This document shows positions 1 through 64,000 of a stretch of 64,000 nucleotides of DNA, piece by piece. The notes under the pieces are model-generated. The model did not search any database, was not told the DNA's origin, and was given only the letters and a program-made list of their open reading frames with translations. Each line of letters opens with the position of its first letter. Position 1 is the stretch's first letter. The stretch is from an uncultured archaeon (GTDB lineage Archaea; Thermoplasmatota; Thermoplasmata; Thermoplasmatales; Thermoplasmataceae), in NCBI GenBank assembly GCA_000965745.1, contig CP009479.1, positions 1,216,001 through 1,280,000 on the forward strand. The letters are read 5' to 3'. Both the position numbers and the translations under genes were made by a program.

Positions 1-1560
1 CTCTTTACCGCAGGAATGCTCGGGCTGGTTGTTTCCTCGAACCTTGTGGTGTTCTTCCTGTTCTGGGAACTTGTGGGGCTCTGTTCATACCTGCTCATTG
101 GTTTCTGGTTCTTCAAGCCTAACGCAACTGCAGCAGCAAAGAAGGCATTTATAGTGACCAGGGTGGGGGACCTGCTCTTCCTGATCGGCATGGCCGTGAT
201 TTACAACGCTCTCGTAGGCTATCCTGGTCTTGGAGGCAACAGCCCCCTCAGCATACCTTTCCTTATCAACAACGCATCCAGCATAGCTTCATACATGGGT
301 GCGACAAACTTGGGAATCGCCGCGGTCCTTCTGCTGGGAGGCGCTGCAGGAAAATCCTCACAATTCCCCCTTCACGTATGGATACCAGACGCAATGGAAG
401 GCCCTACGCCTGTATCGGCTCTTATCCATGCTGCCACAATGGTAACCGCGGGTGTCTATCTTGTAGCCAGGACGTACAACATATTCTTCTATTCAGCCCC
501 ATTCGCAATGTATTCAGTTGCAATAATAGGGGCGTTCACTGCATTATTTGCCGGAACTCTTGGAATAGTGGTTAACGATCTGAAGCGTATACTTGCCTAT
601 TCAACAATAAGCCAGTTGGGCTACATGATGGCCGCTATCGGGCTGGCACCCGTTATCGGTGCTGCCGGAATATCCTTCGGAATGTTCCACCTTGTGATAC
701 ACGCGATGTTCAAGGCCCTCCTTTTCCTCACTGCGGGAGCCATACTCATCTCACTGATGGACCTCAGGGATGTCCGCCAGATGGGCGGCCTGTGGAGAAA
801 GATGCCAGTAACAATAACACTCTTCCTCATAGGTTCAATCGCGCTGGCTGCGATTCCGCCTACCTCCGGGTTTTATTCCAAGGATACCATTATTTCAGCA
901 TCATGGCTTTATTTCTCCCACTACGGAAGTTTCCAGGCCTTCCTTCCATGGCTCTTCCTCAGCCTTGGGGCCCTGCTGACTGTCCTTTACACATTCAGGA
1001 TGTTCTTCCTGGTGGCAGTGGGAAAGCCGAGGTCGCATCTCGCGGAGCACGCAAAAGAGGCCCCAATCATCGCACTGATCCCTCTTTTCATACTGGCATT
1101 CTTCTCACTCTTCGGCGGGTACCTGTTCCAGGTCCCGTTCTATAATTACCTCGCAACAGGAGTTACACTCCCTTCGATACCGGCATACATCGAAGATATA
1201 CCTCTCATATACGTCGCGATTGGATTCTTGGTTGCACTATACCTCTACGGGACAAGCAGGTGGAAATCGATCGACCTCAGCAGGAATTTCTTCTACAACC
1301 TGCTGAAGTGGAAATATTACATGGACGTCCTCTATACAAGAATAATCGCTGAAAGGATAATTCTCCCTGTATCTGCAGCCTTCAGCACAGTAGAGAATTC
1401 CTATAACAGCGGTGTTGACAGGACAGGGTCCGGTGCGCTCAGCTTTGGAACGCTCTTGAGAAGAATGCAGGATGGTGTGGTTGAGAACTACTTTATTGTC
1501 CTCATAATAGGCATATCAATCGTATTTCTCCTTGTGGAGCTTTTCAAGGTGGTGATCTGA
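1..1560 (+). CDS. nuoL: NADH-quinone oxidoreductase subunit L (5'-truncated by window edge)
   Basis: Frame open from base 1; motifs FWELVGLCSYLLIGFW, GKSSQFPLHVWIPDAMEGPTPVSALIHAATMV, LAYSTISQLGYM. Confidence 0.95.
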   Translation, partial: LFTAGMLGLVVSSNLVVFFLFWELVGLCSYLLIGFWFFKPNATAAAKKAFIVTRVGDLLFLIGMAVIYNALVGYPGLGGNSPLSIPFLINNASSIASYMGATNLGIAAVLLLGGAAGKSSQFPLHVWIPDAMEGPTPVSALIHAATMVTAGVYLVARTYNIFFYSAPFAMYSVAIIGAFTALFAGTLGIVVNDLKRILAYSTISQLGYMMAAIGLAPVIGAAGISFGMFHLVIHAMFKALLFLTAGAILISLMDLRDVRQMGGLWRKMPVTITLFLIGSIALAAIPPTSGFYSKDTIISASWLYFSHYGSFQAFLPWLFLSLGALLTVLYTFRMFFLVAVGKPRSHLAEHAKEAPIIALIPLFILAFFSLFGGYLFQVPFYNYLATGVTLPSIPAYIEDIPLIYVAIGFLVALYLYGTSRWKSIDLSRNFFYNLLKWKYYMDVLYTRIIAERIILPVSAAFSTVENSYNSGVDRTGSGALSFGTLLRRMQDGVVENYFIVLIIGISIVFLLVELFKVVI

Positions 1561-3036
1561 ATGCTAATGGTAATAACATTCTTCCTCTCAATGATTCTTG
1601 CATTCGCCTCCTTCTTCATGGGGAAGAAGGCGAGGCTGTTTTCTATCGCATCTGCTTGGCTAATGGCAATCCTCGTCGGGATATATATATACATGACCTT
1701 CGGGGGCGGATATCATGGAGGGATCGTCAGCCAGTATAACTTCCAGATAGCGCCATCCATCGGGATATCATTCACGACTGGAGTTACGGGATTCACAGGA
1801 GCACTCATAGCTCTCTCTGCAGTCATAATACTCGTCTCACTCATGGTCGTGGAAAAGGATTCTGAGAACTCAATCTACGGCCTCATCCTTTCAACCGAGG
1901 TGGGGCTTTTCGGGCTGTTGATCTCAAGGAACTTCCTCTTCTTCTACATATTCTGGGAGGTGGTACTCATACCCATGTACTTCCTGATAATAAGGTTCGG
2001 TGGGGCAAAAAGAGACCGCGTTGGCCTGAAATTCTTTGTTTATACGCACATTGGGTCGGTCTTTATCCTCCTGGCGTTCTTCACGCTTTACAACTATTAC
2101 TACCTCAGCACGGGAGAGTTCACGCTGGACATGGGGACACTCATGAACACTGCGTTCATTACGGGCCATATTCCAGTATTCTGGAGAGACTTCATGTTAT
2201 TCGGATTCCTTATTGGATTTCTTGTGAAACTTCCTTCATTCCCGGTGCACTCATGGCTGCCTGATACTTACCAGACCGCGCCATACCCCGGAACCATAAT
2301 CCTTGCGGGCGGGCTCTCGCTTATGGGAGGATACGGGCTGTTCGGCATCCTCCTTCCGGCGTCAGGTATATTCAGCTCAACTCTGCTTTACTTCCTTGCA
2401 TTCCTGGGTATATTAAGCCTGGTCTATTTCTCATTCGTCGCCATGTTCCAGAAGGACATCAAAAGGATGATGGCATTTGCCAGTGCAGCCGCAATGGGAT
2501 TCGTGACAATATCATTCGCAGTCGGGATACTGGAACACAGCTATACCCAGGTTCTCGAGCTCTCCGGCGGAATGTTCCAGATCATAGCACACGGCTTCAT
2601 AATGGCGCTGATATTTGCATCCCTGTATTACATCAGGAGAAATACCGGATCAGAAATGACATACGGCCTTGGAGGGATCTACAGGGAAGCCCCTCTCCTG
2701 AGTTCTTTCATGCTCGCAGGGCTTTTTGCATCCCTGGGCCTTCCAGGCCTCGCGGGATTCATTGGCGAGTTCTCGATAGTTGTAGGCGTCTACCAGGGAA
2801 TAACGTGGTGGATATTCTTCATCATCCTCGGGATGATAGTTACTGCCTCATATCACGTCTGGGTCGCCCAGAGAGCCCTGTACGGCCCATACAATGAACA
2901 CCTCGGCCACATCAGGGATATAAACAGAAAGGAGTTTGCCACCCTTTGCGGGCTGCTGGTCCTGATATTCGTCCTGGGGGTCTTTCCGAACCTGCTTGAT
3001 GGACTGCTTACCGCCTACGTTGGAGGATTAATATGA
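1561..3036 (+). CDS. nuoM: NADH-quinone oxidoreductase subunit M
   Basis: FYIFWEVVLIPMYFLI, KLPSFPVHSWLPD, LGLPGLAGFIGEF; abuts nuoL (TGA-ATG). Confidence 0.95.
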   Translation: MLMVITFFLSMILAFASFFMGKKARLFSIASAWLMAILVGIYIYMTFGGGYHGGIVSQYNFQIAPSIGISFTTGVTGFTGALIALSAVIILVSLMVVEKDSENSIYGLILSTEVGLFGLLISRNFLFFYIFWEVVLIPMYFLIIRFGGAKRDRVGLKFFVYTHIGSVFILLAFFTLYNYYYLSTGEFTLDMGTLMNTAFITGHIPVFWRDFMLFGFLIGFLVKLPSFPVHSWLPDTYQTAPYPGTIILAGGLSLMGGYGLFGILLPASGIFSSTLLYFLAFLGILSLVYFSFVAMFQKDIKRMMAFASAAAMGFVTISFAVGILEHSYTQVLELSGGMFQIIAHGFIMALIFASLYYIRRNTGSEMTYGLGGIYREAPLLSSFMLAGLFASLGLPGLAGFIGEFSIVVGVYQGITWWIFFIILGMIVTASYHVWVAQRALYGPYNEHLGHIRDINRKEFATLCGLLVLIFVLGVFPNLLDGLLTAYVGGLI

Positions 3037-4493
3037 TCGTTAACAGCTTCATAACAGAATTAGCACTTAATACCGGACTTTCAAACCTCAATTACCTTTA
3101 TCCGCTATTCCTTCTGGGAATCGTCGCCTTTGTCATCCTGGCAATAGGGATCAGGATTGAGAATCCGAGGCTCTTTGCCTCCATTACTGCGGGCGCTCTT
3201 GCAATAGTATTCTTCTGGCTCTACTTCCTTCCGGGAAACCCGAACCTGGTGATGTCAGGCACGACCATTTACAACAGGTACGGGACGTACTTCGCAATGA
3301 TAATGATTCTTGCGTCGCTGCTCGTTGTTTTCCCGGCGGCAAGAAGGCTGAGCAAGAAGGCTGACATATTCTATGCAATCCTCCTGTTCGTCAACATAGG
3401 CATAATCATCGCATCCTTTTCCTACAATATACTCGTGATGTTTGTGTCCTTCGAGGCCGTCAGCATAGGGACATACATAATGGCTGCATTCGGGAAGGAG
3501 AAGAGGCATCTTGAAGCATCGCTCAAGTATTTCTTCACGAGCACAATCGCCACCGCCTTTACGGCCTTCGGGGCATCGTTCTTCTACATCTCAACCGGGA
3601 CATTCGACCTGACTGCCGGCCTCAAAGTGTCTTCCTTCCAGTCTATGGATATAGCCCTTCTCTTCCTCGCAGTTGGATTCGGCTTCAAGATGGCAATTTT
3701 CCCGATGCACCAGTGGGCGATTGATACCTACGACGGGGCTGAAAACTCCATTGCTGCCTATCTTTCCACAGGAAGCAAGATCCTGGCCTTCGTAGTTATC
3801 CTGAAAATATTCCTCGTGGGCTTTTCCGGGGATTTCGAAGTTGTATTCTACCTCTTCACCATCCTTGCAATCGCCTCAATGACCTACGGGAACATTGCAG
3901 CCCTGTCCCAGGACAACCTAAAGCGGATACTGGCATATTCAAGCGTTGCCCAGGTGGGTTACCTCATCCTGGTGCTTGCACAGGTGTCTTACGTGGGGAA
4001 CACCTCTTCGCACGCAGTAACCCTGGCAGTCGCCACAGGTATGTATTATTCAGTCGTATACATATTCATGAAGGGAGGAGCCTTCCTTACAATGAATATT
4101 GTGAAGAAGGACAAGGTTGAAATTTCGGATGTGACGGGTCTCTTCAGAAAGTCTCCTGCCGTGGCAGTGAGTTTTTCAATACTTCTTCTCGCACTTGCCG
4201 GAATCCCTGTTACCGGCGGGTTCTTCGCCAAGTACAACCTGTTCCTCGCACTTATAACGGGCCAGCTCTGGTGGCTTGCTGTCATCGCCATACTGAACAG
4301 TGCAATCTCAGTGTTCTACTACTTCCGCGTGATCCTCTACATGTTCAAGGACCCGGTGGGGGAGACCGATTTCAACCTTTCAACCTCAGTCAGGATTCCT
4401 GTCATTGCGACGGCATTCATCACGGTTGGCCTCGGAGTGGCGTTCCAGATGGTGTACCTTCTCATGTCGGTGGCGCCGGGATTATTCGGGTGA
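3033..4493 (+). CDS. nuoN: NADH-quinone oxidoreductase subunit N
   Basis: EASLKYF, FKMAIFPMHQWAIDTYDGA, KRILAYSSVAQVGY, LAGIPVTGGFFAK. Confidence 0.95.
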   Translation: MIVNSFITELALNTGLSNLNYLYPLFLLGIVAFVILAIGIRIENPRLFASITAGALAIVFFWLYFLPGNPNLVMSGTTIYNRYGTYFAMIMILASLLVVFPAARRLSKKADIFYAILLFVNIGIIIASFSYNILVMFVSFEAVSIGTYIMAAFGKEKRHLEASLKYFFTSTIATAFTAFGASFFYISTGTFDLTAGLKVSSFQSMDIALLFLAVGFGFKMAIFPMHQWAIDTYDGAENSIAAYLSTGSKILAFVVILKIFLVGFSGDFEVVFYLFTILAIASMTYGNIAALSQDNLKRILAYSSVAQVGYLILVLAQVSYVGNTSSHAVTLAVATGMYYSVVYIFMKGGAFLTMNIVKKDKVEISDVTGLFRKSPAVAVSFSILLLALAGIPVTGGFFAKYNLFLALITGQLWWLAVIAILNSAISVFYYFRVILYMFKDPVGETDFNLSTSVRIPVIATAFITVGLGVAFQMVYLLMSVAPGLFG

Positions 4494-4499
4494 TAGAAA

Positions 4500-4868
4500 A
4501 TGCTCAAAGCTGAACTTGATGTTGAAGTTATTAAGAGTGCCCTTCTGGCCGGAGAAGTTGACGATGCAGCCGACTGGATCCGGAAGGCAATGCACAGGAT
4601 AGAGATCTACAGAAGGGTCACAAAGAAGTCAAAGTACGATGCAAGATACAGGTTCCTCGAATCCCTGATGGGGTACCTGTCCGGCGACTTCCGGCTTGAC
4701 GAGCTCAGGAAGAACATAGAGAAGATCCCCGGAGTAAGGGACATGTTTGTTGATCCAGAAGAGTTCAGGACATTTCTGGACAGCTTCCTGTATTATGTAC
4801 AGCTGTCCGCGGACAGGTACAACATTAGGTACCCGAGTTTTGACGGAAAAAGGTGTGACGACAAATGA
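4500..4868 (+). CDS. Hypothetical soluble protein (122 aa), probably co-transcribed with nuo
   Basis: Starts 6 nt after nuoN stop with upstream GGTGA SD; ATGA overlap with next ORF. Confidence 0.75.
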   Translation: MLKAELDVEVIKSALLAGEVDDAADWIRKAMHRIEIYRRVTKKSKYDARYRFLESLMGYLSGDFRLDELRKNIEKIPGVRDMFVDPEEFRTFLDSFLYYVQLSADRYNIRYPSFDGKRCDDK

Positions 4869-5119
4869 AAGACACATTCGAGAAATGCTACGAGGACCTC
4901 GAAAGTACAGAGGAATCAGCGGCCGAGTGCATTCACTGCATGAAGAAGTATGGTGAGCAGATCTTCTTTGACAGGGAGGCCGGCAGGCTCAAACTTGGAA
5001 GGGAGGTATACGACAGGAAGTACTCCGGGATCATGGAGACTCTCTCAAATGTAATGGGCATAGATTCCCTGGAAACCTATGAGAAAATGGACAAAAAATA
5101 TAACCTGACCATGTACTGA
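4865..5119 (+). CDS. Hypothetical small protein (84 aa) with CxxC
   Basis: ATGA translational coupling, AGGTG SD, CIHC motif. Confidence 0.75.
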   Translation: MKDTFEKCYEDLESTEESAAECIHCMKKYGEQIFFDREAGRLKLGREVYDRKYSGIMETLSNVMGIDSLETYEKMDKKYNLTMY

Positions 5120-5302
5120 TTTCCCAAATCTGTCATTCTGGCGGCGGTCATCCATGTGATGCTTGACATCACCGTGTGCAGCCCCATGCCTCTATTTCTG
5201 CGCCAATGCATCCGGCATAGCTGTTCATGCCTTGTTTCACGTCCTGTTCAAGCGCAACCTCAATGATTGTGCCCCCCAATATTTTGAGGAGATCAGACCG
5301 GT

Positions 5303-6130
5303 CTACGATATTTCTGATGCTGAATTTACTTTTTCGGCCTCAGCCTTTCTTTCTGCCCTTCTTGCAAAGTATATCCCCCCCATGTACAGGGCGATTATCG
5401 GGACAGCCATGACTACCATGGTGAAACCAATAACTCCCGGGGAGAATATCATGCCGAAAATGAGGGCGCCTATAACCGCATGCCTCCAGTGGTCCTCCCA
5501 GAATTTTGCTGAAACGATTCCAGTCCTGGTAAGCGCAACCATGAATACCGGAACCTCGAAGGAGATCCCGAAAGTTACTGTGTATATAAAAGTGAATGAG
5601 ATAAAACTCATAAGGCTGAGGGACTCTGCTGCACCCAAGCCCAGATCATACCCGCTGAATATTATGAAAAGCGGGGGGGCGACAATCCAGAGCCCTATGG
5701 CAGATCCAGCGGTGAAAAGTGCTGTTGCAGGAACTATGGCCGACCTCAGGGCGTCTTTCTCGCGTTTCTTGAGGGCAGGGCCGAGAAATTCCCCGATCTC
5801 CTTTACTATTATGGGCATTGCGAAGAGCAATGCAAGGAACATTGAAACATCGAGGTCTGCCAGAACTCCGTCAGCAGGCTTAAGCACAAAAACTGTGGTT
5901 CCCGCGGGTAGTATGTGATTTTCTATAAGCAGAAGGAACTGTGCCGCGGTGTTGTGGTAGAAATTGGGGTACAGAAAGATAAATGTGTGGCCAAAAAGAG
6001 TTACTTCCTGTATCCTGAGAGTTAAAAAAATTGCTGCAAAAATGCCGAATACTATAAGTATCCGTGTAAGTCTTACCCTGATTTCATCCAGGTTTCTAAA
6101 GATGATGGGAAATACTTCTTCATCGCTCAT
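5303..6130 (-). CDS. tatC: Twin-arginine translocase TatC
   Basis: LDEIRVRL, FLGPALKKRE, FGISFEVPV, WRHAVI; adjacent to tatA. Confidence 0.93.
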   Translation of the reverse strand: MSDEEVFPIIFRNLDEIRVRLTRILIVFGIFAAIFLTLRIQEVTLFGHTFIFLYPNFYHNTAAQFLLLIENHILPAGTTVFVLKPADGVLADLDVSMFLALLFAMPIIVKEIGEFLGPALKKREKDALRSAIVPATALFTAGSAIGLWIVAPPLFIIFSGYDLGLGAAESLSLMSFISFTFIYTVTFGISFEVPVFMVALTRTGIVSAKFWEDHWRHAVIGALIFGMIFSPGVIGFTMVVMAVPIIALYMGGIYFARRAERKAEAEKVNSASEIS

Positions 6131-6135
6131 TGCTT

Positions 6136-6432
6136 TTAGTTCTTGAGTTTCTCGGCAATTTCAGCTTTGAGCTGGTTCTCATCTTTGTTGTCTGTCACTA
6201 TTCCCATATTCTTGGCGACTTCCCGGAAATCGACTTTTCCGTCCTTTGGGGCTGTTGAAGAAGTTGCGTACATTGAATTCTTAATTTCTTTCTCAAGTTC
6301 CAGCTGTCCTCTCTTGAACTCACCAGTGGCACGACCCATGCTTCTCGCAAGATCGGGTATCTTCTTTGCGCCACCAAAGAGAATAAGGCCGACGACTGCA
6401 ATTATGAGTATCTCTTCGATGCTGAACATCAT
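6136..6432 (-). CDS. tatA: Twin-arginine translocase TatA
   Basis: TM helix, FG hinge, then KKIPDLARSMGRATGEFKRG. Confidence 0.93.
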   Translation of the reverse strand: MMFSIEEILIIAVVGLILFGGAKKIPDLARSMGRATGEFKRGQLELEKEIKNSMYATSSTAPKDGKVDFREVAKNMGIVTDNKDENQLKAEIAEKLKN

Positions 6433-6538
6433 CGATGTATCATAAGTAGTTATTTAACTTTTTACGGTTAATATTTCAATCCGTAATACGCTTGAAAAAA
6501 GCCTCTCTCCATGAAGTGTAAAAAAAAGAATTCAGGCT

Positions 6539-6880
6539 TCAGTTAGGCAAATCAAGCTCTACCTGAAAACCTTCACTTCTGTAACTGTTCATTACCTTGT
6601 CGATCTCTTCCTTTGTATCGCCGTTCATCTCACTGAATGACAGAGAAACAACTTTCTTGGCCTTATTCAGGACAACGAATCCCAGGGTTCGATCAGTTGG
6701 CTGTATTTCATCAGATCTGGCGAATTCCTCGATGTATTCCGCCATGCTTTCTTCAGGATAGTCGGACTTGGTAACCTCAATAAGGCCTGAAAGAGAATCT
6801 TTCAGTCTTGACATTTCGACACAAATTGTGGATGGGTGGTAGTCTCCCATCGTGATGTTGAACATGGCGCAATCTGTCAT
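6539..6880 (-). CDS. Hypothetical acidic protein (113 aa)
   Basis: Starts 12 nt after the peroxiredoxin stop on the same strand. Confidence 0.7.
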   Translation of the reverse strand: MTDCAMFNITMGDYHPSTICVEMSRLKDSLSGLIEVTKSDYPEESMAEYIEEFARSDEIQPTDRTLGFVVLNKAKKVVSLSFSEMNGDTKEEIDKVMNSYRSEGFQVELDLPN

Positions 6881-6892
6881 CCGGATCTTTCC

Positions 6893-7507
6893 TTATGCCT
6901 TAGCCCTCTTGAGGTACCATCTCTCGGCACCCTCTTCCTTCTCCCTGACCAGTGCTGCCTCGAAGGTGTTCGGCGCACCGACGATTCCCTTGTCTCCGGG
7001 TTCCCAGTTCACGGGAGTTGCGAGCTTGCTGTCCCAGTTGAACTGGAACGCCTTGATCACCCTTATGATCTCGTTGATGTTCCTCCCGATCTCAGCGGGA
7101 TAGTAGATCATCCATCTCACTGTCTGGTTCGGGTCTATTATGAAGACGCCCCTGACAGTGACACCGCTCTTTGGATCGTACAGGTTGTACGCGTCCGCCA
7201 CTTCCTTCTCTATGTCTGCTATTACCGGGAAGGGTATCTCTACACCGTACTTCTCCTTGATGTCCTTGAGCCAGGCGATGTGCGAGTATATGCTGTCAAC
7301 ACTCAGTCCGATGAGTTCTACTCCGAGCTTCCTGAATTCATCGTACCTCTCGGCAAATCCCATGAATTCTGTCGTGCACACGGGCGTGAAGTCCGCCGGG
7401 TGTGAGAAGAGAAGTACCCACTTTCCCTTGAGGTCCGAGAACGTCATTGGCCCTTTGGTCGTATTTACGGTAAAATCCGGTGCTTTCATTCCTAGATAGA
7501 CTGCCAT
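6893..7507 (-). CDS. Peroxiredoxin (Prx6/1-Cys-type)
   Basis: FSHPADFTPVCTTEF, YPAEIGRN; start set at ATG 7507 with GGTGA SD. Confidence 0.93.
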   Translation of the reverse strand: MAVYLGMKAPDFTVNTTKGPMTFSDLKGKWVLLFSHPADFTPVCTTEFMGFAERYDEFRKLGVELIGLSVDSIYSHIAWLKDIKEKYGVEIPFPVIADIEKEVADAYNLYDPKSGVTVRGVFIIDPNQTVRWMIYYPAEIGRNINEIIRVIKAFQFNWDSKLATPVNWEPGDKGIVGAPNTFEAALVREKEEGAERWYLKRAKA

Positions 7508-7608
7508 TAAATCACCATATCTAAATCTTGGAATCACTAATAAGTGTGTTGATTTATGCATTTGCGACATAAAAACAATGAAGAATGTAATTGCTTCTCT
7601 ATGCCCAT

Positions 7609-8568
7609 TTACCTATTCTTCAGCAGATACTCGGCAAAGTACGTTATTATGATGTCTGCACCTGCCCTGAATATTGAGACAATCGACTCCTCTATTACTT
7701 CGTCTTTCAGCAGGCCATCTTTCACTGCTCCCATTATCATGCTGTATTCGCCACTGACATTATAGGCTGCAATGGGGAGCTCAAACTTCTGCCTCGACAG
7801 AGAAATGATGTCAAGGTAGAAGAGTGCAGGCTTGACCATGAGGATGTCCGCACCCTCTTTCTCATCCTCCTCCATCTCCCTGAGGGCTTCCCTGGAGTTC
7901 CTGAAGTCCATCTGGTAGCCCCTCCTGTCTCCCGACCCCGGTTTTGAGTCAGCTGCCTCCCTAAACGGGCCGTACAGCGACGTGTGATATTTTGCCCCAT
8001 AAGCCATTATTGCTATTCCACCGTAACCATTTGAATCAAGGGCACTTCTGATCGCACCAACCTGTCCATCCATCATCCCGCTGGGGGCAACCATGTCAAC
8101 TCCGGCTTTAGCATAGCTCACGGCAATCCTTGCGTACACGGGCAGGGTACTGTCGTTGTCTACATTGCGATCCTTGATAATCCCACAATGCCCATGGTCC
8201 GTATATTCACACAGGCAAAGGTCTGCAATCACGTTCATCTGTGTATTGTCCTTGATGAGCCTGATTGCCTTCTGAACAACCCCTTCCTCATCATAGGAAG
8301 AAGACCCTTCGCTATCCTTGTGGGCAGGAACCCCAAAAAGGATAACGGAATTAAGGCCCAGGTCCTCGAGCTCCTTGACGTACGATGAAAGCGACTCAAG
8401 AGAGTGCCTGTAGATGCCTGGCATTGACTTTATTTCCCTCTTTCCCTCCAGGCCTTCTTCAACAAAAACTGGCATAACCAGCTTTTCGTAATTGATCGGC
8501 GTTTCACTGAAGAGTTCCCTCATGTGCTGGCTACTTCGTAGCCTTCTCATTCTCAGAGCCGGAAACAT
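7609..8568 (-). CDS. hemB: Porphobilinogen synthase (Zn-type)
   Basis: MRRLR, DLCLCEYTDHGHCG, SGMMDGQV, MVKPA, AYNVSGEY. Confidence 0.97.
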   Translation of the reverse strand: MFPALRMRRLRSSQHMRELFSETPINYEKLVMPVFVEEGLEGKREIKSMPGIYRHSLESLSSYVKELEDLGLNSVILFGVPAHKDSEGSSSYDEEGVVQKAIRLIKDNTQMNVIADLCLCEYTDHGHCGIIKDRNVDNDSTLPVYARIAVSYAKAGVDMVAPSGMMDGQVGAIRSALDSNGYGGIAIMAYGAKYHTSLYGPFREAADSKPGSGDRRGYQMDFRNSREALREMEEDEKEGADILMVKPALFYLDIISLSRQKFELPIAAYNVSGEYSMIMGAVKDGLLKDEVIEESIVSIFRAGADIIITYFAEYLLKNR

Positions 8569-8621
8569 AAGGGATAAGTTACAGAAATGAATTAAATTTT
8601 GCTGGCAGCCTGCAAGGAACG

Positions 8622-10088
8622 TCAGACTATTTCGTCGAGTTCGACCTCTGGCCAGCGGTCCTTTCCATATTTCGTGCTTGAGATAAACACGCTTCTCTTG
8701 GAAGAATTGAGAAGTACATAACCGCTGAAGTCCCTGAAATGAACAGTAAGGTTGGCGTAGTGGCTAATTTTCTGGTAGTATTCATCATCAGCCACAATGA
8801 CAATGATTCCTGTCATTCTGATGATGTTAATGAGGTTAAGCAGGTCCCCGAAGAAATCATTGCCGTATGTGAACGAGAGGAAATCTGTTGAAAACAGGTA
8901 AACATTTGGCCTGGATGATGATGACATGAAGAAATCTATGACTTCATGCGGAAAATCCTCCACGAGGCTCTTTCCTTCAAGATTTATGACGTATGAACTC
9001 GACCTCTTTGATTTCTCGGCAGTGATGTAGTGTTTCAGCACTTCTGATTCCATGGTGTCAACCATTACCCTGGAAGTTTCATAACTGCTTGAGGTGGCGT
9101 CTATCACTCCCCTCCCTTCCAGCACAGTGCGCCTTATCAGGTTGTTTTTCACAAGATTTACGGCCTGGTCAACAGAAGTTGACTTGTTCACTCTGTGGAA
9201 TATTACCACATAGCCAAGCGGGACCCTGTCAAGATCTTTCTCAACAAGCTTGGAGAAGGAATCGCTTCCAAGCGGGACTTCAAAGGACCTTTCCTCGGCT
9301 TTCACCTTTGTCTTCAGCTTGTTCTCCGGATAGGTCACTGAATCTCTTTCAAACGGGAGGAACCTCCCTTCCTTGAGTGAGTAAAGCCAGACCGGGCTGG
9401 AACCAGTGGACATTCCACGCAGCTTGGCTACTGTCAGTGTCCTGACCAGAAAATCGTCCTTCAGCTGATAATCCATTGACACAACGCCATCGGAGAAATA
9501 TTCCAGCTTCGTGTTGTTCATCTCCTCCATTACAACTATGATATTTGCGCCAGAATTTTCTACAAGATCGGAATGAAGCACCGAGAAAATGGTCGCGGAC
9601 TCAATCCCGTATTTTTCTGAGAGGGCATCAATGGAATCCAGAACAATGATTGGGGAGCTGTTATAATTCTCGTCAACAAAATCGTAGATTGTCTGAATCT
9701 CCGGTACGAGGTCCCTGATATTCAGAACAAGCCCGGTATCGTGCGAGGTCAGCTGGGTTGAAATGTTTCCTTCCTCGATCATCTTCTCAAGCTTTCCCAG
9801 CGAGTCGCTGATGACATTGGTAAAATCACGCTGAGGCAGCCTTGACTCGACTCTCTTGGCCGAATATTCGGGAAGCCATGGGAACTGTTCGGTCAGTGGT
9901 TCATCCGAAAATCTCGCCGAAAGGTACAGAACTGGTGTCTCGTCTCTTACATGATTGAGGAATTCAAGCGCAAAGGTTGTTTTGCCTGCTCCGGGCCTTC
10001 CCTTAACTACAAGGGATTTACCGTAGTTCTGACGAAAAAACGTCTTCAGCATATCTAGCAGGTTATTATTTCCCATTTGCGCTTTCAC
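8622..10088 (-). CDS. KaiC/GvpD-like RecA-superfamily ATPase, two domains (C-terminal one degenerate)
   Basis: Walker A GRPGAGKT, Walker B IIVLDS, KLRG motif; second half lacks an intact P-loop. Confidence 0.8.
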   Translation of the reverse strand: MKAQMGNNNLLDMLKTFFRQNYGKSLVVKGRPGAGKTTFALEFLNHVRDETPVLYLSARFSDEPLTEQFPWLPEYSAKRVESRLPQRDFTNVISDSLGKLEKMIEEGNISTQLTSHDTGLVLNIRDLVPEIQTIYDFVDENYNSSPIIVLDSIDALSEKYGIESATIFSVLHSDLVENSGANIIVVMEEMNNTKLEYFSDGVVSMDYQLKDDFLVRTLTVAKLRGMSTGSSPVWLYSLKEGRFLPFERDSVTYPENKLKTKVKAEERSFEVPLGSDSFSKLVEKDLDRVPLGYVVIFHRVNKSTSVDQAVNLVKNNLIRRTVLEGRGVIDATSSSYETSRVMVDTMESEVLKHYITAEKSKRSSSYVINLEGKSLVEDFPHEVIDFFMSSSSRPNVYLFSTDFLSFTYGNDFFGDLLNLINIIRMTGIIVIVADDEYYQKISHYANLTVHFRDFSGYVLLNSSKRSVFISSTKYGKDRWPEVELDEIV

Positions 10089-10091
10089 ACT

Positions 10092-10955
10092 CTACGTTAA
10101 GTCACGGATGGATGAGGGATTCCATTCTACGGCAAATCTGGTGATCTGTCCGAAGCGGATATGATCCATGGCTTGATCACTAAAGGTCAAAAGTAGATAG
10201 ATATTTCGCTCAATCGCAAGACTTTTCACCTGTTCGAAAGCTCTGGCAACATCATAAAAATCATGGTATACTATAAGCAGATCGAACACGTCAATAAAAA
10301 CGACGGTGCTGTTGTTTTCAACTATCCGCTTTACAATCGAATCCATGATGTATGTCAGGTTAACCGGCCTGTTCCTCTGTGCACCTATTGAATCAGTAAC
10401 CCAGAGAAAATTGTTGTCGTTGAGGAGGTCCGGCAATTCATGGCGCATGTTGAACCTTGAGGCGACAAAAATCTTGCTTTTGTCTATTGTGTCTGAAAAC
10501 ATCAGCGAAAAGAAGGTCCTCGCATTCTCAGGCTTTGTGTAGTATATCACTCCAGGATAAAGCCCGTTCTTTCCCAGGTATACGGTGGTGTTGTTTATCA
10601 TCCTGAGTTTCCTGACTGTGTAGCTAGTAAGTGCCTGCCTAAGGTATTTCCTTGAAGTCTCAAGGTCATTAGGGTCAATTATAACAATTTCAGCGGTGTA
10701 CCTGATCCTCTCATCGATCTCAGGATCATGGTTCGACATTACAATCAAGAGATAGTCCCTCTTCTCCTGGAGGAAGTATTCTTCTACATCCTTGGGCATC
10801 CCGGAATTAAGGTAGAGCACTATCGATGTAGGCTTTATGTCTTCTATGACTTTGGAGGAAAAGTTTTCGATTAGCTTATACTCAATTCCAGTCGGTCTCA
10901 GTAATTTTTCGAACAACCCATCACTGTCCCCTGACTGGTCGTATATAACTATCAT
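10092..10955 (-). CDS. Pseudo-receiver-like domain fused to DUF835-like inactive ATPase domain
   Basis: C-terminal LWVTD...VVFIDVFDLLIVYHDF pattern resembles DUF835; N-terminal beta/alpha pattern resembles REC but lacks the acceptor Asp. Confidence 0.7.
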   Translation of the reverse strand: MIVIYDQSGDSDGLFEKLLRPTGIEYKLIENFSSKVIEDIKPTSIVLYLNSGMPKDVEEYFLQEKRDYLLIVMSNHDPEIDERIRYTAEIVIIDPNDLETSRKYLRQALTSYTVRKLRMINNTTVYLGKNGLYPGVIYYTKPENARTFFSLMFSDTIDKSKIFVASRFNMRHELPDLLNDNNFLWVTDSIGAQRNRPVNLTYIMDSIVKRIVENNSTVVFIDVFDLLIVYHDFYDVARAFEQVKSLAIERNIYLLLTFSDQAMDHIRFGQITRFAVEWNPSSIRDLT

Positions 10956-11110
10956 TCGAATTATAAAATCCTGAAGATTATTTAATCTTTCGTGTAATAG
11001 GTTAGATGTAATTTCGCTTTGAACTCAGATTTTATATCGGAAGACCATGCGGGTTGACCTGAGGGTAATACTGAGGAGTACGACAATATTTTTAGCTTGT
11101 AACCCATTTC

Positions 11111-12085
11111 ATGCACATGGCCAGACGCAAGATTTCAGTTATAGGTGCTGGAAATGTTGGTGCTTCACTTGCACAGTTTCTTGCAGTGAGAGAATTGGGA
11201 GACATTTACCTTTTTGACGTTGTTGATGGCGTCCCTGAAGGAAAAGCTCTTGACATGAGAGAGGGTGCCCCTCATTGGGGATACGATTCTGCAGTTGTTG
11301 GGTTCACAACAACCGACAAGGATGCATACAAGCACCTCGCAGGGTCCGATGTTATAGTTGTAACGGCAGGACTGGCCAGAAAGCCCGGAATGAGCAGGGA
11401 CGATCTTCTCAACAAGAACCTCCAGATCATGAAGGATGTTGGAGAGAACATAAAGAAGCATGCCCCTGATGCAGTTATTGTCGTTGTCTCAAACCCTGCG
11501 GACATAATGGCCTATGCCCTTCAGAAGATAACAGGTGCCGACCCGTCCAAAGTAATGGGTCTTGGCGGAGCTCTTGACAGTGCAAGGTTCAGGACATTCC
11601 TGGCAATGGAACTGGGCGTCTCTGTCGAGGACGTCAATGCATTCGTGATAGGCGGACACGGAGACGACATGGTTCCCTTCATCAGGTATTCAAGCGTTGC
11701 AGGAATACCGATATCCAACCTTCTGAGCAAGGAAAAAATCGAAGAAATAGTCAAGAGGACAAGGTTCGGCGGCGGAGAAATCGTCAATTTCCTCAAGACA
11801 GGAAGCGCTTTCTATGCTCCAGGGGCATCAATCAGGGCTATGGTGGAATCTGTCATACTGGACAAGAAGAGGGTAATTCCCTGCGCAGCCCACCTCACAG
11901 GAACACACGGGAAACACTATGGTGCAGACGGACTCTTTATCGGGGTTCCAATCAAAATCGGGGCAGATGGCGTTGAACATATCTACGACATGGATTTTAA
12001 CGCAGAGGAAAAAGAGCTTTGGGACAAGACAGCCGCCTCGGTGCGCGAAAACGCACAGAAAGTGGACAGGTTTTTGTCCCAATAA
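11111..12085 (+). CDS. mdh: Malate dehydrogenase (LDH-like)
   Basis: IGAGNVG, TAGLARKPGMSRDDL, LDSARF, GGHGD. Confidence 0.96.
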   Translation: MHMARRKISVIGAGNVGASLAQFLAVRELGDIYLFDVVDGVPEGKALDMREGAPHWGYDSAVVGFTTTDKDAYKHLAGSDVIVVTAGLARKPGMSRDDLLNKNLQIMKDVGENIKKHAPDAVIVVVSNPADIMAYALQKITGADPSKVMGLGGALDSARFRTFLAMELGVSVEDVNAFVIGGHGDDMVPFIRYSSVAGIPISNLLSKEKIEEIVKRTRFGGGEIVNFLKTGSAFYAPGASIRAMVESVILDKKRVIPCAAHLTGTHGKHYGADGLFIGVPIKIGADGVEHIYDMDFNAEEKELWDKTAASVRENAQKVDRFLSQ

Positions 12086-12088
12086 ACC

Positions 12089-12802
12089 CTATTTTTTTAC
12101 ATTTTTCAGAAATTCAGAGTAGAATTCAGGATATTCCTCATAGCTGATTGGGTCGGGATAGCCTGCATCCATGAAACCTTTAAGCCTCAGCAGGCAGGAA
12201 TCGCATCTTCCGCAAGCCCTTTCGTTTCCATTGTAACAGGAGGAAGTGTGCTCGTATGGGACATTCAGGCCCATGCCCATCTTTATTATATCGGATTTTG
12301 AAAGGTACTGGAGCGGGGCCTCAATGGTCATCCATTTCTTCTTTCCATCTCCTGTCCCAAGGTTAAGTGCCTTTTCCATGGCGCTGATGAACTCCGGCCT
12401 GCAGTCCGGGTATCCTGAATAGTCGACTGCATTTACACCTATGTACACCGCTTCGCCTCCAATTGTCTCAAGGAAGCCTGCCGCCAGTGAAAGGAAAATG
12501 GTATTTCTTGCAGGAACATACGAAGTGGGTATGCCATCCGCGATCTCATCAACGCTTCTCGTTGCTACAGGGATATCATCGGTAAGGGAACTTCCTCCTA
12601 TCTGGGTGAGGTCAACATCTATTATCTTGTGCCTGACCCCATAATGATCTGCTATCTTTCTTGAGGATTCCACCTCCATTGAATGCCTCTGCCCGTACCT
12701 GAAACTCAGCGCATGAACATCCAACCCCCTGCTGAGGGCGTATCCTATAACCGTGGTTGAGTCAAGCCCTCCGGAAAGGAGGCATACAACCTTCTTACTC
12801 GT
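12089..12802 (-). CDS. queC: 7-cyano-7-deazaguanine synthase; apparent ACG start
   Basis: Extending the ORF upstream gives KKVVCLLSGGLDS (PP-loop); YVPARN, YPDCRPEF and C-terminal CGRCDSC; in-frame TAA directly precedes ACG at 12802. Confidence 0.93.
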   Translation of the reverse strand, partial: TSKKVVCLLSGGLDSTTVIGYALSRGLDVHALSFRYGQRHSMEVESSRKIADHYGVRHKIIDVDLTQIGGSSLTDDIPVATRSVDEIADGIPTSYVPARNTIFLSLAAGFLETIGGEAVYIGVNAVDYSGYPDCRPEFISAMEKALNLGTGDGKKKWMTIEAPLQYLSKSDIIKMGMGLNVPYEHTSSCYNGNERACGRCDSCLLRLKGFMDAGYPDPISYEEYPEFYSEFLKNVKK

Positions 12803-13271
12803 TTAAATCAATCTCCACAAAGGATCCCTGGCCGGGCCCTTCTTCAATGGAAACCTCCATGGCGGTGAGGTTGGGCCTGGAACCTAGGTTCATGGCTATC
12901 TTCCTTCCAACGTAGTATGACAGTTCCTCGCTCGATGTCACTTCAACATCGCATACATGAACGTCCCTTTCAACAGCAACAATCCTCTTGTCTTCATACC
13001 GGACCTCGACCTCACCATTCTCTACTTTGTAAACAGCCTCACTGCTGTTCCCGGGAATGAGAAGCTTGTGATCAAGCTCGGAAATGGCATCTCTCATAGC
13101 TTTCTTGAGATCGGTAAAATCTATCAGGATGCCCTTGACCTTCTCGCCATGTAGCCTGATCTTTACGCCATAATCATGCCCGTGAATTCGTGAGCATTTG
13201 CCCAGCTTCGGTATAAAATGGGCGGAGGAGAACCTGATATTTGCACTCCAGCCATCAACGTGAATTTCCAT
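12795..13271 (-). CDS. queD: 6-carboxy-5,6,7,8-tetrahydropterin synthase (QueD/PTPS family)
   Basis: FSSAHF, KCSRIHGHDY, LDHKLL, SSEEL; overlaps queC. Confidence 0.9.
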   Translation of the reverse strand: MEIHVDGWSANIRFSSAHFIPKLGKCSRIHGHDYGVKIRLHGEKVKGILIDFTDLKKAMRDAISELDHKLLIPGNSSEAVYKVENGEVEVRYEDKRIVAVERDVHVCDVEVTSSEELSYYVGRKIAMNLGSRPNLTAMEVSIEEGPGQGSFVEIDLNE

Positions 13272-13319
13272 ATGTCAGGAAATAACTAATCCGGTTATAA
13301 CTCTTAAGGAGTGTAGAGA

Positions 13320-13592
13320 TCACCCCTTCTTCATTTTTCCGGCAACCCTGCCTATATAGATCGTTATTACAACTGCGATTACTGTTACTATGACTGCATA
13401 GAGTACCATGGCTAACAGGTCGCTGCTGCTTCCAAATATAACTGAGAATATTTTGAGGATGGCGGAGTTCCACGCAAGTGCTGCAACAAGCCCGAATGCT
13501 GATGTTATAAGTGTGGCCAATTTCTCTATGGATTCACGCTTGATCTCTTCAAAAGAATTGGTCTTCTTTTCCTCTCCTTCCGGCTCGGTCAT
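13320..13592 (-). CDS. Small membrane protein (DUF5654-like)
   Basis: AFGLVAALAWNSAI motif, two TM helices. Confidence 0.75.
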   Translation of the reverse strand: MTEPEGEEKKTNSFEEIKRESIEKLATLITSAFGLVAALAWNSAILKIFSVIFGSSSDLLAMVLYAVIVTVIAVVITIYIGRVAGKMKKG

Positions 13593-13822
13593 GTGACCAC
13601 ATAAATCTAGTGAAGTGATATATATAAAGATGATACCGCTATGTTTTCATCTGTTCAGGAAGCTCCAACTAAAGCCCACAATTGAAAGCCACCCGCTGTG
13701 CATTTATAAACTCAACCATTAGCCTACCAGGTGTATCTGTTTCTTTACGCATCAACCCTAAGAATCTTATTATATGTGGTAAAACGATTAGGGATAGGCT
13801 TGACATAAGCCCTGTGGTTTCG

Positions 13823-13897
13823 GGGCGCGTGGCCCAGTCTGGATAAGGCAACAGCCTCCTAAGCTGTGGATCGGGGGTTCGAATCCCCTCGCGCCCG
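13823..13897 (+). tRNA. tRNA-Arg(CCT)
   Basis: Acceptor GGGCGCG/CGCGCCC, anticodon arm ACAGC-CTCCTAA-GCTGT, T-loop TTCGAAT; CCA not encoded. Confidence 0.95.
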
Positions 13898-13958
13898 CTT
13901 CGTTCTGTTTTCTTGCAATGCCCCTTTCGACTGCCACTATCTTTCCACAGAACATAAC

Positions 13959-14243
13959 TTATTTGATGGAAAATTGAGCCTCATCTGAGTTGAAGCCTGT
14001 TAGGGTTTCCACATTCTGCAGTCCTGATTCCGTACTTTTCATAGAATACTTCAGGGCGGCCAAATCACTCGGGAACTCAATTACTTCAATTATATCGTAT
14101 CTCCCAAGCGTCATGAAAGCTTCTTTGCTCTTTCCACCAAGGCTCTTTATAAGCTCTGACAGTTCCTTACTATTCTCTTTGACAAGGTCCAAGTTGGATT
14201 TCCCCTTCTCTGTAAGGGTCACCAAAAACACATAAACAGGCAT
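13959..14243 (-). CDS. GYD-domain protein
   Basis: MPVYVFLVTLTEKG start and TLGRYD motif. Confidence 0.8.
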   Translation of the reverse strand: MPVYVFLVTLTEKGKSNLDLVKENSKELSELIKSLGGKSKEAFMTLGRYDIIEVIEFPSDLAALKYSMKSTESGLQNVETLTGFNSDEAQFSIK

Positions 14244-14607
14244 GCCAAATTTAACCACTCTGGGCTTAAATACGCTATGGATTAATCTTAAAGCATCAAT
14301 ATGCAATTTGGATGCGAAACCTCTCGCCGCCATATCTGTCCGTATTATCTGCCCAAAGAACTGGAAAGCTGTGCGCCCACCAGGACTTGAAACTCAACAG
14401 TTGAAAAACCTTTAATTGGGATGCAACCTCTTAACAGCTAAACTTTGGAAAGATTCATGCCCTCTCCGGACTGCCATATTCCTGATCTCACTATTGTCAA
14501 AATTCTGGAGGGTATTTAATTTCACAGAACCTTTTCTATTTGGAACATGAAACGGAAATTGCAAAATACAGCTCCCAGAATGAGCATAAAGGATTCAAAA
14601 AATTATG

Positions 14608-15357
14608 TTACTGCTCCATTCTTGGAGCAAGCAGGAAAACGCCTGATATATGTTTCTCAGCATTCCCCTTTCCCTGATTGAGCGTAAACTCTATGGTCAG
14701 GGGGTAGTCGTCCTTGAAGCTCATCTTCATCTCGTCGGCGGATGCGAGTGATTTTACCAGCTTGAGCAAGTACTCAAGAGGATATGAGCTCTTTACCGGT
14801 CCCTTGCAGAATATCTCCTTCAGCATGTCTTTTGGAAGTACCATTTCGGACTCTTCAGAATCGGACATGGACCGTGCCTTGAAATCGGAATCCGTGAGTG
14901 TAAGCCTGATGGCATCAGACACATCCTCTGCCGCCCTGAGCCCCTTCTCAAGATCGGACTTGCCCAAGACAACAAAGTACTCTGAGCTTATCTGCGGGAT
15001 CCTTGGAGTGGTAACAGAATTGTTGTCCAGGAGAGAGATGCTCTTTACAATGTTGCCTATCTCAAACTTCAGTTTCTCCTTCTCCTTTGAAATGGTGACA
15101 AGATCACTGGAACTGGCCAGCTTGATTACCGCCTTGAGCCTCTCAACATCCAGTGATATCTCTTCTTCCTCGTCCACCTGAAACTCGTTGAATATATCTT
15201 TGGGCAGGTCTATACTTATCATTGCCACGTGTGCAGGGTCCACTGCCTTTACAGAGATCCCTGTCTTATCAAGCTTGAATTTGGCCTCCGTAACGACTGT
15301 ATTTAGAAGGTCGGCCACCTCCTTCAGGTTCTTAACAGAAATACTAATTCTCATCAT
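14608..15357 (-). CDS. pcn: DNA sliding clamp PCNA
   Basis: AVDPAHVAMI, SSYPLEYL, DDYPL, C-terminal LLAPR. Confidence 0.96.
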   Translation of the reverse strand: MMRISISVKNLKEVADLLNTVVTEAKFKLDKTGISVKAVDPAHVAMISIDLPKDIFNEFQVDEEEEISLDVERLKAVIKLASSSDLVTISKEKEKLKFEIGNIVKSISLLDNNSVTTPRIPQISSEYFVVLGKSDLEKGLRAAEDVSDAIRLTLTDSDFKARSMSDSEESEMVLPKDMLKEIFCKGPVKSSYPLEYLLKLVKSLASADEMKMSFKDDYPLTIEFTLNQGKGNAEKHISGVFLLAPRMEQ

Positions 15358-15504
15358 TCGATCAACCTTTGACTATGTGAGTTAAGAGTTATGGATAATC
15401 AATTAGAACGTAATTAATACTTTTCATAGCCTCATCGCAAAGCCCGCGTCCGCACTATCCCGAGGGGATATTATACACCTCATTCAATCAAAATCCAGGG
15501 ACGT

Positions 15505-16125
15505 TCAGACCTTTATCAGCTTGAGTGCATACGAGGTGAACGGGTCAAGTATCAGCTCTCCATTTGCAGTCTCAACAGTCACATCACCGTCGTTAAGCAA
15601 TTCCACTGAAGCTCCAGGGAAAGCCGACACTGAGGACATCTCTCTCAGCAGCTTCCTGTCCTCGAAAGATACCCTGTTCAGTGTGTATTTGCCTGGCTCA
15701 GCGAGTGATGCCGAAACCTCCTTCTTTCTTTCGGATGGGTTTACGGGATTTCCGTGAGGGCATGTCTCCGGCCTGCCAATATTCTTGAAGAGCTTCTCTC
15801 CCTTATCCCCGTGGAAAAGGTGCTCCAGCTCCATGACAGATGAATGCGAGTCCTCCCATGGTATTTCCAGGAACTTGTATGCGAATACCTCAACTATCCT
15901 GTGTTCCCTGACCATTGGCATCACTTTCCTGTATCCCCTGGAAGTGAAGTTAACATCCCTCCCCCTCTTGACGAGCAGCCCGTCATCCACGAGCTTTGAC
16001 ACGTATTCTGAGGCGGTGGGAGCAGAAATCTTGAGCCTTCTGGCTATGTCTTTTTCCGAGACCCTTCCTATGGTCTCTATAAACTCCCATGTAACCAGCA
16101 GGTAATCTTCTTTATTATTGGCCAT
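15505..16125 (-). CDS. DtxR/MntR-family metal-dependent regulator
   Basis: EDYL, HTH IARRLKISAPTASE, REHRIVE, ELEH, CPHGNP, FeoA-like tail. Confidence 0.9.
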   Translation of the reverse strand: MANNKEDYLLVTWEFIETIGRVSEKDIARRLKISAPTASEYVSKLVDDGLLVKRGRDVNFTSRGYRKVMPMVREHRIVEVFAYKFLEIPWEDSHSSVMELEHLFHGDKGEKLFKNIGRPETCPHGNPVNPSERKKEVSASLAEPGKYTLNRVSFEDRKLLREMSSVSAFPGASVELLNDGDVTVETANGELILDPFTSYALKLIKV

Positions 16126-16272
16126 TAACGGCTTTAAATAGGGTTTTTATAGTTAAACATTTCCCATCATTCCGATGCAGATCACACCATGGATATACTC
16201 CGTGACATGGGCCAGCTCATTCAAGCCCGGTTAACTCATCACGATTTAATACTTCAAGTCGATATTCTTTTC

Positions 16273-16980
16273 ATGGAGATTGTATTTCTCGGAAACTGGT
16301 CGGCAAGACTTGCTCCCGGGAAAGTAAACACATCATTCGTGATAGACGGGAAGATTGCCTGTGACTTCGGACCTGGCTCTCTTCAGTCCATGATTGAGAA
16401 GGGCCTTGACCCCAACGGCCTGGAACAGGTGCTCATATCCCACATGCATTATGATCACTTCGCGGGATTGACGGGCCTGCTCTGGTACAGGGCCATGTCC
16501 GGTACTGAGGAAGAGTTGCTGATAACCGGCCCCGATGGCATTGAGAAAACATCAAAAGACTTGCTGGAATCATATCGGACGCCTCATGGCTTTCACATCT
16601 ACGCCTCATTCGAGAAAAAATCAAATGATGACATCCAAATCATCTCTGGAGACCACACAATCCCCAACAATGGTTACAGGATACACTACAACGGCAGGAC
16701 GGTATTCTATACAGGCGACACTGCTTTCAGCGAATTGATTGTAAAAGGGGCTGAGAACGTTGATCTTCTTATTCATGAAATGACCTACACTGACGATCTG
16801 AGAATAGAAGCAGAACTGTGGAGGCACTCAACGGTTTCGGATGTAATGTCTACATTCACCGAAAGCAGTGCCAAAAGGCTTGTCCCTGTCCATCTTACCG
16901 CTGAAACCCTTAAGGCGATCCCGGCACTACAGAGAAAGAACGACCAGCTCTTCCTCCCTGAGGGCAGCATACTCCTGTAA
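16273..16980 (+). CDS. Metallo-beta-lactamase-fold hydrolase (RNase Z-like)
   Basis: SHMHYDH, YTGDT, LLIHE, HST, PVHL; start moved to ATG 16273. Confidence 0.8.
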   Translation: MEIVFLGNWSARLAPGKVNTSFVIDGKIACDFGPGSLQSMIEKGLDPNGLEQVLISHMHYDHFAGLTGLLWYRAMSGTEEELLITGPDGIEKTSKDLLESYRTPHGFHIYASFEKKSNDDIQIISGDHTIPNNGYRIHYNGRTVFYTGDTAFSELIVKGAENVDLLIHEMTYTDDLRIEAELWRHSTVSDVMSTFTESSAKRLVPVHLTAETLKAIPALQRKNDQLFLPEGSILL

Positions 16981-17110
16981 GCCCGAAGCATGGGGCCCAT
17001 GGAAAACAGATCAACGGAAAAGAGTACAAGTGCCTGTTTTTCCAAGCACATCGTCACAACGGTTAAATACTACGAAAGTATACATGCTTGATAATGTCAC
17101 GCCTGCCTAA

Positions 17111-17126
17111 CAGAAAAAGTATAATT
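17111..17126 (+). promoter_or_regulatory. Putative BRE/TATA promoter for the leader-aromatic operon
   Basis: CAGAAAAAG-TATAATT about 30 nt upstream of the leader ATG at 17154. Confidence 0.55.
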
Positions 17127-17153
17127 GCAGTTGAAGGGCCTTCCAGGGCTCAA

Positions 17154-17234
17154 ATGAATTTGGAACCAAATGCAGTTATAAGGTCTGAATTTTTTGGCAG
17201 TGATGTTTTCTATTATCGTTTTGCACCTTTCTAA
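17154..17234 (+). CDS. Putative Phe/Tyr-rich leader peptide MNLEPNAVIRSEFFGSDVFYYRFAPF
   Basis: Hand-translated 26-codon ORF; 5 Phe and 2 Tyr in the last 14 codons; stop 15 nt before the chorismate mutase ATG. Confidence 0.7.
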   Translation: MNLEPNAVIRSEFFGSDVFYYRFAPF

Positions 17235-17249
17235 GGGAGCTGAATTAAT

Positions 17250-17867
17250 ATGGGTTCTCAGAGGAAACTTATAGGCAACAGTGAGGAGATTTCGTCTCTG
17301 CTCTCCATGCGGGATGAGCTTTTCAGGAATACACTACAGATTATAGATCTGGTCAGGGAAAGGATCAAGCTTGCGGCAGAGATAGGAAAGGAGAAGGACA
17401 TGCTCGGCATGTCACCGAGGAACAGGCAAAGGGAACTCGAGGTCCTGAACAGCATACCAGAACTTGGTGAGATTGAGAAATCAGTTCTGAACATGATTTT
17501 TGAGCTTACAATTCTCAATGAGGTAAGCCAGAGGCCCGAAGTATCAGTTCCTGAATCCCATGGGGAAAATGGCGGCAGCATAGTGCTTTCAGGCCCGGAC
17601 GGGCTTCTTGCATATTCAATGGGGCTCATTGTCTCTTTTCCGGGATTTGAGCTGAAGGATACTGCGGGGATCCCTGAAAATCTCGCATTGGGGGTTGTTC
17701 AGAGGGGTGGCCATATAACAGCTGAAAAAGAGGGCGGAAACTCAGGAAAAATAACCCTTGTGAATTCAGAGGGAACTGTTATGGCAACTCTTGATAACGG
17801 GATACTGAAGATCTGTCCTGAATTATTCTCAAAAAACTCAAAGAATGAAATAATGGAGGCGGTATAA
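17250..17867 (+). CDS. Chorismate mutase (AroQ) with unassigned C-terminal extension
   Basis: IIDLVRERIKLAAEIGKEK...RNRQRELEVL; GGGAG SD; operon context. Confidence 0.82.
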   Translation: MGSQRKLIGNSEEISSLLSMRDELFRNTLQIIDLVRERIKLAAEIGKEKDMLGMSPRNRQRELEVLNSIPELGEIEKSVLNMIFELTILNEVSQRPEVSVPESHGENGGSIVLSGPDGLLAYSMGLIVSFPGFELKDTAGIPENLALGVVQRGGHITAEKEGGNSGKITLVNSEGTVMATLDNGILKICPELFSKNSKNEIMEAV

Positions 17868-18527
17868 ATTAAAGTCTCAATAATTGGTTCCAGGGGAAGG
17901 ATAGGCTCCACTATCAGGGAAAAGCTTGAAGGAAACGGGCATGAAATAATATGTTCAGTCGACAGGAATGATACAATAGACACTGCAAAACTGAGGTCTT
18001 CCGATGTGACAGTCCTGGCTGTCCCGCTTGAGGATGCAATATTGCTCATCGAGAAATACAGGCATGAAATCGCCATCGTTGAACTTTCCTCCGTGAAATC
18101 TCCCATGAAGCGATTCTCCGGTGAAGTGGTAAGCCTGCATCCACTGTTTGGCCCTGCTTCATCGAAGAATCCGGATTTCAACACAATCCTGTTTGTTAAT
18201 GACATTTCGCCTGACGGATCGCTCCAGAAGGTCCGGGAACTCTTTGCCGACAGCAACATTGCCAGTGTAACCGCAGAGGAGCATGACAGGGCCATGGCTG
18301 ACCTGCTGGTTGCACCATACGCAGTATCGATGATTGCAAAGAGGATAGTGGCATCAAACCAGAAATTTGTCACCCCCTCGTTTGCAAATCTCCAGAAAAT
18401 AGCATCAATTCTGGACGGGGAAAACTCTTCAGTTGTCAGGGACACAATATCGAAGAACGAGTTTTCACGTTCAGTGCTGGAGCAGATCAACAATGAGATT
18501 ATGGAAATAAGGAGTGGGTTGAATTGA
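17868..18527 (+). CDS. tyrA: Prephenate/arogenate dehydrogenase; apparent ATT start
   Basis: Upstream extension gives KVSIIGSRGRIG (Rossmann motif); LAVP, SSVK, SLHPLFGP, EEHDRAMA. Confidence 0.85.
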   Translation: MKVSIIGSRGRIGSTIREKLEGNGHEIICSVDRNDTIDTAKLRSSDVTVLAVPLEDAILLIEKYRHEIAIVELSSVKSPMKRFSGEVVSLHPLFGPASSKNPDFNTILFVNDISPDGSLQKVRELFADSNIASVTAEEHDRAMADLLVAPYAVSMIAKRIVASNQKFVTPSFANLQKIASILDGENSSVVRDTISKNEFSRSVLEQINNEIMEIRSGLN

Positions 18528-19498
18528 TCATTATTCCTAAATCCTCCGTGTACGAGGAAGCGCTGAAGGACAACATGATGGACTCCACGTTCAGCTACAG
18601 GGTGATAGACCTCTACGGAAGAAAGATAATCCTTACTGAAGGGCAGACCCCTTCGAGCCTTCCCATGGATAGCGACACTGCATTGCTTGTCAACGGAAAC
18701 CTTTACTCAAAGGAATTCAAGCAGGAAAAGACAGTAGTACAGGTTGATAATGTAAGCATAGGGGAGAAAAAGCTGATAATTGCAGCCGGTCCCTGCGCCG
18801 TGGAATCTGAAGGCCAGGTTATGGAGACGGCAGAGGCAGTAAAGAAGATGGGTGCTGACATGCTCAGGGGCGGCGCATTCAAGCCCAGGACCAGCCCTTA
18901 CTCGTTCCAGGGCCTTGGGCCGAAGGGGATACAGCTTCTAATGAAGGCGAGAGAAGAAACTGGCCTGCCGGTAGTCAGCGAGCTTCTTGACATTTCAGAT
19001 TTCAGTGCCTTCCGGAACAATGTTGACATGATCCAGGTCGGGGCAAGAAACGCGCAGAACTTCACTCTCCTGAAGTTCCTGGGGCAGCTCAAAACGCCCG
19101 TTCTCCTTAAGAACGGCCTTGCTACGACCATGAACGAATGGCTTGGATCAAGTGAATACATACTCTCTGGCGGCAATGAGAATGTTGTAATGTGCTACAG
19201 GGGAAACAGGAGCTTCGAGAATTATACCAGGTTCAATATGGATATCGGCTCGATAGCTTCTCTGAAAAACCTGACACATCTTCCTATATGCGCGGACCCA
19301 AGCCATCCCGCCGGAAGGAGGGAACTCGTGGAATCACTGGCACTGGGAGCAGTTGCGTCAGGCGCAGATATGCTTGAGGTTGAGGTCCACAGAGACCCTG
19401 ACAATGCACTTTCAGACTCGTCGCAGCAGCTTACTCTGGAGATGTTCAACAGGCTTATGAAGAACGTCAGGAAGGTAGAAGAGATAGTGAGAGGGTAG
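18524..19498 (+). CDS. aroF: DAHP synthase type I-beta
   Basis: AAGPCAVES, RGGAFKPRTSPYSFQGLG, QVGARNAQNF, DPSH; TTG start overlapping tyrA stop. Confidence 0.94.
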   Translation: MIIIPKSSVYEEALKDNMMDSTFSYRVIDLYGRKIILTEGQTPSSLPMDSDTALLVNGNLYSKEFKQEKTVVQVDNVSIGEKKLIIAAGPCAVESEGQVMETAEAVKKMGADMLRGGAFKPRTSPYSFQGLGPKGIQLLMKAREETGLPVVSELLDISDFSAFRNNVDMIQVGARNAQNFTLLKFLGQLKTPVLLKNGLATTMNEWLGSSEYILSGGNENVVMCYRGNRSFENYTRFNMDIGSIASLKNLTHLPICADPSHPAGRRELVESLALGAVASGADMLEVEVHRDPDNALSDSSQQLTLEMFNRLMKNVRKVEEIVRG

Positions 19499-19545
19499 AT
19501 TTCTGGCTGATTTAATGGAAAAGTCGTTCTGTGACGGTCAGAACT

Positions 19546-20064
19546 TCATTTCCATGCCAGGAACCATTCTCCCTTTTCCTCCGTGTTATAACCATTTTTC
19601 CTTGCGTAACTGATTATCCTGTCCTTGTTTTCCAACAGGTCCCCTGCGCTGTGTGGAACCCTTACCCCCGATGCAGGAGTGTCCCAGTCAACAATGATAA
19701 CCCTCAGCCTTGTCACCCTTTCTATTTCCTTTATTGCATCGTGGGTCTCCGGAACGTGATGCAGGCTGGTTATTGCCAGGCTGGTGTCGAAGTATCTGTC
19801 ATCGTATGGAATACGCTGGACTCTTGCCTTACTCAGCTTCAGCCTGCCTTCCTTTATGGCATCTGAAAATTCCCGCTCAATATCGGCAAAATGCCATGCT
19901 TCAGGGTCTATGGAAACCACCTCAAAGGAAGGGTTTTGCAGCAACTTCGTCACGACTGTGCCGAATCCAGTTCCTATGTCTAATATTCTCTTTCCGACAA
20001 CCATCGGCATTAATTCATCTATGATTTCCTCGAGCTTGCTTCCTTCGTTCACAAATATAAACAA
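19546..20064 (-). CDS. Class I SAM-dependent methyltransferase
   Basis: ILDIGTGFG, IPYDDRYFD, SLHH; start uncertain. Confidence 0.85.
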   Translation of the reverse strand: MFIFVNEGSKLEEIIDELMPMVVGKRILDIGTGFGTVVTKLLQNPSFEVVSIDPEAWHFADIEREFSDAIKEGRLKLSKARVQRIPYDDRYFDTSLAITSLHHVPETHDAIKEIERVTRLRVIIVDWDTPASGVRVPHSAGDLLENKDRIISYARKNGYNTEEKGEWFLAWK

Positions 20065-20226
20065 TCTGCATGTTGATTAATTTTTCCGGTGCATTCCAGG
20101 GAGGTTTCTACCGTGACAGAAAAAGACCATTTCGAAAGTGTCTTTGGCATAAGAACCAAACGTTGGGTCAATAAAAGTCCCCGAAAAGAATTGATTCCAG
20201 AAGGTTGGTTCCAGTTCTCTGGCATC

Positions 20227-21741
20227 TCATTTTCCTCCCTCTCGCTGTTTGCGCTTAGTCAAGTAGTATACGGTAAGTATGAAGGCAATTATGCCACTTG
20301 TGGCAATTGCTATGTTATAAATTTCTGCTATGGGCGTAAACACAATCTGAAAGGATGAATCTATCCCATTCACGGCCATTTTGTCGGTTTCACTGTAGAC
20401 AAACCCTGCAGGCCCTTTAATGGTCAGTGTGTATGTTCCATTGGAGAGGTATGCTATGTAAGTGCCCCTCACTATGGGCCCCGAATCACCAGTGGCTGAA
20501 CCGTTAATATACCAGACACTGCCGGTCGGTAATCCATCTTCTGTAATTGGCACAGGGTAGACAGGCATCACAGATAATGTAGGTTTTATTATAGAAACAG
20601 TTCCGGGTTCTTCGTTGACTAGCATGACCTCCTTGTTTGAAGGAATATATGTCACTCCCATCGGAATGAGGCCCACACTTAAGTCTGCAACAATTTTATT
20701 GTCCGATCCGTTGATGGCCCAAACGTTTCCATACCCCTGCCCATCCACGTAAATCTGGTTCGTGTCAGGGTCAAAGGAGAAGTAAGCAGGTTCACCATAT
20801 TTTCCCAGATTGCCGATAGTTGCAACGAGAGTGTTTGAAGTCGTGTTTATGACAGAAATGGTGTCAGAGTTTGACACATAAAGGTCGTAGTTGACCGGGT
20901 CATACACTATCCCCCTCGGGGTTGAACCGACCGATATATTCCCGAAAACTGAATAGTTGACCGGGCTTATCAGTGAGACAGTTCCTCTGCCGTACATTGT
21001 CGCGTACACTACATCCGTCGCAGCAGAATAAGCAAGCAGGAACGGCGAGGGCGGGTTGTAATCGCCGCTTACGTATGAAGAACTCATTGTTATGTTCCTG
21101 AAAATTGTATCAGTGGAGCAGTTTATGACTGTAACGTGATTGTCTTCACCAGCAACAAAGACCTGGTTTTTGTCTGGTACGAGCACTTCTCCGAAGACAG
21201 TGGTGCCGATGTTGATCTCTTTGGATACAGTGTTGCTAACCGGATTTATCACCAGCACATTTCCAGACTTGCCGGAGTCAGTTTTTACGGCGGCATACAA
21301 CTCATTGTCGGCGGGATTGTAGACCACGTCACCGCCCTGGAAGGACGTGATGCTGATTTTGTCAACAAGGCTATTCGTTGAGGTGTTGACAACGTAAATG
21401 TATGCGGATCCGCCCACAAACTCGGAGGAGGATATGTAGAGGTTGTGGTTCATCGTATCATATGCGGCCATTTCCGGCTTCTCCAGAGGTGCGTCGAAAT
21501 ATCCATGCGGTCTTGAAATTGAATTGCCCGGGAATATGGAATTGTTGTAGAGGGAGAGAGTGGACATTGGGTAATAGTACCTGTATGATGAGTTGCTCTC
21601 CGAAAGTCCAACACCGGGCAGCGCACTTGGTCCATTTGCATTGCCTTCAAAACTCGTGCCGTCATATAGCGCAATACCCGGAACTATCATCATAACTGAG
21701 ATTAAAACAGACAGGCCCACTAAAGCTAATCTACTCAGCAT
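20227..21741 (-). CDS. Membrane-anchored surface protein with YncE/YVTN-like beta-propeller
   Basis: Signal peptide; repeats such as VGSTPRGIVYDPVNYDLYVSN; many NxS/T sequons; C-terminal TM plus basic tail. Confidence 0.85.
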   Translation of the reverse strand: MLSRLALVGLSVLISVMMIVPGIALYDGTSFEGNANGPSALPGVGLSESNSSYRYYYPMSTLSLYNNSIFPGNSISRPHGYFDAPLEKPEMAAYDTMNHNLYISSSEFVGGSAYIYVVNTSTNSLVDKISITSFQGGDVVYNPADNELYAAVKTDSGKSGNVLVINPVSNTVSKEINIGTTVFGEVLVPDKNQVFVAGEDNHVTVINCSTDTIFRNITMSSSYVSGDYNPPSPFLLAYSAATDVVYATMYGRGTVSLISPVNYSVFGNISVGSTPRGIVYDPVNYDLYVSNSDTISVINTTSNTLVATIGNLGKYGEPAYFSFDPDTNQIYVDGQGYGNVWAINGSDNKIVADLSVGLIPMGVTYIPSNKEVMLVNEEPGTVSIIKPTLSVMPVYPVPITEDGLPTGSVWYINGSATGDSGPIVRGTYIAYLSNGTYTLTIKGPAGFVYSETDKMAVNGIDSSFQIVFTPIAEIYNIAIATSGIIAFILTVYYLTKRKQREGGK

Positions 21742-21851
21742 TGCCAGATAAAAACAACCTCAATCAGTATATGAACGTTGCTTATTACATCTGATACTCA
21801 TGCCCAACTGCCTGGAACAAAAACAACTGGAAAATTATCTCAAATACAGGA

Positions 21852-21922
21852 TGCGGGTGCCGGGATTCGGACCCGGGTTAAGAGCTTGGGAAGCTCCTGT
21901 GATACCGCTACACTACACCCGC
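21852..21922 (-). tRNA. tRNA-Gly(CCC), T-loop variant TCCGAAT
   Basis: Reverse complement GCGGGTG...GGAGC-TTCCCAA-GCTCT...CCGGG-TCCGAAT-CCCGG-CACCCGCA. Confidence 0.92.
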
Positions 21923-21979
21923 GATACTTCCAGTATGTGCTAGAAATATCTAAACTTACTCTTGGTCAGCCGATTTTTC

Positions 21980-22903
21980 TCATTTTACATACGTGAGCCA
22001 TTTTTCATATTTGGAGACCTTTCCTGCTACAGTGTCGAAGTAGATTTGCGCTATTGAGGACGTTATCGGACCTCTCTTCCCGCTCCCTACCTTAATTCCG
22101 TCCACGCTCGCTATTGGCGTGACCTCTGCAGCAGTCCCGCAGAAGAACGCTTCGTCGGCCACGTATATCTCCTCTCTGTGGATATCCCGCTCCACGACTT
22201 CTATCCCCTTGTCCCCGGCAATCTCTATGATTGTGTCGCGTGTTATTCCCACGAGTATGTCTGCACTGGTTCCGGGGGTGAAAAGCTTCCCATCCCTGGC
22301 AATGAATATGTTCTCCCCGGGACCTTCGGCAAGATAGCCGTTTCCTGAAAGAAGGATGGCCTCATCAAATCCTGCGTTCTTTACTTCCCTGCTTGTCAGA
22401 ATTGAGTTCAGGTAGTTCCCGCTTGCTTTTGCCCTGACTGGAATTATATCAGAATTGATCCTCCTCCATGAGGAAGTCTTGCATTTCGCGCCCTTCTCCT
22501 GGGTCTCCCCAAAGTAGCTTCCCAGCGGTATTGCAGCTATGTAAACACTGATCTTTTTGCCCTCTGTTGAAAGTCCTATCCTGACATCATTGTAGAAAGC
22601 GAATGGGCGTATATAACATGAATCGAGGCTGTTCATCTTTACCGTCTCAACGATAGCGTTGTTGATCTGTTCGGGCGTGTACCCGAGATCCATGCCGTAT
22701 ATTTTTGCAGTGTCAAAAAACCTCCTTACGTGCTCCTTTAACCTGAATATTGCAGGCCCTTTCTCTGTCTTGTAAGCCCTGATACCTTCGAAAATGCCTG
22801 ATCCGTACTGCAGGGAATGAACAGTCACCGGGACTGTTGCTTCATCAAATCCCATTGTCTTTCCATCAAACCAAACCTTCAGGTTGGAATACGGGGTTTC
22901 CAT
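21980..22903 (-). CDS. ilvE: Branched-chain amino acid aminotransferase
   Basis: LQYGSGIFEGIRAY, YIRP, AKASGNY, EGPGENIF, GITR, GTAAEVTP. Confidence 0.96.
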   Translation of the reverse strand: METPYSNLKVWFDGKTMGFDEATVPVTVHSLQYGSGIFEGIRAYKTEKGPAIFRLKEHVRRFFDTAKIYGMDLGYTPEQINNAIVETVKMNSLDSCYIRPFAFYNDVRIGLSTEGKKISVYIAAIPLGSYFGETQEKGAKCKTSSWRRINSDIIPVRAKASGNYLNSILTSREVKNAGFDEAILLSGNGYLAEGPGENIFIARDGKLFTPGTSADILVGITRDTIIEIAGDKGIEVVERDIHREEIYVADEAFFCGTAAEVTPIASVDGIKVGSGKRGPITSSIAQIYFDTVAGKVSKYEKWLTYVK

Positions 22904-22972
22904 GCGCTTCGTATTCCATAATTGCTAATAAGGCATATGCAGAAGTAATAAGGCGGATCCGGGAGCAACTTC

Positions 22973-23896
22973 TCATCCGAGATTCTGGGTGTGGTACCTG
23001 TAGAAAATAGTCCTGTTGGCAGCCTGCCCGTTTACCTGTATGAAACCCCAGCCATTGGTTATCGAGTATCCGGTGACATTGTGTGTCGAGTACTGGTAAG
23101 TGCCGTTGGGCAGCACCAGGTCTATGGGGTTGTAGGAAAGCCCTGAGAAATTAAATTGGGAATACACAGTGCGGCCGTCTACCTGAAGGCCAATGCCATT
23201 TATGTTTCCCGTGTTGACCTGGAAATCAGCGCTTATGTTGATCGTAACACTGTATGCAGTCGATGTGAAATCCACATGAACCGTTGAGGATGAAGGCCTC
23301 AGGACCACGGAGCTGAAACCGTTTTTATAAACAGTGGACGGAAGTTCGGGGTATTTCGGCACGCTTCCCCGGGTGGGCGATGTTTGTGACACTGAGTATC
23401 CATATATTCCAGCAGGCTCTGAAAATTCAATAGTGCTATTCCCGGACTGGGATGTAACTATTCCTGCTGGTGAGTTGAGGGCAACACTCCATTTGCTGCC
23501 GCCGGGGAGGCCGCTCTCGTTGAAATAGAGCGTATATAATTTGAGAAATGTCAGCGTCATCTGAGGTGCCACATTGGAACTTGAAAGATGAAAATCGGAC
23601 CCGGAAACTCCACTTATGTACCCCGGGGGCGTGATTGGCGCGTAATGGTAATAACCGTAGGGGAGATCGACCGAGAGTGTTGGCGAAAACGACTCATAGG
23701 TTCCCATTAGTTGCTGAACCCCGTTCTGGTACTTGTAAAGGTGGACTCCCCACAGGGTCTCGTTACTGATGCCCTGCTCCTGCAGGACAAAACTGTGGGT
23801 CTGTGGAAGGTAGTACGCATAGTAATTTGACACGAAAGGCATAATCGAGAAGTTGACAACCAGTATGATGATTACAACCTTGATCTGCCTGTCCAT
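22973..23896 (-). CDS. Secreted/surface protein with thermopsin-C-like beta-sandwich repeats
   Basis: N-terminal hydrophobic helix; FNESGLPGGSKWSV and LPNGTYQY patterns. Confidence 0.75.
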   Translation of the reverse strand: MDRQIKVVIIILVVNFSIMPFVSNYYAYYLPQTHSFVLQEQGISNETLWGVHLYKYQNGVQQLMGTYESFSPTLSVDLPYGYYHYAPITPPGYISGVSGSDFHLSSSNVAPQMTLTFLKLYTLYFNESGLPGGSKWSVALNSPAGIVTSQSGNSTIEFSEPAGIYGYSVSQTSPTRGSVPKYPELPSTVYKNGFSSVVLRPSSSTVHVDFTSTAYSVTINISADFQVNTGNINGIGLQVDGRTVYSQFNFSGLSYNPIDLVLPNGTYQYSTHNVTGYSITNGWGFIQVNGQAANRTIFYRYHTQNLG

Positions 23897-23968
23897 GAAA
23901 ACAAAACCCGGTTGGCGTTGTTAAACTTTACTGGAGCCTCCTCACTTGAATGGTGGGTGGTAATCAGG

Positions 23969-25780
23969 TCAGTATTCCTCCCCTTTCTTCATCTGGCTGA
24001 TCTTGAATTCCCTGAACCTGTCCTCGTACGCATCAGCGATTTCTGTAAATCCCAGTGTTCCCACGACTTCAGACCCGTCACTTTTCAAAACAACAATGTT
24101 CTCCTGGGGATCGGGAGGGAGAATATTGATCGCCCTGTGAATCGTATCACTTTCAAGGACTGTCACAGGCTTCATCATCTCTATTTCAGACAGTTTCTTT
24201 TTAGAATTTTTCCCGTATTTTGTGAGCATATTCCTGCTTACATACCCCACAAGCCTGCTGTCTTTCAATATGACCGCACCTTTGACATGCCTGATACGCA
24301 TGGTGTACGCCAGATCCCAGACCCCGCTATTGATGTCAACCTCTATGTGGTTCGGGTTCATTGCCTCCCCTATGATTATGCTGTCCATTATCTGATTCCT
24401 GTACTCGAAGAGGTGGGCCGGTGAATGCAGGCGGTCGAGAACCTGCTCGTGATAGACAGAATTCTTGATCCCGGATGCAAAGTAGGATATTGTTATGGCG
24501 ATCATCAGCGGGAGGAAAAGGTCGAGCCCTCCTGCCATCTCCGTACCCATGATAAGCATGGACACTGGCGTTTTCGACACTCCTGCAAAGAATGCTATCA
24601 TTGTCACTATCGTGACCTCATCAATCGTGACAAAGGGCAAAAAGGGGTGGGAAACGATCCCTATGCTTGCCCCAAGAAAGGCCCCAGTGACGATGCTTGG
24701 TGCGAAAGCACCTCCCGACCCGCCCGATCCTATGCTCAAGGAAGTGGCCAGTATCTTTAGAAAGAAGAGAATTAGCAGAACCTTCAGGGGCGTATAAGCA
24801 AGATTTCCACTCAATATCAGTTGCACCCATCCATACCCAAGGCCCATTATCTGGGGGTAGAATATTGCCACTGCCCCTACAAGGAAACCACCTATGGCGG
24901 GCTTGACGTAGGATGGGACACTCCTGAGCCTGATAAAGGCAATATGGACCAGGTCGAACACTTTTACATAGAACCTTCCGCCAAGGCCCGCCAGTATCCC
25001 GATTATGGTGTATACAAATATGGATCTGCCGTCGAGGAAGAGGAATGAGCTTGCTGCAGTTGTGAAAAGCGGGTTGTAGTGAAACTGGTAGCCGAAGATG
25101 GCGTACCCCACAACCGATGCCACTGTGGCAGGTATCAGCGCTTCCACCTCAAAATCCCTCTTGTAGAGTATTTCAGTGCTCATTATTGCCCCGCCAATGG
25201 GAGCCATGAATATGCTTCCTATTCCGGCGCCTATTGCGGAAGCCATCACTATCCTTCTGTCGTGGTCGTCAAGCTTGAACAGGTTCGCGAGGTATGACCC
25301 GAACACCGCGGAAATCAATGCAACAGGGCCATCCCTCCCCGCACTTCCTCCAGCCCCTATGTTGATTGCAGAGGATGCAAGCTTGACAGCAGGCGTCCTG
25401 TTTTTTATCCTTACCGTAAGGTTGTGGAACGCGTTTACTGCGGCGTTTATCCCGAGTCCTTCCGTCCCGGGCGTAAGTTTATAGACCAGGTACCCGGAAA
25501 GAAAGCCTCCTAGCGTTGTGGAAACAGGAATGAGCAACCTGTCGTAGCTTCCAATGCTGTATACCGGTGATCCTCCCTCCCCTCCAGGAAGTGGTGGGCT
25601 GAACCCCGAAATTCCAAAAAGAATAAGATGCGAGAAAAATCTTATACCATTGTAGAGGAGCAGCGATCCTATTCCCGCGGAAATGCCGATGAGGAGCCCG
25701 ATGGCTACCCACATGCCAGGCTGGCTGGAAAGTATCCTACGCTGGAAAAACTCGTACAGAGTTGATATGTATGGCATCAC
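23969..25780 (-). CDS. ClC-family chloride channel/transporter with CBS pair
   Basis: GGSAGRDGP, GSGGAFAP, SVY, C-terminal CBS domains. Confidence 0.92.
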   Translation of the reverse strand: MMPYISTLYEFFQRRILSSQPGMWVAIGLLIGISAGIGSLLLYNGIRFFSHLILFGISGFSPPLPGGEGGSPVYSIGSYDRLLIPVSTTLGGFLSGYLVYKLTPGTEGLGINAAVNAFHNLTVRIKNRTPAVKLASSAINIGAGGSAGRDGPVALISAVFGSYLANLFKLDDHDRRIVMASAIGAGIGSIFMAPIGGAIMSTEILYKRDFEVEALIPATVASVVGYAIFGYQFHYNPLFTTAASSFLFLDGRSIFVYTIIGILAGLGGRFYVKVFDLVHIAFIRLRSVPSYVKPAIGGFLVGAVAIFYPQIMGLGYGWVQLILSGNLAYTPLKVLLILFFLKILATSLSIGSGGSGGAFAPSIVTGAFLGASIGIVSHPFLPFVTIDEVTIVTMIAFFAGVSKTPVSMLIMGTEMAGGLDLFLPLMIAITISYFASGIKNSVYHEQVLDRLHSPAHLFEYRNQIMDSIIIGEAMNPNHIEVDINSGVWDLAYTMRIRHVKGAVILKDSRLVGYVSRNMLTKYGKNSKKKLSEIEMMKPVTVLESDTIHRAINILPPDPQENIVVLKSDGSEVVGTLGFTEIADAYEDRFREFKISQMKKGEEY

Positions 25781-25863
25781 AGCCCACTTTGCCTTTGTGT
25801 TAAACTAACATACAGGCTTTATTTAATACTTGCCAGCTTGTGCATTTCATAAAATAATGCAGC

Positions 25864-26463
25864 TCAATGCTCTATCTCGTCACGAAGTATCTTCTTGTAC
25901 AGGTCGTCAAGGCGTTCGGTAATCTCCTTCACATCGTTGACGATCTTGGGGATGGCTTCCCCGTAGGTTCTTGACATATGATCCATAAGCCTGATCAGGT
26001 ACTCTACCCTGTTCTGTAGAACATCGATCTGGGGGTCAGCTACATTTGTGCCTCCAGGTGAGCCCTCTTTCTTCTCGCCCTTCTCCTCCTTGTAATTCTG
26101 GTAGGTCCCGAGAACCGATTTCGACTCTATCTGAAAATCCTCTGCATCGGCATATTTGGAAAAAATATAGTCCGAAAGCCTGATCTTGTTGCCAACCGCA
26201 TACTGGCACTCTTCAACACCAAGCTGTGTGGAACTCCCATCTTTTTTGATTACCTTAATCCTGGCCTGGTCGCACATAGGGCTGTTGAAAGTGTTTATCT
26301 TCTCTTCTATTCGCCCTCTCAGATCAACAAATATTGAAAATGGATATTTTCCGTAGAATCCCCTTATGTTCTTCCTGAGATCCAATAAGCTCTTGTATCT
26401 GTTAGTTCGCACTATCTGAGACTTGAGAGCATTGGGATCATTGGGATCATTGGGATCATCCAC
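25864..26463 (-). CDS. Hypothetical protein with N-terminal (DPN)x3 and C-terminal coiled coil
   Basis: 199-aa ORF, GTG start, heptad-like C-terminus. Confidence 0.7.
   Translation of the reverse strand: MDDPNDPNDPNALKSQIVRTNRYKSLLDLRKNIRGFYGKYPFSIFVDLRGRIEEKINTFNSPMCDQARIKVIKKDGSSTQLGVEECQYAVGNKIRLSDYIFSKYADAEDFQIESKSVLGTYQNYKEEKGEKKEGSPGGTNVADPQIDVLQNRVEYLIRLMDHMSRTYGEAIPKIVNDVKEITERLDDLYKKILRDEIEH
26430..26459. repeat. 9-bp tandem repeat (CATTGGGAT)x3
   Basis: Read directly; in frame, encodes DPN repeats. Confidence 0.9.
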
Positions 26464-26781
26464 ACATCTTCAGCGAGGATAATTATTAAAATCTTACTCC
26501 CATGATTGAAGATTTCGTACGGTAGCAGGTTCCCTGTACCTATGATTTGAGGTGAACAGGCCCGCCGGCGCGAAAACTCCACTTCTGTATGCATGTATGC
26601 ACCCCCATAGATCGGCCAGGATCGCATTCAGAAGCAATGTGCTTCATCTGACCCGGATGGATCGTCACAGCTCCCAATTGGTGGAATTTTCCGAAATCGC
26701 TCATATATACCTGTCCGCCTTATCTTTACGGTGCCAGGTATATGCCTGTCAATGGCTATAATTAGATCGAGCTCTGTAGAG

Positions 26782-26970
26782 ATGAAATTTGCCAGTTTTT
26801 ATGACACCAGGCTTCTATTCGTAAGTGTTGCGATAATGGTCCTCGGAGCTCACCTGATTATACTTTCATCAATGGAATTTCTATCCTCGCTTTTTCTTGT
26901 AGTAGGTGCAGCATCAGTCGTTTCAGCGATGTTTTTCATTATGCTGAATATAAGGAAGAGAGTCATCTAA
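26782..26970 (+). CDS. Small two-TM membrane protein
   Basis: Two hydrophobic helices and basic C-terminus; start chosen at ATG 26782. Confidence 0.6.
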   Translation: MKFASFYDTRLLFVSVAIMVLGAHLIILSSMEFLSSLFLVVGAASVVSAMFFIMLNIRKRVI

Positions 26971-27041
26971 TCCGGCATAGATTCTGAAAAAATTGCAACT
27001 GTTCCACAACATTAAAATAACCGACTGTAAATATATACAAA

Positions 27042-27275
27042 ATGGCATTATGGTCACCCGAATTTGAACAGAACCTGATCAAGGCAATAATAGGGCTGGT
27101 ATTCCTTATCGTTGGAGCCCAGCTGATTGCGGTCGGAGGTACAATCGCCGTTGGGCAGATCGTTTTCTTCCCTGTGAGTATAGTGCTGTTTGTAGTAGGG
27201 GCCATTCTCATCTACTTCTCAATTAAAGTGCTCATCTCACTTCTCCGGTCAATGGGCGTAAAGCTCTGGGACTGA
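27042..27275 (+). CDS. Small two-TM membrane protein
   Basis: Two hydrophobic helices; AT-rich upstream region. Confidence 0.7.
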   Translation: MALWSPEFEQNLIKAIIGLVFLIVGAQLIAVGGTIAVGQIVFFPVSIVLFVVGAILIYFSIKVLISLLRSMGVKLWD

Positions 27276-27425
27276 CAGCCTCCGGTAAGCCGGTACATTC
27301 AAGTGTCAGCCAGCCCCTGTCTTGATGGGAAGTGCGGATGATGTCTCGGGGAATTCCGTCATTTCCTTCTTATTATTAATGAGCTTTCTATATAAGCTGC
27401 ATAGTCTTGGTAATTAACGATTATC

Positions 27426-28658
27426 ATGGACAAGCACAGGGATGAATACCCGATGCTGAACCACTGGGTCTTCTTCAATGCAGCAGACCAGATGGTTGCA
27501 GGAAGATACTGGCTCAACGCGATGAGGGAGAGTCTGAATTTGTACGAGGCAGGAAGGGCTGAGGATGATCCACCTTTTGGTCCAGTTACACACCCGTTCC
27601 TCACCACTGTCTTCAACGAGGTTAACTCCAGGGCAGCGAAGCTGATTCACGCGAAAGAGAACGAAGTTACCAACATGTACAGGGTAATGACGGCATCGAA
27701 CCTGATACTTAACGACCTTATGGACCTGAAAAAAGGGGACAATGTTGTTTTCTCCGACCTGGACTACCCATCCATCCCCTTTATCCTTCTGAACCTCCAG
27801 AAGAAGGGTGTTGAACTCAGAAGGATTGGCAACGTGAAGGGCGAGATCCTGATGGGCGACATGGAAAAGGCCATAGACGAGCATACAAAGGTGGTGATAC
27901 TCAACAGGACGACACCATGGGCAGGCTTTACCTATGATGTCAGGGCAGTATCACAGATTGCACATGAACACGGGGCACTTGTTTTGGATGATGCAATACA
28001 GGCGGTAGGAGCCATAGATGTGGATGTGCACAAGGACGATGTCGATTTCCTCATCACAGGCAGCTACAAGTGGCAGGGCGGTCCCGAGGGATCAGGGATC
28101 TTCTACATCAGGGAAGACCTCATAGACCAGTTTGAGCCGTCATTCAGGAATTACATATGGGCCGACCTCCCAGATGGAATACCATTCGGGTTTCCCGATC
28201 ACGACAACCTGAAACATTGGGACAGCCCATTGGTCAGGAACGCAAATAAATTCAACCTCGGCGAATCCGTCTCTCCCGTCCTGTTCGGATGGAACGCTAC
28301 CCTCAAGTTCTACGAGAAAGTGGGGATAAAGAATATTGAGAGTGAAGTCAGGTCATTGGGAGATTACGCCATTGATAGGCTGAAGGAAATCGGATGCAGG
28401 GTCTATACTCCTGAAGACAGGGAAAAGAGGCATGGGCTCGTGAAATACACAACTGGCGACCCGTCACTTGACCTCAAGACATTCAACAGGTTCAACAACC
28501 CGCCCGCAGGCGAGAAACCGGTCAAGGTCTCGCTGAGGGCGCTGGGTGGAATTGACGGTATACGGGTGAGCTGCCATTTCTTCAACACGAAGGACGAAAT
28601 AGACACGCTGGTTGAAACTCAGGAGCGCCTGATGCACCAGGAACACGTTCTCGCATAG
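27426..28658 (+). CDS. Class V PLP-dependent aminotransferase (cysteine desulfurase-like fold)
   Basis: FFNAA, DAIQAVG, GSYKW (PLP Lys), IRVSCHFFNT. Confidence 0.88.
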   Translation: MDKHRDEYPMLNHWVFFNAADQMVAGRYWLNAMRESLNLYEAGRAEDDPPFGPVTHPFLTTVFNEVNSRAAKLIHAKENEVTNMYRVMTASNLILNDLMDLKKGDNVVFSDLDYPSIPFILLNLQKKGVELRRIGNVKGEILMGDMEKAIDEHTKVVILNRTTPWAGFTYDVRAVSQIAHEHGALVLDDAIQAVGAIDVDVHKDDVDFLITGSYKWQGGPEGSGIFYIREDLIDQFEPSFRNYIWADLPDGIPFGFPDHDNLKHWDSPLVRNANKFNLGESVSPVLFGWNATLKFYEKVGIKNIESEVRSLGDYAIDRLKEIGCRVYTPEDREKRHGLVKYTTGDPSLDLKTFNRFNNPPAGEKPVKVSLRALGGIDGIRVSCHFFNTKDEIDTLVETQERLMHQEHVLA

Positions 28659-28753
28659 GCTTTTGGGCCTGTGTGAAAACACCCATTTTTTATTCAAACA
28701 CACTGAAGCGATTTCCGGAAAGAGTTTTATAATTGCCCCCTATCGAAATCGCC

Positions 28754-29239
28754 ATGGATAACTCTGCCAATAACCTGGAGTTCAGGATTGTCGAGGAAAG
28801 CGAAGCAGATCTTGTATGGAGGATAGTCAACACATCATTCGAGGAATACAGAAACTCGGAGGCTCCTTCAAGTGCTCTTCTTGAAACGGTGGAACATGTA
28901 AAGCAGGCTTTAAACAATGGCAGGGAAAAAGCAGTTGTATGTTATTGTGACGGCAGGCCTGCAGGAACAGCACGTTTCTATAGCGAGAACGGCCTATATT
29001 TCAGGAGGCTGGGGGTGCTTCCTGAGTTCAGGCGAAGGGGGATCTCAAAGGCAATTATCGGCTGGCTCGAGAATTATGCCAGATCGAAGGGAGAAAGGAG
29101 GATATGGTGCAATACCAGATCTTCAGTTGACCGGAACATGTACCTTTACAGAAGTATGGGCTATGAGCTGGAAGGTGAAAGGACAATCCAGAGAAATGAT
29201 TCAACAGTGGGAGTTGCCACTTTCTCCAAGAACCTGTGA
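28754..29239 (+). CDS. GNAT-family acetyltransferase
   Basis: LGVLPEFRRRGIS (motif A), NMYLYRSMGY. Confidence 0.88.
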   Translation: MDNSANNLEFRIVEESEADLVWRIVNTSFEEYRNSEAPSSALLETVEHVKQALNNGREKAVVCYCDGRPAGTARFYSENGLYFRRLGVLPEFRRRGISKAIIGWLENYARSKGERRIWCNTRSSVDRNMYLYRSMGYELEGERTIQRNDSTVGVATFSKNL

Positions 29240-29580
29240 GTTTTGGCGGAAGCATGGCTGTTCCTCAATGACGGGCCTCTTTTTACAGCGGCAGAACAAA
29301 CTGCAGAATGGATTGCAGAGAAGGATGATAGCTATAACCTTGCAGATTTCAGAACTGTGGGCATTGGTGAGTAAACAAACGGGGAAAATCACAGTCTTCC
29401 CGGATGAGGAAGTTTCATCCACTACTTCACCTCAAAAGGATTTTCAGGAATAACAACATAAGAATACTGGCTGATTATGCAGACGGAAATGGTGATTGGA
29501 TTCATCATCATGTATCCTGTCAACTGTGAAGTTGTCAAATACGGCGTGAAATATAGGATGTAAACGGTCATTCTGTAAAA

Positions 29581-30336
29581 TCATATGAGGGAGTGGATGA
29601 GGATCCCTATGAGTATTAGTATTACGGCCGATGTAAATATACTGATTTTCCTTGAGCCAAGTATATGGAGGAAATATGATGCGGATACACCCCCAAGTGC
29701 GCTGCCTGAGATAACAATGGTCCACAGGAAGATGGGAATGTCTGGAACATAACCTATATGGAAGATAAAACTACTTATGGAAATGAAAAGTGCTACGTAT
29801 CCTGTTGTGCCTGCTATTTTCCTGTAATCATCCTCCATGAATGTGAGTGCAGGGAGTATGATGAGTCCTCCTCCAATTCCGGAAAGTCCGCTGAGGAATC
29901 CAGCTATAAGACCTATTGGGACCGCGAGGATTATCGTTATCTTTCCAACAATTTTCTCCCTGTGTTTTTCACTGCGCTTTAGAATAACGTGATAGAATGC
30001 ATAAACAAGCAGGGCAATGAAGATTACAAGCACATAGGACCTTGGAATAATAGATGTTGCCATCTCACCCAGGGGTGTCATTGCTATGGCAGGAACCAGG
30101 AATACTGTGCCGAGATTCCACCTAACTATCCTGTGCCTATAGTTGTGTCCTGTGACCAGGGAAAGTGATATTATATTCATGACCAGTCCTGACGTTACAG
30201 CGATGGGGAGTGCGATTCCCAGTGAAACATAGGTTGGCACCAATATGATGCCACCCCCAAGTCCGCTTGTTGCAAAAAGTGTGTGAAGAAGCCAGGTTAT
30301 TAAGAACATCATTGCATCGAACAGGAAGTATGGCAA
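29581..30336 (-). CDS. TauE/SafE-family permease
   Basis: Duplicated motifs SGLGGGIILVP and SGIGGGLIILP; about 8 TMs. Confidence 0.85.
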   Translation of the reverse strand: MPYFLFDAMMFLITWLLHTLFATSGLGGGIILVPTYVSLGIALPIAVTSGLVMNIISLSLVTGHNYRHRIVRWNLGTVFLVPAIAMTPLGEMATSIIPRSYVLVIFIALLVYAFYHVILKRSEKHREKIVGKITIILAVPIGLIAGFLSGLSGIGGGLIILPALTFMEDDYRKIAGTTGYVALFISISSFIFHIGYVPDIPIFLWTIVISGSALGGVSASYFLHILGSRKISIFTSAVILILIGILIHSLI

Positions 30337-31092
30337 CTGTCAGGACCTCCATATGGTCATCATGAGACCACGATCACAGTACTCAGAATAACCGGTAAAT
30401 TCACCTCTTGTTCGAACATTTGACTTGGCATAATCCTGCTTTAAAATTTAAACTTTGGTTGACATTGATGGGATGTTTAAGAGCCCTGGATAAGGGAAGG
30501 TCAACCTGCGTCCAATGTTATTGTGGCATCACCGTTTAAGGGGCGATGATTCACGTATACTGGAATGGACATTTCAACAAAAAGCGTTATTGAGTCAATT
30601 TTGAGAGGCATAATATCAAACTCGATAGATGCTGATATAGACTATTTACAAAGGGATTCTTCGAACCTGGGACTCAATTTTTCTGCAGATATAGAGAAGA
30701 ATAGCCGTCTGACCATCAATCTTCGTCCAGCAATCGTAAGTAAGAAATCTGGGTTGCCCCTATCTACTCTGAGGTTATCTATGTAAGGACTATGTAAGGA
30801 GTTCTAGCCGCCTACAATTTAGTTGTTGCTCGAGAACATATGTCTGAGCGAGTCTATTGGTATAAGACAGTAAGAGCTTTCAAAGCTATGCTTTCCACGT
30901 CCCTAATGCTTAACCTAACAAATGATACAAGAAATGGATCAAAAGCAAAGGACGGCTACCTCGAAAAATTACGTGATGTGGTGAAAGAATTTGTACTCAA
31001 TCCCCAAACTGTCTTTTCCTAGGGCCTAACATATAGCGGCCCAACCTCGGTGTATTTAACTGTCACTGACCTTAAGGTGCTAATGGACTTGA

Positions 31093-34000
31093 GGATGCGA
31101 CTATATTCTCAGTCGGGCTTTGATATTACGGTTAAGTTTCAATCCACGCATCCCTGCGGGATGCGACTACTCATCACTTTCTTTGGATTGACATAGGTAA
31201 AGTTTCAATCCACGCATCCCTGCGGGATGCGACTCAAGATATTCTCCCTTTATGGTGCCGTCAATGTAGTTTCAATCCACGCATCCCTGCGGGATGCGAC
31301 GATTTCTTGCCCTTGTTTTTCTTGACTTTCCATTTGTTTCAATCCACGCATCCCTGCGGGATGCGACAATTTCCCTCTGGTTCCTCACAGGGGTCATAAA
31401 TTGTTTCAATCCACGCATCCCTGCGGGATGCGACGAAATGTGTGGTAAATACCCAATAACGGGTGTTGTGTTTCAATCCACGCATCCCTGCGGGATGCGA
31501 CTGCCATACCTGTATTATTTGTATTGTGGTTCCAGTGTTTCAATCCACGCATCCCTGCGGGATGCGACGTCTGTCTGCTCATTTGGATTTGCATCCCAGA
31601 GTGTTTCAATCCACGCATCCCTGCGGGATGCGACGATTTAATGTTATTCCCCATTTAAAGTGCCATCCAGTTTCAATCCACGCATCCCTGCGGGATGCGA
31701 CGTGTTTGTCATTGTAAGTGAATCAGATGAATTGAGTTTCAATCCACGCATCCCTGCGGGATGCGACGCCCGGGGCCTGACGGGGGATCAATCGTCGGCT
31801 TGTTTCAATCCACGCATCCCTGCGGGATGCGACTATCTATAAAACGCTTGAAAATACGTAAATTATTAGTTTCAATCCACGCATCCCTGCGGGATGCGAC
31901 TTTCTTCCCCTTCAGTATTCCTGGCAACTTCAAAGTTTCAATCCACGCATCCCTGCGGGATGCGACCATAACATTACGCTCCTATTGCCACTAATGCGAG
32001 TTTCAATCCACGCATCCCTGCGGGATGCGACGCCAGCTCCTACGGCTTCTATGTCAATGGTGTGCTGTTTCAATCCACGCATCCCTGCGGGATGCGACAC
32101 GGCAATTCTCCAGAGTCAAACACGATACAGGTTTCAATCCACGCATCCCTGCGGGATGCGACCTACGAGACTTCCGGGGCATCGATTGCTGCAAAGTTTC
32201 AATCCACGCATCCCTGCGGGATGCGACCCTGTCTCTGCTTGTCTGACTGGCCTCCAATTATGGTTTCAATCCACGCATCCCTGCGGGATGCGACTAAATC
32301 AAATTATTGAAGGTCGATATAAAAATGTTTCAATCCACGCATCCCTGCGGGATGCGACCTGAAAGGCCTATGCGATATTTTGTATCATTCGAGTTTCAAT
32401 CCACGCATCCCTGCGGGATGCGACTCACTGTATCAGTGTTTTTATCATAATCCCACAGCGTTTCAATCCACGCATCCCTGCGGGATGCGACTCACATAAT
32501 CCCATTAGATATTACCTTGAGATTAGTTTCAATCCACGCATCCCTGCGGGATGCGACGTAATCAACAATATGGTTTAATGCTTGGTCAGGGTTTCAATCC
32601 ACGCATCCCTGCGGGATGCGACCAAGTTTGTACATTTCTAATAGTTCATTACCAGTGTTTCAATCCACGCATCCCTGCGGGATGCGACAGCCGCCTGGAC
32701 ACGGGCTTCACCCTGGAGGTGTCGTTTCAATCCACGCATCCCTGCGGGATGCGACGCCAAATTATCAGCAATTTAGTACCGGTTTTTGAGTTTCAATCCA
32801 CGCATCCCTGCGGGATGCGACTTTACGATCAGTTCAAAGGCGATGATGATCTAGAAGTTTCAATCCACGCATCCCTGCGGGATGCGACCTGACGAATCAA
32901 ATCAAAGAGGGAAAAGAAGGAGAGTTTCAATCCACGCATCCCTGCGGGATGCGACATTGCCCATGATATTAATCCTCTGACTGTCATCCTGTTTCAATCC
33001 ACGCATCCCTGCGGGATGCGACGACGAAGTCGATACCATGGAAGAGCAATTCCTAAGGTTTCAATCCACGCATCCCTGCGGGATGCGACAGGATCAGGAT
33101 CGCAAATGGGAAGAACGGTTTAGGGTTTCAATCCACGCATCCCTGCGGGATGCGACGACATTGTTTTTGGTTCAACCGGTAATCTTTACATTGTTTCAAT
33201 CCACGCATCCCTGCGGGATGCGACACAGCGGAGCACTGAATATTGGTGCTAGCGGACTGGTTTCAATCCACGCATCCCTGCGGGATGCGACGAATACCCG
33301 GCTACGCCTCTAAGAAATACCATGAGTTTCAATCCACGCATCCCTGCGGGATGCGACGTGTGTAGAGTGTGATGGAGGCAAAGGAAGGTTTGTTTCAATC
33401 CACGCATCCCTGCGGGATGCGACGAGCTCCTTGAGGGTGGTTCCAACGACTTCATCATGTTTCAATCCACGCATCCCTGCGGGATGCGACTAAGCTGTGT
33501 TGTCTGGCCGTCTCCCCAGTGCAGTTTCAATCCACGCATCCCTGCGGGATGCGACAGGTGAAGAAATGAAAATCAGAGGCCTCAAAGGTGTTTCAATCCA
33601 CGCATCCCTGCGGGATGCGACCCAGAGCAACAGGTCAACTGGCACCTGATGCCAGGGTTTCAATCCACGCATCCCTGCGGGATGCGACTTTACATTCTTC
33701 TCATAACTGGCAAAGCCAGGTGTTTCAATCCACGCATCCCTGCGGGATGCGACACCCGGGACTATAGAGGATTCCACCAATTATAAAAGTTTCAATCCAC
33801 GCATCCCTGCGGGATGCGACGGGCCAGCCGTTAGCCTGAGCTTCAACGCTCCGCAGTTTCAATCCACGCATCCCTGCGGGATGCGACCACAATATTATCT
33901 ATCGACAATAATGTAATTCTTGTTTCAATCCACGCATCCCTGCGGGATGCGACTTATATCCTTATTATATTTTCTTTATAATTGAGTTTCAATCCACGCA

Positions 34001-34876
34001 TCCCTGCGGGATGCGACGAGGTGCTGAAGGATCGCTTGCTGAATAGCCATAGGTTTCAATCCACGCATCCCTGCGGGATGCGACGAAGTTCACTCGCTTG
34101 TTGTTGAGAACTGCATACTGTTTCAATCCACGCATCCCTGCGGGATGCGACATACCGGACTTCCACTTCGCAATCAACCTAGTAAAGTTTCAATCCACGC
34201 ATCCCTGCGGGATGCGACTTTTTTCATTGTACATGTAGTACTGACACACATAGTTTCAATCCACGCATCCCTGCGGGATGCGACATTTCTGCCACGTGTA
34301 TCCCGAGCAACCGGTTAGTTTCAATCCACGCATCCCTGCGGGATGCGACGAGGTGCTGAAGGATCGCTTGGAAAATAGCCATAGTTTCAATCCACGCATC
34401 CCTGCGGGATGCGACGAATGGCGGATTTCCATTTCGTAACTAATCGAGTGTTTCAATCCACGCATCCCTGCGGGATGCGACTATTACACCTGTTCAACAA
34501 CTAATAGTGTATAAGTTTCAATCCACGCATCCCTGCGGGATGCGACTTTTTTCATTGTACATGTAGTACTGACACACATAGTTTCAATCCACGCATCCCT
34601 GCGGGATGCGACGACCTGACCTTGTGATCGAAGGTGAGAGTAACAAAGTTTCAATCCACGCATCCCTGCGGGATGCGACATTCGGAAAGACGCAGCAGAG
34701 TGCAAGATACAGGTTTCAATCCACGCATCCCTGCGGGATGCGACGTGGTATGGGAAGGAGTGTGTTCTTGACCTCATGGTTTCAATCCACGCATCCCTGC
34801 GGGATGCGACTTGACGCTATCAGCGGTATCACGAGTTCTATCAGGTTTCAATCCACGCATCCCGCAGGGATGCGAC
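31093..34876 (-). CRISPR. Type I-C CRISPR array: 57 full 32-bp repeats (31136-34876) plus a 9-bp terminal remnant; 57 spacers of about 32-36 bp
   Basis: Minus-strand repeat GTCGCATCCCGCAGGGATGCGTGGATTGAAAC with 8-bp hairpin and ATTGAAAC end; units counted by hand. Confidence 0.98.
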
Positions 34877-35045
34877 TGCAAGATATGCAAAACGCATAGC
34901 GTCTAAGTTGATAAAATCATTTTCCGCGAAAGGGTGATGGAACTGATTTCGAAAAACAAAAAACCTCATGCAAGCAAGGCCTTTAGGCAGTATAGGTGAG
35001 GACCCGCGGAAACACCATAGGTGGAATGTTCGCTTGTGGTTCGCG
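34877..35045 (-). promoter_or_regulatory. CRISPR leader
   Basis: Non-coding stretch between cas2 stop and first repeat; two GCGAAC motifs; opposite array end is the truncated one. Confidence 0.8.
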
Positions 35046-35351
35046 CTAAAAAATAATGGTCCCCTCTGGATCATACCCTTTCTGGGTTCCAAAGTGATCA
35101 ACTCGCTTCTTCCAGTTCTTGCCAAGGAAATAGTATCTGAGGCTGTCTTTGCCTGAGTCGACAATATTCTCAAGTCTATGGCGCAACTCAGTAAACTGGT
35201 GCGGTTCCACCAAGCACTCAAACACTGAGTTCTGAACCCTCTGCCCATAGTTAAGGCATTCTCTTGCAACGTACCTCAAGCGTTTTGCACCATCTGGATC
35301 AGATGTATTAACGTCATATGCTATAACTACCATCAATTCAGTTATCACCAC
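35046..35351 (-). CDS. cas2: Cas2
   Basis: VIAYDV, YGQRVQNSVFEC, DSLRYY. Confidence 0.96.
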   Translation of the reverse strand: MVITELMVVIAYDVNTSDPDGAKRLRYVARECLNYGQRVQNSVFECLVEPHQFTELRHRLENIVDSGKDSLRYYFLGKNWKKRVDHFGTQKGYDPEGTIIF

Positions 35352-36383
35352 TCATTTCCACAGGAATGGAGGATAGTCGGATAAGTCACCTCTCAAATTT
35401 CTCGCTAGAAGCATGGACTGAACGTATGGGATAAGGCCTATGGGGATCTTCTCATTCAGAAATGGATGCACTATCTCCTCCCTCTTCCTATTCTGCCATG
35501 CCATTATTACTTCTTTCCTCGTGGCATCATCCATCAGAACAGTTCCATTCTCTCGCTTAATAAACCCAGAACCTACTACTTGCTTTCTATTTATAATTGT
35601 CAGTACAAGCCTGTCAGCAACATACGGTCTTAGTTCCTCCATCAAATCCAGGGCAAGACTTTCCCTGCCTGGTCTGTCAGTGTGCAAAAAACCAACTTGC
35701 GAATCCAGTCCCACGGATTCCAGAGCGGAGGAACAATCATGGGCAAGGAGTGTGTAGACAAAGGAAAGTAATGCATTCACAGGATCGGTCGGTGGGCGCC
35801 GGACTCTTCTCTGGAAATTAAACTGATCCTTCTGGTTCAGTATCATACTGTCGAAGTTGGAGAAGTAGAGGGTCGCAGCCTCTCCTTCAATGCCCCTTAC
35901 CGAATCGACTGAGTCTGAATTGTCTATTCTGGAAATCATTTCCTTTAATCTCCCGATAGCAAGCGGTAATCCATTGTCCACTGTGTTAGAATCATGCTCT
36001 CTCACCAATCTCTGTATGACCCTTCTGGAGTTGTGTATTTTTGCGGTAACGAATCGCTTTGTAAGTCTAAGCCTCTCATCATCACTATCCGCCCACCTGA
36101 ACTGCTTCCTTCTCAGGAGTACATTACCTGAAGACCTGCCCGTCACTCTCGCCTGGAAACGCCCGTTAGGTGTAAGGAAAGAGAGCCCCACTCCTCTTTC
36201 AGCGCAAAGCTGCATAGCAGAAGGGCTGGCTCCCATGTGCCCGAAACAGATTACGCTATCAAGATTGTGGACCGGGATACGGAATTTAATTTCATCCTTT
36301 ACCTTAATGAGGAGGTTTTCTCCCTGTTTTGTTAGGTATGAGTCAGGAGTTGTAATAAAAAGTGTGTTTAGAAGCCTTTTCAT
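35352..36383 (-). CDS. cas1: Cas1 (type I-C)
   Basis: MKRLLNTLFIT, GNVLLRRKQF, RGIEG, GFLHTDRPGRESLALDLMEE, YPPFLWK. Confidence 0.97.
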   Translation of the reverse strand: MKRLLNTLFITTPDSYLTKQGENLLIKVKDEIKFRIPVHNLDSVICFGHMGASPSAMQLCAERGVGLSFLTPNGRFQARVTGRSSGNVLLRRKQFRWADSDDERLRLTKRFVTAKIHNSRRVIQRLVREHDSNTVDNGLPLAIGRLKEMISRIDNSDSVDSVRGIEGEAATLYFSNFDSMILNQKDQFNFQRRVRRPPTDPVNALLSFVYTLLAHDCSSALESVGLDSQVGFLHTDRPGRESLALDLMEELRPYVADRLVLTIINRKQVVGSGFIKRENGTVLMDDATRKEVIMAWQNRKREEIVHPFLNEKIPIGLIPYVQSMLLARNLRGDLSDYPPFLWK

Positions 36384-37093
36384 CCCGCACCATCATACCT
36401 GTCGGATAAATGCGACTTAAGGTAATTCTCTACGCTTCTGTCTGCTGTAGTCCACCCAGGCTGGCACACATCATAGAGAGAACAGCTGTTGCAATAGGAT
36501 TTCTTGATCGCCCGGGGAACCACTCCATTGCCAATCATCTCGTGCATCCTGCGTGAAAGCAGCTCCACCCTACTCCTGAGATTGTCATCGAAATCAACCT
36601 TCACTCTTCTCTTTATTGAATTGTAATAGAGATACCCGTTTTTTATGCTTATTTTGAGCATTTCCTCTAAACAGATGGCCTGGGCGCACAACTGTACCTC
36701 ATCAGCGTCATTGGGCTTTGGCCTGCCTCGCTTATACTCAATGGGAGAAACCCCCCACTTTCCATTCTTTCCACTTATGTGCAAAGACTCGTTGGCTGGA
36801 AGATCATCGTCTCTGGTATACTCTACGACATCGGCTATACCGCGCAGCCCTAGTCTGACCGATTCCACTGGCACACTCCGTGTTATCCTAAGATCTCCTC
36901 TGGTATCGTTCTCAAAAGGATCGTCTGCATGCTCATGCACGTGCCTTCCCTGGACAGTCAGGCTGTTCTCCGCCCATTGCCGCTCTAAATGTATGAGGGC
37001 AAATTGCCGCTCACAGAATGCAATATGCTGTATCCCTGACAGCATAAGGAAATCTTCTTCTGGGTATCCCGATGGCATATCAGACCCTTTCAA
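36380..37093 (-). CDS. cas4: Cas4
   Basis: SGIQHIAFCERQ, DVVE, IEYKRG, QLCAQ, CNSCSLYDVC. Confidence 0.96.
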   Translation of the reverse strand: MKGSDMPSGYPEEDFLMLSGIQHIAFCERQFALIHLERQWAENSLTVQGRHVHEHADDPFENDTRGDLRITRSVPVESVRLGLRGIADVVEYTRDDDLPANESLHISGKNGKWGVSPIEYKRGRPKPNDADEVQLCAQAICLEEMLKISIKNGYLYYNSIKRRVKVDFDDNLRSRVELLSRRMHEMIGNGVVPRAIKKSYCNSCSLYDVCQPGWTTADRSVENYLKSHLSDRYDGAG

Positions 37094-37982
37094 CCAGGGT
37101 TACACCGTCAGGTATTTCCTCTCTGGAAATTGACACATCATAGTCAGAGAAATTTCTGGGAATGATATCGAGGCTCTTCTTACTGATATGAACAGTGTCG
37201 AACAGTACCTGGGCGGGTGCGTTTCCAAGTTTTGACGAATGTTTGAACACGATGAGTTTTCTTGTGCTCATCATTCCTCGAGATGCAGAGCGATCGTTTT
37301 CGAACATATTCTCCAAGGCTGTCCACAGCAATTCAAGATCATCATCGTTGAACCCAGTCTGGTTTGCCAGCGGTGCAGACACAAATCCATGGGCCTTATA
37401 CAATCCATATGGAACTGTGTACTTTCTCCCCATTGTCCTGTTATCCCCATCCTGTTCCTTGGAATCCTTCTCCGTTGTTACTGCCATTCTTGTAATGCTG
37501 TGTTCAAGAGCTACAACCGGATCGACAGATCTCCCGAATGTTAGCTGCACCGGGCCTCTAACCTGTCCTGCATTAGCCCCTGTGGTCATTACAGCACCAA
37601 ATGTTCTTATGTCGAAGTAATTGGCACACAGGTATTTTTTGGCCTCTTCACGTTTTTCAGAGTTCACCTGCTTACTCTTTTCGTTTTCGTTCTTCACAGG
37701 CTTGAACTCCACTCCAAGCTTTGAGTATACCAGATCAATAGTTCTGTTAAGAACTGATTTTTCCTTTATGAATATGGCATATGGTTCTTTTCCTTCCTTT
37801 GCAACTTCCACATAGTTCCGGACTTTTCTCTTGAGGCTGACGTCAGTAACTATTCCATGGCCGGTTTCTGCATCCAGTCTCGGAAGGTTGCCTGCATCCG
37901 GGTCTCCGTTGGGATTCCCATCCTTTACATCAAACAAAATCACAAAATCATACCTGTTCTCTATATTGTCTGTCACGTTCAA
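37080..37982 (-). CDS. cas7: Cas7 (Csd2), type I-C
   Basis: NPNGDPDAGNLPR, TDVSLKRKVRNY, DIRTFGAV, MGRK. Confidence 0.96.
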   Translation of the reverse strand: MNVTDNIENRYDFVILFDVKDGNPNGDPDAGNLPRLDAETGHGIVTDVSLKRKVRNYVEVAKEGKEPYAIFIKEKSVLNRTIDLVYSKLGVEFKPVKNENEKSKQVNSEKREEAKKYLCANYFDIRTFGAVMTTGANAGQVRGPVQLTFGRSVDPVVALEHSITRMAVTTEKDSKEQDGDNRTMGRKYTVPYGLYKAHGFVSAPLANQTGFNDDDLELLWTALENMFENDRSASRGMMSTRKLIVFKHSSKLGNAPAQVLFDTVHISKKSLDIIPRNFSDYDVSISREEIPDGVTLVERV

Positions 37983-39757
37983 TCACTCCTTGTCTCTTCC
38001 TTCATTTCATGTTCGGGGGCAGCAGCATTTCCACTATAGAAGTTCTGCCTCTGGTGATAATATCCTATAGCAAACATTCCCTGCTCATGCAGATCCATGT
38101 GATTAGGGAATGAACCAATGTTGCTCAATATCTCACCAATGGTTTTTTCAAACCATATTACCATCCCTTTGGAATCAATTTTGGCAAGATGGTGGTTTTT
38201 CAGGCGCAATAATGTGGGGAAAACGCTCTCGGGGGAAGTGCAAGCAGCTCCATAGTATCTCTGTCTGATGGTTGCATTTAAATTTGGACTGGCCTTTTCC
38301 TGAATTCTCTCAAGAGTAGCAAACAATCTCCCTACATGATATCCAGTTGACTGCTGGTCTTTGTCAAGTGCCATTTTTATCTCCTCGAATCTTCTGTCAG
38401 GATTGAACTCGTAGTATCTATTTAAATATGCCTTTATTGTTGCTGCTCGAACTCTTTTAACTCTGTAATCTGTGTCAGCACGGATTCTGTTCAGTGCGAG
38501 CTGCAGAAGCATGGACGGGTAAGCAGTGCCGCCGAGTATGGATCTCATAAGATCTCCTGCCACAGATGGTGGCAATCTATCTTTATCGTCCCTTGGTGAA
38601 ATGTATTTTAGTATGGATTGCAATGAATAGTATTCCGGATCTTTAGGTCCGCCGATTATAGCGAAGTCATCGAAATACTGCTTTATTCTTTGTGAGAACA
38701 CCGAAACTTTCCCCGGCTCCCAAAAGCGAACAGCAATTCTGGCAGCGTTAGGGGAAAGTCCCAGAACATAGAAATTGGGATCTTCGCTTTCTTTTATGTA
38801 CGCTCCTGATTTCACGGAATCAAAAAGCTCGCGAACAACACTTGCACCGGAATCAGGGTCTAACCTCTCCGGTTCCTGGAAAAATGATGCAAGATTATGT
38901 TCTAGATTGCTCTCTTTGCTCGCCCAGAATACAGTGTGGGAATCACCGACAAGCATTCTCTGATTTCCCGATTTCAATAGCATATTCAGGGCGGTTGTGT
39001 ACGCAAATTCTGTGGATCTGATTATCGGGGCATTTGCCCCCTGCTGCTTACCATAGGAGTCATAGCCCTGCCCTTTCTGAAAGCTTATGAGAACCCTGGA
39101 ATCCTTGGTTATTGGGGTACTGCCGTGTATTCTGGCAATAGGCCCCTCCTCGCCTGTTACGAGGCAGGTTACAACATCTTCGTTAGAACCATTTCCATCC
39201 ATGCTCATTTGGCGCATTATGTATTCTCTAGCAGTGGTGCTCGATGGTATAGGCACAGTTTCACTCTTCAGCCTGAATGTAATGTTGCATCCTGGGATTT
39301 TCTGGCATTCAACAAATTCTGAAGTTGATTTAACGCTGGAAACACCGTTTCTTTCGTAGAACTTCAGAATGGCTTCGATATAAGCCCCATCGCCCACTTT
39401 CCCCTTTAGCTGTCTTAATCCGGCCAACCAGGATTCATGCTGCTTCGCAGCCAGTTCTTTATCCTTCTGGCTATTATCACGCGGCTCACCTAATACATAC
39501 CCGATGTGATCCCAAAGGAAGTTTGTTTTTTCATAGCTCCTCTTTCCGGATCTTGCAACCGATCTCGGAAGAAGGAATCTCTTAGCTTTAAGGCTCTTTC
39601 CATGAGTTTCTCTGGTATCCTCCAGATTTATGAAGTTACCCCGGCGGTCAATTACGATCAGGAAAGGCAGATCCTTCCACTCAAAACCATTTAATGGAAC
39701 CTCACTTCCCTCCTCAGCTTTTCGGTCATAATACTGTTTCAACGCCTGTAATATCAT
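37979..39757 (-). CDS. cas8c: Cas8c (Csd1)
   Basis: MILQALKQYYDR, LGLSPNAARIAVRFW, GRLFATLERIQ, FAIGYYHQ. Confidence 0.95.
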   Translation of the reverse strand: MILQALKQYYDRKAEEGSEVPLNGFEWKDLPFLIVIDRRGNFINLEDTRETHGKSLKAKRFLLPRSVARSGKRSYEKTNFLWDHIGYVLGEPRDNSQKDKELAAKQHESWLAGLRQLKGKVGDGAYIEAILKFYERNGVSSVKSTSEFVECQKIPGCNITFRLKSETVPIPSSTTAREYIMRQMSMDGNGSNEDVVTCLVTGEEGPIARIHGSTPITKDSRVLISFQKGQGYDSYGKQQGANAPIIRSTEFAYTTALNMLLKSGNQRMLVGDSHTVFWASKESNLEHNLASFFQEPERLDPDSGASVVRELFDSVKSGAYIKESEDPNFYVLGLSPNAARIAVRFWEPGKVSVFSQRIKQYFDDFAIIGGPKDPEYYSLQSILKYISPRDDKDRLPPSVAGDLMRSILGGTAYPSMLLQLALNRIRADTDYRVKRVRAATIKAYLNRYYEFNPDRRFEEIKMALDKDQQSTGYHVGRLFATLERIQEKASPNLNATIRQRYYGAACTSPESVFPTLLRLKNHHLAKIDSKGMVIWFEKTIGEILSNIGSFPNHMDLHEQGMFAIGYYHQRQNFYSGNAAAPEHEMKEETRSD

Positions 39758-40473
39758 CCTATGACCTGCACTCCCCGTCTATCGGTATTTATAATTCCCT
39801 TCTCCATGACCGCCCTGAAGAATAGGGGAGGAGGAGATTCCCGATTCTGCTCAAAATTCATGTCGTAAAGCATGAAACCCAGATCCCTGTACTCATTTAT
39901 GGGTGTAGAAGGATCAACTTCCGGATCTACAAGCCTGAAATAACATGAAAATTCGCGTGTGCCCAGGTAAGGCCTGTGGAAGCACTGCCCTTTACTTGCT
40001 CGCCTTTCAAACATGGCAGCATACTTCTCCTCACTTTCATCGTTTCTCACTGAAGACTCGTCTGATTTTGCCTCTGCAGTTTCTGTTGATTTCGTTTGGC
40101 CTTCTTCAGGGAGAAAGTCAAAATATCCATGTATACGGTATTTCACATCCTTAAGGCAGAGGGATGCACGCTGCTGGCGTGCCTCTTCTATATATATACC
40201 ATCAGGAATACCAACCTCGCCACGTATCTGTCTGGCAGTGGGAGGCGAAATAGTCTTTCCAACTTCGTTTCTCCTGATCGATACAAATTTTATTGGGTTC
40301 AGTACTTCTATCTTCGTTATATTCCATTTAATTGAGGGTTTCCATAGGACAGCTTCAAATATTGCTCTTGCCGCTGATGGAGTGATCACATCATAGCTCA
40401 CCCTCTCTACCTTCATCTCAGGTCTTGTGAAACAGGCGTAATCCCCCCAAATCTCAAGACACCAGTCTTTCAT
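39754..40473 (-). CDS. cas5: Cas5d (crRNA-processing Cas5)
   Basis: GDYACFTRPEMKVERVSYDVITPSAAR, PYLGTREF. Confidence 0.96.
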   Translation of the reverse strand: MKDWCLEIWGDYACFTRPEMKVERVSYDVITPSAARAIFEAVLWKPSIKWNITKIEVLNPIKFVSIRRNEVGKTISPPTARQIRGEVGIPDGIYIEEARQQRASLCLKDVKYRIHGYFDFLPEEGQTKSTETAEAKSDESSVRNDESEEKYAAMFERRASKGQCFHRPYLGTREFSCYFRLVDPEVDPSTPINEYRDLGFMLYDMNFEQNRESPPPLFFRAVMEKGIINTDRRGVQVIG

Positions 40474-40483
40474 CGTTCAGCTC

Positions 40484-42772
40484 CTACTGGAGAATATACC
40501 TTTCAACATCATATAAAACTTCTTCAACCATCAATCCCAAATTCTCATCATAATCAAAGCTGGAGGTGAGAGCAAATATACCGGGTTGGACCTCCTCCAC
40601 TGAACCTTTGGCTAATAACTTCTCGAATTCAGGATTGTATATATTTACGGTATAACGTTGAAGTCTTCTTATCAGCTTTCTGTCTGCTCCATTCATTTTC
40701 AGCTCTTCTACTAAATCATCACTCTCCCCATATCTGACTATCACGGTTTTTTGAACAGAGTCATCTATTATGTGAAACATATTCGAGGCAGTTCTGAAAG
40801 AAATTCCAAACTCGGGCCTATCCGGTGAAAGCAAATTCATAATCCCTCTATCATCAAATGAATTGACTTTCCAGTATAACTCAGAAAAGAAACGATTGAA
40901 TGCTTCAGGGACCAGGGGATTCTCCTTTATATCGGAAACAAATTCTAAAGTCGTACTCTCAGCTTTCCTGAGTATGCCGGCAGGCGGATGCCTTGGGCCA
41001 TTGAAAACTACAACCTTGCCCGCCTCATTCATAAGGCCTTCTCTATTGCACCTCCCTGCTGCCTGTGCTATTGAATCCAGTCCAGACATTGCCCTGTAAA
41101 CAACCGGAAAATCGACATCAACTCCCGCTTCTATCAGTTGCGTACTTATGACCCTGACTCGTTCACCCTCCCTTAGCCTATCTTTTATTTCTGCTATTTT
41201 CCTGCTCCTATGTTCACCACACATAAGGGCCGAAAGGTGGTAGGTTCCTTCTGGCATGAGCCTGTACAATTCCCGGCAACTCTTCCTGTCGGAGACAATG
41301 CACAACACCTGTTCGTGAAGTTTCAACTCATATGAAATTTCCTCCCAGGTCTTCTTTGAATGAAGGTCATCGGGTAAACTGACATCCACTCTCCTGATCT
41401 TTTCAAAGATTTCAGAGACTTCTCCACCCATTATTTCAGTGATGCCTTTAAACCCTGGAAAGAGTCCGTTGGTGGATTCGTGCTCTACCAAAGCAGGCTG
41501 GGTTGCAGTTGATAATAGTATAGTTACACCGTAGTGCTCCACAAGAAGTTTTAAAGTAGCCATTATGGGCCCAAGAAGCTGGATAGGCAATAACTGGGCC
41601 TCGTCAAAAATTACAACTGAGTTGACAATATTATGCAACTTTCTGCATTTGCTGGATTTGTGGGAGAACAATGATTCGAAAAACTGGACGGATGTGGTAA
41701 TTACAAACGGGGCATCCCAATTTTCCGTTGCCAGCCTGGCTTTAGGGGTTGTGTCTTCTTCGGATATGTTTGAGTGATGTTCAATAACGTTGTCATCACC
41801 CAGTACTCTGCGGAAAACCCCTGCATTCTGCTCAATTATGCTGGTGAACGGGATTACATATATTACGCGGTCCATCTTGTTAATTTCCGCATGATTGAGG
41901 GCAAAAGCAAGGCTGGAAAGCGTTTTTCCGCCACCAGTGGGGACTGTAAGTGAGAAAACCCCGCGGGGCATATTTGCAGCCTCTGCGCAGCGCTGCCTGA
42001 CACATTTTCTGATACGGTTAACTGCTCTATCCTTTGCGCCAGCCTCAAATTCCTCCATGTAGTTGTTGTATTTAACAAGCAAAGCTTCGAGACTGGCGCT
42101 CCCGCCTCTAATTTCTGATTTTAAACTATCCATGTATGATTCTGTATCAAGAAAATCCGCGTCTACTAAACTGGAAAACAGCATTCTGATCCATAATGAC
42201 AGATCAAGTTTATTGTCAAAGGCCCACCCGGGTCGTGGAAGTTCTGGCAGATCGAGGCTGTGGAGCAGATCTTTGTCCAAACCGTCAATAGTAAGCGATT
42301 TCTCTAACTGATACTTTAATGAGGAGGCGGCACTGAGTGATGTGGACCAGTCGGGAAGGCCGGTGTGGTGACCCGCAATGCCGTATGAAATGAGCCTTCC
42401 TTCGAATGGGTATTTTTGCTCAGCGTAAACCGCCCCGTATATGGCATGTGGTATTTTGCCATTCTTACCCTCCAAATGGGCTTCAGGTTCAAATCCACTT
42501 TTTGTCCTCAAATAGTTTTGCCACTCGGCGCGACTCTTTCCTAAATCGTGCAATAAACCCATGGCCTCAGCCCAAGGCCCAGAGCCAAATTTATCTGCGA
42601 AAGTCCCAGCCAGTCTTCCAGTTCCGACTAGGTGTTCTATCAATGGATGCGGACTATCCCATAACCCGTCACCTTTCTGATGCACATGTGCTATCAATCT
42701 TTCTTTATTAATCCCAGAATCTCCACCAACAAAACTCATCTGAAAGACCCCTGTAGACCTGAGTATAGGCAC
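40484..42772 (-). CDS. cas3: Cas3 HD nuclease-helicase
   Basis: LHDLGK, DADFLDT, PTGGGKT, DEAQ, QAAGRCNR; true start may be ATG 42739. Confidence 0.96.
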   Translation of the reverse strand: MPILRSTGVFQMSFVGGDSGINKERLIAHVHQKGDGLWDSPHPLIEHLVGTGRLAGTFADKFGSGPWAEAMGLLHDLGKSRAEWQNYLRTKSGFEPEAHLEGKNGKIPHAIYGAVYAEQKYPFEGRLISYGIAGHHTGLPDWSTSLSAASSLKYQLEKSLTIDGLDKDLLHSLDLPELPRPGWAFDNKLDLSLWIRMLFSSLVDADFLDTESYMDSLKSEIRGGSASLEALLVKYNNYMEEFEAGAKDRAVNRIRKCVRQRCAEAANMPRGVFSLTVPTGGGKTLSSLAFALNHAEINKMDRVIYVIPFTSIIEQNAGVFRRVLGDDNVIEHHSNISEEDTTPKARLATENWDAPFVITTSVQFFESLFSHKSSKCRKLHNIVNSVVIFDEAQLLPIQLLGPIMATLKLLVEHYGVTILLSTATQPALVEHESTNGLFPGFKGITEIMGGEVSEIFEKIRRVDVSLPDDLHSKKTWEEISYELKLHEQVLCIVSDRKSCRELYRLMPEGTYHLSALMCGEHRSRKIAEIKDRLREGERVRVISTQLIEAGVDVDFPVVYRAMSGLDSIAQAAGRCNREGLMNEAGKVVVFNGPRHPPAGILRKAESTTLEFVSDIKENPLVPEAFNRFFSELYWKVNSFDDRGIMNLLSPDRPEFGISFRTASNMFHIIDDSVQKTVIVRYGESDDLVEELKMNGADRKLIRRLQRYTVNIYNPEFEKLLAKGSVEEVQPGIFALTSSFDYDENLGLMVEEVLYDVERYILQ

Positions 42773-42866
42773 TTGAAAGTCTTTTAAGGTTACGGTTTAA
42801 ATGTCACGTTGAAATTTCGATGAGAATTAGCGTTAATGTGCAGATATTGCTTCTATGAAAGAAGTC

Positions 42867-43082
42867 CTACAGATCCTGCAAACCCTCCATTCTCAAATAC
42901 TTTCTTTTCGTGATCCATTCCTCATTCATGTCCATCAATATCGCTCCAGCAAGCCTAATAAAAGAATTCCATGATGGAAATTCGTTTACTCTCATTGCTC
43001 TTCTCATGGTCTCATAATTCAAGCCCCAACTCATGTTTGTTGCCTGCGTCCTAATCAGTGCTAATTGCATACTGTCATTCAC
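42867..43082 (-). pseudogene. IS256-family transposase C-terminal remnant
   Basis: ETMRRAMRVNEFPSWNSFIRLAGAILMDMNEEW...KYL resembles the IS256 tail (RRTRVVGIFPN...RLVGA...EEW); rest missing or decayed. Confidence 0.75.
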
Positions 43083-43400
43083 ATCATCAACATTCTACGA
43101 AGTAATTATTTTGAGGATCTTGTATGGGATGCTCTTCAGGATCGTCTGCATAATCAGACTTCAACAATTCATATGGAAATCAGTAGAATTTCGGATTTTG
43201 TCCTTATCATGATATTTAATGACTAAATCATAACAGAACCCAGACTTCTATGCTTATTCGCGAGTCCTTATGATAAACATAGGGCAAAATCTACCCACAG
43301 TAAAGTGAAGAGAGCCATCTTTTAAAAACCTAGTAAGGTGTCTTATTTTTCAATGTGGGTAGAATTAGTATTAATATTGTATTCGAATAGAAAAACATAG

Positions 43401-43485
43401 TGCGGAGGGCCGGATTTGAACCGGCGTATCCCTTCGGAAACAGATCTTGAGTCTGTCGCATTTGACCTAGCTCTGCTACCTCCGC
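43401..43485 (-). tRNA. tRNA-Leu(CAA)
   Basis: Reverse complement GCGGAGG...ACAGA-CTCAAGA-TCTGT, long variable arm, GGTTCAAATCC...CCTCCGCA. Confidence 0.95.
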
Positions 43486-43542
43486 CTGCAACGTTTATTG
43501 GGTTGTGATTAATTTTATTTTGCTTCTCTGCCTACTCTGACA

Positions 43543-43788
43543 TTGGTGAAGGATTCAAAGAAAGGAAAAATAGAGTTCGACCTTTCAGTCGATGTTGATC
43601 CTGAAACATGCGAGATGATACGAAAATCGCTCAATCCAGATAACGACCCAAATATAACTATGGTATGTTCAGGGGGAAAACTGAGCGTTAATGTAAGAAA
43701 CCTCAAAATTAGTTCCCTGTACAATATAACGGACGATATTCTAAGATGCTATGAAACTTCAAAAAAAATAGTAGATGGAAGGATTTAG
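43543..43788 (+). CDS. Possible KEOPS Pcc1-like protein
   Basis: Size and IRKSLNPDN...[12 protein letters not shown] pattern resemble Pcc1. Confidence 0.55.
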
Positions 43789-44747
43789 GCTTCCAGTTCC
43801 TGTTCCACTTTCAGGTCGAGCTTTTCTGTAAGCTCTTTGTATCTGTTTCTTATGGTCACTTCAGTAACGCCCGCGACTTCAGCAACAGCGCGCTGTGTCC
43901 TTCTCTCTTCTGTGAGAAGTGACGCGATATATATCGCAGCAGCAGCCACCCCTGTAGGACCTTTTCCAGATGTCAGATCAGAGTCTTCAGCCATCTTCAG
44001 GATCTCAGATGCCTTTTTCCTGGCATCCATTGAAAGCTTCAGCTTGCTGCAGAACCTGTTGACGTAATCTTCAGGCTTTGAAGGCATAATGTTAAGCTTC
44101 AGATACCTGCTCATTATCCTGTAGGTTCTACCTATCTCCTTCTTCTTAACTCTTGTAACAGCAGCGATCTCGTCAAGTGTTCTCGGAACGTTCGTTATTC
44201 TGCACGCAGCGTATATTGCACCTGCTACGACTCCCTCGATGCTCCTTCCTCTTATCATGTTCTGCTTCACTGCTTTCCTGTAAATTACAGCTGCAGTCTC
44301 ACGGACATCATTGGGTATGCTAAGGTTGGATGCCATTCTCTCAAGCTCCTGAAGGGCCTGAGAAAGGTTCCTCTCAGCGGCATTGGATACCTTGATCCTC
44401 TTCTGCCATTTCCTAAGCCTGTAAAGCTGGGCTCTGTTTCTGGTCGGGATGGATTTCCCGTATGAGTCTTTGTTCTTCCATGATATATCTGTCGACAATC
44501 CCTTGTCGTGGATTGTGAAAGTCATAGGAGATCCCGCTCTTGCCCTGCTCTCATTCTGCTCGGAATCGAAAGCTCTCCACTCGGGTCCCTGATCGATATA
44601 GCTTTCGTCGATAACTATACCGCAGTTGTTACATATGAGCTCACCTCGCTCATAGTCTCTTACGAGTTGGGTAGAACTGCATTCTGGGCATCTGGTTATT
44701 TCATCAATATTTTCTTTTTTCTTCTTCTCTGTTTCTGTCATACTCAA
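43785..44747 (-). CDS. tfb: Transcription initiation factor IIB (paralog 1)
   Basis: Zn ribbon CPEC...CNNC, GPEWRAF, cyclin repeats, [13 protein letters not shown]. Confidence 0.97.
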
Positions 44748-44754
44748 CCACCAT

Positions 44755-44967
44755 TCACCTCGTATACACTTCTTCGACGTCCCTCATAGACGGGGCGTCC
44801 AGTTTAACCACACCATAGGGTTCGGCTACAGGTCCAAGAATCCGTACAACTTTCCCTATCTTCTTTCCGCTTGAGTCATAAACCTTCTCGTACATCTTTA
44901 GCATTTCTGGAATTCGCACGAGAATTTCGTTAGTAAATCTATTAACGACGACGCAGCGGTTCTTCAT
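44755..44967 (-). CDS. gar1: H/ACA RNP protein Gar1-like
   Basis: [23 protein letters not shown]; usual position upstream of tfb. Confidence 0.8.
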
Positions 44968-45323
44968 GGTATTACCTATATTTGGTCTAGGTATTTAAGT
45001 ATTTCGAAAAAATATTATGATGTTCTGGAATCATATTAAAGCATTATTACATATAATTGTTTGATTTGAGAAATGCTTCTCTTCCATCTCTATCAACATT
45101 TAGCCATCCTTGCATTGGCATGAAGCTATGTCATCAGGGGTGGAACTATTTTACTAACTAATTGGTTATAATAAAACGCTTATTTAATAGTTTCTTTCGC
45201 ATTGAAAAAATAACTATCGCAATTACAAAAGGAAGCGCGCTATATACACTAACAGAAAATCAAAAAGGTTTAATATTTACTTTAATGTAGTTGAGAAGTA
45301 AGCTTGCTGTTGTAGGTGTTCAA

Positions 45324-46259
45324 ATGGAATCTGAAAGTGGAGATAGTATTCAAAAGCGATGCTCAGAGTGTAATTCTGAGCATCTAGTTAGGGATTATGA
45401 AAGAGGAGAGTTGCTTTGTAATGATTGTGGAATGGTTCTTGAGGACTCCTTTATAGACCAGGGACCGGAATGGCGTGCATTTGATTCTGAACAGGACGAC
45501 AGAAGGGCCAGGACAGGGTCCCCGATGACATTTTTGAGCCATGACAAGGGTCTGGCCACAGAAATATCCTGGTCAAACAAGGATTATTATGGAAAGAGAA
45601 TTCCACATAAGAACAGGGCACAGATATACCGAGTAAGAAAGTGGCATCAGAGAATAAGGGTAAGCAATGCAGCGGAGAGAAATCTTTCACTGGCGCTGCA
45701 GATGCTTAACGACAACGGTGCCAAACTTGGAATACCGAAGGACATAAAAGAAACTGCCGCGCTGATATACAGGAAGGCAGTTGAAAAGAATCTCATCAGG
45801 GGAAGAAGCATAGAGAGTATTGTTTGTGCTTCTGTATATGCTGCATGCAGAAAGGTCAACCTCCCAAGGACGCTTGACGAAATATCAAAGGCCTCTGAAG
45901 TAAACAAGAAGAAGATTGGAAAAGCCTATAGGCACCTCGCAAAAGAGCTAAACCTGAACCTCAAGCCAACAACACCATACTCTTACGTTGCTCAGTTCTG
46001 CAGCAAGCTTGAACTTGACAAACAGGCAATCGTACTGAGCGAGGACATTGTCAGGAAATCCATTGAACTTGGAATATCTTCTGGCAAAGGGCCAACCGGT
46101 GTCGCAGCCGCATCCATATATATAGCTTCGGTAGTGGTGGGCAAACCCAGGACCCAGAAAGAAATCGCGAGGGTCTCGGGAGTAACTGAAGTTACCATCA
46201 GGAATCGTTATAAAGAAATTAGCAAGGCCTTGGGCTTGCCCGGAATAGACACGTCCTGA
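45324..46259 (+). CDS. tfb: Transcription initiation factor IIB (paralog 2)
   Basis: CSEC...[24 protein letters not shown]; AGGTG SD before ATG 45324. Confidence 0.97.
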   Translation: MESESGDSIQKRCSECNSEHLVRDYERGELLCNDCGMVLEDSFIDQGPEWRAFDSEQDDRRARTGSPMTFLSHDKGLATEISWSNKDYYGKRIPHKNRAQIYRVRKWHQRIRVSNAAERNLSLALQMLNDNGAKLGIPKDIKETAALIYRKAVEKNLIRGRSIESIVCASVYAACRKVNLPRTLDEISKASEVNKKKIGKAYRHLAKELNLNLKPTTPYSYVAQFCSKLELDKQAIVLSEDIVRKSIELGISSGKGPTGVAAASIYIASVVVGKPRTQKEIARVSGVTEVTIRNRYKEISKALGLPGIDTS

Positions 46260-46265
46260 GGCCGA

Positions 46266-46841
46266 ATGAAGATTTACGTAATAGACAACGGGGGACAATG
46301 GACTCACAGGGAATGGAGGGTTCTCAGAAACCTTGGCGTGGACTCCAAGATTGTCCCCAACACCACACCTGCAGAAGAGCTGAAGGAGCTTGACGGCCTG
46401 GTCCTTTCTGGAGGGGCCCCAAGCATAGTTTCTGAACTCGATAAACTGGGAAACGTAAAAGAATACCTTTCAACGCTGGACTATCCTATCTTTGGAATCT
46501 GCGTGGGAGCACAATTCATAGCACTAAACTTCGATGGAGACGTAGGGCCGGGGGAAACTCCTGAATTCGGCCGGACCGAGGTATTCTTTGATGATACCGG
46601 GGGAATCTTCACAGGGCTCCCACAAATGATTGTAGCATGGGAAAACCACAACGATGAAATCAAGAATCTCAATGATGAATTCATTATTGCTGGTTACTCC
46701 AAAACGTGCAAAATCCAGGCTTTTTACCATAAAACAAGGCCCATATACGGCGTTCAGTTCCATCCGGAGGTCAGCAACACAGAATTCGGCGAGGAAATCT
46801 TCAAGAATTTTGTGCAAGAATGCAAGTCCCGGAAGATCTGA
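46266..46841 (+). CDS. guaAA: GMP synthase glutaminase subunit A
   Basis: DNGGQWTHR, GICVG, QFHPEV. Confidence 0.93.
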   Translation: MKIYVIDNGGQWTHREWRVLRNLGVDSKIVPNTTPAEELKELDGLVLSGGAPSIVSELDKLGNVKEYLSTLDYPIFGICVGAQFIALNFDGDVGPGETPEFGRTEVFFDDTGGIFTGLPQMIVAWENHNDEIKNLNDEFIIAGYSKTCKIQAFYHKTRPIYGVQFHPEVSNTEFGEEIFKNFVQECKSRKI

Positions 46842-46883
46842 ATCTTCCCAAGATTTATATTTAAATATAATTTTACTGTGTGA

Positions 46884-47141
46884 ATGGAAATGTTGGCCGA
46901 GGTAACAGAACTGCTGGGAACTGAAGTTTACAGCGACAAGGGCATTCTTGTGGGGACTATCACCGATATAATCCTTGACATGGAGACGCAGTTCATACAC
47001 GGTCTCTTCATAGAACGATCAAACCCCTCCCTTGTGGAAGGCGGCGCATCAATTTCCGTGCCTTACAGGTGGATAAAGGCCATAGGGGAAATAATACTTC
47101 TGAAAAAGTTTCCCGAATTCGTGAAGATTGGAACCGAGTGA
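46884..47141 (+). CDS. PRC-barrel domain protein
   Basis: ELLGTEVYSDKGILVGTITDI, VPYRWIKAIGEIILL. Confidence 0.88.
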   Translation: MEMLAEVTELLGTEVYSDKGILVGTITDIILDMETQFIHGLFIERSNPSLVEGGASISVPYRWIKAIGEIILLKKFPEFVKIGTE

Positions 47142-47143
47142 CC

Positions 47144-48802
47144 TTATCTGTGAAGGAAGTAAGCGGTTCCGCTTCCATCAACTATGTTAACGTAACCATA
47201 CCTTTCCAGCTGGACGACGCCCTTGGCTTCCTTGATGAGGGGTTCAGCAACCCCGTGATCTACGCTTCCGTCGGGTTTCAGGACTGCAAAATCCCCGGAA
47301 TCATGGGGCGCCCACTGAATTATCTTGGTTTTTGATGGTGGCAGATTGGTTTCCTGGCAATTGGCATAGTTCCCGTTCTTGACAACAGCAGCAAGATCCT
47401 TCAGCCTGATCAGGGAACCATTATCCTGGCTGCCCCAATCCTCGGACGGAACATAAACAACAGGGTCCCGGCCAAGGGTGTATTCCCTTCTTCCCATCTC
47501 CGGATTTGAGGGGTGGTAGAGCATGCTCCCCTTCAGCCCTGATTTGCAGGATATATTCACTTCAACCGGGTCGGGAACGAAGAAGAACCTTCTGGCACCG
47601 GGATCCACAATCTCCTTGTTCATCGAATTGAAAATATCCCATGAAAACTCTGCATCACTTTCCCTTAGTCCAGACTCAATCCAGTACCTGCGAAAAGTGT
47701 CCTTCGAATAGCCCCTTTTCCTCAGTGCACGTATTGTGCCAAGCCTTATGTCATCCCATCCGGTATATTCGCCTCTGCTTATCCCCTGTTTTATTATCGA
47801 GGTCTTGAGAACAACATCAGGCATATTGACCATTCCATAATGGTAGTATTCAGGAACTGCCCAGCCGTTATAGTCGAAAATATACTTCTGCTTGTCCGTA
47901 TTGGTCAGCTGATCCTTGCCCCTCAGGACATGGGTGAGTCCAAGGTAGTGATCATCGACCGCCACGCTGAAGCTCATCATTGGATACACCCTGAACCTGT
48001 CGGCAGTTCTGGGGTGCGGCGCCTCAGAGATCCTGAATGCGATCCAGTCCCTGATGGATGGATTGGGATGCTTCAGGTCCGTTTTGACAACAGCTACCGC
48101 TTCACCCTGGCCGTAAGTACCATCTATCATCTTCCCGAACCTTTCCATGGATTCTTCCGATGGGACATCTCTGTCCGGGCATGCCTTCGACTCAAGCTTG
48201 AATTTCCTGAATTTTTCCTGCGGGCAGAGGCAGACATAAATCTGTCCCGCTTCTATCAGTTTCCTTGCCTCATTATAGTAAAGATCCATCCGGTCAGTCT
48301 GGGGAACGATCTTTGTAACGTTGACCCCGAGCCACTCAAGATCTTCAGGGATCATGGTATAGGCGTCGGGATCCACGTTCGCGGGATTTGTATCTTCCAG
48401 TCTGAGAATGAGTTCTCCACCATACCTTTTGACATACTCGTCGTTAAGGATGGCCATCCTCGAATGCCCAAGGTGAAGTGGCCCTGATGGTGAAGGCGCT
48501 AGCCTCATTACCACTTCACCTTTCACATTTCTAAGGTCCGGAAGCCTGTGCTCCTGCACCTTCCTCTCAACTTCAAGGAACTCAGGGAACTGGGATTTGA
48601 CAATATCATCCAATTTCTCCTTTCCGAGGGCGTTGACCTCGTCAACCACGTCCTTTATGGAAGGTATAAGCGATTTTATCTGCTTCCTGGCTTCAGGAAA
48701 TTCTCCGATTACTTTGCTGATCACCGAACCCTGATCAGCCTTTCCGTCATGCATGAAGGCATTTTTCAGGGCATGCTTCCTTATTGATTCCCTATCGACC
48801 AT
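47144..48802 (-). CDS. gltX: Glutamyl-tRNA synthetase (archaeal)
   Basis: RLAPSPSGPLHLGH, LEDTNP, THVLRGKD, GWDDIRLGT, QLERYGY. Confidence 0.96.
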   Translation of the reverse strand: MVDRESIRKHALKNAFMHDGKADQGSVISKVIGEFPEARKQIKSLIPSIKDVVDEVNALGKEKLDDIVKSQFPEFLEVERKVQEHRLPDLRNVKGEVVMRLAPSPSGPLHLGHSRMAILNDEYVKRYGGELILRLEDTNPANVDPDAYTMIPEDLEWLGVNVTKIVPQTDRMDLYYNEARKLIEAGQIYVCLCPQEKFRKFKLESKACPDRDVPSEESMERFGKMIDGTYGQGEAVAVVKTDLKHPNPSIRDWIAFRISEAPHPRTADRFRVYPMMSFSVAVDDHYLGLTHVLRGKDQLTNTDKQKYIFDYNGWAVPEYYHYGMVNMPDVVLKTSIIKQGISRGEYTGWDDIRLGTIRALRKRGYSKDTFRRYWIESGLRESDAEFSWDIFNSMNKEIVDPGARRFFFVPDPVEVNISCKSGLKGSMLYHPSNPEMGRREYTLGRDPVVYVPSEDWGSQDNGSLIRLKDLAAVVKNGNYANCQETNLPPSKTKIIQWAPHDSGDFAVLKPDGSVDHGVAEPLIKEAKGVVQLERYGYVNIVDGSGTAYFLHR

Positions 48803-49761
48803 GGCATATCACGCTGCAGTTTTTCGTACAGTATTTTTTTCAGATTGTCCAGCGTCTCTTCCATCCCCACTGACACTGTTATATCCTCCCTGACTTCCTG
48901 CTCAATATCTATCTTGCTCTGCAACCTTATTATGGGTTTCCTCAGTATCTCACTTATTTCGCTGAAAAGCCTTTCCTGGGAGTTGTAAGAGTATCCGGAC
49001 TGGCCAGTGCCGTCAAATATGAACAACACCGACCCCGCTATATCTTTAAGGGCCAGAAGGGCTTTCTTCTCCATCTCATTCCTTTCCTCAGCAGGCCGGT
49101 CAAGGATCCCGGGGGTATCTATCAGCTGTATCTTCCTGTTGTTCACAGTAAGATACCCTATGTGTATGGACTGGGTCGTAAACGGATAGGGCGCAACCTT
49201 AACCTCATTTCCAGTAAGGGCCACAATCAGGGAGCTTTTTCCAACATTCGGCATTCCTGCAACAATGAATGTGGGGATTTCTGTATCAACCTCGGGGATT
49301 TTTCTCATGGAATCCCTGCAGTTTCCAAGGAAGAGCAGAGCATCACTGGCATCATTTATGAGGGAAGAGACGCGTCCGTAGTACTCCTTCATTATCTTGT
49401 TCATGTGGTAGATTTCAGACTCCTGCTTGAGCCTCTTTATGTAGTAGGTGCTAAGACTCTCAATCTTCTCTGAAATCCACTGTATCTTTCCAAGGCTCTT
49501 CTTATACTCATCCACGTCAAAAAGAAGATCTACTAGATCTTCATAGAAAGGGTGTATTTTTTCTATCGTGGGAAACTTCTTGATTAACTTCTTGAAATAG
49601 GAACAGGCAATGCCCTCTATTGTGGAAATCCTGTCTATGACTTCCTTGCGGACCTTGTCCGCTTTGTTAGGGAAGTAGGGCTCCTCTATCTTAGAGGCCT
49701 TTGAGAAGCATTTGTCAAGTATCTCCTGGCTTCTCAGTACGGTTGGAATGCGAGTAAACAC
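48781..49761 (-). CDS. NOG1-family GTPase
   Basis: GMPNVGKSS, YPFTT, DTPGILDRP, SKID. Confidence 0.92.
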   Translation of the reverse strand: MFTRIPTVLRSQEILDKCFSKASKIEEPYFPNKADKVRKEVIDRISTIEGIACSYFKKLIKKFPTIEKIHPFYEDLVDLLFDVDEYKKSLGKIQWISEKIESLSTYYIKRLKQESEIYHMNKIMKEYYGRVSSLINDASDALLFLGNCRDSMRKIPEVDTEIPTFIVAGMPNVGKSSLIVALTGNEVKVAPYPFTTQSIHIGYLTVNNRKIQLIDTPGILDRPAEERNEMEKKALLALKDIAGSVLFIFDGTGQSGYSYNSQERLFSEISEILRKPIIRLQSKIDIEQEVREDITVSVGMEETLDNLKKILYEKLQRDMPWSIGNQ

Positions 49762-49818
49762 AACGGGGTATTAAAAGGCAAGTTATTACTTTATTGATTC
49801 TTTCTGCTTCTGAAGAGA

Positions 49819-50004
49819 TTAATCTACTTCTTTAACGACCTTGTCCACTTTCTCTTTCAGTTCGTCGGTGAAGTCGTAAAACCCGTGTGCATATTTTGCG
49901 TGCATTCTCACATTGGAGAATATCTCATTTCTCGTTCCAACGTTGATTTCATAGCTGCAGTCCTGGTTGCCGATATCCTTGCACTTGAATGTATAACGAG
50001 TCAT
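49819..50004 (-). CDS. Small metal-binding protein (DUF1059-like)
   Basis: FKCKDIG..DC...HAKYAHG pattern. Confidence 0.8.
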   Translation of the reverse strand: MTRYTFKCKDIGNQDCSYEINVGTRNEIFSNVRMHAKYAHGFYDFTDELKEKVDKVVKEVD

Positions 50005-50124
50005 CCTCCCATCAATGTTAGAGATCGATAAATAATTATTGCAGTCATGAAGAAGAATATCGGCTTTTCTCCGTTGCAGACCAAGTCTTGACAAAGTCTA
50101 ATAGTGAAAATGCAATGTAGATCT

Positions 50125-50376
50125 ATGCTCGTTGAAGATCACAGATACATATCTTGTGGAGGCGATCCATTCAATTACATAAAGAGCACGATGAAAGGGC
50201 TTTACTTTCAGCTAGACCCTGGCCAGGATGCTCAGATACTGCTTCTGAAGGAGAAATTCCCCTATGACCGGAAGACCTTCGAAGGGGTGGCAAGAACATC
50301 GAAGCTTACGCTGTTTGATTTCAAAGAGGAAAAGGAGGAACTATCCCTCTTCGTGAGAAGGACAAATGAAAAGTGA
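50125..50376 (+). CDS. Possible divergent TusA/SirA-like protein
   Basis: DHRYISCGGDP resembles DxRGxxCPxP; LDPGQ...ILL; size fits. Confidence 0.5.
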   Translation: MLVEDHRYISCGGDPFNYIKSTMKGLYFQLDPGQDAQILLLKEKFPYDRKTFEGVARTSKLTLFDFKEEKEELSLFVRRTNEK

Positions 50377-50482
50377 ATATAATCTAGACACGGTGTTAGA
50401 GCGTTATTTTAAGGCGAAATTTCTAGATTGAAAAGGAAAAGTTATAATAATCATGCGAATTGTTGGAGTGCTTTGTACATAA

Positions 50483-52462
<1,980 letters not shown>

Positions 52463-52471
52463 GGTGGATAA

Positions 52472-54849
52472 ATGGAAAAGAAATCAATAGAGGAAGAGAT
52501 TAAAAAATCCTATCTGGAATACGCCATGAGCGTAATTGTAGGCCGGGCACTGCCAGATGTCAGGGACGGGCTAAAACCTGTCCAGAGGAGGATACTTTAC
52601 GCAATGCATGAACTGGGGTTCACGCATGACAAACCTTACAAGAAGTCAGCAAGGATTGTGGGAGAGACAATGGGTAAATACCATCCACATGGGGACACTG
52701 CCATATACGACACACTTGTCAGGATGGCCCAGAATTTCTCCTTCAGGTATCCGCTCATAGACGGCCAGGGAAATTTTGGGTCTATTGATGGCGACTCCCC
52801 TGCTGCCATGAGATACACTGAAGCCAGGATGACACAGCTTTCTGAGGAAATGCTGGAAGACATCAAGAAGGATACTGTAACATACCACCTGAATTTTGAC
52901 GGCTCACTCGAGGAACCTGATTTCCTCCCTGGAAAAGTGCCGCAGCTGCTCGTGAACGGTGCCTCCGGAATTGCTGTCGGAATGGCAACCAACATGCTCC
53001 CACATAACCTCAACGAGGTTTCGGATGCCATTATCCATGAAATAGACAACCCGGGCGCTTCAGTTGAAGACCTGCTTAATCACGTAAAGGCACCCGATTT
53101 TCCGGGGGCTGGTATTGTATTTTATACGCCTGAACTTGTAAATTCATACAAAACCGGAAGGGGCAAAGCAATCGTTCAGGGTGAAGTGGACCTCAACGAA
53201 AGCAGAAATATAATAATAACAAGCCTTCCCTACGGCGTCAACAAGGCACTTTTCATAGAAAATGTCGCAAACCAGGCAAAGCAGGAAGTTCTTAAGGGAA
53301 TCACCGACATCAGGGATGAAAGTGACAGGGACGGGATGAGGGTAGTCATCAAGGTCAGGGATGACGACATGAAGTCCCTGGTACTGAACCAGCTTTATGA
53401 ACATACTCAGCTCGAGACTTCAATAGGGATCATAAACCTGGCTCTGGTAAATAATGAGCCCAAGGTCCTGACGCTCAAGTCGATGGTGGAAATCTTCATA
53501 GACCATCGGCTCGAAATGATTCTGAAGAGATCGGAATACGATCTCGGGAAGCTCAAGCAGAGGGAGCATATCCTTCTCGGACTGAAAATTGCCCTCGACA
53601 ACCTGGACGACGTGATCGCATTAATAAAGGGCTCCAAAGACACTCCTGCCGCCAGAAAAGGTCTCATGGAGAGATTCGAGCTCACAGAGGAGCAGTCAAA
53701 TGCAATTCTTGAGATGAGGCTCCAGAGAATAACAGCCCTGGAGACTGAAAAGGTTCTGAAGGAGCTACAGGAGGTCAGAAAGGATATATCCAGGCTGGAG
53801 AAGATAGTCGAGAGCGACAGGGAGAGAAGAAAGATCCTCAAGAAAGAGCTCGAGTACCTGAAGAAAAAATACGGAGACGCAAGAAGGACAAAAATATCAT
53901 TCAGGGAGATCAAGGACAGATCGGTGGAGGACCTTATCCCTAAGGAAGAGGCACTGGTCGTCCTGAGTGAAGGTGGCCTTCTCAAGAGGCTTTCCCCGGA
54001 AGAATACAGGGCTCAGAGAAGGGGCGGAAAAGGAATAATCACTTCAAGCAGAAAAGAGGATTTCACAAAGACTGTAATAGCCTGCCCACCCATGATTCCG
54101 TTTATTTCTTCACCAACACTGGAAGGGTTCTAAAGACGAAAGCTTACGAGATACCAAAGAAAACAAGGAAAACAGTTGGAACAGTTGCAGAAGCCATAAT
54201 ACCTTTGATGGAGAGCGAAAAAGTAACACAGGTAATGAAGGCCCCTGAAAAGAAGGGGGAACACCTTATAATGCTCACAAAGAACGGTTTTATAAAGAAG
54301 ACTCCCGCAAAGCACCTCTTTGAAATGAGGGTGTCCGGCCTAAAGATCATCACTCTTGGCGAGGACGACGAGCTTATTGCCGTTGAGCACACCGAGAAAC
54401 CCGCAAAGATGTTCGTCGTTTCCAGCGCCGGCAAAGCATCACTGTTTGATACAAACGAAGTGAGGAGCACCGGCAGGACTTCCAGGGGCGTGAAGGCAAT
54501 AAGGCTCAAGAACCACGACTACACAATTTCCGGTTTCCTGGTCACACTGGAGTCCAGTGTCCTGAGCGTTTCAGAGAAAGGCATCGGGAAGAGAACAAAG
54601 GCAAAGGAGTTCCCAATGCACCATAGGGGAACCACCGGAGTCTATGTTTTCAAGGAAAGCACAAGGACAGGCCGCCTTGTCAAGGCACTTCCGGTGAGTG
54701 AAGAGGATGAAATTCTCATAGTTTCGAGGCTGGAAAAGACAATAAGGCTCAGGGTGAGCGACATAAGGGAGCAGTCCCGCCTCACTTCGGGAGTAATATT
54801 GATTGACCTTTCAGAGGGAGACAGCGTCATAGCGGCAACTGTCCTCTGA
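52472..54849 (+). CDS. gyrA: DNA gyrase subunit A, interrupted by a 1-nt frameshift at about 54086
   Basis: YHPHGD, AAMRYTE, GyrA-box QRRGGKG; homology continues in another frame ([14 protein letters not shown]) into ORF 54205-54849. Confidence 0.93.
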
Positions 54850-54888
54850 GGCCAACAATTATTATATTTTACATCCAAATCAGATTCC

Positions 54889-55893
54889 GTGAACATCTCT
54901 TTAATCGGAATTGGCAACGTTGGAAAAAGGGTCCTTGAGATAATACGCGACGCTCAGTCCGGACTCAGGGAGCGGTCCGGCGAATCAATAAAAGTGATAT
55001 CGGCAAGCGATTCCAGGCATACGGTATATTCGGAAAATGGAATGGACGTCAGCAGGGTTCTTGAGGCAAAGTCCCGGGGAGACATAAGGAAATCCGGGTA
55101 CAGGGAGCTTGTATTCGATGAAATTTTTTCACTGAAAACGGAAGCGATTGTTGATGTGGCTTCAGCCACTCCGGACGGCATTGCAGGGAGGGACCTCTAC
55201 CTCAAGGCTTTCGGGGCAGGCAAGGATATTGTTACCGCAAACAAGTCACCACTGGCCCTTCACTGGGAACAGATAATGGACGAATGCAAGCAGGCAGGGA
55301 GAAGGATAAGGTTCGAGTCAACAGTCGCTGGCGGGGTGCCTCTTTTTAACCTGAGGGACTTCTCAATAATCCCGTCAGAGGTTCTCCAGTTCAGGGGTGT
55401 TGTGAGCTCTTCCGTGAATATTATTCTTAACGACATAATAAATGGCAGGAGCTTCGAATCATCAGTTGAATACGCCATAAAACAGGGAATTGCAGAGACC
55501 AACTACCATGACGACACCTTGGGCCTTGATGCCGCAAGAAAGACGGTTATACTTGCAAACGCACTCTTTGGCACCAATCTCACATTAAACGACATACAGT
55601 ATGAAGGTGTTGAGGGGAATATGGACAAGGTCAGTTCACTAAAGGGCAAAGGGGGCCTGTACAGGGTCGTTTCCAGCATAAGGAAGGAAGGCTCACGCAC
55701 TTCAGTATTCTCAGGGATTGAGGAAATCGGGGAAAAGGATCCTCTTAGAGCCCTGGGAAACGAATCGCTGGGCTATACCATGCGCACAGACATGAATGGG
55801 GAAGTACTGGTGGTTGGCCTGGAAGACACACCGCTGGAGACTGCATCCGGAGTTGTCAATGATATTGCACTTCTGGCAAAAACCAGGGCGTGA
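54889..55893 (+). CDS. hom: Homoserine dehydrogenase
   Basis: GIGNVG, VTANKSP, FESTVAGGVP, GIAE...D..GLDAARK. Confidence 0.92.
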   Translation: MNISLIGIGNVGKRVLEIIRDAQSGLRERSGESIKVISASDSRHTVYSENGMDVSRVLEAKSRGDIRKSGYRELVFDEIFSLKTEAIVDVASATPDGIAGRDLYLKAFGAGKDIVTANKSPLALHWEQIMDECKQAGRRIRFESTVAGGVPLFNLRDFSIIPSEVLQFRGVVSSSVNIILNDIINGRSFESSVEYAIKQGIAETNYHDDTLGLDAARKTVILANALFGTNLTLNDIQYEGVEGNMDKVSSLKGKGGLYRVVSSIRKEGSRTSVFSGIEEIGEKDPLRALGNESLGYTMRTDMNGEVLVVGLEDTPLETASGVVNDIALLAKTRA

Positions 55894-56119
55894 CATCATT
55901 AATCATTTGCAGATGTTCCAATGAAACAGTAAAATAGTATGCCGGGATTAATACTCGATGTTCTGTTGTTTCAGTAACACACACAGGCAGAATGGCCACA
56001 CAGGGAAGAAAAATACAGTGAGTAGGACTTGTATCATTCGATTGACATAAGAAAGCAAGGGGCGATAATTTCTGGACGTTTACAATAAGGCACAAGAGAG
56101 TCTGTCCAGCCATACATCA

Positions 56120-57070
56120 GTGAGATCTTATGAGATTCCCATAAGAATCCGGGCGCTTAAAACAGCCAACATATATGTGGTTGAGACAGAAAGCAGGAAA
56201 ATACTTGTAGACTCGGGCATGGGGCCGGAAGTTGACAATTTTCTGAAATTCTCCGGCGAAGATGCAAAGACATTCGATCTGATTATTCTGAGTCATTTGC
56301 ATATAGACCATATCGGGGGTGCAGTTCACCTCAGATCCAAGTACGGCATTCCGGTCGGTATGGGTGCTGGAGACATAGACCTGATGAACAGGATAAAGGG
56401 CGATCCAAACTGGTTTGAGAAGAGCTATACCGGGCAGCTCAAAGAAAACGGCATGCCGGAAGCCCTGCTGAACAAATACACGAGGGAGACCCCAATCATG
56501 AGGGAGATCGACTACTACCAGAATTTTGAAGTTGACGAGAGGCTTGACGGCAATTACAGTCTTGGCACGAAAACCGGAATAAAGCTCATAGATGTTCCCG
56601 GGCACTCTCCCGGCTCAATATGTGTGTATCTGCCCAATGAGAAGACAATCTTCACGGGAGACCATGTTCTCCGGAATATAAGCCCGAACATCAGCAAATA
56701 TGTCGGGATAAGGGACTCACTTGGCAGTTACCTGTCCAGCCTGGAGAAACTTGCAGATCTTGAGACAGAATATGTCCTCCCGGGCCATGGAATGCCATTC
56801 AATTCTCTTCATGACAGGGTTTCTGACCTGATATCCCACCACAGGGCAAGGCTGGATGAGATAATTGAGATTGACAGAGACTGGTATTCCGCATACGAAA
56901 TTGCAGGAAGAATGAAATGGAGCAAGGGCAGGAGCATGGATTCTATGAACACGATGGAGACAATATTCGCCGTTGGTGAAGCCACTTCGCACCTCGAAAG
57001 GCTGGAAGAAGAGGGGAAAGTAAAGGCCACTGACAGAGATGGAGTGAAACTTTACAAGACCTCCACCTGA
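56120..57070 (+). CDS. MBL-fold metallo-hydrolase with C-terminal wHTH-like domain
   Basis: SHLHIDHIGG, PGHSPG, TGDH, PGHG. Confidence 0.88.
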   Translation: MRSYEIPIRIRALKTANIYVVETESRKILVDSGMGPEVDNFLKFSGEDAKTFDLIILSHLHIDHIGGAVHLRSKYGIPVGMGAGDIDLMNRIKGDPNWFEKSYTGQLKENGMPEALLNKYTRETPIMREIDYYQNFEVDERLDGNYSLGTKTGIKLIDVPGHSPGSICVYLPNEKTIFTGDHVLRNISPNISKYVGIRDSLGSYLSSLEKLADLETEYVLPGHGMPFNSLHDRVSDLISHHRARLDEIIEIDRDWYSAYEIAGRMKWSKGRSMDSMNTMETIFAVGEATSHLERLEEEGKVKATDRDGVKLYKTST

Positions 57071-57075
57071 ATAAT

Positions 57076-57873
57076 TTATTCCTTCAACATTCCATAATCA
57101 TGATCCGAAAGCTCAAATTCCATTGCTTCCACAAATTGCATTATATGCTCTTTACTGGAGGATTTTGGTATGGGTATTGAACGTTTCATCAGGTAGTTGA
57201 GTGCAACGGAAACAGGGCTGTGACTGATATTCTCAGCTAATCTGTTGAGGGATTTCAAACTCTTCAGGTTCCCCCGGTTGATTGGTGAATAAGCAATTAT
57301 CCTCACATTGTTCTCTTCGCAGTACGGGATTATGTCTGATTCACACTTCCTCTTCACGATGCTGTATTCAATCTGGTTGGCAACTATTTCATGGCGGGAT
57401 GCATTTTCCATGGCTTCCTGAACCTCATTCACGTCAAAGTTGCTTACTCCTATATTCTTTACAAGGCCCTGGTCCACGAGCTCTTCCATGGCTCCCAGGG
57501 TTTCCCTCAGAGGCACGGACCTGTTGGGCCAGTGGATCAGGTAAAGGTCAATATATGGTGTATCGAGCCTCGACAGGCTCCCTCTTGCAGCCTTTATGAC
57601 TTCGTCGTGCCTGAGATGATTGTGCCAGACCTTGGTCGTAACGAAAACATCTTCCCTTGGAACGTCTCTTATCGCCTTTCCCACAAGCTCCTCGGAATGC
57701 CCGGCTGAATATACTTCCGCCGTATCTATGAACGTGATGCCCTGGTCAATTGCGAATTTCAAAGCCTCGATGTGTTCCCTGTCGTGCCTGTTATCCGCTG
57801 CGCTTGTGCCGCCAATGCCCCAGGTGCCAATTCCAACAGGCGATACCTTGCGCCCTGCAATTTCACGAATCAT
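57076..57873 (-). CDS. Aldo/keto reductase
   Basis: GIGTWG, DTAEVY, DLYLIHWP, IGVSNF, AYSP, IPKS. Confidence 0.93.
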   Translation of the reverse strand: MIREIAGRKVSPVGIGTWGIGGTSAADNRHDREHIEALKFAIDQGITFIDTAEVYSAGHSEELVGKAIRDVPREDVFVTTKVWHNHLRHDEVIKAARGSLSRLDTPYIDLYLIHWPNRSVPLRETLGAMEELVDQGLVKNIGVSNFDVNEVQEAMENASRHEIVANQIEYSIVKRKCESDIIPYCEENNVRIIAYSPINRGNLKSLKSLNRLAENISHSPVSVALNYLMKRSIPIPKSSSKEHIMQFVEAMEFELSDHDYGMLKE

Positions 57874-57980
57874 GATGGGATAGCATGTGAAGGCTGATAT
57901 TTCAATTTAGGCTATATTCTCATTTTTCATCAGGTTAATGAACCTCCCGGCCCTACCATCATGGCACAGGTGCAAGATAT

Positions 57981-60365
57981 ATGGCCAGGGCATTCGGAAA
58001 GCCAGGAATTGAACCAAAATGGACTCATGGAAACAAGGACGGCATAGGGACTGCATACCATTCAAGCAGCCAGATCTGGTTTACCATATGGAATGGAATT
58101 CTAACTGAGATATACTACCCGACAGTGGACAAACCACAGGTGAGAGACCTGCAATACCTCATCTCTGATGGGAAGGGACTGTTCCACGAAGAGAAGGTCG
58201 ACCTGGTGCACAGGATTGAAAAGATCCATATGGACGGCCTCGCATACAGGATCACAAACACAGATCCAGACGGAAGGTATGAGATCAGGAAGGAAATAAT
58301 ATCCGACCCGCACTCTTCTGTTATTCTCCAGCATACGTCCATAGACGGCAAGGAGGACTTTCTCAGAAGAATGAGCCTCTACGTCCTGTGTGCACCCCAC
58401 CTGGACGTTGGCGGCTGGTCAAACAACGGCAGCACTGTAAGGATAAACGGCAGGGATGTGCTTCTGGCGGAGAAGAACGGGACTTACCTTGCGATATCCG
58501 CATCGGTGCCGTTCAAAAAGGTATCCTGCGGATACGTCGGACAAAGCGATGGCTGGACAGACATATCGCAGAACCACCGCATGACATACGAGTTCAACTC
58601 CTCGGAGGATGGAAACATTGCCCTTACGGGGGAGATTGACCTGTCAGCATCCAGGGAATTTGTACTGGGAGCATCACTTGGAGACAGCATGCACAGTGCA
58701 GTGACAAGGCTTTTCCAGGCATTGTCCATGGATTTCAAAGAAAGCAGGAAAAGATATTTCCAGCAATGGGAAAGGGGCCTGAGCAGGGTGGTGCCGCTTG
58801 AGGAATTATCCTCTGACGGAGGGAAGCTTTACAGGTCCTCGTACAGCATACTCCTTGCACATGAAGACAAGACCTACGAAGGGTCGGTCATCGCATCATT
58901 GTCAATTCCATGGGGCGAGGTGGCAGGAGACAACGACAGAGGGGGCTACCACCTTGTCTGGACAAGAGACCTGTACAACAGTGCTACTGCCGCTCTTGCG
59001 GCGGGAAACAGGGAGCTTCCATTGAGGGCTCTCATATATCTTTCAGTATCCCAGCTTGACGATGGCGGATTCGCACAGAATTTCTGGATAGACGGAACTC
59101 CATACTGGCACGGCGTCCAGCTTGACGAAGCTGCTTTTCCCATAATACTTGCGTGGAAACTGAGGTCTGAGAACGCACTGAGGACTTTTGATCCATACAC
59201 AATGGTCCTGGAAGCCGCTGCCTTTATCGTGAAGAATGGGCCGGCTACACAGCAGGAGAGATGGGAGGAGGCATCAGGATACTCACCATCCACAATAGCA
59301 TCAAACATTGCAGCTTTAGTATGTGCCGCATCGTTTGCCAGGGATGGTGGGGACCAGGCCACCGCAACATACCTGGAAGAATACGCAGACTTTCTGGAGT
59401 GCCACATTGAATCCTGGACTGTTACAACACAAGGGACCCTTGTCCCGGGAATACCGCGCCATTTCATCAGGATACGGCCGGCAAGTGTTCCCGACGGGGT
59501 TCCGGATGAGGACCCAAACACCGGCACTCTCCACATCAACAATATCTCGCCAGAGGAAACTTCCGACTTTTCTTCAAAGGACATTGTCGACGGCGGATTC
59601 CTGGAATTTGTCAGATACGGCATCCGAAAGGCTGATGACACTGTAATCCTCGACTCAATAAAGGTCATAGACAATATTCTGAAGGTCGACACGCCATACG
59701 GTCCGGTATGGCACAGGTACAACCATGACGGCTACGGCCAGAGAGACGACGGCTCAGCCTATCAGGGTTGGGGAAGGGGCAGGGCATGGCCTCTGTTGAC
59801 AGGCGAGAGGGGGCATTATGAAATTTCGGCCGGGAACTCCCCTGACAGTTTTATCAAGGCCATGGAGAATTTTGCATCGCATACCATGATGATTCCGGAA
59901 CAGGTGTGGGACAAGCCGGATTTTACCGAAAGGCACTTGCATCTCGGAAGGGCAACCGGGTCCGCCAGGCCTCTTGTGTGGGCTCATGCAGAGTACATCA
60001 AGCTTCTGAGGTCCGCAAGGGAGGGGAAACCGTACGACAGGATCGACATTGTTGAAAACAGGTACATCACGGATCGTTCAGCATGCAGGAAATTTGAGGT
60101 GTGGAAACACAATAGAAGAATCGGAAAAATAGGTGAAGGCCTCACTCTGAGGATACAGGCTGACAGGCCCTTTACCCTCCACTGGTCAAACGACAGCTGG
60201 AAAACGCAGAACGATTCGGATTCCAATGCAACAGGGCTTTCAGTGTATTACACGGATATACAGCCCGCGGACCTTGAAGCAGGATCAGTAAAATTCACGT
60301 TCAGATGGTCCGATGACGGGAGCTGGGAAGGGCATGACCATGAAATACTTGTCAACAAGGATTGA
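57981..60365 (+). CDS. GH15 glucoamylase/glucodextranase-type hydrolase
   Basis: GGYHLVWTRDL, QLDE, QERWEE, IPEQVWD, PLVWAHAEY. Confidence 0.93.
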   Translation: MARAFGKPGIEPKWTHGNKDGIGTAYHSSSQIWFTIWNGILTEIYYPTVDKPQVRDLQYLISDGKGLFHEEKVDLVHRIEKIHMDGLAYRITNTDPDGRYEIRKEIISDPHSSVILQHTSIDGKEDFLRRMSLYVLCAPHLDVGGWSNNGSTVRINGRDVLLAEKNGTYLAISASVPFKKVSCGYVGQSDGWTDISQNHRMTYEFNSSEDGNIALTGEIDLSASREFVLGASLGDSMHSAVTRLFQALSMDFKESRKRYFQQWERGLSRVVPLEELSSDGGKLYRSSYSILLAHEDKTYEGSVIASLSIPWGEVAGDNDRGGYHLVWTRDLYNSATAALAAGNRELPLRALIYLSVSQLDDGGFAQNFWIDGTPYWHGVQLDEAAFPIILAWKLRSENALRTFDPYTMVLEAAAFIVKNGPATQQERWEEASGYSPSTIASNIAALVCAASFARDGGDQATATYLEEYADFLECHIESWTVTTQGTLVPGIPRHFIRIRPASVPDGVPDEDPNTGTLHINNISPEETSDFSSKDIVDGGFLEFVRYGIRKADDTVILDSIKVIDNILKVDTPYGPVWHRYNHDGYGQRDDGSAYQGWGRGRAWPLLTGERGHYEISAGNSPDSFIKAMENFASHTMMIPEQVWDKPDFTERHLHLGRATGSARPLVWAHAEYIKLLRSAREGKPYDRIDIVENRYITDRSACRKFEVWKHNRRIGKIGEGLTLRIQADRPFTLHWSNDSWKTQNDSDSNATGLSVYYTDIQPADLEAGSVKFTFRWSDDGSWEGHDHEILVNKD

Positions 60366-60403
60366 AGCAGAAACAGCATGTCGGTGGAAAAGAGTATTGT
60401 GCA

Positions 60404-61882
60404 CTAATCCGTCGTCTCTGATGTATTTGTGAACAGGAAAGCATTCACCGGAATTTTGTTCCTGGTAAACCTGTCAGCATTAAGTGAGATGTTGGTGCTG
60501 AGCCACATAACCGGCAGGGTGAATCCCCAGAGGAGGAGGCTGAACTGAAGCTGCTGCCCCATCCCGAATTCCGGCCATATAACGGTAAGCCCTATGGCGC
60601 TAATGTAGAATACCACTATCGCCAGCATGCTGAACATCATCGTGATGAATTCAAGATAAAGCATCCTGACCTCATTTTCATTGCCTTTGAATACCATCCC
60701 GGAAAGGATTCCGGAAGCCACAGAAACTACTCCCATCACCGAGAATACGAGGGAACTGTTGACAGTGGGCAGTGTTATCTGCGGAACATACCATATGAAC
60801 ATGCCTATGGATGATAGCGCCACAAGGAGATAGGTGAGCACGACGGGCATTTTCCTTTTCACAGGCAGGACCCGGTTTACAAGATACACAACAAATATGC
60901 CGTAAACAAACATCAATATATTGACGCTGGAAAATACGGCCAGATTACTCTGCAGCGACAGGTAAACGACATAGGTGCTGTATACGGGTACGGCAATCAG
61001 TGATATTATCATGGAAAACATGAACCAGCCGCTTTCGGTAACCTTCCATATTGAATCAAGAAGCCTGACCCTCTTGCCCTTGAGGTAGAACTTGATCAGC
61101 AGGATATCGGTCAGAAGAAGGAACACAATGCTCTCACTTATAAGCGGTATTATCGCAGTGAACAGAATTGCAGCTATTGCGGAAGGGAAGGAGGCGGTTA
61201 TGCCTTCACACTGGCAGCTGAGAACAGTAACTGCATTGCTGACCGTCTTCCTGACGCTACCAGAGCCCTTGAAGCTCAGGAGCTTGAAAATCAGGTAGTA
61301 ATTTTCAGTAAGCACCACGGAGAGCACAGTGAAAAGGGTTACAATGGGAACACTTACAGAGAGTATGAAGTACCGGGAATAGAAGACTATTCCATCCGTG
61401 AACATCAGGGGAACTCCGCCGGGAAGGACATCATCATATATGGATCCAAAGGCCATTGCGTAACTCGGTGGACCTGTATCCATTCTCAGGGAACTCCCGA
61501 GAATGAACATCGCAAATATCACGCCTATGAACGCAGCAAGCTTGGAAACTGTCCTCCTGCTGAAACCCACGGTTCTGGAAAAGTATGCAAGTGATGAAAT
61601 CAAGGATACTGCTGAAAAGGGAAGTAGTGAGAAATAGGGGATTGTTGCAACAAAAAGCAGGGAATACACGGTGATCAGGACTCCGATTATGTAAATCTCA
61701 GCCTCCCTGTACACGGTAAGGAAAATTGAGGCAACTGTAAGCAGAGCAATTATGATCGGAGGAACATACATCTGGGAAGCGAGTATTGGGTCAACGTAAA
61801 CGAGCCCAAGTTTAATCCCGAAGAAGAAAAGCATCAGGTATGAAGCGAGGGATACGACAGCATAGAACAAGGAGCTCTTCAT
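60404..61882 (-). CDS. Hypothetical polytopic membrane protein with SCQCE motif
   Basis: 492 aa, many TM segments, central CxC. Confidence 0.8.
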   Translation of the reverse strand: MKSSLFYAVVSLASYLMLFFFGIKLGLVYVDPILASQMYVPPIIIALLTVASIFLTVYREAEIYIIGVLITVYSLLFVATIPYFSLLPFSAVSLISSLAYFSRTVGFSRRTVSKLAAFIGVIFAMFILGSSLRMDTGPPSYAMAFGSIYDDVLPGGVPLMFTDGIVFYSRYFILSVSVPIVTLFTVLSVVLTENYYLIFKLLSFKGSGSVRKTVSNAVTVLSCQCEGITASFPSAIAAILFTAIIPLISESIVFLLLTDILLIKFYLKGKRVRLLDSIWKVTESGWFMFSMIISLIAVPVYSTYVVYLSLQSNLAVFSSVNILMFVYGIFVVYLVNRVLPVKRKMPVVLTYLLVALSSIGMFIWYVPQITLPTVNSSLVFSVMGVVSVASGILSGMVFKGNENEVRMLYLEFITMMFSMLAIVVFYISAIGLTVIWPEFGMGQQLQFSLLLWGFTLPVMWLSTNISLNADRFTRNKIPVNAFLFTNTSETTD

Positions 61883-61972
61883 TGAACGCTACTTGATTTT
61901 CTGAAGTTATAAGTACGTTGCTGAATCCGGTCCTGGATCAAGTTCTTAATGGAAGCAACATTCACATTACCC

Positions 61973-62428
61973 ATGTCACGCGTTTTACTGGAAACAAATT
62001 CGGGCGATATCGAGGTTGAGCTTTTCGAGGACACAATGCCTGTCACAGCAGGCAACTTCAGGAAACTGGTTGAAAAAGGATTCTACAACGGCGTAATATT
62101 TCACAGGGTGATCCCCGGTTTTGTAATTCAGGGGGGTGATCCCACAGGTACAGGCATGGGCGGTCCGGGTTACTCAATAAAGGATGAATTCACAAAAAAT
62201 AACAAGAATGACAGGGGGACCCTTTCAATGGCAAATGCAGGGCCGAACACAGGAGGGAGCCAGTTCTTCATAAACCTTGCCAACAACAATTTCCTTGACG
62301 ACAAGCACCCTGTCTTCGGAAAGGTGACCAGGGGACTGGACGTTGTCGACAGCATAGCAAAAACCCAGACCGACAGAAACGACAAGCCCAAGGAAAAGAT
62401 GTTCATCAAGGAAGCAAGGATGCTGTGA
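61973..62428 (+). CDS. Cyclophilin-type peptidyl-prolyl isomerase
   Basis: [42 protein letters not shown]. Confidence 0.96.
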
Positions 62429-62533
62429 GGGATCCTCCATTACTCATACTTTCCCTTAACCTTATGGATTTCCGGATTGGCTCTTATCGAGCACATAATA
62501 AAATTAATAAGACAGGTTCAACTAGAATTCCCG

Positions 62534-64000
62534 ATGAAAAACCTTTTTTCTGAACTTTTTCTCTCAAAGGGAGTAAATTATTTTACAGGGGACAAGCCGC
62601 TCAAGTCAATTCTTGACTTCTTCGGCCTGGGCGATAAGCTGGATCTTGCGGAAATGGGGAAGTATGTGTCAGAAGAATTGATCGAGCTTCTGGATTTCAT
62701 AGACCATAGTGCCAAGCCGATGCTGCACACCTGGAGTGCATTGGGTGAAAGGATCGATTACGTGCGCCTGTCTCCAGATCATTACAACGCCCTTATAGAG
62801 CTGCAGAAAATGGGCGTTATTGGAAGCATGTTTTCCCCCTCAAACTCCCTGATGCAGCATTTTCTCTCGGGTTACATAATTTCGGATTCAGGGATATTCT
62901 GTACATTGACCCTTACAGCCCAGACTGCATACGCAGTTGACAAGTATGCAGATGAGCCGATAAGAAGCAAGTTCATGAAGCTGTTCCTCGATGAGAACAA
63001 CCCTTGGTTTGGCGCCACTTTTTACACCGAGACACAGGGTGGAAGCGACCTTGGTGCAAACCTGACCGTCGCTTCCCGGAAGGATGGCTGGTATTACCTT
63101 TCTGGAACAGACAAATATTTCGCGAGCAACGCCGGAGTTGCCGACCTTGCCGTCGTAACAGCACGTGTAGAGGGTTCCCACGAGGGGGCGAAGGGAATAT
63201 CCGTTTTTCTTGTCCCCGCGTATCTCGATGATGGAAGCCAGAACTACAGGATCAGGAGAATAAAGGACAAGTTGGGTACTACAGCAGTTCCTACTGGTGA
63301 AGTCGAATTTGAAAACTCGAAAGCCTACCTACTGGGCGATTCTCCTGAAGGCATCTATATTGCAATGGAGATCCTTACAATATCCAGAATAGACGACGCA
63401 ATTGCCGCAGTGGGAATGGCGAGAAAAGCTCTGTGGGAGGCAGTAAGGTTTGCAGACAGAAGAACTGCTTTCGGAAAGAGGGTTATAGAGCAACCCCTGA
63501 TGATCAAGGATCTGGCAGAGCGTGAAGCTGAACTTGAGGCAGCCCTTGTTGTATCACTTCTGTCCGCCCTGAAATTCAACTCAGCAAAGGGCAGGAAACC
63601 TCCGTACGATGATGAATATCAGTATGCGAGGCTCCTCAGCAGCATGGCCAAGAACATGGCCTCAGACACCAGTGCGGAAATCACCAGATATGCAATGGAA
63701 ATAGAAGGCGGGATAGGTTTTCTCGAGGAATTTCCAATGGCCAAGTTCCACAGGGATTCCATCGTTACCTCAATATGGGAAGGGACCAGCAATATTCAGG
63801 CACTGGAATTCCTTGAGGTATTGGCGAGGAAGAACGGCTCACAGCTCTTATTCTCCGATCTGGAGCGGAACATCGGGGCAATCAGGGACAGCAACGCGTC
63901 CGAAGTGCTGAACGAGCAACTTCTGAGACTAAAGGGAAGGGTGAAGCAGATGCTCTCATCAGACAACCCTCAGTTCTTCTCGAAGGACGTCCTCAGGGAA
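62534..64000 (+). CDS. Acyl-CoA dehydrogenase (AidB-like), 3'-truncated by window edge
   Basis: Hand translation from ATG 62534: GATFYTETQGGSDLGAN, KDKLGT, RTAFGK, IWEGTSNIQAL; absent from the ORF track because no stop lies in the window. Confidence 0.92.
   Translation, partial: MKNLFSELFLSKGVNYFTGDKPLKSILDFFGLGDKLDLAEMGKYVSEELIELLDFIDHSAKPMLHTWSALGERIDYVRLSPDHYNALIELQKMGVIGSMFSPSNSLMQHFLSGYIISDSGIFCTLTLTAQTAYAVDKYADEPIRSKFMKLFLDENNPWFGATFYTETQGGSDLGANLTVASRKDGWYYLSGTDKYFASNAGVADLAVVTARVEGSHEGAKGISVFLVPAYLDDGSQNYRIRRIKDKLGTTAVPTGEVEFENSKAYLLGDSPEGIYIAMEILTISRIDDAIAAVGMARKALWEAVRFADRRTAFGKRVIEQPLMIKDLAEREAELEAALVVSLLSALKFNSAKGRKPPYDDEYQYARLLSSMAKNMASDTSAEITRYAMEIEGGIGFLEEFPMAKFHRDSIVTSIWEGTSNIQALEFLEVLARKNGSQLLFSDLERNIGAIRDSNASEVLNEQLLRLKGRVKQMLSSDNPQFFSKDVLRE

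Follow-up and report, generated by a model that had tools for sequence, protein, structure and literature searches.

A candidate ribosome-read Phe/Tyr sensor in the leader of an aromatic amino acid operon from a genus-level clade of Thermoplasmataceae

The window analysed here, a stretch of 64,000 nucleotides (contig CP009479.1, positions 1,216,001 to 1,280,000 of the forward strand), belongs to an uncultured, acid-loving archaeon of the family Thermoplasmataceae; coordinates below are those of the window unless they are given for a relative. The source genome is a single contig of 2.23 Mb with a G+C content of 46%, and its nearest relatives are MAGs labelled Thermoplasmataceae archaeon. Three consecutive genes on the forward strand form the operon considered here. 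The first (17250..17867) encodes a 205-aa protein that matches Pfam CM_2 and, over residues 19-195 and below the model cut-off, the NCBIfam chorismate mutase model PRK06443, which is of the Thermoplasma type. The second (17868..18527; 219 aa) matches the prephenate dehydrogenase model PRK06444 (5e-51, below the curated cut-off) and apparently starts with ATT, given that its Rossmann motif precedes the first canonical start codon and that the relatives carry GTG at the position of this ATT. The third and last gene (18524..19498; 324 aa) encodes a DAHP synthase matching Pfam DAHP_synth_1 (2e-68) and, above its cut-off, NCBIfam PRK08673. Judged by these Pfam and NCBIfam matches, the operon consists of Phe/Tyr-branch enzymes, namely, chorismate mutase, prephenate dehydrogenase and DAHP synthase, in agreement with the first-pass annotation of the locus. 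The ATG of the chorismate mutase gene (17250) is preceded by a Shine-Dalgarno (SD) motif, GGGAG (17235..17239, forward strand), which lies directly 3' of the stop codon (TAA, 17232-17234) of a short upstream ORF, an abutment that had been described correctly from the letters alone.

This leader ORF (17094..17234, forward strand) comprises 46 codons plus the TAA. It had initially been read from ATG 17154, from which a 26-residue peptide is indeed encoded, with all seven aromatic residues in the last 14 codons. The choice of start was not borne out: ATG 17154 is an internal Met shared by none of the five relatives examined, and the conserved start is ATG 17094, in a frame that is open from 17088 on. 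ORFs are found at the same position in relatives L002 (2129-2269, reverse strand, 46 codons), L019 (1330-1485, forward strand, 51 codons), L021 (1327-1485, forward strand, 52 codons), L003 (2090-2218, reverse strand, 42 codons) and L004 (2120-2248, reverse strand, 42 codons). The comparison set thus consisted of six distinct upstream regions, those of the window, of three same-genus genomes and of two metagenome-derived loci, across which chorismate mutase identity ranges from 38 to 66%; all six leaders come from one genus-level clade. The chorismate mutase orthologues of the three same-genus species genomes are 66%, 44% and 38% identical to that of the window, and six metagenome-derived chorismate mutase proteins were matched (59-66% and 43% identity), for two of which the upstream DNA was compared. 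One scan of metagenomes with the chorismate mutase protein gave no match. A gene caller predicted a 46-aa gene at the leader position on one further contig. The expectation that relatives would share a Phe/Tyr-rich upstream ORF therefore held for the five members of the same clade and failed in the other genera of the family, in which the upstream ORFs at this place span just 10-25 codons with 1-3 aromatic codons.

In all six genomes, the leader begins at the same ATG and ends at the same position, 13-16 nt 5' of the chorismate mutase ATG. An (A)GRGG motif follows the leader stop by 0-1 nt in five of the six, and G002 carries a weaker CUGGG in the same place. The differences in leader length (42-52 codons, n = 6 genomes) are all multiples of three, and the other two reading frames across the leader contain stop codons in 11 of 12 cases. 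When the leader interior was shuffled, the probability of an open frame was 0.08-0.26 per genome, with a six-genome product of ~1e-5 that treats the six genomes as independent. Because indels preserve the frame and the frame is open in all six genomes, we argue that the leader is translated. A product acting in trans, i.e. a small functional protein of 42-52 residues that works, for example, on the pathway enzymes, would account for the conservation of the ORF and for its being called as a gene on one contig. We regard this as highly improbable: the ~30 middle codons are unalignable between genomes, the length varies, only the first three residues and the tail are kept, and a search of the protein collection with the 46-aa leader peptide yielded no homologue or other candidate.

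The start of the leader coincides with a regular promoter arrangement. A TATA box, TTAAATA (17063..17069, forward strand), matches a TTWWATA element that begins exactly 31 nt 5' of the A of the conserved leader ATG in 6/6 genomes. Across the source genome, the first base of the TATA box peaks 27-30 nt before those ATG starts that are preceded by long intergenic gaps, and a separate class of genes carries an SD at -9 to -14. Together, the 31-nt spacing and the genome-wide peak at 27-30 nt place the predicted transcription start at, or 1-2 nt before, ATG 17094, so that the leader mRNA is predicted to be leaderless or to have a leader of 1-2 nt; a YA dinucleotide occupies positions -2/-1 relative to this ATG. 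The BRE/TATA-like element that had been proposed as the promoter at ~17114-17127 (its TATA-like part at ~17119-17125) is present only in the source genome. A block that is nearly invariant in all six genomes, TGCTTGAYAATGWCWCGC (17086..17103, forward strand), contains both the start codon of the leader and the predicted transcription start; the next ~90 nt downstream of it are unalignable. This block may also hold an initiator element or an operator. When collections of metagenomes and genomes were scanned for the pattern of the conserved 18-mer, ~240 loci matched, at only three of which a chorismate mutase gene was found, and all three were relatives already known.

Besides its first three residues, the part of the peptide that is conserved is the aromatic tail (17190..17231, forward strand), in which 7 of 14 codons specify Phe or Tyr; the five relatives have 7, 7, 6, 6 and 4 aromatic residues among their last 14 codons. 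All six peptides end in Y-x-F-x-x-F-stop and, counting codons back from the stop, Tyr -6 (17214-17216), Phe -4 (17220-17222) and Phe -1 (17229-17231, all on the forward strand) are invariant in the six-genome comparison. The enrichment is confined to the tail, where F/Y/W make up 37 of 84 codons (44%) over the six genomes, as against 9 of 195 (4.6%) in the rest of the peptides. The possibility that such codons arise by chance had been raised at the outset. Among intergenic, stop-terminated frames of >=20 codons in the source genome, at least seven F/Y/W in the last 14 codons occur in 10 of 6499 (0.15%), so that one aromatic-tailed frame taken alone is unusual, without genome-wide significance. 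What lifts this tail above chance is its position before a Phe/Tyr operon together with its recurrence in five other genomes. Codon choice within the tail is skewed as well: TAT accounts for 13 of the 14 Tyr codons in the tails, compared with a genomic TAT usage of 43% (TAC is preferred), and Phe -4 is encoded by TTT in 5/6 genomes, compared with a genomic usage of 38%. This bias towards minor codons is what a sensor of decoding speed would favour, but a requirement for U-rich RNA could also produce it.

Two predicted helices flank the sensor codons. In the first, P1, the 5' end of the leader including its start codon (17094..17107) pairs with codons -12 to -9 (17196..17206, both strands of the helix on the forward strand of the DNA), immediately 5' of the invariant part of the tail, with a duplex energy of -11.2 kcal/mol. 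In 6/6 genomes, the first 20 nt of the leader find their best complement in a stretch whose end lies 20-25 nt before the stop. The minimum of the mean profile is -13.0 kcal/mol, compared with -8.3 +/- 0.8 for circularly shifted profiles, and none of 5000 such shifts was as low; with a conservative count of ~4 independent lineages, the positional test still gives p near 0.003. The significance of P1 resides in this positional (circular-shift) test and not in the individual duplex energies, which were not better than those of shuffled sequences when large loops were allowed. The partner sequences vary between lineages, and compensatory changes are present at position 4 of the 5' strand (U-A to A-U) and at position 6 (A-U to U-A). 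P1 appears in the full-length minimum free energy fold of five genomes and is predicted to be weak in the genome of the window and in G002, where opening it costs 0.8 and 1.2 kcal/mol, respectively. By sequence comparison, P1 is a second conserved helix, one that is not in competition with P2.

P2 (17223..17240, forward strand) is the hairpin that would join the final leader codons to the chorismate mutase SD, and it was already part of the first-pass annotation. Its local folds have energies of -6.7 to -7.9 kcal/mol in 5/6 genomes (-6.7 in the window); it recurs in four to five of the six and has 85% of its cells paired, compared with 37-62% in controls with a slid partner. In 4/6 genomes, no upstream segment pairs better with the SD than the tail does (positional p ~0.03); in the window's genome and in G003, the tail is outscored by other partners, among them the first codons of chorismate mutase, which were also the choice of RNAalifold. 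Compensatory changes in P2 were not found among the six genomes. For the last 95 nt, RNAalifold returned a weak consensus of -3.6 kcal/mol without covariation and no conserved alternative to the tail:SD hairpin. An Rfam scan of the locus (cmscan, E up to 10) detected neither Phe_leader nor another leader family, the only hits being sub-threshold ones to C/D-box snoRNAs. These snoRNA hits (17192-17245) were rejected as chance matches, with 18.5 bits against a gathering threshold of 46 and a C-box-like GTGATG that is missing in the relatives.

Hairpins close to U-rich stretches raise the question of whether the leader governs premature termination at oligo-U, either intrinsic or FttA/aCPSF1-dependent, instead of access to the SD. 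Archaeal RNA polymerase needs no hairpins to terminate. Phe codons make U tracts by themselves, as in the T6 at 17190-17195, a tract that had been pointed out in support of such termination and is indeed present. Furthermore, G001, G002 and L019 carry U5-U7 runs between SD and ATG, the tail:SD hairpin followed by U7 in G001 resembles a classical terminator, and a conserved hairpin with a T-run is found past the stop of the ilv leader in this genus. Yet the runs ahead of chorismate mutase are confined to those three of the six genomes and stand at differing places; past the hairpin, U-runs are missing from L021, G003 and the genome of the window. Neither a terminator-like site (16900-17400) nor an antiterminator alternative was found. 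If a ribosome stalled and lost its coupling to RNA polymerase, factor-dependent termination should become more likely, an effect in the wrong direction. Overall, the pattern of U-runs argues against the termination proposal, and transcriptional attenuation appears unlikely at this locus.

The consequences of a paused ribosome for the two helices were modelled by keeping all nucleotides between -15 and +13 relative to the A-site codon unpaired. In this masking model, opening the SD costs 4.3-8.8 kcal/mol in the free RNA of the six genomes. With the A site at Phe -4, the cost is 1.4-3.5 kcal/mol in five genomes and 6.5 in G003; at Tyr -6, it drops in 4/6 genomes, to 3.2-5.1 kcal/mol. Stalls at codons -14 to -8 bring no drop, and with the A site at Phe -1 the modelled ribosome itself covers the SD. 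Opening the 5' end becomes cheaper for A-site positions -9 to -6, and the cost is restored once the ribosome stands at the stop. In terms of the model, the invariant Tyr and Phe codons would therefore sit where a waiting ribosome frees the SD and keeps the 5' AUG available. The original suggestion that a stalled ribosome frees the SD is supported by the model for an A site at Tyr -6 or Phe -4.

From the arrangement of these elements, we infer that the leader would be translated and that stalling in it would raise expression, with control exerted mainly at the level of translation. The operon mRNA would start no more than 2 nt from ATG 17094, and its 5'-terminal AUG would load a ribosome that translates the 46-codon leader. 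When Phe-tRNA and Tyr-tRNA are plentiful, this ribosome would reach the TAA at 17232 and leave; the 5' end would then be held in P1 by codons -12 to -9, an interaction expected to prevent more rounds of leaderless initiation, and the last leader codons would pair with the SD (P2), so that initiation at chorismate mutase stays low. When charged Tyr- or Phe-tRNA is scarce, the ribosome would wait with its A site at one of two invariant codons, Tyr -6 or Phe -4, or in the FYY run immediately upstream, and would cover one strand of each helix, the 3' one of P1 and the 5' one of P2. Past the leading edge of the waiting ribosome, the SD would then be single-stranded, the 5' AUG would be free for the next ribosome, and a second ribosome could start on the SD, leading to translation of chorismate mutase, prephenate dehydrogenase and DAHP synthase.

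Two effects would work in the opposite direction. In Haloferax, a stop-to-start gap of 13-16 nt still allows 40-60% termination-reinitiation (PMC10666635), and if the chorismate mutase gene were translated by such coupling, its expression would fall during stalling. Likewise, uncoupling of the ribosome from RNA polymerase during a stall would favour factor-dependent termination, against the proposed direction. The constant geometry at the leader stop also permits a TnaC-like arrangement, in which the nascent Y-x-F-x-x-F in the exit tunnel would sense free Phe/Tyr and a ribosome stalled at the stop codon would cover the SD when Phe/Tyr are abundant. Such an arrest peptide would explain why these residues keep a constant spacing to the stop codon throughout the six diverged genomes and why stop and SD are adjacent. 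With 0-1 nt between the two in every genome, the SD is bound to be occluded by a ribosome paused at the stop, and control would run in the correct direction. However, the aromatic enrichment continues further upstream in plain runs (FF, FYY, FYYY), a pattern typical of codon counters, the ilv and leu leaders found in this genome belong to the codon-run type, the invariant positions coincide with nucleotide constraints imposed by P2 and by proximity to the SD, and an archaeal precedent was not found. We consider sensing by an arrest peptide to be very unlikely.

Other amino acid operons of the source genome bear on the supply-sensing interpretation. The ilvB gene is preceded by a 24-codon ORF ending in an Ile/Val/Leu run, which is kept in all three same-genus genomes together with a conserved hairpin and T-run after the stop, and leuA is preceded by a 22-codon Leu-rich ORF. 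The tail of the aromatic leader is almost devoid of I/V/L, and the regulatory runs of the ilv and leu leaders lack F/Y. This tracking of the end product of each operon provides what we see as the strongest argument for sensing of amino acid supply. The three leaders are not built alike in every respect: the ilv leader looks leaderless and the leu leader has a 5' UTR, and in the ilv leader the helix between the 5' end and the tail is the best pairing in just 2/4 genomes. For the trp operon, which ends with a second, shorter DAHP synthase gene, we could not identify a Trp leader and instead found a perfect palindrome, a putative operator, between the TATA box and the ATG. The prephenate dehydratase gene has no cognate leader, hisD was not found in the genome, and a blind genome-wide ranking of upstream frames rich in a single amino acid was too noisy to identify further leaders.

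The trp palindrome bears on a reading in which the upstream ORF senses nothing, being either constitutively translated, for coupling or mRNA protection, or untranslated, with its aromatic codons reflecting a constraint for U-rich RNA and with a transcription factor bound at the conserved block controlling the operon. The same genome thus supplies an example of an amino acid operon with a palindromic operator and no leader; in other genera of the family, too, a clear palindrome lies between the TATA box and the chorismate mutase gene, accompanied by very short upstream ORFs only, and the tail is U-rich. If the conserved start block is an operator, a transcription factor may be the main control. 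On the other side, the frame-preserving indels and the open frame of six genomes argue for translation, the enrichment matches the end products of the operon just as the ilv and leu leaders carry theirs, and the bias towards minor codons and the placement of P1 and P2 around the aromatic codons are left unexplained. Control without sensing by the leader is, in our view, improbable.

On balance, we favour as the probable interpretation that the leader is a ribosome-read Phe/Tyr sensor, i.e. a leader-peptide attenuator acting mainly on translation. The core of the first-pass annotation, a Phe/Tyr-rich leader read by ribosomes, is accordingly strengthened by the conserved open frame, the frame-keeping indels and the enrichment restricted to the tail, even as the start and promoter assigned to it around 17154 were replaced by those farther upstream. 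Whether this genus-level clade of Thermoplasmataceae runs a broader leader-attenuator 'ribulon', with Phe/Tyr, Ile/Val/Leu (ilvB) and Leu (leuA) branches and with a helix that gates leaderless initiation by keeping the 5'-terminal AUG concealed as long as the sensor codons carry no waiting ribosome, is to our mind an evenly balanced question; such a ribulon would help to show ribosome-mediated amino acid attenuation in Archaea. If the Phe/Tyr proposal for this locus is true, archaeal ribosomes read amino acid supply in cis, leaderless initiation is tied to regulation through sequestration of the 5' end, and the separate control of the Phe/Tyr-branch DAHP synthase isozyme and of that in the trp operon is explained. 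With a predicted leaderless start, the sensor codons Tyr -6 and Phe -4 and two helices within ~160 nt, the locus makes a compact test case.

Leader-peptide attenuation is a textbook bacterial mechanism. In the enterobacterial pheL-pheA, trpL, hisL, leuL and ilvL systems, the leader contains codons for the end product of the operon, and stalling is read as starvation. A full-text literature search found no archaeal leader-peptide attenuator; control of archaeal amino acid operons is ascribed in the literature to transcription factors. Similar to pheL-pheA, the leader described here is a short ORF rich in end-product codons directly 5' of a chorismate mutase gene. It differs from pheL-type leaders in that the window contains no terminator hairpin with U-run and no 2:3 antiterminator was found, in that the regulatory codons stand at the very end of the ORF beside the SD, and in its predicted leaderless start; Rfam Phe_leader does not match it. 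Masking of the 5' arm of an SD-hiding hairpin by a ribosome stalled in the leader is described for cat and ermC, as cited in bioRxiv 10.1101/834739. The archaeal leader would share this masking step, but the trigger in cat and ermC is an antibiotic acting with the nascent peptide and not the supply of charged tRNA.

The closest known system, by analogy, appears to be the polycysteine leaderless sORF attenuator of mycobacteria (Ms5788A), which has been demonstrated experimentally and in which the 3' Cys tract pairs with the downstream SD; the proposed relief is a ribosome waiting for charged tRNA, i.e. translational attenuation (bioRxiv 10.1101/834739). In both cases, a leaderless sORF (predicted as such here) is the first cistron of a biosynthetic operon and closes with a tract of cognate codons; base pairing between this tract and the downstream SD is predicted in mycobacteria and may occur in the archaeon as well. 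The differences are also clear. The mycobacterial system belongs to a bacterium and responds to Cys, whereas the present one belongs to an archaeon and would respond to Phe/Tyr; the former has a 97-nt spacer and a very stable duplex, whereas in the latter the SD directly follows the stop, with 13-16 nt from stop to start codon, and the SD hairpin is short and weak. The archaeal leader has an additional predicted helix sequestering the 5'-terminal AUG, which the mycobacterial Cys sORF lacks, and it is known from sequence, in contrast to its experimentally characterized counterpart. Overall, the archaeal element falls outside the Rfam leader families and has no classical terminator, and, by analogy, it would work most like members of the class defined by leaderless sORFs and SD sequestration.

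The window's genome (G000; a single 2.23-Mb contig, C1) encodes two further candidate leader ORFs, both upstream of genes for branched-chain amino acid synthesis. The first, of 24 codons, precedes ilvB (G000:C1:304280-304400; positions 81-200 of locus L025), appears to be leaderless and ends in a run of Ile, Val and Leu codons. This ORF is conserved in three genomes of the same genus, upstream of position 1501 in the respective ilvB regions (L027, L028 and L029), and is followed on its 3' side by GAGGTG, a T-run and a conserved hairpin, of which the hairpin comes first and GAGGTG last. The last codons of the ORF are the best pairing partner of its own 5' end in two of the four genomes. The second, a Leu-rich ORF of 22 codons, lies directly 5' of leuA (G000:C1:1628148-1628216; locus L026); its 5' UTR contains a hairpin, and the segment of the UTR that carries the SD is complementary to the ORF's 3' end.

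Upstream of the Phe/Tyr-rich leader, window positions 15505-16980 include a minus-strand gene for a DtxR-type iron-dependent repressor and a gene for an RNase Z-like MBL-fold protein, an order common to all relatives with gene tables. In other genera of the family Thermoplasmataceae, a clear palindrome lies in the promoter of chorismate mutase, between the TATA box and the gene. It reads GATAGATATAnTCTATC or GCGTG..CACGC (at about 1455-1495 in the upstream regions L010, L014 and L016, and about 1420-1470 in L006, L007, L012, L013 and L017) and is probably the operator of a putative regulator. On the 3' side of the palindrome, a uORF of 10-25 codons, beginning with M-(T/K)-R-S-G, overlaps the start of chorismate mutase.

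Within the window, prephenate dehydrogenase has no canonical start codon (17856-17870). Chorismate mutase stops at TAA 17865-17867, and its frame runs on from ATT 17868, closely preceded by GGAGGCGGT, into the Rossmann motif. Because a canonical start is missing and the equivalent codon is GTG in two relatives (L019 and L021), either the gene would start at ATT or its start codon has changed recently. Chorismate mutase homologues from two other genera (L011, about 1480-1500; L016, about 1498-1530) lack ATG, GTG and TTG in frame 5' of the conserved first helix, which suggests further non-canonical starts within the family.

Histidinol dehydrogenase (PF00815) was not found in the whole genome, which is 99% complete, and the source organism may be a histidine auxotroph. 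The trp operon (trpB-A-D-F-E-G-C) is without a Trp leader; its TATA box and ATG flank the perfect palindrome AGCATTAATGCT (G000:C1:2202793-2202804). The last gene of the operon encodes a second DAHP synthase, 259 aa long (G000:C1:2208892-2209671) and devoid of the N-terminal extension. Regulation of the two DAHP synthase isozymes thus appears to be separate.
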